IMG/VR virus record: IMGVR_UViG_3300017713_000042
Location: 1-31,501 of that record
Strand: one strand, 5' to 3'
DNA length: 31,501 bases
From: a virus
Taxonomy: Duplodnaviria > Caudoviricetes
The notes below the pieces were generated by a model, which saw only the letters and a list, made by a program, of their open reading frames with translations, was not told where the DNA came from and made no database searches. The first letter of the stretch is position 1. Every line of letters begins with the position of its first letter. Shown in pieces: positions 1 to 31,501 of the stretch. Position numbers and translations under genes: made by a program.

Positions 1-1
1 G

Positions 2-118
2 AACGGTCAGACCATCAGCGCAGACATCACGATTGACAGCGACGAGAACGGTGTGTCGGCAGGGCCGATTACGCAGAGTGCCACCGTCACTGTTAACGGA
101 TATTGGAGCATCGTATGA
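2..118 (+). CDS. 3' end of a virion/tail-fibre-associated protein (partial)
   Basis: Frame 2 is open from the window edge (NGQTISADITIDSDENGVSAGPITQSATVTVNGYWSIV*); its TGA overlaps the next ATG (ATGA at 115-118). Confidence 0.7.
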   Translation, partial: NGQTISADITIDSDENGVSAGPITQSATVTVNGYWSIV

Positions 119-549
119 CCAGCCAACTTAACGTAGATACCATTGTAGACAAGGCTGGCTCTGGTGGCACGAATGTCAAGGTTGCCAACAACGCTGTGGC
201 TGTTGCTGAAGGTGGGGGTGCTACAACTAATGTTGTGGAGGGTCTGGCGAAGATGTGGATTAACTTTGATGGTCAAAGCACGATTGCCACACGAGACAGT
301 CACAATGTGTCAAGTATTACGGATGACGGCACAGGTCAGTACACAACATCTTATACGTCAAATATGGCAAGCGTAAACTACTCTGCGTCAGGAAGTAATA
401 ATCGGACTGGACTCTCTAGTACAACATTTATAAATGACACATCGTGGACTGCTACTACTGGCGGCATATCTAGTGCTACTGCTGAAAGCAATAACAATTA
501 CCTTGACTGCGATGCTGTACTCATCAGCATCTTGGGAGACCTCGCATAA
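115..549 (+). CDS. Tail-fibre-associated protein, paralogue 1 (ends GDLA)
   Basis: ATG 115 is coupled to the upstream stop; motif AKMWINFDG...DSHNVSSITDDGTGQY is shared with the next two ORFs; Ser/Thr/Gly-rich. Confidence 0.7.
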   Translation: MTSQLNVDTIVDKAGSGGTNVKVANNAVAVAEGGGATTNVVEGLAKMWINFDGQSTIATRDSHNVSSITDDGTGQYTTSYTSNMASVNYSASGSNNRTGLSSTTFINDTSWTATTGGISSATAESNNNYLDCDAVLISILGDLA

Positions 550-1367
550 TGGCAAGCATACTCAAAGTCGATACAATCACAGGAGTAACCACGGCTGGGT
601 CTATTGCGGTGACAGGCGAGGGCAACTCAACCACAACGAATTTGCAGCAGGGGTTGGCTAAATGCTGGGTAAATTTTAACGGTGGCGGTACTGCTGCTAT
701 CGGTGACTCTTTGAATGCTGCCAGTATTACGGATCAAGGCACAGGAAACTATAAATTTACTTTTTCTGCTAACATGGGCAACACAGACTTCTGTGCAACT
801 GGAACTGCTAAAGAAACAGACGGCACTGGTGCGGCTCATAACAATGGCACAGGAGCCATGTGTCACAGCCACTCTGCATCCACTGTAGAGTTTATTTCTT
901 TTTCACCGGATGGGAACACAAGAGATTGCACCATTGCTGGTCTAGATATTAAGGGAGACCTCGCATAATGGCTAGTGAACTGAGAGTAAACACCCTTAAG
1001 GATGCCGCTGGGAACAACAGCATTGCCACCAGCTTTGTGGCAAATGGTAGTGCAAAAGTAATTTGTACGTTCAATGGCACAGCTTCAGGAGCAACAGTCA
1101 GGACAAGTTTTAATGTAAGTTCCACTGATGACGATGCTACTGGTCAATACGGCGTAAACTTTACCAGTGCAATGTCAGGCACAGAGTTTACACCGACAGG
1201 CAGCAACATTGGAGATAGCACAACATCACTCAGAACACTGGGTATTGTCGCGGGTCTTAACGCTAATACCTCATCTTCTATCAATTTTGCCACCACTGAA
1301 GCTGATGGCACTGGTGCATATGTAGATTGGACGCACGTTAATACAGTAGTACACGGAGACCTCGCAT
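534..1367 (+). repeat. Gene-junction direct repeat GGAGACCTCGCAT x3 (535-547, 954-966, 1355-1367)
   Basis: Exact 13-bp match at three gene ends; the first two extend to 20 bp (GGGAGACCTCGCATAATGGC at 534-553 and 953-972). Confidence 0.9.
549..968 (+). CDS. Tail-fibre-associated protein, paralogue 2 (ends GDLA)
   Basis: AKCWVNFNG...DSLNAASITDQGTGNY; TAATG coupling; GGAGA SD. Confidence 0.7.
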   Translation: MASILKVDTITGVTTAGSIAVTGEGNSTTTNLQQGLAKCWVNFNGGGTAAIGDSLNAASITDQGTGNYKFTFSANMGNTDFCATGTAKETDGTGAAHNNGTGAMCHSHSASTVEFISFSPDGNTRDCTIAGLDIKGDLA

Positions 1368-1369
1368 GA
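968..1369 (+). CDS. Tail-fibre-associated protein, paralogue 3 (ends GDLA)
   Basis: AKVICTFNG...TSFNVSSTDDDATGQY; TAATG coupling. Confidence 0.7.
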   Translation: MASELRVNTLKDAAGNNSIATSFVANGSAKVICTFNGTASGATVRTSFNVSSTDDDATGQYGVNFTSAMSGTEFTPTGSNIGDSTTSLRTLGIVAGLNANTSSSINFATTEADGTGAYVDWTHVNTVVHGDLA

Positions 1370-2370
1370 GCAAGGCAGCAGAACTCGCCGCACTGATTGG
1401 TTCGCAGACGGCGTTGTCGAACAGGAGCCTGATTATCAACGGAGCCATGCAAGTGGCGCAGCGGGGTACGTCCAGCACAGGTCTGCACACTTCTGGATAT
1501 TATACAACGGACAGGTTCTCTTTAGTTTTTGGCAATGAAGATGAATTGAGGGTAACCATGACGCAAAATTCCGTCACTGACCTACCCAGCTTTGCTAATT
1601 CTTTGAAAGTGCAAACTACCACCGCCGAAAGCGCAATAGCCGCAGATGAAAGTTACTACATTATCAATCGCTACGAAGGCCAAGATTTTCAGCAGCTAAA
1701 ATACGGCACATCAAACGCACTCTCGACAACACTTAGTTTCTATGTGAAGTCGTCTGTTACTGGCACTTTTGCAGTAGCAATTTATCAAACTGACGGCAAC
1801 GACATTATCGGCTCAACCTATACAATCAACTCTGCTAATACTTGGGAACGTAAAACAATCACCTTTGCTGGCAACACTCTTGCAGCAATCGTAGATGACA
1901 ACACCAATGCAATTATGATTGATTGGTTTTTGGCGGCTGGCTCCAACTTTACTTCAGTAAATAATACTAGCTGGGGTGGGTATGAAACAGGCAAGCTGGC
2001 ATTTGGACATGGCACAAATGCAGTAGCCACCACTACAAACGCTACTTGGGAAATGACAGGAGTGCAGTGGGAACTTGGCGAACAGGCCACGCCGTTTGAG
2101 CATCGGTCCTTTAGCGATGAGTTGCGACGGTGCAAACGATATTACGAATTTTTAAATACATATGTATACGGAACGCAATACGCCACCGCACCCGCCAGTT
2201 TGGGGATGTTTTATTGGACAGAAGAAAAACGGACACAACCCACCATGTCAGCAGACACCAATGGTGCTAGTCACTCGCTCAATGCGGTTACCACCAGTGG
2301 GGGGTACATCTATAAAAACCCATATTCTGATACTGCTGTAATTGGTTTAAGGGGAGATGCAGAGTTATGA
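1366..2370 (+). CDS. Putative tail fibre / carbohydrate-binding-like virion protein
   Basis: NRSLIINGAMQVAQRGTS N-terminal motif and GVQWELGEQATPFEHRS..DELRRCKRYY C-terminal motif, typical of marine phage fibre proteins. Confidence 0.65.
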   Translation: MSKAAELAALIGSQTALSNRSLIINGAMQVAQRGTSSTGLHTSGYYTTDRFSLVFGNEDELRVTMTQNSVTDLPSFANSLKVQTTTAESAIAADESYYIINRYEGQDFQQLKYGTSNALSTTLSFYVKSSVTGTFAVAIYQTDGNDIIGSTYTINSANTWERKTITFAGNTLAAIVDDNTNAIMIDWFLAAGSNFTSVNNTSWGGYETGKLAFGHGTNAVATTTNATWEMTGVQWELGEQATPFEHRSFSDELRRCKRYYEFLNTYVYGTQYATAPASLGMFYWTEEKRTQPTMSADTNGASHSLNAVTTSGGYIYKNPYSDTAVIGLRGDAEL

Positions 2371-2552
2371 TTATAGTAAACGCACAATACATAAAGGCTA
2401 CTCTGGATAACCCAGACAATGAAAATACTGGGGTTAAGGCGACGATTGATGGCGTTGAATGTTGGGTTCCAATGACTGTAGGCAACCGCCACTACGACGA
2501 AATCATGCGACAGGTCGTAGCCGGTGACTTGACAATCGTGGACGCTGATTAA
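2367..2552 (+). CDS. Small protein, likely fibre-associated/chaperone
   Basis: ATGA-coupled to the fibre gene; VPMTVGNRHYDEI..QV..G.LTI.DAD motif. Confidence 0.55.
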   Translation: MIIVNAQYIKATLDNPDNENTGVKATIDGVECWVPMTVGNRHYDEIMRQVVAGDLTIVDAD

Positions 2553-2564
2553 AGGAGATTAATT

Positions 2565-3221
2565 ATGAGCGGTCTTAGCGTAACAACACAGCCACAATCA
2601 GAGCCGCTCACAAGTGCTGAGACAATAGCGTATCTGCGTTTAGATGCTAACGTAGACACAACGCTGATTAGCAATCTTATCAAAGCAGCTAGAATCTGGA
2701 CTGAGAACTATACAAACCGCACACTGATAAACACAGTATTAGCTTTAAGTTTGGATCGTGTGGGTGAGGTTGAGATGCCTTTGAGAGAAGGCGTGTATAC
2801 CGCACCGTATCAAGTATCTTATTTGAATTACATTGAGCTTCCACGCTCTCCTGTATCCAGTGTGGCTAGTGTTCTTTATTTCAATGATGCCAATACTCAA
2901 AGCACATGGGCTGCTACCAACTATTTTGTTGATACAGTGCGAGAGCCAGCTCGTATTGTTTTGCGGGATAGCGGATCATGGCCAACCGATTTAAGGAACG
3001 CCAATGGTGTTGTAGTAAACTACACAGCGGGATACGGAACTAACACAACAGATGTACCAGAGGCTATTCGCGTGGCAATGTTGGAGTACATCACGTTTCT
3101 TTATGAGCATAGAGGTGATGATGAGGGCAGGAGACTTGAGCCTTCACCGATGATCAAAAGTCTTTTGCAGCCATATGTCATAATGAGATACGGAAAGAGT
3201 GCTTTCGGCGGGGGGTACTAA
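2565..3221 (+). CDS. Head-tail connector (adaptor, HK97 gp6/phiE125 gp8-like)
   Basis: EPLT..E...YLRLD...LI.AAR...E.YT.R.L and YTAGYG...VPEAIR.A.L.....LYEHR motifs; strong AAGGAG SD. Confidence 0.85.
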   Translation: MSGLSVTTQPQSEPLTSAETIAYLRLDANVDTTLISNLIKAARIWTENYTNRTLINTVLALSLDRVGEVEMPLREGVYTAPYQVSYLNYIELPRSPVSSVASVLYFNDANTQSTWAATNYFVDTVREPARIVLRDSGSWPTDLRNANGVVVNYTAGYGTNTTDVPEAIRVAMLEYITFLYEHRGDDEGRRLEPSPMIKSLLQPYVIMRYGKSAFGGGY

Positions 3222-3568
3222 TGTCCATTGGCAAGATGCAGCATTACTTGACGCTACAGACTAGAAGCAACTCTGCTGACGGCGGTGGGGGTGGCTCATC
3301 TTCTTGGGGTACTTTGGCACAGGTATGGGGCCGCATTGAAGCCAAGGGCGGTGGAGAGCGGTTCTTTGGTGATCAAAACGAAGCAAGGACAACCCATTTG
3401 ATTACCATTAGGTTTCGCCGCAATCTAACGCCAGCACAAAGGATTTTGTATTCTTACACAGTAGATGGCACATCATATACCCGCACATTCAATATCAAAC
3501 GCATAGAGAACAAGGGTGAGAGAGATAAATACCTTGAGATCATGTGCGAAGAAGGCGTGGCGACATAA
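3221..3568 (+). CDS. Head closure protein (SPP1 gp16-like)
   Basis: DGGGG...W......WG.IE...G.E...THLITIRFR...LEIMCEE pattern; position after the adaptor. Confidence 0.85.
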   Translation: MSIGKMQHYLTLQTRSNSADGGGGGSSSWGTLAQVWGRIEAKGGGERFFGDQNEARTTHLITIRFRRNLTPAQRILYSYTVDGTSYTRTFNIKRIENKGERDKYLEIMCEEGVAT

Positions 3569-3993
3569 TGGCTGGCATTAAAGTAAAGGTCACTCGCAAG
3601 CCTCGCACCCGTCAAGTTGTCAAAGAATACACATCTGACGCCAAGCAACTGGTGGGGAGGGCGGCAAACCTTGTTCGCAACACAGCAGTCAATTCCATCC
3701 TGCAAGGCGCAAAGAGCGGCGTTACATACTCCAAGTATAACCCACGCCGCACTCACACAGCATCGGCTGCTGGTGAGCCTCCTGCAAGTGATACAGGCTA
3801 TTTGGCTAACAATATACACCTGACTATTGATGTTGATGGGCTTGGCGCAAGCGTTGAAAGTCGTGCGGACTATTCAAGCCACCTAGAATTTGGTACAACC
3901 AAGATGGCAGCAAGGCCATTCATGCACCCTGCTGTTGAAGAAAATAGGCCAAGTATACGAAGGCTGGCGCAACGAATGATTAAGGCTAAGTAA
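3568..3993 (+). CDS. HK97 gp10-like neck/tail completion protein
   Basis: ASAAGEPPASDTGYL...YSSHLEFGTTKMAARPFMHPA; ATG 3568 overlaps the upstream TAA. Confidence 0.85.
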   Translation: MAGIKVKVTRKPRTRQVVKEYTSDAKQLVGRAANLVRNTAVNSILQGAKSGVTYSKYNPRRTHTASAAGEPPASDTGYLANNIHLTIDVDGLGASVESRADYSSHLEFGTTKMAARPFMHPAVEENRPSIRRLAQRMIKAK

Positions 3994-4403
3994 TGTCTAT
4001 CCATAGCTGGGAATTGCAAAGATCAGTGTTTTCTGCCCTGAACGGGGCCAGTATTACTGATGCTGGTGGTAGTGCGATTACTGGTGTTTTTGATGAGGTT
4101 CCTGAAGGGACAGCATATCCATATGTTGTGATTGGTGAGGAAGCCTCTAACAACATATCAACAAAAACCTTGGATATGCATGAACATACCCTTACGATCC
4201 ACACTTGGTCACAATATCGTGGCTTAAAAGAGATTAAGGTGATCATGAAGCAGGTTTATGATACTCTTAATAATGCAAGCCTGAGTGTTTCAGGTGGTCA
4301 AGCAGTGAATATGAAACAGGAGTTTCTTACAACGCTGGTTGATGGAGATGGAATAACACGGCATGGGATCATGCGATTTCGTGCTGTTGTGTCAGACAGT
4401 TAA
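3993..4403 (+). CDS. Tail terminator (DUF3168-like)
   Basis: VFDEVPEGTAYPYVVIGE...HTWS...DGDGITRHG..RFRA. Confidence 0.85.
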   Translation: MSIHSWELQRSVFSALNGASITDAGGSAITGVFDEVPEGTAYPYVVIGEEASNNISTKTLDMHEHTLTIHTWSQYRGLKEIKVIMKQVYDTLNNASLSVSGGQAVNMKQEFLTTLVDGDGITRHGIMRFRAVVSDS

Positions 4404-4415
4404 AGGAGAATAGAC

Positions 4416-4829
4416 ATGGCGGCACAAAAAGGTTCAGCCCTACTTCTGAAAATCGGCAACGCGGGTTCGCCGGAGACTTTTACAACTATTGGTGGCCTGC
4501 GGTCCACATCAATTACTATGAATGATGAGGCTGTGGATATCACCAACAAGGATAGCTCCGCTGTCCGTGCTTTGCTGGCGAATGGTGGGGTGCAATCCAC
4601 AAGCATTTCTGGTTCTGGGGTGTTTACGGACGCCGCATCTGAAACAACCCTTAGAGGTAAGTTTGGGGCGGCAACATTCAGTAACTTCCAAGTTATTGTC
4701 CCAGATTTCGGCACCTACACAGGAGCTTTCATGGTATCAAGCCTTGAATATGCTGGTGAGTACAATGGTGAAGTAACATATACTGTAACGCTGGAATCCA
4801 GCGGTGCTATTACGTTTGCCACGGTCTAA
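4416..4829 (+). CDS. Major tail tube protein (TP901-1/GTA-like)
   Basis: MAAQKG..LLLKIG...TIGGLRST.I..N.E.VDITNKDS...EYAGEYNGEVTY...LESSG. Confidence 0.9.
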   Translation: MAAQKGSALLLKIGNAGSPETFTTIGGLRSTSITMNDEAVDITNKDSSAVRALLANGGVQSTSISGSGVFTDAASETTLRGKFGAATFSNFQVIVPDFGTYTGAFMVSSLEYAGEYNGEVTYTVTLESSGAITFATV

Positions 4830-4832
4830 TAA

Positions 4833-5105
4833 ATGGCTTGGTCAAGCGTTGATGTAAAAATCAAAGGCAAGGATTGGGGGGCTATGATGAAGCCCTCTGA
4901 TTCCGTCATTGTTTTTTCAGTATCTTGCGCCTGTAAGATTAAGGCGGGGGATACTATTGAGTGCGGTGGCGAGACATACAAAGCCGTAAACGTAACTGAT
5001 GTAGCCCAAAGGGGCGAAACATATTTGGTAGAAACCGAAGGAAAGTCAGATGGCAAATCCAAAGCGCGGAGAGCTAACGATAGCTCTGGGGAAGAAGAAG
5101 TATAA
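4833..5105 (+). CDS. Hypothetical beta-rich protein in the tail module
   Basis: ORF fills the gap between tail tube and chaperone genes; the 3' end overlaps the next gene. Confidence 0.55.
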   Translation: MAWSSVDVKIKGKDWGAMMKPSDSVIVFSVSCACKIKAGDTIECGGETYKAVNVTDVAQRGETYLVETEGKSDGKSKARRANDSSGEEEV

Positions 5106-5397
5106 AGCTAAGGTAACGCTTGATGTCGTTATGCGTATTGAGCAATCGGTTGGCAAAGGCGTGGTCAAGATTGTGCAAGCGTTGTCCGAAGGTGAGCTTA
5201 CCACTTCCCAAATGGTCGCCATTCTTACCCCTGCCATACGAGGCGGGGGCAATGATGTTAACGAGAAAGATATCGGCGAGGATTTGTGGGCCGCTGGTTT
5301 GAGCGATGGCATGAAGGCTGTTGGTGAAATAGCCTCGACAATACTAGGGGCTGGCGGTGATGAGGGAAACGACGAAGAGGCGGCAGCACTACTTTAG
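5050..5397 (+). CDS. Tail assembly chaperone (lambda gpG-equivalent, GTA gp10-like)
   Basis: MANPKRGE N-terminus; lies between tail tube and tape measure genes; slippery heptamer near the 3' end. Confidence 0.85.
   Translation: MANPKRGELTIALGKKKYKAKVTLDVVMRIEQSVGKGVVKIVQALSEGELTTSQMVAILTPAIRGGGNDVNEKDIGEDLWAAGLSDGMKAVGEIASTILGAGGDEGNDEEAAALL
5364..5370 (+). other. -1 programmed ribosomal frameshift site G GGA AAC
   Basis: X XXY YYZ heptamer in the correct frame; the -1 frame is open from here (RRRGGSTTLDELPWELWM...) to TAA 5591. Confidence 0.85.
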
Positions 5398-5591
5398 ACG
5401 AATTGCCGTGGGAGCTATGGATGCAAACAGCAATAGGTAAAATGGGCATCCAGCCAAGCGTATTCTGGGACATGAGCTTCCCAGAGCTTTATGCGGCATT
5501 TGAAGGGTTCGCAGAGTTTCATTCAGGTGGTAAACCGCCGCCACTAACAGCGGGTGAGCTTGAGGACATGATGGAAAGGTATCCTGATTAA
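5370..5591 (+). CDS. Tail assembly chaperone C-terminal extension (gpT-equivalent)
   Basis: G.MG..P..FWDMS..EL.....G...PLT..ELE.MMERYPD motif; probably expressed as a frameshift fusion rather than from TTG 5403. Confidence 0.8.
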   Translation, partial: RRRGGSTTLDELPWELWMQTAIGKMGIQPSVFWDMSFPELYAAFEGFAEFHSGGKPPPLTAGELEDMMERYPD

Positions 5592-7927
5592 TGGCAACAA
5601 CAGTTGATACCTTACTCGTCCGTATTGAGGCTGATCTCAAGGACGTAAATCGCAAATTAGCTCAATTTGACAAAAATGTAGATAACACCACCAAAAAAGC
5701 TGGATCAAACTTTAGGAAGATTGGCACAGCGGCAAAAGTGGCCCTTACTGCTGTAGTTGTCCAACAGCTTACCCAAGCTGGGATGGCGGCTGTTCGCTTT
5801 GCGTCTAGCGTTGAGGAGATGCAAGCTAAGTCATCCGTAGTCTTTGGTGCGTTCACTCAAGATGTTAGAAGTGCGTTATCTGATTTTGGTGATGAGGTTG
5901 GCCGTAGCACCTTTGAGTTAGAAGGCATGGCATCCAGCATACAGGACACTTTTGTCCCTATGGGGTTTGCCAGAGGTGAGGCCGCAAAGCTATCTGTCGA
6001 ACTTACGAAGTTGGCCGTTGATGTTGCTTCATTCAACAACGCATCTGATACAGATACTATGGCAGCTTTCCAATCTGCGTTGGTCGGCAACCATGAGACT
6101 GTTAGACGATTTGGTATCGTTATTACTGAGTCAACGCTTCAGCAAGAGCTTTACCGTATGGGGGTCAAGCAAAACGCTGCTGATGTAGATAACGCCACTA
6201 AAGTACAGGCAAGGATGAACCTAATCCTTGCTGGCACTACAGATGCCCACGGTGATGCCGCAAGGACTTCTGGTAGCTTCGCAAACACAAGCAAAGCGTT
6301 GAAGGCAGCATTGGATGAATTGCTGGTAAATGCTGTCACTCCCTTGTTGCCAGCCCTTACAAATATGGTACAGGGGCTTGCTGATGCCGCAGTCGCACTT
6401 AATGATTTTCTAATAACTGTAGGTCTTATTGAAGAGGTCGGTTTAGAAGGCGCAAGCAGTATTGAGCTTCTGGCTGATAAAGAAAAGCTGTTAGCTGAAC
6501 AGACTGCTGCACTTACACGGGCAGAACAAAATCTAGCAGATGCTATGGATTTGGCTAACTCTGGATCAAGTCAAGCGGGACACGCAGTTGATGGTTTGCA
6601 AGCTAGGGTTGAAACATTTGGGAAGGTTGTCGCTAAAACAGCAAAAGAAGTTAATGATTTAGCGACTGCGATTGTCGCTGATAGTTTTTCTGAGGCATTT
6701 GTAGAAGGAGAGGCTCCTGCCCCTGCTAAAACCAAAGGCCAACAACAAGCAGAAGATAAAGTAACGGATGCTTTAACCAATCAAAAATTTGCAGTTAAGC
6801 AACTAAAGAATGAATTAGCTGGAATGCCATCAGCTTACTTAGCGGCAAACGAAGCGGCGCAAGGCTTGGCTGGAATAACAGGAGATCAACTTCAAGAGCT
6901 TACAGATTTAATTGAGGAAGAAGAAAGATACAAGGCAATCCTAGATGCGCGTGAAGTAGCCGCGAAGGCTTTAACAGAAGCTGAAGAAACTAGGAAAGAA
7001 AATGCAAAAGAAGTAACGGATACAATTAGAGACTTAACAATTGCTCAAGAGGAACTTGCAGCAAGAAATATGGGCGTAGCAGAGTCAACCATAGAGGCTG
7101 ATGCAGTTCTTCGTGATTTGATTGGAGTTGAAGAAGAGCAAGAGGAACAGATTAGAAAGATCATAGAAGAAACCCACGCGCTTGAAGCTCAAATGGCCGC
7201 TACTCAAGCTGCCAATGATAATTTTGCAGCCTCTGTAGATAGGGGCAAAGATTTCATTGCTGATATGGTCAGCGAGGAAGAAAAACTAAAAGCCATTCTA
7301 GATGATGTAGCTAACGCATATGGGCGTAACAGCGCAGAGTTCGTGGCGGCTCAAGAAATTATATCTCAGAAAATACAAGAGATGGACCCCATGTTTGCCG
7401 CATTCAAAGATGCAGCAGAAAAAGCAGGGGATGCAGTAGCTGATTCATTGGCTGATGCTTTGGTTGAGGGCAAGCTTTCCCTAGATAGCTTCCAAGATAT
7501 ATTCAAATCCTTTATCAAAGAATTGATAGCTGAAGCCATTAAGACATACATAATCAAGAGGTTGTTGTCTGCTGCTTTTAGTGGGTTTGCTGGCGGCGGC
7601 TCTGTAAGCACTGGCACAAGAGGAGGCGCATCACAGCCATCCGCTGGTGGGGGCAGAGTGGGTGGTCCTGTCTTAGTGGGTGAGAGAGGTCCAGAGTTGT
7701 TTGTCCCTCATTCTGCTGGCGTTGTAAAAAACAACATGGATACCAAGAATATGCTTGGGGGTTCTACAACCGTTGTTAATCAAACATTAAACATTGAGAC
7801 AGGTGTTTCTCAAACCGTTCGCGCAGAAATTACTAGCCTACTGCCTCAAATTAAACAGAACACAATTGCGGCTGTTATTGATCAACGTAAGCGCGGCGGC
7901 ACACTAGCTAACGCCTTTGGAGCTTAA
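5591..7927 (+). CDS. Tail tape measure protein
   Basis: 778 aa, Ala/Glu-rich helical; LLVRIEAD N-terminus; AGGG.V...LVGERGPELFVP C-terminal motif. Confidence 0.92.
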   Translation: MATTVDTLLVRIEADLKDVNRKLAQFDKNVDNTTKKAGSNFRKIGTAAKVALTAVVVQQLTQAGMAAVRFASSVEEMQAKSSVVFGAFTQDVRSALSDFGDEVGRSTFELEGMASSIQDTFVPMGFARGEAAKLSVELTKLAVDVASFNNASDTDTMAAFQSALVGNHETVRRFGIVITESTLQQELYRMGVKQNAADVDNATKVQARMNLILAGTTDAHGDAARTSGSFANTSKALKAALDELLVNAVTPLLPALTNMVQGLADAAVALNDFLITVGLIEEVGLEGASSIELLADKEKLLAEQTAALTRAEQNLADAMDLANSGSSQAGHAVDGLQARVETFGKVVAKTAKEVNDLATAIVADSFSEAFVEGEAPAPAKTKGQQQAEDKVTDALTNQKFAVKQLKNELAGMPSAYLAANEAAQGLAGITGDQLQELTDLIEEEERYKAILDAREVAAKALTEAEETRKENAKEVTDTIRDLTIAQEELAARNMGVAESTIEADAVLRDLIGVEEEQEEQIRKIIEETHALEAQMAATQAANDNFAASVDRGKDFIADMVSEEEKLKAILDDVANAYGRNSAEFVAAQEIISQKIQEMDPMFAAFKDAAEKAGDAVADSLADALVEGKLSLDSFQDIFKSFIKELIAEAIKTYIIKRLLSAAFSGFAGGGSVSTGTRGGASQPSAGGGRVGGPVLVGERGPELFVPHSAGVVKNNMDTKNMLGGSTTVVNQTLNIETGVSQTVRAEITSLLPQIKQNTIAAVIDQRKRGGTLANAFGA

Positions 7928-7929
7928 AG

Positions 7930-8559
7930 ATGGCCGCACCAACCTACCCACTAACAATGCCCACTAGCCCAGCTTACAAGACTAGCAGATGGGCTTTGCA
8001 GCGTCGCACAAACATAACTCAGTCACCTTTCACGGGTAATCAACAGGTTGCAGAGTATGACTTTGCGTTATGGACAACTGAATTAAATTTGCCGCCTATG
8101 AACAGGGAAAGTGCATCTGCATGGCAAGCGTTCCTGCTGCAACTTCATGGCAAGAGAGGGACTTTTTTACTTGGCGATCCAGATGCAAAGAACCCTAGAG
8201 GTGTAGTGACCGGCACGGTGACTTTGGATGCTGGTGTTAGCATAGGTGACTATGAGGTGCAATTGAACTCTGCAACTCAAGCCAGCACCTCAAATATGGT
8301 GAGGGCGGGGGACTATCTGCAAATTGGAGGTGGTTCAGCAGCAAAGTTACATATGATATGTGCTGACGCGTCATCTGATAGCAACGGTGATTTCACAGTT
8401 CAAATTGAGCCATCTATCAAAGCTGCTGGCAGTTCAGGAGCTTCTGTTGTGCTTTCAAGCGCACAGGGGGTTTTCAGGCTGTCAAATGATCTGGTTGGCT
8501 GGGATGCTAATGAGGTTTCTGTCTATGGCATTACCTTAGCGTGTATAGAGGCATTGTAA
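7930..8559 (+). CDS. Putative distal tail / tail-tip protein
   Basis: Directly after the tape measure gene; SPFTG.QQV...W...L.LPPM....A..WQAFL..L.G..GTF.LGDP...EAL. Confidence 0.65.
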   Translation: MAAPTYPLTMPTSPAYKTSRWALQRRTNITQSPFTGNQQVAEYDFALWTTELNLPPMNRESASAWQAFLLQLHGKRGTFLLGDPDAKNPRGVVTGTVTLDAGVSIGDYEVQLNSATQASTSNMVRAGDYLQIGGGSAAKLHMICADASSDSNGDFTVQIEPSIKAAGSSGASVVLSSAQGVFRLSNDLVGWDANEVSVYGITLACIEAL

Positions 8560-8786
8560 TGGATATGGTTCATATAATTGATGGATTGATTGCTGTCCTT
8601 GTAATGGGCGGCGGTTGGTTTCTTAGCAGTCAAGCCAAGGAATTGAAACGGGTTGAGATACTTTTGAATCGCACTCGTGAGGATTACGCCACTCGCACAG
8701 ATATGAGAGATGATATGAGAAACGTGATGGAGGCTCTGCATCGTGTAGAAGACAAGCTGGATCGCGTTTTAGGGAAATCAGAATGA
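8559..8786 (+). CDS. Single-TM plus coiled-coil protein, possible holin/lysis accessory
   Basis: N-terminal hydrophobic segment; lies immediately upstream of the lysozyme gene. Confidence 0.5.
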   Translation: MDMVHIIDGLIAVLVMGGGWFLSSQAKELKRVEILLNRTREDYATRTDMRDDMRNVMEALHRVEDKLDRVLGKSE

Positions 8787-8796
8787 GGGTAACACA

Positions 8797-9225
8797 ATGA
8801 ATATTAATAGGTTCATATCACAGTTGCGGTTCCACGAAGGTGTCAGGAATCAAGTTTACAAAGATCATTTGGGGATTGAAACCATAGGGGTTGGTAGAAA
8901 TCTGGTAGATAGAGGTCTGTCAGATGTGGAGGTTGATTACCTCTTGCAAAATGACATAACGATTGTTGAGGAGGAGCTTGATCGCAGCCTTCCGTGGTGG
9001 CGCGATATGTCAGAGGTTCGCCAAAGGGCATTAGCAGATTTGGTATTCAATATGGGGATGTCCAGATTACACGGTTTCGTCAAAACCTTAGATGCTCTGC
9101 AAAGGCGCGATTATGAGACCGCCGCAGAAGAATTGCTTGATTCCAATTACGCAAAACAAGTTGGGGCAAGGTCTGTTAGAGTAGCTGAGATGATACGCAC
9201 TGGTGACGATAGCGAGGATTTCTAG
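8797..9225 (+). CDS. Endolysin, T4-type lysozyme (GH24)
   Basis: Catalytic E14-x8-D23-x5-T29 (HEG...YKD.LG.ETIGVGRNL); FNMG; AAEELLDS.YAKQVG.R. Confidence 0.92.
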   Translation: MNINRFISQLRFHEGVRNQVYKDHLGIETIGVGRNLVDRGLSDVEVDYLLQNDITIVEEELDRSLPWWRDMSEVRQRALADLVFNMGMSRLHGFVKTLDALQRRDYETAAEELLDSNYAKQVGARSVRVAEMIRTGDDSEDF

Positions 9226-9239
9226 GACAGAAATCATGG

Positions 9240-9428
9240 ATGATTCATGTTTTTTTGTTGTTTGTATTTGTTGGCATTGGTGAGGAAAAGCGTCTTACCA
9301 GTAATGATATGCACTTTCGCTCTGTCGATGACTGCGTGTATTTCGCTCAACGATTGCACAAGCAAGGCGGCAACATCACCGCTTACTGTTTGCCAAAAAT
9401 GGTAGATGAAAATACGAGGGTATATTGA
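9240..9428 (+). CDS. Hypothetical small protein with hydrophobic N-terminus and two Cys
   Basis: Coupled ORF within the lysis cluster. Confidence 0.55.
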   Translation: MIHVFLLFVFVGIGEEKRLTSNDMHFRSVDDCVYFAQRLHKQGGNITAYCLPKMVDENTRVY

Positions 9429-9814
9429 TGTACGAATATGCTGTGAAAGAAGTCGTAAGGGTCGTGGATGGCGATACTGTTGATGTGGTAATTGATCTTG
9501 GTTTCAGTCTTACCAAGAAAGAGAGAGTAAGGCTAGCTGGTATAGATGCGCCAGAGAGCAGAACCACAGACCTTGAGGAGAAAGAACTTGGGCTTGATGC
9601 CAAAGAGTTCTTGGAGCGACGACTTGGTGATTGCCCTAACTTGAAGGTTAAGACTGAGAAAGATGGGAAATATGGTCGTATGCTTGGCTGGTTGATATGC
9701 GGTCAAATGAACATCAACAAAGAAATGATCACCCGTGGTTATGCTTGGGCATATGATGGGGGCAGCAGAAGCAAAGACCTTGAGGCGTTAAAACAGATAA
9801 GGGGGCTTGTATGA
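9428..9814 (+). CDS. Thermonuclease (staphylococcal nuclease family)
   Basis: VVDGDTVD...RVRLAGIDAPE...GKYGRMLG...N.EMI..GYA..Y.GG. Confidence 0.9.
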   Translation: MYEYAVKEVVRVVDGDTVDVVIDLGFSLTKKERVRLAGIDAPESRTTDLEEKELGLDAKEFLERRLGDCPNLKVKTEKDGKYGRMLGWLICGQMNINKEMITRGYAWAYDGGSRSKDLEALKQIRGLV

Positions 9815-10197
9815 TACAGGCGTTGATTGGCCCTATCAGTGGGCTTGTTGGATCGTGGATGGATAAGAAGACTGAGGAGCAGCGAGGCAAGTCTGCTGTT
9901 GCTAAAGCCAAGGCAGAAGCGGAAGCTGCCGTCATGGTTTCAGCGGCTACATCAACAGCCGACTGGGAAAAGTTGATGGCCAAAGGCAGTCAATCCTCAT
10001 GGAAAGATGAGTGGCTCACCATTTTGTTTTCAATCCCATTGATTCTTGCGTTCTGTGGGGATTGGGGCAGAGGCATTGTAGCTCAAGGCTTCACCGCTTT
10101 GGAAGCTATGCCCGATTATTATCAATATACTTTGGGTGTAATCGTTAGTGCCAGCTTCGCAGTAAGGTCAGCAACAAAGTTTTTCGGCAAAAAATGA
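9811..10197 (+). CDS. Putative holin (GTA 3TM-holin-like)
   Basis: SSWKDEW, two C-terminal hydrophobic segments, P..YQY.L..IVSASF.VR, basic C-terminus. Confidence 0.7.
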   Translation: MIQALIGPISGLVGSWMDKKTEEQRGKSAVAKAKAEAEAAVMVSAATSTADWEKLMAKGSQSSWKDEWLTILFSIPLILAFCGDWGRGIVAQGFTALEAMPDYYQYTLGVIVSASFAVRSATKFFGKK

Positions 10198-10532
10198 GCA
10201 AGAAGGTTCACAAGGTCAGCTTCCTATCCAACAAGCAGAATACTCGCCTTGGTGGACTCATTGCCGTTTTAGGCGACAGGGAGCCGTATGACTGGATTTT
10301 AGGTGGGTTGGTACAAGAAGGGTTCGTAGAGCGTGTAGAGGGGGCTTTGAGGCTCACTGAGAGGGGTGTTAAGGAGAAGGATAGGCTGGCAACCCTAGCT
10401 GGCCTGATGGTGGAGAAAGATAGGGCCGCACCTCTGCCCCCCAAATCAACGGAACGGCTCACCCGCAATCCAACAGACCAGCGACCACCTAACACCCTTA
10501 GTGACAGGCAGGACTCTGTGGGAGAGGTATGA
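10194..10532 (+). CDS. Hypothetical protein with winged-helix-like segment
   Basis: ATGA-coupled; LVQEGFVER....LRLTERG; the 3' end overlaps the convergent oxygenase gene. Confidence 0.5.
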   Translation: MSKKVHKVSFLSNKQNTRLGGLIAVLGDREPYDWILGGLVQEGFVERVEGALRLTERGVKEKDRLATLAGLMVEKDRAAPLPPKSTERLTRNPTDQRPPNTLSDRQDSVGEV

Positions 10533-11021
10533 GGGGAAGGCTATAGCGGTTCCTAAATCTGGCTTTATGTCAGTCTCTCCATCTGTAAAAAAAGCCAACT
10601 CACCGCCCTCATAATCATCATTTAGCAGTATGGATACGCTTATCTTGCGTGTAGAGGCATCGCCCATCCCTATATCTAGATGCCAATCATATCCTTTTGA
10701 TGGTGCGGAATACTTCAATAGCTGTGGACGCTCCAACAATCCTGTGATGTTGAAGTCAAACTGGTCATTGGCGAGTTTGGCGCAATTAATAATAAGCTCA
10801 TCAACCCAACTGTGAAATTCATGGATTATGTAAACATCTGTTTGCCTTACACCTACGTTCACAACATTTGAATTATCTTTTTGTATTCTACCCTGCACAG
10901 ACAGGTTTCGTGAATCCTTGTGAAGTTCTATGATGGATGCACAAGATGAAAGGCTGATTTGATCAGCGGCCATCACACCCACTTCTTTGTCTCGTAATTT
11001 AGGCGGTATCGCATAAGCCAT
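10446..11021 (-). CDS. 2OG-Fe(II) oxygenase (PKHD/prolyl-hydroxylase-like)
   Basis: HxD (WHLD), RKIS...LN.DYEGGEL, FPS...HRV.PVTKG.RWSLV.W..G. Confidence 0.92.
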   Translation of the reverse strand: MAYAIPPKLRDKEVGVMAADQISLSSCASIIELHKDSRNLSVQGRIQKDNSNVVNVGVRQTDVYIIHEFHSWVDELIINCAKLANDQFDFNITGLLERPQLLKYSAPSKGYDWHLDIGMGDASTRKISVSILLNDDYEGGELAFFTDGETDIKPDLGTAIAFPSYLSHRVLPVTKGVRWSLVCWIAGEPFR

Positions 11022-11447
11022 CTATTGCTCCTTATAAAAAATATGTTTTGCAATTTTGCGTACAGGTTGTTTCACACTTGCCCATTCTGGCTCTACATAA
11101 TCAGCGTGGTAATACACCGCCCCTTGTGTGGGATCGTATATCTGCCCGTGGTAAACGCCCCAAGCTATAGATTCAGCCCAGAATAGAGCGTCCTTATCTG
11201 TAGGTTTATCGCTTTTACCATCACAATAAAAACTGAATTGGCACTGGTGGCGAATGGGCAGATCGGGCTTGCTTTTATATGTTTCCCCTTGTGTGACCAC
11301 GCCGCAAACCGTATCAGGGAAGTCTTGGCTTTCCACCCTGTTCATTATCACATGGGCAACAGCTATCTGCCCCACTGTTGGTTCTCCTCTGGACTCAAAA
11401 TAAATTGCCATCGCCAGACAGGCTAAAGGTTCAAGAAACATTGCCAC
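11022..11447 (-). CDS. Cell wall hydrolase (SleB/Hydrolase_2 family)
   Basis: CLA.AIYFESRGEP..GQIAVA.VI.NRV....FPDTVCGVV.Q...CQFSFYCDGKSD...HIFY. Confidence 0.92.
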   Translation of the reverse strand: MAMFLEPLACLAMAIYFESRGEPTVGQIAVAHVIMNRVESQDFPDTVCGVVTQGETYKSKPDLPIRHQCQFSFYCDGKSDKPTDKDALFWAESIAWGVYHGQIYDPTQGAVYYHADYVEPEWASVKQPVRKIAKHIFYKEQ

Positions 11448-11450
11448 CCC

Positions 11451-11612
11451 CTAGAATCCAATCATTTGAGGTATTGTCGCGCAGTGTTCCAACTGTGTCC
11501 ACAATAAGGCATCACACTGCATGATTGTGTTCACTATGGCCATGAACAAAGCCAAAAACAAAAAGTAGGCGATTCCAAAGGCGGCAATAGCGGTCATCAC
11601 CTTTGCAATCAT
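11451..11612 (-). CDS. Small membrane protein
   Basis: ATG 11612 with GGGGG SD; hydrophobic N-terminal half (MIAKVMTAIAAFGIAYFLFLALFMAIV). Confidence 0.55.
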   Translation of the reverse strand: MIAKVMTAIAAFGIAYFLFLALFMAIVNTIMQCDALLWTQLEHCATIPQMIGF

Positions 11613-11649
11613 AAACCCCCCGCCGTAGCGAGGGGATTTGCTGTTACGC

Positions 11650-11889
11650 CTAGTCATCATCTGGCATTGCCATATGGATGGCAAAATCAAGGGTCTGCAA
11701 CAATGTAGGCTCAAATCCAAACTTGCCTTTAATTAACTTCTGCAATGGACGCAGCTTGGTTCCTACCTGTGAGATTTCCGTGGGGGTAAAGTCCTGCATT
11801 TTGCGAGGACGCCCAATCTTCTTTGGGGCGGCTTTTGCTTCAGGTTTAATCTTTGCAACTTTATTAGTAGTTTTAATCGTGGGTTCCAT
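11650..11889 (-). CDS. Small basic protein with AT-hook-like motif
   Basis: AGGAGG SD before ATG 11889; KKIGRPRK. Confidence 0.65.
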   Translation of the reverse strand: MEPTIKTTNKVAKIKPEAKAAPKKIGRPRKMQDFTPTEISQVGTKLRPLQKLIKGKFGFEPTLLQTLDFAIHMAMPDDD

Positions 11890-11902
11890 ATGGACCTCCT
11901 GT

Positions 11903-12136
11903 TTATGAATTGGTGAGAACACTGTGTCCTCTACCTTCAAGGCACTTCTCCAGCATTGGATCGTGGCCTAGCAATGGCTTGTGCCATAAGCTTCTGTTGT
12001 CTTTAATGATCTGCTTACACTCCTGCAAATCACGCTGGTATAGCTGCGCTGTGTCGCCGCTGGTGCGTAGGTCCACAACAACGGGGGATGTACAGGCAGT
12101 CATGGATAGGGCGGCTATCAAAACAAACGGTTTCAT
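11903..12136 (-). CDS. Putative lipoprotein
   Basis: Signal peptide with lipobox-like MTAC; additional Cys pair. Confidence 0.7.
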   Translation of the reverse strand: MKPFVLIAALSMTACTSPVVVDLRTSGDTAQLYQRDLQECKQIIKDNRSLWHKPLLGHDPMLEKCLEGRGHSVLTNS

Positions 12137-12357
12137 GCTGTCGCCCTTTCCATTTGGTTAATGAATGCTTTGAACTCTTCAAAGGTCATCCATCTGTAGG
12201 GTGAGTGGTTCGTAGTAAATACCACCTTGTTCGGCTCAATACGGCTCACAATGTTGTGCCAAGCCTTGCGTATCCCATCGTCATACTCATCAACCTCTGG
12301 CTTGTAGAGGTATCCTTTGTAGGAATGCTCAGGCGCGTTGTGCCAACTTATCATCAT
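12133..12357 (-). CDS. Hypothetical protein
   Basis: GGAG SD; ATGA overlap with the downstream gene. Confidence 0.65.
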   Translation of the reverse strand: MMISWHNAPEHSYKGYLYKPEVDEYDDGIRKAWHNIVSRIEPNKVVFTTNHSPYRWMTFEEFKAFINQMERATA

Positions 12358-12535
12358 GCTTCTCCATTAGCAGTTTCATGGTCAAGGCCATTCGTGGTGT
12401 TACAGTTCGGCTGCCCGTTTCAATGCGGCAGATCATAGAGCGTGATGTATAGCCTAGTAGTTTTGCCATATCATTTTGTGATAGCCCCATGCGGTTCCGC
12501 ATTGATCTGAACTCATTGCCATCCATCTTGTTCAT
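12329..12535 (-). CDS. XRE/Cro-CI family HTH protein
   Basis: R.MR.RMGLSQ.DMA.LLGY.SRS.I.RIETG.R; start inferred at ATG 12535. Confidence 0.85.
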   Translation of the reverse strand: MNKMDGNEFRSMRNRMGLSQNDMAKLLGYTSRSMICRIETGSRTVTPRMALTMKLLMEKHDDKLAQRA

Positions 12536-12773
12536 GGTGAATAATGCCCTCTTCAATCTTGTTATCTAGCGGCGCAATTACCTCTGCTAGAATATCATCT
12601 AATTTGGCGATAACATCTGTAAGGAACTCATCATTGTAGGCCATAGCTCCTTGGTCTTGAAATTGTGCTGCTGTTTTTATGGCGTTATGGATTTCTGAGC
12701 GAAGCGTCATTGTGATGTTCATGTCATTGTGACAATCATCAATGATTGCTTGATCTACATACTCATTAGTCAT
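12513..12773 (-). CDS. Hypothetical acidic protein, first gene of an early cassette
   Basis: Preceded by the AACCACGGAG leader and the repeated promoter. Confidence 0.75.
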   Translation of the reverse strand: MTNEYVDQAIIDDCHNDMNITMTLRSEIHNAIKTAAQFQDQGAMAYNDEFLTDVIAKLDDILAEVIAPLDNKIEEGIIHHEQDGWQ

Positions 12774-12779
12774 TTTGGC

Positions 12780-12838
12780 CTCCGTGGTTTACTAAACTTA
12801 CTTTATTAAGATACTGCTTCTGTTTACCATTGTCAACA
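12780..12838 (-). promoter_or_regulatory. Early sigma70-type promoter/operator copy 1 plus leader
   Basis: TTGACA (12836-12831)-17 bp-TATCTT (12813-12808); palindrome at 12821-12838; AACCACGGAG at 12789-12780. Confidence 0.85.
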
Positions 12839-12863
12839 GTGGTTATTCAGATTAGCCAAGTTT

Positions 12864-13496
12864 TTAAAATTTCCTGCTGTGGTTGCGGATCATTTGACGA
12901 TCAATCCGTTTGCCAAACTGATTGCGTTTGCCAGCCAATAATCGTTCACTTCTTAACTCGCGGCTGAGATGCTGCTTGGCCTGTTCTTTGGTCAACTTGA
13001 AATCTAAGATTAATGTGTTGATTTGGTTCACAAACTCCTTTGCGCCTCCTAACATCTTAGACATTTCAGATATGGTTAGCTGCTCATCGTCACATTCAGC
13101 TTTATATTTTTCAGAGAGTTGCCTCTGTTCTGTTTCGTGGGTCATTGGAATATCGCGATAAAGTTCTGCTGGTATTAGCCAGCATTGACCAGTTGGTGCC
13201 TTGCAATTTTGGCCTGATTTCCAAAAAGATTTTCCCGCCCACGCCTCATGATCATGGTCAACGACAATGCGTCCTCTGTCAGTGATTGCCACAATTTTAG
13301 TAATATGCGGCTTCATCATTGTGTGATGAGAGGCTGTGTGCAGAACCACAACCACATCTCCAACTTCAGGCGGGTTATGTTTATGATATTCACGGGTGGC
13401 TTCCATATCCGCTTCTTTGTCGCGCATTTTGTAACGCCAGTTCATCCAATTATCGCCACCCTCTAGGCCTCTAATTTTTTCAAGCTCCAGCATCAT
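12864..13496 (-). CDS. Hypothetical protein
   Basis: About 210-aa ORF within the leftward operon; start inferred. Confidence 0.7.
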   Translation of the reverse strand: MMLELEKIRGLEGGDNWMNWRYKMRDKEADMEATREYHKHNPPEVGDVVVVLHTASHHTMMKPHITKIVAITDRGRIVVDHDHEAWAGKSFWKSGQNCKAPTGQCWLIPAELYRDIPMTHETEQRQLSEKYKAECDDEQLTISEMSKMLGGAKEFVNQINTLILDFKLTKEQAKQHLSRELRSERLLAGKRNQFGKRIDRQMIRNHSRKF

Positions 13497-13758
13497 CAGG
13501 CATCCCTTCATCAACCTCATAATTTATGTCGTGATATTCACAGTATCCAATAATTGAATACAAAAGATTGCTGGGATCATGCCAAGCGTAAATCATGACA
13601 TGGGGATTCCCATTATCATCTTTGATTAGGTTCAACCAATAATCGCCGCCTCTGTTAGACCAACTAAAAAGCCTGTCATTATCTGCTAATGTGCAGAACT
13701 CACCCGCTACACTGGAAAGGTAACTGAGTGTCCAGCTAAACATATTCACTTTGGTCAT
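13480..13758 (-). CDS. Hypothetical protein
   Basis: AGGAG SD before ATG 13758. Confidence 0.7.
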   Translation of the reverse strand: MTKVNMFSWTLSYLSSVAGEFCTLADNDRLFSWSNRGGDYWLNLIKDDNGNPHVMIYAWHDPSNLLYSIIGYCEYHDINYEVDEGMPDDAGA

Positions 13759-14131
13759 TCGCAAATCTCCTGTCCCAGATACCCTTTTGGCGTTCAGTCC
13801 AGCCGTAGCTATCCATAGCACGGCGCATTATACGCTCGGCTGTATCAGTCCATACTAAGGCGTTCTCCCTTGCCCATATCCAAGCATATAGTTCTTTGGT
13901 TAATGTGCTGATGTTCCTGCCTTGTCGCTGGCCAACGATGTGTCCAATCTCATGCAGGGCAGACACATAGTATCCTGTGTTGGCGGTTGGTCGTATGTGG
14001 ATGATGCGCCTATCAGGAATTGCATAGTATCGCGGGGTGGCCTCTCCTAAGCTCTGGAACGTAACGCCGATGTTAAGTGCGGCGCATAGTTCCTGTACAT
14101 GAATGGCCATATCTATTCTTTTAACGGGCAT
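13736..14131 (-). CDS. Putative zinc metallopeptidase-like protein (HExxH)
   Basis: SALHEIGH followed by a downstream E (KELYAW); GAGG SD. Confidence 0.6.
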   Translation of the reverse strand: MPVKRIDMAIHVQELCAALNIGVTFQSLGEATPRYYAIPDRRIIHIRPTANTGYYVSALHEIGHIVGQRQGRNISTLTKELYAWIWARENALVWTDTAERIMRRAMDSYGWTERQKGIWDRRFANDQSEYV

Positions 14132-14462
14132 ACTTAACCCCCTCAATCATGTGATCCAAAACCTCAATCATTTGATCAAAATAAACATCATCATATGAGT
14201 CGCAGACTTTCACTTCGCCTTTGCGAATTTTTACAGTCTCTATTGTGTAGGTGTCATTGAACATCAGGTTAATCATGACCAACCCTTTGTGCTTCAACCC
14301 CCTGCAACGAAACTGGAACCCACCATGCCGTTTGTCGTTTTCATTTAACGCAACAAAATCATAAGCCCCATAACTCATCAATGCTGTTGGGGATTGCGCT
14401 ACAATCTGGTGCTGAATGGTTTTTGCAATATGCAGTGTTGGTGTATCTGGGATGTATGCCAT
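14121..14462 (-). CDS. Hypothetical protein, first gene of an early cassette
   Basis: Preceded by the AACCACGGAG leader and the repeated promoter. Confidence 0.75.
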   Translation of the reverse strand: MAYIPDTPTLHIAKTIQHQIVAQSPTALMSYGAYDFVALNENDKRHGGFQFRCRGLKHKGLVMINLMFNDTYTIETVKIRKGEVKVCDSYDDVYFDQMIEVLDHMIEGVKYAR

Positions 14463-14468
14463 TTCGGT

Positions 14469-14529
14469 CTCCGTGGTTTGCTTATTTGCTATACAGATAA
14501 GATAACTATCCTGTTTACCATTGTCAACA
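14469..14529 (-). promoter_or_regulatory. Early promoter/operator copy 2 plus leader
   Basis: TTGACA (14527-14522)-17 bp-TATCTT (14504-14499); palindrome at 14512-14529; AACCACGGAG at 14478-14469. Confidence 0.85.
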
Positions 14530-14549
14530 CAATATTTAACATTAAGTGA

Positions 14550-14789
14550 TTATTCTTCATTTTTTATTCTGATGGGCTTTAGTGTATATCCAAGATAGTT
14601 CAGAGCGGCTTCAAGATCATTGACGCGAGGAGAGTATCTTGTACGCCAATTTCTAAGGGTATCTCGATGCAATCCCACTCGTTCTGATAAATCCATTTGA
14701 CAGCATCGCTGCCTGTGCATCTCTTCAAAAAGAAATCGCACAGCGGGGTTGCCGTTCACTATGGTTGGTCTGTATCTAAATTTTCTCAT
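14550..14789 (-). CDS. HTH (XRE-like) protein
   Basis: Q.DLSERVGL.RDTLRNW.....PRVNDLEAALNYLGY.L. Confidence 0.8.
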   Translation of the reverse strand: MRKFRYRPTIVNGNPAVRFLFEEMHRQRCCQMDLSERVGLHRDTLRNWRTRYSPRVNDLEAALNYLGYTLKPIRIKNEE

Positions 14790-14793
14790 ATGT

Positions 14794-14832
14794 GAAAAGG
14801 GACGGTAGCAAATGTTATAAAAGCTACCGTCC
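14794..14832 (-). terminator. Hairpin, possible intrinsic terminator/attenuator
   Basis: Perfect 10-bp stem GGACGGTAGC/GCTACCGTCC (14800-14809, 14823-14832), followed by CTTTT on the minus strand. Confidence 0.6.
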
Positions 14833-14846
14833 GAGTCAGGGAGGAA

Positions 14847-15041
14847 TTAGAAGTCAGCCAGAGCTTCAATGAAGCTATCCAGCTTCTTCTTATCCCAGAC
14901 TATACGTCTTTTGCTTATCTGTATAGGTTTTGGAGCCTCGCCATTCTTTACCATACGTTTGAATGTTGCGCTGCTAACGCCAATGTAAGAGGCGGCATCA
15001 TCTAATTTCAAACATCTTTGCTCATGATCCATAACTCTCAT
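14847..15041 (-). CDS. AlpA/excisionase-like DNA-binding protein
   Basis: L.L.DAA.YIGVS.ATF.RMVK.G..PKP..IS.RR..WD...LD.FI. Confidence 0.8.
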   Translation of the reverse strand: MRVMDHEQRCLKLDDAASYIGVSSATFKRMVKNGEAPKPIQISKRRIVWDKKKLDSFIEALADF

Positions 15042-15042
15042 C

Positions 15043-15366
15043 CTATATTTTTATAGCTCGGTGATTAGCTGACATACTGCGCCACGCTTCAATCTTTGCT
15101 TCAGCAGCCACTCTTGTGAATCTCATTTTTTCATCAATGGCTATGGCTTGCTTCATGGCGTTCAAGTGATCTGCGTATCTTTGATCTGCGTATGCTTCTC
15201 GCTCCTGAGCGTTTACTGACAAATCCAAGTGTTCCTTCATAATCAAGGCCTTCAATGACTTGCGGAACTCATCCATATATATTCTGTTGGCCCTAGCTTG
15301 TGCGGCGGCATTGGCGTTGTCTCTTAGGTAATCAATAGCCTTTTCAACATCATCATCTGTTATCAT
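15043..15366 (-). CDS. Helical phage protein in the recombination module
   Basis: AQEREAYA...Y...IEAWRS.SAN.R; AGGA SD. Confidence 0.7.
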   Translation of the reverse strand: MITDDDVEKAIDYLRDNANAAAQARANRIYMDEFRKSLKALIMKEHLDLSVNAQEREAYADQRYADHLNAMKQAIAIDEKMRFTRVAAEAKIEAWRSMSANHRAIKI

Positions 15367-15368
15367 TC

Positions 15369-15683
15369 CTATTCTCCATCATCATTGTATGGACTGATGC
15401 TCCAAATAGATTCAGCCGTGGTTTTTCCAAAATCGCTATCACCAACTTGCTCCTCAAAGAACGCCTGTTCATCACCTCTGTTATGCAGCATTGAATGATG
15501 GCTTTGGCATAGGGGTATTAAGTTCCTGTCTGTAGCCTTTAATCCCATGCCTCTAACTCCCTGCCACGGCCTCAACAGGTGATGCGCTTGCACAGGGCCA
15601 AAGCAATCTCCATTGCTCTGCAAGCAGCACTCAAACTGGTGAACCCAGCTCAAGTGCTTTTTGTTTGTGTATCTCTTTGGCAT
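15369..15683 (-). CDS. HNH-like/DUF968 (Ref-like) nuclease
   Basis: HL.WV....CC...QAHHL...GMGLKA.D...IPLC..HH..LH..G.E..F. Confidence 0.75.
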   Translation of the reverse strand: MPKRYTNKKHLSWVHQFECCLQSNGDCFGPVQAHHLLRPWQGVRGMGLKATDRNLIPLCQSHHSMLHNRGDEQAFFEEQVGDSDFGKTTAESIWSISPYNDDGE

Positions 15684-16072
15684 TAGAACGGAATATCATC
15701 AAGATCAGGGGTGCTATCAACAACTGGCAGTTTTTCTGTTGATTCTGACGCACTTTCTTTCTTAGGCGATAAACTGGCCACCGTGATTGGATTGCCGTTC
15801 TGGCTGGTTTTTTTGCGTAGCCAGATTGTGTATTCACCATTCCCTACATCTAAATTCCCTTGAGCATCAAAGTCCTTATCTTCACCAGCTACAAAGGCCA
15901 CACCGACTTGCTTGTGTATTTCATAGACTGTGTTGCCTTTCTTGGTAACGCATTTGACTAGGATCAAATTGTGATCAAAGCCCTCAATGTCTATTTTACC
16001 TTGGCGTATAATATCCATTGATCCCGCTGGAAACATTACGCCTGAGTTGGTGTTGTCATATTCTTTATCCAT
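15683..16072 (-). CDS. Putative single-stranded DNA-binding protein
   Basis: Acidic tail DLDDIPF; YDNTNSG..F N-terminus; near the ERF gene; GGAG SD before ATG 16072. Confidence 0.65.
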   Translation of the reverse strand: MDKEYDNTNSGVMFPAGSMDIIRQGKIDIEGFDHNLILVKCVTKKGNTVYEIHKQVGVAFVAGEDKDFDAQGNLDVGNGEYTIWLRKKTSQNGNPITVASLSPKKESASESTEKLPVVDSTPDLDDIPF

Positions 16073-16397
16073 TGATCGCTCCTTCTGGATAATATTCAGA
16101 TGCCCACATGACCATCTGTTGTCTGCCACTGGCACCTTTGACTTTTGTGCCATCTACAATCACAAGCCCTTTTTCTTTAAGCTGTTTGTATCTAGCGGTC
16201 ACAGTGCTATAACGATGTCGCGGCAGGGCATCGCAGACTTGATCTGATATGCACCCTGTCGCACCAAACTTCCTTATTTCGTTAAGCACAACTAATTCCA
16301 TTGCGCTGGCTACTATAGAGGCGGCGGCGTCATGGCTTGTTGATGGATCGTCTCGCCTAACTAGCTTATAGGCTGGGGTGTCAAACAAATCACTCAT
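16065..16397 (-). CDS. Winged-helix DNA-binding protein
   Basis: RRDDPSTSHDAA...TAR..QL.EKGLV...G....G.SGRQQ.V.W. Confidence 0.7.
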   Translation of the reverse strand: MSDLFDTPAYKLVRRDDPSTSHDAAASIVASAMELVVLNEIRKFGATGCISDQVCDALPRHRYSTVTARYKQLKEKGLVIVDGTKVKGASGRQQMVMWASEYYPEGAING

Positions 16398-17094
16398 TGC
16401 TCATCCCCAAGCTATCTATTGAAGAAAGCATCTTAGCCTTGGCATTATCATTCATTGTTTGATGATCTTTTACCTCTGACCTAACCCGCACGACCTCTTG
16501 ACGGTTAAGATTATTATCCCTGTTACCTTTGGTCTTCATGTGCTTGCCCCAAGTCTCAAGCTCTGTAAATCGCCTAGATTCAGCTTCTGCCTCAAACACC
16601 CTGTATGGTGGTCCAGCATAATCAAAGGCCACTGGTTGCGGCTTATTCGGCGTTTTAGGGGGTGATATGATGTTACCCTCATTGCCGCTGGCCACGTTGC
16701 CATCATCCTCAAAGTCAGCCTCAAGGTTTAACATGGCTTGTATGTGGTATCGGCGCATATAGGTTATGCCAGAGCCAATCTCTTGTGGCTTTGTACCGCT
16801 ATCACCAATAGCGGTGTCTGATTGCATCCATTGACCACTTGCAATGTGTACTAGCGTGGTGCTGACCATATTGTAGGTTCCATCAAATGCTGTGCTGTAA
16901 AAGACCTCAATGCCGTTTTCCCATAAGGCATCCTTACAGGCGGTGAAGATATCATCTAGTGTTGAGAACAGGTGAGGCTTGCCAGCTTTGCTTTTGAAGT
17001 AATAATTCTGGCCATTCTTCTCCAGTTCTTTGAATCCCTTACGGGCTGCGTGTAATGCGGTGAGCAATTCACCAATCTGTTCACTGCTTTTCAT
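16390..17094 (-). CDS. erf: ERF-family single-strand annealing recombinase
   Basis: L.H.ASGQW..S...PQ.IGSGITYMRRY...AML.L..D.EDDGN. Confidence 0.88.
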   Translation of the reverse strand: MKSSEQIGELLTALHAARKGFKELEKNGQNYYFKSKAGKPHLFSTLDDIFTACKDALWENGIEVFYSTAFDGTYNMVSTTLVHIASGQWMQSDTAIGDSGTKPQEIGSGITYMRRYHIQAMLNLEADFEDDGNVASGNEGNIISPPKTPNKPQPVAFDYAGPPYRVFEAEAESRRFTELETWGKHMKTKGNRDNNLNRQEVVRVRSEVKDHQTMNDNAKAKMLSSIDSLGMSNE

Positions 17095-17857
17095 TTAAGT
17101 CCTCCATATTCCAAACATCTTTGGCTATTCGTTTCATGGTTTCATTCCACATCCAGTGATCTAAGTCTGGGTACACAAGCTGACAGCATTCAATTATGTC
17201 ATCAGAATGTGCCAGCACCTTACGCAATCCATTAGCTGCTATCTCTACTTGCCGCAGATAATAGTCTGGCCGTGGCACCTTGTATGATAGCACCTCTTTA
17301 GTAGTGACATAATCAATCCAAGGCTCCCTACCTGTGCCAAGGGCATAAATGCTGGCTTGTCTACTGGCGGCTTGCGTAAGTTCGTTGACGGTGCGGCCAA
17401 CTGTTTTTATGTCTCGCACCTTGTCATTATACAAAAGATCAAAATACCCTCTAAAAGGAACATCAATATCGCCTACATTGACCGTTACCTTGCCTTGCGC
17501 CTCTATAGGTCTATCATCAATATCCCTGTAAAAAGCTGCGCCGATCTTTACATATGACTGTATTGCCTTACGTTCTTTTTCAATTTTGGTTTCATCAATA
17601 ATATTTGTTGTTTTTTTTACAGACTCATTGAAAACATCTGTAGCCTTTTGGATCAAAGCCGTATCATTGATGCTAGGATCAAACGCTGCATCAGTAATAG
17701 CTCTGTCTGCTGCTGTGCCTCTCCAAGCTGCTGGCCCTGCTTCTTGATCGTTTAGACCAGCGATTTTTAGCAAGCATAAAGCTGGCTGGCTTATCCATAG
17801 ATTGATAGTTGACGGGGATAGTCGTTGCACATCATGTTTTTTAAATGGTGATTTCAT
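17081..17857 (-). CDS. PD-(D/E)XK exonuclease-like protein
   Basis: LSPS.IN...RGT...E......GYFDL......DIKT...Q.SIY; partner of ERF; start ATG 17857 with GAGG SD. Confidence 0.8.
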   Translation of the reverse strand: MKSPFKKHDVQRLSPSTINLWISQPALCLLKIAGLNDQEAGPAAWRGTAADRAITDAAFDPSINDTALIQKATDVFNESVKKTTNIIDETKIEKERKAIQSYVKIGAAFYRDIDDRPIEAQGKVTVNVGDIDVPFRGYFDLLYNDKVRDIKTVGRTVNELTQAASRQASIYALGTGREPWIDYVTTKEVLSYKVPRPDYYLRQVEIAANGLRKVLAHSDDIIECCQLVYPDLDHWMWNETMKRIAKDVWNMEDLNEKQ

Positions 17858-17962
17858 GTTGTCCTCGCGGTCATAAAGGATCAAGAGATTACCACAATAG
17901 ATCAGACAATCAACCCCAAAGTGGGGATAGACTGTTTTTTATGAGTGTGATAGAGGTTTTGT

Positions 17963-18166
17963 ATGACACTAAAGGAATATTTAAAGCTGCACGATCTGCG
18001 ACCAGAGGATTTCGCTGACATAGCGGGTGTGTCTAAGGGTGGCGTTTACAAGTGGATGAACGGTGAGCGTTACCCAAGACTGCCTTCTATGATTAAAATT
18101 GCCAAGGCAACAGATGGGGCGGTGCTTCCTAATGACTTTCAAGCAGAACAAATACAAAGCAGTTAA
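17963..18166 (+). CDS. Cro-like HTH regulator
   Basis: MTLKEYL......FA...GVS...VYKW.NGER.P....M.KI..AT.GAV.PNDF; divergent from the recombination operon. Confidence 0.85.
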   Translation: MTLKEYLKLHDLRPEDFADIAGVSKGGVYKWMNGERYPRLPSMIKIAKATDGAVLPNDFQAEQIQSS

Positions 18167-18461
18167 AACCACCGTTGATGGCGTAACCTTCCACTCTAAG
18201 AAGGAAGCGTCACGATATGTTGATTTAATGAATCTTCAAAAATCAGGATACATATCAAATTTACGTTTGCAGCCTGAGTTCCCCCTTATGGTGAACGGCA
18301 AAAAAATTGGCAAATATGTCGCTGATTTCTCATATATCCGCAACGGCATTAGAATTATTGAAGATGTAAAAAGCAAGGCAACGATTACGCCTGTTTATAG
18401 GCTCAAGAAGAAGATATTGGAGACATATGAGCCTCCAGTGGTCATAACAGAGTTCTTTTGA
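18132..18461 (+). CDS. DUF1064-like PD-(D/E)XK endonuclease
   Basis: NKYKA.KT.VDG..F.SKKEA.RY..L...L.LQP.F...Y.ADF.Y...IEDVK...YRLKKK. Confidence 0.85.
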   Translation: MTFKQNKYKAVKTTVDGVTFHSKKEASRYVDLMNLQKSGYISNLRLQPEFPLMVNGKKIGKYVADFSYIRNGIRIIEDVKSKATITPVYRLKKKILETYEPPVVITEFF

Positions 18462-18467
18462 TATAAT
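18459..18467 (+). promoter_or_regulatory. Extended -10 element TGaTATAAT
   Basis: Consensus TGn-TATAAT about 55 bp upstream of ATG 18524 (AGGAG SD). Confidence 0.45.
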
Positions 18468-18523
18468 GATTTAGCCATAAGGCATTATTTTGAGTCCATG
18501 CGGACAATCTAGGAGATTGGCAT

Positions 18524-19219
18524 ATGGACCCAATTACGGCTATGGCCACCGCATCTGCGGCTTTCACCACGATAAAGCGCGGATTCCAAGTGGGCCGCGA
18601 TATTGAATCTATGGCGTCAGATTTGTCGCGATGGATGGGTGCGCTTTCTGATCTGGATCAGATGGAGAAAGAAGCAAAAAATCCCCCGATATTTAAAAAG
18701 CTGTTTTCTGGTCAAACAATTGAGCAGGAAGCGATCACCAGTTTCGCAAATAAGCAAAAAGCACAACAACAGAGATACGAATTGCAGCAATGGATTTCTT
18801 TGACAATGGGTAAATCCAAGTGGGATGAACTCGTCAAAATGGAAGGGCAGATTCGTAAGCGCCGTCAAGAAACCTTGTATCTACAGAGGGAGCGAAGGCG
18901 CAAGTTTGTAGAGGCCATTGCTTGGATTGTAATGCTTGGGTTGGGCATAGCTGCTTTGACAGCGTTTATTATGTTGTTGAAGTCTCAACAAGCTAACGCA
19001 TCAGATATAATGACGACTTGTCGCAAGGTTAAATGTGAAAAAATGGACAACCGTCAAATGGTCTGTGTTTTTAGAGGCCAGAACAATACTATTGAGTCTC
19101 AAATTTTTGAATACCTAGAGTTCATACCATCAGAGTATCAGTGCAAATATGATCCAAATGCAAAAAAACAGATGACAATTCAAGAGACATTGAAGGCGGT
19201 TCGGGAGAGTCAAAAATGA
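18524..19219 (+). CDS. Membrane protein with coiled-coil N-domain and Cys-rich C-domain
   Basis: TM segment (IAWIVMLGLGIAALTAFIMLL); four Cys in the C-terminal region. Confidence 0.7.
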   Translation: MDPITAMATASAAFTTIKRGFQVGRDIESMASDLSRWMGALSDLDQMEKEAKNPPIFKKLFSGQTIEQEAITSFANKQKAQQQRYELQQWISLTMGKSKWDELVKMEGQIRKRRQETLYLQRERRRKFVEAIAWIVMLGLGIAALTAFIMLLKSQQANASDIMTTCRKVKCEKMDNRQMVCVFRGQNNTIESQIFEYLEFIPSEYQCKYDPNAKKQMTIQETLKAVRESQK

Positions 19220-19533
19220 GCAAGAAGCTGCAACCAGAAAGCGAATACGATAAATATGATATGGATGGTGATGGCATCGTAACTGATGAAGAATTGGAAC
19301 ACGCCAAGGAAATTAGGCAAACAGAAAGAGACTTGCGTAAAAGCCTAGCGCAGTTGCGAATGGCACGATGGACACTCATAGGTATGGGCGTTTTCACTGC
19401 TGCAATGTTCACGCCGTGGGTCGGTGTAGAACGCATCGAAGCATTGAGTGAAATCAGCAATCTTTTCTATATCAGCGGCGCGGGTATTGTTGGAGCCTAC
19501 ATGGGAACTACAGCATGGATGAGCCGGAAGTAA
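19216..19533 (+). CDS. EF-hand-motif membrane protein (holin-like topology)
   Basis: DMDGDGIVTDEE loop plus two TM segments. Confidence 0.7.
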   Translation: MSKKLQPESEYDKYDMDGDGIVTDEELEHAKEIRQTERDLRKSLAQLRMARWTLIGMGVFTAAMFTPWVGVERIEALSEISNLFYISGAGIVGAYMGTTAWMSRK

Positions 19534-19688
19534 GGTCCGTTGAGGAGTGGGATGCTATTATAAATTCTATAAAGTCCCGTATTCAATCAGCTAAGATTCA
19601 TCAAAGCAAGCAACAGGAATATGAGGATGCCAAGGTATCGCAGGAAACCACTCAAAAAGGTTTCAAATACCAGATACGAAAAACCTGA
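19515..19688 (+). CDS. Hypothetical 57-aa protein (not in ORF track)
   Basis: MDEPEVRSVEEWDAIINSIKSRIQ...QIRKT*; fills the gap; overlaps both neighbours. Confidence 0.4.
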   Translation: MDEPEVRSVEEWDAIINSIKSRIQSAKIHQSKQQEYEDAKVSQETTQKGFKYQIRKT

Positions 19689-19806
19689 GAGCAATGCACC
19701 TAAATCACATGAGTGCAAAGTGTGTGGTAGTCACCTTGCTTGTTACTCATATGATTTTGGTAGGGCTTGGTATTGTGTGGATCACAAAGCGGCGGGGCGG
19801 CTTTAA
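19621..19806 (+). CDS. Small basic protein with CxxC...CxxH zinc motif
   Basis: CKVCG..LACYS.DFG..WYC.DH. Confidence 0.55.
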   Translation: MRMPRYRRKPLKKVSNTRYEKPESNAPKSHECKVCGSHLACYSYDFGRAWYCVDHKAAGRL

Positions 19807-21101
19807 CCGTTCTTTTTGCCTTGTAAGATGTAATCATGCTCAATGGTGCCGTTCTCAGGGTTGCCCACAAGCTGTGGCTCAATCCATACACGCCTAACCT
19901 CTCGGCCTGTCTTGCGGTCACGATATACTCTTGGGTGGCCGCGCCTCATGTGTTGGCGTTTGGGCGTACCAGTACCAGTAAGTATTGACCGTCTGGATAC
20001 TACGCACCGTTTAGGCAACTCAATCGTCACCTTGTTGTACTCATTTTGAGGAACTCTGCGTCCATGCCGTATATGGGTTGTCTTGTTTGGCGTTTCCTGC
20101 GTGTAAATAATGTGAGGGTAGTTAAGGAATCCAAACACTGTAATCAGGAATCTAAGATCGCCTATCATGCCAGAAATGTTCATCTTTAAAGCACGGGCCA
20201 TCTCATCACGTTGCCAGCCACGGTTCCAAACCTCATCCTTAGTAATCATCCCAAAATTTGCTTGGCATGGAAGTATGCGGCTTGCCAGCCAATCCAACTC
20301 AAATCCGGCTTTGTAATCAATTTGTGCAGGATAGTTATCATCTACATTTATGCTGTAGTTTCCATCCTCATCAAAGTAATCGGGCATATAGTGATCCACC
20401 CAAGGTGGCCCCATCAACTTGATCCAGCTTTCAAACTGGTGTCGGAAGAACGCTTGTTTGTCGTTGTCCCGTATGTTGTTGTCAGCCATCTGATTTGACC
20501 ATTCAAGCGTGATTGGCTCATCTGGAGAAAAGTAAAATCCGTGGCCAAGAAATGCTATCTTGTTATCTGGCAGCTTTGCGGTGGGCATACAAAGGTATTT
20601 GCCATTCAATTTTTTTATAAGGTATCCACACCTTACCCCCATATTAGGTTCATCAGAGATTGGCTTATTTAGAACCTTTGGGTAAGTCTTGCTCATCTGG
20701 TCAATTTTTACATAGTCATCCCATTCGACCCACATAAGATCAAAACACGGCTTGGCGTTCTGGCACATCTTTACAAGGTTCTTGGGGTTATCCATGCCAG
20801 CTTCAACACAATGGCGTATCAAGCTGTCATCAATTATGAATTTCTGCGCCTGCACCAAATCAAGCTGTGTTTGACGGCGGTTGGCTTCTGATGCTCTGCC
20901 GCGCACATATCCAGCCACACCCCTTTCTGGGTTAGCAAGAGCGGCCAAAGCCTCATTGACCAAGGCTGGCTGCTCTAGTTCACGCTGGTCATTATAAAAC
21001 TTGTTCCACATATCCATATCTTCTGGCGCAGTGGCTTCAGTGCTGTACCAATCAGTTTTTTCTATAGGTGGCGAATAATCATCAAATGGGTTTTTAGTCA
21101 T
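19803..21101 (-). CDS. Large hypothetical phage protein
   Basis: 432 aa; basic C-terminal motif PKRQHMRRGH.R...VWIEP..VG. Confidence 0.8.
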   Translation of the reverse strand: MTKNPFDDYSPPIEKTDWYSTEATAPEDMDMWNKFYNDQRELEQPALVNEALAALANPERGVAGYVRGRASEANRRQTQLDLVQAQKFIIDDSLIRHCVEAGMDNPKNLVKMCQNAKPCFDLMWVEWDDYVKIDQMSKTYPKVLNKPISDEPNMGVRCGYLIKKLNGKYLCMPTAKLPDNKIAFLGHGFYFSPDEPITLEWSNQMADNNIRDNDKQAFFRHQFESWIKLMGPPWVDHYMPDYFDEDGNYSINVDDNYPAQIDYKAGFELDWLASRILPCQANFGMITKDEVWNRGWQRDEMARALKMNISGMIGDLRFLITVFGFLNYPHIIYTQETPNKTTHIRHGRRVPQNEYNKVTIELPKRCVVSRRSILTGTGTPKRQHMRRGHPRVYRDRKTGREVRRVWIEPQLVGNPENGTIEHDYILQGKKNG

Positions 21102-21318
21102 TGTTTATCTCCCGCAGCACTACATCAGCTTCCTCTGGAGTTTCGTAATAGCCTGTTATTCTTGCGTATGGGGCCATGTACCAGCCTTCTCCATAAGACT
21201 CTTTGCAGATTTCTCCTACATACCACCCTGCGGCAGATGCCATAACCAAAGGCTCTGATACTGGCATTGGTGTATCAAGGTCAGTCCAAACTATGCTTTC
21301 TGGTTTCCAAATTTTCAT
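21094..21318 (-). CDS. Hypothetical protein
   Basis: V..SAAGWYVG..C.......PY.R.T.YY.T.EEA; preceded by the AACCACGGAG leader (21334-21325). Confidence 0.8.
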   Translation of the reverse strand: MKIWKPESIVWTDLDTPMPVSEPLVMASAAGWYVGEICKESYGEGWYMAPYARITGYYETPEEADVVLREINND

Positions 21319-21338
21319 AACGGTCTCCGTGGTTGATC

Positions 21339-21455
21339 TTAATAATCTTTACAAGCCTTGCGGCCCTGTTGACGCTCTTTAGCCTTGAGACGCTTCAGTT
21401 GACGCTTAGTCTCTTTGCGGCTCAAGCTAGGTATTAAACGCTCTCTTTTTGACAT
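21339..21455 (-). CDS. 38-aa highly basic peptide (not in ORF track)
   Basis: MSKRERLIPSLSRKETKRQLKRLKAKERQQGRKACKDY*; GAGAG upstream; fits the operon gap. Confidence 0.55.
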   Translation of the reverse strand: MSKRERLIPSLSRKETKRQLKRLKAKERQQGRKACKDY

Positions 21456-21468
21456 ATCGTTTTCTCTC

Positions 21469-21549
21469 TTACCAAATCAAAAGGATGGGCAGGGAACAGA
21501 TCATCGCCATTCCCATTGTGCCAATTAAAATTTTTATAATCGTTATCAT
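21469..21549 (-). CDS. 26-aa hydrophobic peptide (not in ORF track)
   Basis: MITIIKILIGTMGMAMICSLPILLIW*; AAGGAG SD. Confidence 0.55.
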   Translation of the reverse strand: MITIIKILIGTMGMAMICSLPILLIW

Positions 21550-21559
21550 CCTGTTCTCC

Positions 21560-21739
21560 TTACGGGTAATACACCACGGCAAACACATCACCGCCGCCGG
21601 TAGCATCATCAACAAAACGACGCATTACAAAATAGGCCTCTTGTGTTTCTTTCGAGCAATTTGCAAAGCCTTTAGCATCAATCACATCAATCACATGAGC
21701 CAGTGCATCTACTAATTCGTTTGTTTTTACGCGTTCCAT
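21560..21739 (-). CDS. Hypothetical 59-aa protein, first gene of an early cassette
   Basis: ATG 21739 follows the AACCACGGAG leader. Confidence 0.7.
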   Translation of the reverse strand: MERVKTNELVDALAHVIDVIDAKGFANCSKETQEAYFVMRRFVDDATGGGDVFAVVYYP

Positions 21740-21745
21740 TTTGAT

Positions 21746-21803
21746 CTCCGTGGTTTTCTTTGTTACATGGATAGAATGGGGTGTTTGTTTACTATTGTCA
21801 ACA
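21746..21803 (-). promoter_or_regulatory. Early promoter/operator copy 3 plus leader
   Basis: TTGACA (21801-21796)-17 bp-CATTCT; palindrome at 21786-21803; AACCACGGAG at 21755-21746. Confidence 0.8.
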
Positions 21804-21894
21804 CACAAAAGTAAAATAATTAGAAAAAAAGTTTGCGACCATGGCTCCAATCAGATTATGGTTGCGGCAACCACGAATGACCAAAGGAGTGAAC

Positions 21895-22524
21895 ATGAGT
21901 TGGGATGCTCTCAAAATAGCGGCTACGGCTGATTGCCGGACGCCAACTGCAAAGCTGGTATTGATTATGCTTGCCAACTATGCAGATCAAAATTATTCCA
22001 GTTACCCGTCAAATACCAAGCTGGCCAAGTTATGTGGCTGTGATGAACGCACCATAAAAAGAGCGATAAAAATGCTTGTGGAGGACGGGCTGATAAGAGT
22101 TTGCCCTCGTTATACTGCTGACGGGAAGCAGACTAGCAACAGCTTTACTATTGTTAGATATGGGGGTGACATATTTGAGGGGGTGGGGGTGACAGAATTG
22201 CCCCCCAATACTATCAGAGATATACCCATTAATAATAAAACAAAGGGGGGTGACAAATATGCCCCCGCCTTTGAGGAATGGTGGAACGCTTATCCCCGCA
22301 ATGATGGCTCAAAATCAAAGGCTTATGAGATTTGGAAAAGGGTAGTTGATAGAGACATAGGGGAGAGAGAGTTGTTCTTGGCAACCTGTGCATATAAGCG
22401 TACCACTCACGGCAAGGATAAAAAGTACATTCCCCACGCGACCACTTGGTTGAACCAAAGGCGTTGGGAAACTGTGCAAGAAGCACAGGCAATAACCACG
22501 AACAGAAACCAACTAGCAGGATGA
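21895..22524 (+). CDS. Replication initiator (N-terminal wHTH, lambda O-like organisation)
   Basis: AKLVLIMLANYAD....SYPS...LA..CG..ERTI.RAI..L...GLI; C-terminal FEEWW..YPR...YIPHATTWLNQRRWE; internal iterons; AAGGAG SD. Confidence 0.85.
   Translation: MSWDALKIAATADCRTPTAKLVLIMLANYADQNYSSYPSNTKLAKLCGCDERTIKRAIKMLVEDGLIRVCPRYTADGKQTSNSFTIVRYGGDIFEGVGVTELPPNTIRDIPINNKTKGGDKYAPAFEEWWNAYPRNDGSKSKAYEIWKRVVDRDIGERELFLATCAYKRTTHGKDKKYIPHATTWLNQRRWETVQEAQAITTNRNQLAG
22162..22266. repeat. Putative replication origin iterons GGGGGTGACA x3 with AT-rich spacer
   Basis: Exact 10-mers at 22162-22171, 22185-22194 and 22246-22255; the last two are followed by N4-TGCCCCC; AT-rich tract at about 22228-22244. 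Confidence 0.75.
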
Positions 22525-22528
22525 AATT

Positions 22529-24280
22529 ATGCAAGAACTGATAGACCAAGGAATACGGTTACGCTCTTACGCAGAGGGTGATCACAAGACATTATGCCCA
22601 CAATGCTCACCAAATCGTCGCAACAAAAGCGATCCATGCTTGTCTGTTACAGTAAAGCCTGATGGTGGGGCCGTGTGGAAGTGCCATCACTGTGAGTGGG
22701 TTGGTGGGGCTGGTGGGCATTCAAGGCCCGTATATGCGGCTCCTAGAGCGTTTAAAAGGCCAAAGAAGCCAGAGGGGCAGCACACGACAGTTGCTATGCA
22801 GGATTGGTTTACTAAGAGGGGCATTAACTCAGAGACTGTGGCTCACTTTGGCATACACAGATCAGATCAATATTTTGGCAATGGCGGCACAGAAGGGTGT
22901 ATTTCGTTTCCTTATTATAAGGATGGCGAACTGGTGAACATTAAGCACCGCACTAAGGATAAGAGGTTTAAGCAGGAAAAGGATGCGGAGCGTACCCTAT
23001 ACAATATTGATGCAGTAAAAACCCATTGGGATAAGGGTGGCATTAAGGAAGTGATTTTTGTTGAGGGTGAGATGGATGTGCTTTCATTACACGAGGCAGG
23101 GTATTCATACGCCATTAGCTTGCCAGATGGCGCACCCAAGGAAGCTAAGTTTGATCCCGCAGACAAAAGATTTGCCGCGCTGGCCAATTGCGAATGGTTG
23201 AATGAAGCTGACAAGGTGATTGTTGCCGTTGATGGTGATGAAGCTGGGCAAGCGTTGCAGCTAGAGTTGATACACCGCTTTGGCAAGGACCGTTGCTGGA
23301 CTGTTGAATGGCCTAGCTTGCATGACATAGTTATTAAGGATGCTAACGAATGTTTGGTTGAGCATGGCAAGGAGGTGTTGGGTGAGGTAATAGCCAATGC
23401 CACGCCGCACCCGATTGATGGCATTTACACGGTGAGAGATTACCAGCGAGAGGTGCAGGACATATACCGTGGCAATGTGCAGAAGCCACTAAGCACAGGA
23501 TTTGCAAACCTTGATGAGATATACAAGGTTATGCCGTCAACGTTCTGTTTGGTCACTGGGGTTCCCAACCACGGCAAGTCAAACTTCCTTGACCAGCTTA
23601 CAGTGAATTTGGCCCGCAATGAGGGATGGCGGTTTGCGGTGTTTAGCCCTGAACACTCTACAGCTAACCATATACGGCGTTTGTCAGAGAAGGTTGTGGG
23701 CAAGCCATTTGATGATGGGCCAAGCCAGAGGATGACCACCCAAGAACTCGGCGATGCCATGATGTTTCTTGATGACAATTTTTACTTCATTGAGAGCCGT
23801 GATAAAATTCCAAGTATTGATTGGCTGTTAAGCAAGGCCAAGGCCGCTTGCTTGCGGCATGGCGTTAGGGGGATTGTTATTGATCCTTACAACGAGATTG
23901 ATGCAAGCCGTGAGGGAAATAAGAGAGAAGATGAGCATATCCGCGATTTGATTTCTGCCTGTAAGCAGTTCTGCCGCACTCACAATATTTGCATTTGGAT
24001 GGTGGCGCACCCTGCCAAGATGCAGAGGAACCAAGAGGGGATAATACCAGCCCCAAGTTTGTATGACGTGAGCGGCTCAGCGCATTGGAATAATATGACT
24101 GATGTGGGGCTTGTAGTGCATAGAGACTTTGAGACCAATCAAACTAAGGTAATAACTAGGAAGGTTAGGGAACAAGGCTTGTATGGCTCTATAGGTGAGG
24201 CTTACTTTACCTATGATCTAACACAGCACGTTTATAAGCCAGTTATTGATATGCCCGTGATTAACCACTGGACAGACTAG
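22529..24280 (+). CDS. DNA primase-helicase (T7 gp4/Twinkle-like)
   Basis: CPQC...CHHC zinc finger; TOPRIM VEGEMD and DGDEAG, KDANE; Walker A GVPNHGKS; VIDPYN; VAHPAK. Confidence 0.93.
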   Translation: MQELIDQGIRLRSYAEGDHKTLCPQCSPNRRNKSDPCLSVTVKPDGGAVWKCHHCEWVGGAGGHSRPVYAAPRAFKRPKKPEGQHTTVAMQDWFTKRGINSETVAHFGIHRSDQYFGNGGTEGCISFPYYKDGELVNIKHRTKDKRFKQEKDAERTLYNIDAVKTHWDKGGIKEVIFVEGEMDVLSLHEAGYSYAISLPDGAPKEAKFDPADKRFAALANCEWLNEADKVIVAVDGDEAGQALQLELIHRFGKDRCWTVEWPSLHDIVIKDANECLVEHGKEVLGEVIANATPHPIDGIYTVRDYQREVQDIYRGNVQKPLSTGFANLDEIYKVMPSTFCLVTGVPNHGKSNFLDQLTVNLARNEGWRFAVFSPEHSTANHIRRLSEKVVGKPFDDGPSQRMTTQELGDAMMFLDDNFYFIESRDKIPSIDWLLSKAKAACLRHGVRGIVIDPYNEIDASREGNKREDEHIRDLISACKQFCRTHNICIWMVAHPAKMQRNQEGIIPAPSLYDVSGSAHWNNMTDVGLVVHRDFETNQTKVITRKVREQGLYGSIGEAYFTYDLTQHVYKPVIDMPVINHWTD

Positions 24281-24342
24281 CATCAGATGATATGATGTGC
24301 AGGATTCCAGTAGCACTCCATGTTATTTGGTATTCGTGGTTT

Positions 24343-24383
24343 GAAAGGGAGGTTTGGTCGCCTCCCTTTCTTCTTTTTTTCTT
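24343..24383 (+). terminator. Intrinsic terminator after the replication operon
   Basis: 10-bp stem GAAAGGGAGG/CCTCCCTTTC (24343-24352, 24361-24370) followed by a T-rich tract. Confidence 0.85.
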
Positions 24384-24434
24384 GATGCAATCAAAATCAT
24401 TTTGGTGTAGCCTGTCCCAAAATGGGGATGATTT

Positions 24435-25043
24435 ATGGAAATCAAGCAAGTACCAATTACAGATGTAAAACCCTATACCGCCAACCCACGCATCATTTCT
24501 GAGTCAGCGGTTGCGTCTGTTGCCAGCAGCATTTCCAGCTTTGGATGGCAGCAGCCAATTGTAGTTGATGGCAATAACATAATCATAGCGGGTCATACTA
24601 GGTTTTTAGCAGCCAAAAGGCTTTCCTTAGATACTGTTCCAATAAAGATTTCAGCCAATCTCACAGAAGATCAAATAAAAGCGTTCCGCATTTTAGATAA
24701 CAAGCTAAATGAGCTTACGACTTGGGATGATGGCCTTCTTGAGGCTGAAATGGCATCTATTGATAGCGGCGAGTTAGAGGCGTTTAGACATTTATGGGCC
24801 AGCATTGATACTGATTTGCAAAACAGTGATATTGAGTTTCTCAATGACATGATTTCAGAAAAGGAATCAAATGTGCAGGATTCAGATGTTGTTGGTTCAG
24901 TAGGCGATTATGTGACAATGAGCTTTGTAATGTCACCAATAGATCGGGACATGGTTTTATCTGCACTTCGATCTATCCAAAACCAAGAAGGTTTGGAAAA
25001 CACCACTCAAGCATTGTTGAAAATAACGAAAGAGTTAGTCTAA
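24435..25043 (+). CDS. ParB/Srx-domain protein (no methyltransferase domain attached)
   Basis: KPY..NPR.....V..VA.SI..FGWQQPIVVD....IIAGHTR..AA..L....VP...RILDNK..E...WD. Confidence 0.9.
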   Translation: MEIKQVPITDVKPYTANPRIISESAVASVASSISSFGWQQPIVVDGNNIIIAGHTRFLAAKRLSLDTVPIKISANLTEDQIKAFRILDNKLNELTTWDDGLLEAEMASIDSGELEAFRHLWASIDTDLQNSDIEFLNDMISEKESNVQDSDVVGSVGDYVTMSFVMSPIDRDMVLSALRSIQNQEGLENTTQALLKITKELV

Positions 25044-25726
25044 TGGAAATCAATTATGACCCGAAACACAGTGATGGAATCCGAGCTTTGGATACCATGT
25101 ATCCGACCTACGCTATGTTTTTCACAAATAATGCGGACGATCTCGGTTTGCCTCACGCTTCAACATACGGATATGTTTTAGAAGGCGGCTGCACCATTAG
25201 AGCCAACAAACAGGAATGGCAATTACAGGAAGGCAACTATTTCGCATTTTCTGGATCATTCAACATTATGAAATCTGATGGGCTGAAGCTGTGGACAGTG
25301 ACCAAGTTGGGCTACAGGGTTATGCCTGTGATGGGTCAAATTGAAGATAACGGACGGCTTTCGTACATTGATGGCTGTTCAGATAGTGTTTTGGTATCAA
25401 TGGCCAGAATGGGTGATCCAGTTCTAAATTATTTGCATTTTCCTACTGGTATCTATCAAACACAGCATACGCACCCGTCAATCCGTATGGGCTGCGTCAT
25501 AAAAGGTGAGGGCGAAGCTTTCCAAGAAAAAAGCAACCACAGTGATGGTTGGGTCAAGCCCTTGAAAAAAGGCTGCATCTTTATGCTAACAGAACAAGAG
25601 CTTCACTCTTTCAGAACAACAGATAGCGGCATGGATATTGTGGCCTTTCATCCAGATAGTGATACAGGGCCAACCGATGAAAATCATTCAATGATTAACA
25701 GAACGTACATTGATCACGGGAAGTAG
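25043..25726 (+). CDS. Cupin-fold protein (degenerate N-cupin plus metal-binding C-cupin)
   Basis: YVLEG....L.EG.YF; then QTQHTHPS.R.G.V..G.G ... L..G.....E.E.HSF. Confidence 0.7.
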   Translation: MEINYDPKHSDGIRALDTMYPTYAMFFTNNADDLGLPHASTYGYVLEGGCTIRANKQEWQLQEGNYFAFSGSFNIMKSDGLKLWTVTKLGYRVMPVMGQIEDNGRLSYIDGCSDSVLVSMARMGDPVLNYLHFPTGIYQTQHTHPSIRMGCVIKGEGEAFQEKSNHSDGWVKPLKKGCIFMLTEQELHSFRTTDSGMDIVAFHPDSDTGPTDENHSMINRTYIDHGK

Positions 25727-25728
25727 GC

Positions 25729-26937
25729 ATGGGCCGTCTCGGTAAGAAAAAAATCATAGATAAAAACGTCTATGAGTTGGCTATTGAGCGTATTCACAGA
25801 GCGTATGATCGCTTTGATACCGTTGCTGTTATGTTTAGCGGCGGCAAGGATTCAACGGCGTGTCTGATGTTGACTTTAGGGGTGGCGCAGGAGCGAGGAA
25901 TCAAAAAAGTTCCTGTTCATCACTTTGATGAAGAAGCCATCCCATATGATACAGAAGAATATGTCAGGCGCGTTTCTCAAATGCCGATGGTTGATATGTA
26001 TTGGTGGTGTTTGCCTGTCAGACATAGAAATGCTTGCTCAGTAAAAGAGCCTTGGTGGTTTCCTTGGGGGCCAGAAGATGAGCATAAGTGGGTCAGGCCG
26101 ATGCCGTCAGAGGGATTAAGCCATATAGATGGCTTGCCAACTGATCCTGATAAACGCCTAACTATACCAGAAATCAATGGATACATATTCTCTCCAGAGA
26201 AGCACGGAAACGTAGGCATAATCATGGGTATAAGAGCCGATGAGAGCCTTACTAGAACCAGAGCTATCCTGAACAGCAAAAAACGTGAAGATAAGCACAT
26301 CATCAAATATGATGAGGGATCATCACAGGGAAATATCTACAAGGTCTATCCAGTTTATGATTGGAACACCAAAGATATATGGACTGCACCGCGAAAGTTT
26401 GGTTGGGACTATAATCACGCTTATGATCGTATGGATAAGGGCGGTATAAGCCCTAATGCTCAGCGTTGTGCGCCTCCGTATGGTGAGGAGCCTATGCGTG
26501 GCTTGCATCAGTTCAGGGAGCTTTGGCCGGATATATGGGATAAAATGCAGACCAGAGTAGCGGGTGCTGCAACAGCCGCCAGATACTCTACTACAGTTCT
26601 TTATTCTTATGGCAAGACCCCTGCCAAGCCAGAAAATATGTCGTGGCATGATTTTATAAAGTTTTGGGTTGATAAGCATCCAGAGCCATACAAGACCCAA
26701 GTAGCTGAGAGAATACGGGGGTTCATACAGAATCACTACGGCAAGACTAATGAGCCATTGATGGATAAAATTGCTCACCCACGCACAGGCGTATCATGGG
26801 ATTTTCTTTTAAAGATAGCTGTGAGGGGTGATTTCAAAGGCAGGAAACAGCCAACCATACAAGGCGGTACTGAGGAAGCCCTCAAGCAAAAAAGGAAATA
26901 TGATGAAGCAAGGTTCAGAAGCCCAACCCATAAATAG
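25729..26937 (+). CDS. PAPS-reductase-family PP-loop protein (IbrA/YbdN-like; DndC/SspD superfamily)
   Basis: FSGGKDS PP-loop; DEEA; GIRADES..R; YPVYDW...DIW; YN..YD.M...G.....QR...PYG. Confidence 0.88.
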   Translation: MGRLGKKKIIDKNVYELAIERIHRAYDRFDTVAVMFSGGKDSTACLMLTLGVAQERGIKKVPVHHFDEEAIPYDTEEYVRRVSQMPMVDMYWWCLPVRHRNACSVKEPWWFPWGPEDEHKWVRPMPSEGLSHIDGLPTDPDKRLTIPEINGYIFSPEKHGNVGIIMGIRADESLTRTRAILNSKKREDKHIIKYDEGSSQGNIYKVYPVYDWNTKDIWTAPRKFGWDYNHAYDRMDKGGISPNAQRCAPPYGEEPMRGLHQFRELWPDIWDKMQTRVAGAATAARYSTTVLYSYGKTPAKPENMSWHDFIKFWVDKHPEPYKTQVAERIRGFIQNHYGKTNEPLMDKIAHPRTGVSWDFLLKIAVRGDFKGRKQPTIQGGTEEALKQKRKYDEARFRSPTHK

Positions 26938-27442
26938 TGTTCAATGGGTCAATAGAGATACCCTTCACGCCAACTCATACAATCCTAACAAGGTTGCTCC
27001 TGTTGAGCTTGAATTACTGGTACAGTCAATCCTGACTTGCGGGTGGACTCAGCCTGTGGTTATCAGATCAAACAATGAAATCGTAGATGGGTTTCATAGG
27101 TGGTTGGTTTCTGGTGATGATCGGGTAGCTGAATATACAGGTGGCATGGTTCCTGTTGTGATGTTGCCTGATGATATGGGTATGGCTGAACAGGTTTCAG
27201 CAACTATTACCCATAACAGGGCCAGAGGTAGCCATTTTGTTATGAGCATGGCTGATATTGTTAGAAGCCTGAAGGATGAGCAGGGCGTTGATGATAAATG
27301 GATTCAACAGCATCTAGGCATGGAGCCGGATGAAATAGAGCGTCTTTATGACAATGCAGGATCGCCTGATACGAAAGGCGACCCTGATGATGAGTTTGAA
27401 GATGGATGGGTTCCTGACTTTAGCAGAATGGAGGGCGGTTAA
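26903..27442 (+). CDS. ParB-like protein (IbrB/YbdM-like)
   Basis: V.WV....L.AN.YNPN.VAP.E..LL..SI...GWTQP.V...IVDGFHRW...ATI.HNRARG.H; AAGGA SD before ATG 26900/26903. Confidence 0.88.
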   Translation: MKQGSEAQPINSVQWVNRDTLHANSYNPNKVAPVELELLVQSILTCGWTQPVVIRSNNEIVDGFHRWLVSGDDRVAEYTGGMVPVVMLPDDMGMAEQVSATITHNRARGSHFVMSMADIVRSLKDEQGVDDKWIQQHLGMEPDEIERLYDNAGSPDTKGDPDDEFEDGWVPDFSRMEGG

Positions 27443-27888
27443 GCCCTATACCTTTTGGGTATGTGTCCATCATTACTGTCGTATTCATTAGTAAATTCCA
27501 AGGCTTGTTGTAGATACTTTAAATCCACACCAAAATCCTCATACCCACGAGCAATACCATCTAGGTACATCTTTGGCGGCATAGCCAACCCATCACGGTT
27601 CATGGTGTAGGCCATATAGACAATACCATCGCCGCCTTGCCAGTATTGCTTGCCATAAAGACTAGGGAAGCCTTCATATATATCAAGGCTGTCCTCACAA
27701 GCCTTTGTAATCTTCCACATTGCCACGGGGCATAGGAAGCCCGTTGCGGGTATAATGTCAGCAACGCCGCGAAACACCAGCCGCCATTCAGGCAAAAGCA
27801 TCGCTCCTAAAGGTTTTGCGTCAGGGCATCTTTGAGCCATCTGACCTTTGTCCATGTTTGATCCATATGCCATGTAAATGATATCCAT
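27439..27888 (-). CDS. Gamma-glutamylcyclotransferase (GGCT/AIG2-like)
   Basis: Y.AYGSNM...QM..RCP.A...L.FRGVADI...W.I....E..LD.YEG.P..Y. Confidence 0.9.
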   Translation of the reverse strand: MDIIYMAYGSNMDKGQMAQRCPDAKPLGAMLLPEWRLVFRGVADIIPATGFLCPVAMWKITKACEDSLDIYEGFPSLYGKQYWQGGDGIVYMAYTMNRDGLAMPPKMYLDGIARGYEDFGVDLKYLQQALEFTNEYDSNDGHIPKRYRA

Positions 27889-28124
27889 TAGTTCATCTCC
27901 CATTTGGTGAGCAGTTTGTTGTCCAACAGTGACTGCACAAAAGTATCTGGTGTCGTGGGGTCAAGTTGTGCATCGCAATATAATCTGGTCCAAACGCACA
28001 TCTGTTTCATAAAGTCGTTAGCATCCTTAGTTTCAATTATGGTGTCGTTCCTATAACGCTCAACTAAGGTGGCCGCATCTGATGCTACAAATGAACGGCC
28101 ATCATAAGTTATCCAATAGTTCAT
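27888..28124 (-). CDS. Small hypothetical protein in the amidoligase operon
   Basis: TAATG-coupled on both sides. Confidence 0.75.
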   Translation of the reverse strand: MNYWITYDGRSFVASDAATLVERYRNDTIIETKDANDFMKQMCVWTRLYCDAQLDPTTPDTFVQSLLDNKLLTKWEMN

Positions 28125-28978
28125 TATGAATTCCTATCAGCGAGTTCCTTTGCCCGCTTTTTGAAAAAGATACGGGTGGAGGCACTAATGCCCCCAACCC
28201 GCACAAGTCCTCCAAGAAGGGTGTCGAGTACCTTGCTTGGAGACGGAGAAACTGAGAAGTTTTTGACAGCCTTGCCGTTATCTGCATCAGCAATCATTGC
28301 GCCAGTGAGTGCAATCCAATTCAAAACCTTGGCTTCATCAAATGTACCGGAGTGCTGGCGGATCTCTAATGTGCCAGTGCGGTGAAACTTGGCAAGGTTC
28401 AGCTTGCAATATCTGCTGTGGCTACCCTGTATCATTTCACGCAACTGACCGACTGAGCGACAGCGATCAATGCGATCAAACATATGGGCGACCAAGACCT
28501 CTGTTTCGGCTGTGTTGTCTGTGTATGTTGGCAAGGCATAAACAGACTTACAGTAATAAGCATTATCTGCGCGGCGTGACTTTGGCTGAGTGATATCAAT
28601 ACCACGCTCAAACTTTGACCAACGCTTATAAAAATTACGGAAGTGCTTAATACGCCAATCAGATACACCCCAATGAATGTGAAAGCCACAAGACTTGTTG
28701 GCATCACCACCGTTTGCGCGAACAATCTGAAGTACCTTTTTTACTTCTAAGATGCCGGTTATGCCAGACAGTACAGGGGATACAACTTCAAAGCCGTGAC
28801 TACCGCTGATTGATCCATCTGGCTTTACTTGCCACACGCGATAATTGGAGCCAGAGTAAGTGGATGACTGAGCGTTGATGCCAGCGGCCCGCAAGCGATC
28901 CACAAGGGTGTGTATTGGAATACCGAATCCCTCAAACTCAACACCGAATGTGCGTGATGTGGTGGGTGTAATGGTCAT
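28124..28978 (-). CDS. Putative amidoligase (COOH-NH2 ligase, glutamine-synthetase-like fold)
   Basis: TFGVEFE; W.VKPDGSI...FEVVSPVL; NKSCGFHIH; RY.KLNL....R.GTLEIRQH.GT. Confidence 0.9.
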   Translation of the reverse strand: MTITPTTSRTFGVEFEGFGIPIHTLVDRLRAAGINAQSSTYSGSNYRVWQVKPDGSISGSHGFEVVSPVLSGITGILEVKKVLQIVRANGGDANKSCGFHIHWGVSDWRIKHFRNFYKRWSKFERGIDITQPKSRRADNAYYCKSVYALPTYTDNTAETEVLVAHMFDRIDRCRSVGQLREMIQGSHSRYCKLNLAKFHRTGTLEIRQHSGTFDEAKVLNWIALTGAMIADADNGKAVKNFSVSPSPSKVLDTLLGGLVRVGGISASTRIFFKKRAKELADRNS

Positions 28979-28984
28979 TTTGAT

Positions 28985-29054
28985 CTCCGTGGTTATTAGG
29001 GGCTGCCCCCTCTCGACATGATTACAATCCCATATCTGTTTACTACTGTCAACA
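28985..29054 (-). promoter_or_regulatory. Early promoter/operator copy 4 plus leader with G/C hairpin
   Basis: TTGACA (29052-29047); palindrome at 29037-29054; AGGGG/CCCCT hairpin at about 28998-29011; AACCACGGAG at 28994-28985; -10 is degenerate. Confidence 0.75.
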
Positions 29055-29087
29055 CATTATCTGTCATTAATAATCAAAACATCATTT

Positions 29088-29465
29088 TTATTTAATTCTC
29101 ATGCAGTGATAGTTGTTTGTGTTCGTTATTCTTCTGGTTCTATGGCATCCAGTGCCATAAATTTTATTCATTGTTTGTGTAAATGCTTTCCTGCCTCTGT
29201 CATTTGGTAAGATCATATAGTCACCTACTTCCATTTGCCTAAGTGTTTTAGACATATTCATCTCATTAGAAAATTTGTATTGCCTCTTCTGAGAAGGCAG
29301 ATGGTCTTTAACAATCTTGCCGCAGGACTCAATCGTTTCAAAAACGCATTTGCAATCAAAGCAAAATTTTAATCTTGATATTTGTGGGCTGGGCCAGAGC
29401 GTAACTGCTTTATTATTGGTTCGCGTGTTGCGACCTCTACAATTTGGGCATGGTATCATGTTCAT
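29088..29465 (-). CDS. Zinc-ribbon protein (NrdR N-terminal/Ogr-like) with basic C-domain
   Basis: CPNC....T...R.K.C.DC...F.T.E. Confidence 0.65.
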   Translation of the reverse strand: MNMIPCPNCRGRNTRTNNKAVTLWPSPQISRLKFCFDCKCVFETIESCGKIVKDHLPSQKRQYKFSNEMNMSKTLRQMEVGDYMILPNDRGRKAFTQTMNKIYGTGCHRTRRITNTNNYHCMRIK

Positions 29466-29570
29466 TCCATTGTCAGGGTTGATTTATCGTGATACTGTAA
29501 AATGCCCCGATATGGGGAGGGCATCAAGCTCTTATGAAACAAACTTGAGAAAAAGTGATAACGAACAGCT

Positions 29571-30137
29571 ATGGCTACCAAGTTTACAGAAGCCCTGAAA
29601 AAGAAAATCAAAGCAGAATTTATTGAGGGCTATATAGATGATGATGGCGTAAGAAATTACCCATCTATTGAAGCATTAGCTAAACGCCACGACGTAAGCA
29701 GGGCCACAATATATAGACACTCAAACCCTAATAAAGAGGATTGGCAGAAAGCCAAGAATCAATACCAATCCAAAATGAGCAAAGAAGTAGAGGAAACTCG
29801 TTTGCGAGATTTGGTAGCGGAAAGCCAAGCCCTAGATAAAAACAGTCTGCAAATTGCACAGGCGTTACTTTCACGGGTTGGTCGTAAGCTGGCTAGGTCA
29901 ATGGAAGATGAAAGAAACAATCCAGAATCCCAAGGACTAAGCCCAGCAGAATTGAGAGAATTATCTCACGTTACAGCTAATGCTCAAAAGATTGGTAAAT
30001 TAGCTTTGGGTGAGGCACAGGAGATTTCAAAGGTATCAGCGGATGTTAGCGCACCAGAATCATACAACAATCTCATCAGACACTTGGAAGGACTTGCCAA
30101 CCAAAAAGCAGCACTTGGCAAGCACACTATTCAGTGA
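29571..30137 (+). CDS. terS: Terminase small subunit
   Basis: N-terminal HTH (SIEALAKRHDVSRATIYR..W); helical; directly upstream of terL. Confidence 0.75.
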   Translation: MATKFTEALKKKIKAEFIEGYIDDDGVRNYPSIEALAKRHDVSRATIYRHSNPNKEDWQKAKNQYQSKMSKEVEETRLRDLVAESQALDKNSLQIAQALLSRVGRKLARSMEDERNNPESQGLSPAELRELSHVTANAQKIGKLALGEAQEISKVSADVSAPESYNNLIRHLEGLANQKAALGKHTIQ

Positions 30138-31341
30138 TTGGGCTGATGTAGCAAGGTATGAGCAGCTACCCTTAGCGGGTGATTGGAATATATGGCTGAT
30201 TCTCGCTGGTCGCGGTTGGGGCAAGACCCGCACGGGTGCAATGGATGTTATTACATACGCCTTACACAACCCAGAGGTTCAGGTGGCAGTTGTTGTGCCT
30301 ACCTTCGGAGACTTGCGGCGAGTGGCCTTCGGAGGGGTATCAGGAATACTTCAAAACATACCAAAGGAACTTTTGTTAGAAGGCAGGGGGCAGGGGTACA
30401 ATGCTGCCAATCAAGAAATAAGATTGTACAACGGCTCTAAGATAATGGGCTTTTCTGCAACCGAACCAGACCGTTTGAGAGGGCCACAATTCCATAGGGC
30501 TTGGTGCGATGAGCTGGCGGCTTGGTTTTACCCAGAAACATTTGACCAGCTAATGTTTGGCTTGCGTCTAGGTCAAAACCCCAGATGCGTGATAACAACA
30601 ACGCCAAAGCCTACGCCGCTGATAAAGAGTTTGCTAAAGCGCAAAAATGTTCTTGTTACAAGAGGTAGCACATTTGAGAACGCAGCCAATCTTGCGCCAG
30701 CAGCGTTGGAGCAGCTTAAAGAAAAGTACGGTGACACCAGATTAGGTAGGCAGGAGCTTTACGCTGAGGTTCTTGATGATACAGAAGGTGCGCTTTGGAG
30801 CTACTCAATGATTGATGAGGCTAGGGTACAGCCTCAAGATGTGCCGTATTTTGAGCGTGTCATTGTAGCAATTGATCCGGCGGTAACTAGCGGTCAGAAC
30901 TCAGATGAGACTGGAATTGTGGTGTGCGGCAGGGCGTCAAATGGAAGATACTATGTCATTGCTGATGAATCTGGTAGGATGACACCAGATGGTTGGGGCC
31001 GCATGGCTGTTGACTGTTACTATAGGCACAATGCTGATAGAATAGTAGCGGAGACCAACAATGGTGGTGATTTAGTTGAAAGATTGATAAGAAATATTGA
31101 TTCAGAAGTCCCTTATACTTCCGTTCACGCAGCGCGGGGTAAGTTAATAAGGGCAGAGCCGATAGCGGCCTTATATGAACAAAAAAAGGTTTCTCATGCA
31201 GGGGTCTTTTCTGAGCTTGAGGAACAGATGTGTTCATATTCCGTTGGGAGTAGGCAGTCGCCAGATAGACTTGATGCCTTAGTCTGGGCATTAACAGAAC
31301 TAAGCCAGTCCAGTGGGAAGGCGTATTGGAGAATCAGTTAA
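30094..31341 (+). CDS. terL: Terminase large subunit (start uncertain: GTG 30010, TTG 30094 or TTG 30115)
   Basis: Walker A AGRGWGKT; RLRGPQF; Walker B AWCDE; TTTPK; nuclease VAIDPAV...DETGI...SPDRLDALVW. Confidence 0.95.
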   Translation: MPTKKQHLASTLFSDWADVARYEQLPLAGDWNIWLILAGRGWGKTRTGAMDVITYALHNPEVQVAVVVPTFGDLRRVAFGGVSGILQNIPKELLLEGRGQGYNAANQEIRLYNGSKIMGFSATEPDRLRGPQFHRAWCDELAAWFYPETFDQLMFGLRLGQNPRCVITTTPKPTPLIKSLLKRKNVLVTRGSTFENAANLAPAALEQLKEKYGDTRLGRQELYAEVLDDTEGALWSYSMIDEARVQPQDVPYFERVIVAIDPAVTSGQNSDETGIVVCGRASNGRYYVIADESGRMTPDGWGRMAVDCYYRHNADRIVAETNNGGDLVERLIRNIDSEVPYTSVHAARGKLIRAEPIAALYEQKKVSHAGVFSELEEQMCSYSVGSRQSPDRLDALVWALTELSQSSGKAYWRIS

Positions 31342-31501
31342 TGGCTAGCATCAGGGATAGAGTTAGGGCGTTTCTTAACACCCCACAAGAAACAAAAGAA
31401 GCACCGCAAGTCGTATTAAGCACGACAAACACTTACCACTACAGGCGCGACAACTACGAAACCTACGCCAGTGAGGGTTATCAACAGAACGCCATCGTTT
31501 A
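31341..31501 (+). CDS. Portal protein, HK97 family (5' partial)
   Basis: TAATG-coupled to terL; MASIRDRVRAFL...ETKEAP...Y..YASEGYQQNAIV. Confidence 0.8.
   Translation, partial: MASIRDRVRAFLNTPQETKEAPQVVLSTTNTYHYRRDNYETYASEGYQQNAIV

Follow-up and report, generated by a model that had tools for sequence, protein, structure and literature searches.

Four phage genes in the genomic slot of known DNA-marking enzymes likely encode an uncharacterised ATP-driven DNA-modifying system

What does a tailed phage (Caudoviricetes) do with a PAPS-reductase-fold enzyme that is encoded between two ParB-like proteins and beside a cupin? The question is raised by a four-gene cassette in a virus record of 31,501 nucleotides, analysed at its full length (the window) and estimated to be 67% complete. 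The cassette lies between the primase-helicase gene (22529-24280) and the terS/terL genes (29571-31341), as stated in a first-pass annotation of the sequence, and the tight coupling described there is also found: the ParB1 and cupin genes overlap at TAATG (25041-25045), a 2-bp gap separates the cupin gene from that of IbrA, and IbrB, if begun at ATG 26900, overlaps IbrA by 38 bp, or by 35 bp if the following ATG is the start. Two convergent genes that the annotation did not mention, encoding a GGCT and an amidoligase, sit between IbrB and terS/terL (Table 1). All four cassette genes are real, intact and under purifying selection, with dN/dS values against a 98-99% relative (L020) of 0.12 for ParB1, 0.04 for the cupin, 0.02 for IbrA and 0.03 for IbrB. 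In three other DNA runs, contigs reach 30, 30 and 27 of the 30 bins into which 24200-29100 was divided; a fourth, small run reaches 2 (about 220 bases) and carries no information on expression, and no RNA run was among those listed. The reported lack of a DNA methyltransferase in the window extends to five relatives that are 93-100% complete, where neither N6/N4 nor C5 methyltransferases were detected (0/5 each).

Table 1. Features of the cassette and its surroundings, in window coordinates
Feature	Position	Strand	Description
Sigma70-like promoter match, weak	24269..24296	+	10/12, extended -10; upstream of terminator
Intrinsic-terminator-like hairpin with U-tract	24343..24370	+	-19.1 kcal/mol, z -3.7, 0/200 shuffles
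ParB1	24435..25043	+	202 aa; ParB/Srx N-terminal domain, acidic linker, short conserved C-terminal element
Bicupin	25043..25726	+	227 aa; invariant YIDGC-D, H142, H144, R148, H188
IbrA/YbdN-family PP-loop enzyme	25729..26937	+	402 aa; PAPS-reductase fold and DUF3440
IbrB/YbdM-family ParB/Srx protein	26900..27442	+	180 aa; invariant DG-HR and NRA-G-H
GGCT/AIG2-like gamma-glutamyl cyclotransferase	27439..27903	-	phrog_2520, E 9e-25; possible associated gene
Amidoligase_2	28124..28978	-	PF12224, E 5e-31; possible associated gene

The cassette had also been described as insulated from the primase-helicase gene by a terminator. The hairpin itself is real by comparison with shuffled sequences, but of 29 distinct regions between primase and ParB1 only 4 have one of -10 or better, its stem changed around a constant loop; the remaining 25 gaps measure 17-102 bp. 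Insulation is therefore not a conserved feature, and as a general property it was rejected, the hairpin being kept in close kin only. Promoter-like sites similar to that in Table 1 are present in three relatives (L003, L012 and L022), with the -35 hexamer within the last primase codons; 17 sigma70-like sites were found, against 17.3 expected by chance.

The evidence on function comes mainly from what occupies the same position, or slot, in sister phages, which were found via their primase-helicase or terminase. The whole slot was visible in 85 of 160 loci, of which 39 hold IbrA, 33 hold recognised DNA-modification genes and 13 are empty. When loci were grouped at 98% terS identity, the resulting 54 groups comprised 21 with an IbrA cassette, 23 with a recognised DNA-modification cassette (TET/JBP, TAGT, ADDT, Mom or DNA methyltransferases) and 10 with an empty slot. 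None of the 54 mixes IbrA with recognised modification genes, save for methyltransferase-like partners within IbrA cassettes; one such partner (s18) is found in 5 of the 21 IbrA groups, with an N6_N4 match below cut-off, and counting it as a recognised DNA methyltransferase would end strict exclusivity. A quick tree of terL (45 rows) shows six changes of the IbrA label, at least four of them forced by well-supported branches. Genes without a known DNA role, namely those for the amidoligase, the GGCT and transporters, also occur in the slot.

The first gene of the cassette is common to both kinds of occupant. ParB1 matches PF02195 (ParB_N, E 9e-10) and phrog_620 (E 5e-43), as well as the N-termini of the phrog_498 methyltransferase (E 1e-35) and of PADLOC MTase_II (E 1e-19). 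Its homologues stand first in TET, TAGT, Mom and C5-methyltransferase cassettes or are fused to N6/N4 methyltransferases, and ParB1 is 31-54% identical to the ParBs of these cassettes and fusions, so that in this slot it appears to serve as a generic lead gene for cassettes of DNA-modification enzymes. Neither ParB of the cassette reaches the cut-off of the chromosome-partition ParB model TIGR00180 (36.9 and 20.8 bits against 58.45). ParB and terminase genes have been reported beside phage TET clusters in a study that cites a proposal that ParBs direct modification enzymes during packaging (PMC8256090). TET/JBP-TAGT/ADDT cassettes, Mom and ParB-methyltransferase fusions thus resemble the window cassette in slot, in lead gene family and in their modular tailoring enzymes; unlike them, the window carries no TET, TAGT, ADDT or Mom, and its core is a PP-loop adenylyltransferase-like protein. 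Further links to DNA methyltransferases are seen in a homologue (P0171) that is an N6/N4 methyltransferase-IbrA fusion and in two cultured phages, Wheelbite (ParB-PAPS-ParB-methyltransferase ahead of the terminase) and Hendrix (glycosyltransferase-methyltransferase-acetyltransferase-IbrA). Since the four genes occupy the slot of known DNA-marking enzymes in sister phages, with a lead gene of the same ParB family, they likely constitute an uncharacterised ATP-driven DNA-modifying system.

The proposed likeness of the last two genes to IbrA/IbrB (YbdN/YbdM) is borne out. IbrA matches PF01507 (PAPS_reduct; 39 bits, cut-off 22.5), PF11922 (DUF3440; 46.9 bits, cut-off 25) and phrog_2302 (E 9e-87), and IbrB matches the phrog_2159 ParB family (E 2.5e-59). 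The IbrA/IbrB pair is known from E. coli island genes, from K-12 as YbdN/YbdM and as PHROGs 2302 and 2159, and has the same arrangement, a PAPS_reduct plus DUF3440 gene followed by an overlapping ParB/Srx gene. Relatives are present in E. coli K-12, in 223 cultured-phage records, of which the best 60 are 28-35% identical, and in some 5,700 viral stretches of the sequence collection, an estimate based on pattern matches of which about half of those scanned were confirmed. The window IbrA belongs to a subfamily separate from known IbrA (profile scores of at least 350 versus about 220-280; RNxC motif), which carries a second ParB and a bicupin or its substitute, whereas in the other subfamily an SNF2 or GNAT gene is often found next to IbrA instead. 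A literature search, with most subscription journals and all supplements outside its scope, returned no biochemical function for either subfamily.

Both nucleotide-binding motifs, SGGKDS (the PP-loop, residues 37-42) and GxRxxES, are intact in the window IbrA and are kept in 139 and 149, respectively, of 149 distinct full-length homologues. CysH (PAPS/APS reductase) carries its redox cysteine in a C-terminal ECG(L/I)H motif; ECGxH occurs in 0 of the 149. The window protein also falls far short of the NCBIfam CysH models (TIGR02057, 21.4 vs 254; TIGR00434, 20.6 vs 165). Among solved structures FAD synthase lies closest (Z 16.8, rmsd 2.5 over 168 aligned residues), followed by CysD (Z 14.9), at only about 20% identity and over residues ~10-260, the C-terminal 140 residues being barely sampled. 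A sequence search of solved structures gave nothing under E 0.4 with the single sequence and a best E of 1e-3 with a profile. FAD synthase (an FMN adenylyltransferase) and CysD adenylate a phosphate or sulfate oxyanion. IbrA is accordingly predicted to be an ATP-dependent adenylyltransferase and the catalytic core of the cassette.

IbrB is seen in the slot only alongside IbrA, of which it appears to be the dedicated partner. Co-folding, proposed in the first-pass annotation as a check, covered this one pair and weakly backs a physical partnership: the score was 0.39 (best control 0.00), the runs agree in at least 48% of contacts, and partner pLDDT is at least 63. Of 157 solved pairs, 116 attain the mark applied, as do 2 of 215 mismatches, although at scores of 0.60 or under, where the present pair falls, only 18 solved pairs attain it, together with both mismatches.

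The cupin, a Cupin_2 match, has a structure model with pLDDT 94.9 whose nearest folds are the bicupins DR1152, YlbA and ureidoglycine aminohydrolase (Z 19-20, rmsd 2.9, 195-201 aligned), the YlbA/AllE fold being recovered at Z 19.5, rmsd 2.9 and 195 aligned. This fold names no reaction, because BacB and KduI score within 1-2 Z of the best. The usual cupin motif has a Glu ligand, which in the phage protein is replaced by His-x-His-x3-Arg, and identity to ureidoglycine aminohydrolase/YlbA is 11-14%. The protein matched no profile in NCBIfam (E 0.01), PHROGs or PADLOC, including no ureidoglycine aminohydrolase profile, and no relative was matched in 50,697 cultured-phage records. In the ESM Atlas, clusters found with the bicupin are mostly viral; one ureidoglycine aminohydrolase cluster, at 0.88, is a lead only.

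Within its own subfamily of IbrA the bicupin accompanies 21 of 32 loci; within the other, 0 of 47. Elsewhere, its family adjoins, or is fused to, other PP-loop enzymes across kingdoms, a diatom protein joining PP-loop, methyltransferase and cupin parts in one chain, and in bacteria it lies beside AsnB-type amidotransferases and is also fused to NRPS domains; it is best regarded as a swappable accessory enzyme and a recurrent partner of PP-loop enzymes. In relatives its place is taken by another cupin, a solute transporter or binding protein, a SAM decarboxylase, an aldehyde dehydrogenase, or glycosyl-, acetyl- or methyltransferases. The first-pass picture of a conserved four-gene linkage, a fixed four-protein machine, is thus rejected: the cupin is replaceable and ParB1 is common to other cassettes. 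From these gene contents, the core of the cassette appears to be IbrA plus IbrB, with ParB1 as a generic lead and the cupin as an exchangeable part.

All of the functional evidence is guilt by association; on its strength we lean towards a reading in which the IbrA/IbrB module modifies the phage's own DNA after replication, driven by ATP and probably not by inserting sulfur. In such a scheme, ParB1 would load or target the enzymes onto newly synthesised DNA close to packaging, a role already proposed for the ParBs that accompany TET; IbrA and IbrB would spend ATP on adenylating an oxyanion, which is most likely a phosphate of the DNA given that the closest solved relatives adenylate FMN phosphate or sulfate; a small nucleophile would then replace AMP and remain on the DNA; and the variable gene, here that of the metal-binding bicupin, would supply or tailor this small molecule. 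Our best guess for the added group, a weakly supported one, is an amine, hinted at by SAM decarboxylase domains among the IbrA partners, a symporter for which DUR3 is the best match among solved proteins (E 5e-15) and an aldehyde dehydrogenase whose best match, under cut-off, is an aminobutyraldehyde dehydrogenase. An amine cannot serve all cassettes, because the chemistry of the accessory genes varies widely (sugars, acetyl, methyl, a TctC-type binding protein). The E. coli K-12 ybdNM genes form a regulated chromosomal operon tied to growth on citrate (PMC9068703), which does not suggest DNA marking.

The strongest competitor, itself unlikely, is that virion proteins, or some other macromolecule that is not DNA, are what the cassette modifies, with IbrA activating a group while the amidoligase, the GGCT and glycosyl-, acetyl- and methyltransferases decorate capsid or tail. 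The slot lies at the head of the late genes; 16 of the 21 IbrA groups, but 0 of the 33 remaining ones, have an amidoligase there, with the GGCT travelling with it in more than one gene order; phrog_854 glucosyltransferases accompany IbrA in 11 of 21 groups; and capsid and tail tube proteins are reported to be glycosylated by phage glycosyltransferases (PMC12363180). The amidoligase association may, however, be single-lineage linkage, since only 4 of 79 IbrA loci of other phages have an amidoligase nearby, and the presence of two ParBs, like the replacement of the cassette by TET, TAGT, Mom or DNA methyltransferases in sister phages, speaks for DNA instead.

A minimal phosphorothioate-like route, in which IbrA would adenylate the backbone and sulfur would arrive on Cys103/Cys94 from a host desulfurase or via cupin Cys112, is less likely still. 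IbrA shares the PAPS-reductase-fold PP-loop enzyme with DndC, SspD, BrxP and TdpC, and just as it neighbours a ParB, the Dnd enzyme has a ParB-family neighbour, DndB (PMC10853773). Cys112 is invariant in the cupin (63/63), Cys103 is kept in 74 of 77 members of the window subfamily, tdpC alone is described as enough for phosphorothioation, and host IscS as able to replace DndA (PMC12914056). Yet Cys103 occurs in just 1 of 72 members of the other subfamily, and it and Cys94 are the only conserved cysteines. DndC/SspD enzymes have a cysteine dyad and Fe-S ligands (PMC10853773), whereas CxxC is absent from all 149 homologues, the window IbrA has no CC, and CC at any position appears in 25 of 149. 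Matches to DndC/SspD are weak (E 1e-6 to 4e-9, residues 143-219), and the DndC model TIGR03183 gives 27.8 bits against a cut-off of 290; DndC, SspD and TdpC are absent among the structure matches listed, which is no evidence of differing folds. A DndD/SspC ATPase neighbours Dnd/Ssp systems, although Tdp is reported to need none (PMC12914056); it had no match among the four proteins (PADLOC) or the 37 window proteins (Pfam). Cysteine desulfurase (PF00266) was found in 0 of 5 near-complete relatives, for which a host enzyme could substitute. Being phage-encoded, with DUF3440 and without DndC-type cysteine motifs or a DndD/SspC partner, the window system bears only a weak analogy to Dnd/Ssp, contrary to the first interpretation. 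Taking this route together with the favoured non-sulfur reading, DNA is fairly probably the target.

It is also quite improbable, and placed after the sulfur route, that the cassette acts on a diffusible nucleotide or metabolite, making or destroying it for counter-defence or gene regulation, and leaves DNA covalently unchanged. The closest solved relatives of IbrA act on small molecules, transporters take the cupin's place, and the bacterial company of the cupin family (AsnB-type amidotransferases, NRPS-domain fusions) would fit, as would the GenBank label 'co-activator of prophage gene expression' for IbrA/IbrB; this label is an annotation or second-hand remark only, and the exclusivity with DNA-modification cassettes and the common ParB1 would be left unexplained. 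Finally, that IbrA is a true CysH serving sulfate assimilation is very improbable, for although it matches PF01507, falls in the PHROG category 'auxiliary metabolic gene' and belongs with viral PAPS-reductase genes that ecology papers count as core sulfur-metabolism genes (PMC9301287), the motif and model results above, the DUF3440 extension, the dedicated ParB partner and a Pfam scan of 37 window proteins that showed no further cys gene uphold the annotation's view that this is not sulfate assimilation.

An anti-restriction purpose, also put forward at the outset, finds no backing. Palindromes are strongly avoided in the window (observed/expected 0.71 for 4-mers and 0.48 for 6-mers), and avoidance is alike across IbrA, hypermodification, methyltransferase/Mom and empty slots (p 0.46-1.0; n=21, 11, 5 and 3), recognised hypermodification slots not differing from empty ones either, so that the comparison does not discriminate; blanket protection is not evident. 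Of the original proposal, the IbrA/IbrB identity, the distinction from CysH and, through slot exchange and the common ParB1, the DNA-modification role are supported, but not a close Dnd/Ssp analogy, the fixed four-gene machine or, so far, anti-restriction.

The IbrA/IbrB families were already known, and the main new evidence here is the slot test, from which a concrete prediction follows, namely that virion DNA carries a modified nucleotide; related cassettes in cultured phages make it directly testable. Carriers of IbrA with laboratory hosts include Arthrobacter phage Wheelbite, Microbacterium phage Hendrix, Mycobacterium smegmatis phage Gaia and E. coli K-12 phage PhiR5_2. The tie between the bicupin family and PP-loop enzymes, from phages to diatoms, is likewise brought to light, and the sulfur-metabolism reading of IbrA-type viral genes fails the motif test. 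In its broadest form, which we consider possible though rather doubtful, IbrA/IbrB would be found widely among phages as a modular system for adenylating the backbone of DNA and attaching to it a group other than sulfur, for example an amine or another metabolite that either the cupin produces or a transporter brings in. If so, it would represent a natural backbone modification besides phosphorothioate, with interchangeable supply genes as the source of its diversity, and viral genes annotated as 'cysH' would in many cases encode DNA-modifying enzymes.

The four-gene feature is real: the first-pass annotation described the four open reading frames, the way they overlap and the SGGKDS motif correctly, the last gene starting at ATG 26900 or 26903, and the cassette genes show dN/dS values of 0.02-0.12 against a close relative (L020). 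The window is a tailed-phage record, an estimated 67% complete, with genes for tail tube, tape measure, primase-helicase and terminase, and the sequencing runs containing this stretch are labelled as viral, riverine and seawater metagenomes. It also carries a 2OG-Fe(II) oxygenase that Pfam does not class as TET-like (table). The reading of the last two genes is upheld, gene 3 being IbrA/YbdN (PF01507 and PF11922; phrog_2302) and gene 4 IbrB/YbdM (phrog_2159). Two subfamilies appear among 79 viral loci anchored on IbrA (the best 80 of at least 324 confirmed matches, minus one already in the set), 32 in that of the window and 47 in the other, and Cys103 is retained in 74 of 77 sequences of the former versus 1 of 72 of the latter. 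A second, short SGGKDS protein of the PAPS-reductase fold accompanies some cassettes, two IbrA genes stand in tandem in L052 and L094, P0171 is an N6/N4 methyltransferase-IbrA fusion, and P0154 is an IbrA with an insert of ~240 residues that looks intein-like by eye, for which Pfam made no intein call.

The slot between the replication genes and terS was compared in sister phages fetched via primase-helicase, keeping the best 80 of 518, and via terminase, keeping the best 80 of at least 555, so that the cassette was not selected for. This stretch was complete in 85 of 160 loci, the other 75 being excluded as cut short or unanchored, and slot contents were named by Pfam and PHROGs from cluster representatives. 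IbrA was present in 39 loci and recognised DNA-modification genes in 33, never both, and 13 slots were empty; the corresponding groups numbered 21, 23 and 10 at 98% terS identity (n = 54) and 19, 18 and 10 at 90% (n = 47), the IbrA share probably being inflated because the query alignments derived from cupin-cassette phages. The recognised genes were TET/JBP (below cut-off, E 4e-23), TAGT, ADDT, P-loop kinase, Mom, N6/N4 and C5 methyltransferases and ParB-methyltransferase fusions; methyltransferase-like partners within IbrA cassettes (protein clusters s12, s18 and s23) were left out of this class, and s18, present in 5 groups, is possibly a DNA amino-methyltransferase. The IbrA label requires 6 changes, at least 4 of them forced, on a quickly built terL tree with 45 rows. 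ParB1 homologues are the lead genes of TET, TAGT, Mom and C5-methyltransferase cassettes, several of them nearer the window's ParB1 than ParB1s from other IbrA cassettes are, and IbrB homologues in the slot occur exclusively with IbrA. Slot exchange and shared ParB1 favour the DNA-modification role first proposed. Sister phages L311, L356, L377, L392 and L399 carry varied TET/kinase/ADDT/TAGT cassettes, some with TAGT without TET and some with an FkbM methyltransferase or GATase, which are candidates for new base chemistries.

The partners of IbrA in the slot vary: among the 21 IbrA groups, phrog_854 glucosyltransferases occur in 11 and the bicupin in 3, besides methyltransferases and GNATs. 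An unnamed domain of ~95 residues, alone or joined to SAM decarboxylase or SET, is found in 12 of these groups and in 3 loci of other phages. Amidoligase and GGCT genes lie within the slot in 16/21 IbrA groups versus 0/33 others, and near IbrA elsewhere in 4/79 loci, an association that might reflect shared ancestry and linkage. Neither an N6/N4 or C5 methyltransferase nor a cysteine desulfurase was found in five near-complete bicupin-cassette genomes.

The bicupin model (pLDDT 94.9) has YlbA-type proteins as its nearest folds (Z 19-20, identity 11-14%), and His142, His144, Arg148, His188 and Cys112 are invariant. It is present in 21/32 loci of the window's IbrA subfamily and in 0/47 of the other, so the four genes are not the fixed set first supposed; of the 11 loci without it, 4 have another cupin, 3 a TctC-type binding protein, 2 an SSF symporter and 1 an unassigned cupin-like protein, and 1 is cut by the contig end. 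Its relatives comprise 429 viral and 394 cellular proteins, the best 80 of each being retained without de-duplication. Within 5 kb, 54 of the viral 80 have IbrA, 15 a distinct SGGIDS PP-loop protein and 1 another PP-loop protein; the other 10, of which 6 are cut short, have none. Over the same distance, 32 of the cellular 80 have an AsnB-type amidotransferase, 5 the SGGIDS protein, 1 IbrA and 1 a doubtful motif, and 41 have none. Hits number 44 in 715 kb near the cupin versus 2 in 344 kb farther away, with profiles made from the same neighbours. Among 34 long cupin-containing proteins, 19 also have the SGGIDS domain, mostly with a SAM methyltransferase and some from diatoms, and 4 (P0245, P0251, P0252 and P0264) have NRPS condensation and carrier domains fused to the bicupin. 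Because of these PP-loop and AsnB neighbours and fusions, the bicupin is most simply read as a small-molecule enzyme partnered with adenylating enzymes, rather than as a DNA-binding part.

Fusions of SGGIDS PP-loop, SAM methyltransferase and bicupin, some of them diatom, include P0253, P0269 and P0241. The SGGIDS protein beside the bicupin in large phages and Bacteroidota has ~360 residues and matches neither Pfam nor PHROG families; deformylase, radical SAM, QueD-like, FolE and QueC-like genes follow it in L074 and L076. In cellular loci L095-L114 and L135-L172 (myxobacteria, Verrucomicrobia, Acidobacteria and others), the AsnB-type glutamine amidotransferase and a protein with N-terminal CxxC pairs adjoin the bicupin (32/80), a candidate undescribed pathway.

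Features of the window and of related loci (L numbers)
Feature	Location	Strand	Remark
2OG-Fe(II) oxygenase (PF13640, PKHD/YbiX-like)	window 10446-11021	-	distant from cassette
Promoter-like match just 5' of hairpin	window 24269-24370 (region)		
Hairpin	window 24343-24370		fold -19.1 kcal/mol, z -3.7
GGCT, 78-aa ORF, amidoligase	window 27439-28978	-	convergent on cassette
~95-residue domain, examples	L283:12144-12788, L379:4932-5642, L365:4200-4496		
DUR3-like solute symporter or TctC-type binding protein	L173:6599-8035, L174:919-2343, L181:2756-3598, L184:7160-8017		at cupin position, ParB1-IbrA interval
SGGIDS protein beside bicupin	L074:6892-12425 (region)		also L076, L068, L078, L117
Second, short SGGKDS protein	L017:5523-6251		also L052, L058, L060, L063, L066, L070, L091, L094, L177, L197, L200

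Palindromes are scarce in the window (observed/expected 0.71 for 4-mers and 0.48 for 6-mers), with GCGC, ACGT, CATG, CCGG and GATC strongly depleted (z -6 to -8), suggesting ongoing host restriction pressure. This depletion, and avoidance that does not differ between slot types, would speak against protection from restriction; the comparison of slot types also leaves recognised hypermodifiers and empty slots undistinguished. As a general feature, a terminator insulating the operon is not borne out: a strong hairpin occurs in 4 of 29 distinct primase-ParB1 gaps, all 4 from close kin, and the remaining gaps (17-102 bp) are without one. Given the promoter-like match upstream of it, the hairpin in the window's lineage could be a leader instead of an insulator, possibly giving a short leader RNA. 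Its loop is conserved in L003, L004 and L064 with changed stems, and promoter matches are at chance level in number.

For the IbrA model (pLDDT 88.4) the nearest structure is FAD synthase (Z 16.8, rmsd 2.5, 168 aligned), followed by CysD (Z 14.9) and APS reductase (Z 14.0), and Foldseek concurs; the C-terminal part was hardly covered by the comparison. Co-folding of IbrA with IbrB (score 0.39 vs 0.00 for the best control) lends weak support to their predicted pairing. GxRxxES is present in all 149 distinct full-length homologues of IbrA that were collected, and SGGKDS in 139 of them. The tests run place IbrA in the IbrA/IbrB family and outside both CysH and DndC. We lean towards DNA modification with a non-sulfur group. 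Modification of a virion protein is unlikely, and installation of sulfur in DNA is less probable still, as IbrA falls outside DndC and CxxC occurs in 0/149 homologues, which makes the DndC likeness first suggested a weak one; action on a diffusible molecule is about as improbable. That IbrA is a true CysH is very improbable, since ECGxH, the CysH motif, is absent from 149/149 homologues, in keeping with the earlier exclusion of sulfate assimilation.

In the literature passages searched, where DUF3440 turned up in 4 papers, no biochemical function was found for IbrA/IbrB or the bicupin. Gene identities, motifs, slot exchange and partners are direct observations. In the mechanism proposed here, ParB1 would target the modification enzymes, IbrA and IbrB would adenylate an oxyanion on DNA, and a small nucleophile from the variable gene would displace AMP. 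The chemistry established for FAD synthase and CysD suggests the adenylation step, as does the title of the Tdp paper cited in PMC12914056. The guess that the small group is an amine is based on SAM decarboxylase, DUR3-like symporter and aminobutyraldehyde-dehydrogenase-like neighbours, each in few loci. The cassette most likely works like a phage DNA-modification cassette.
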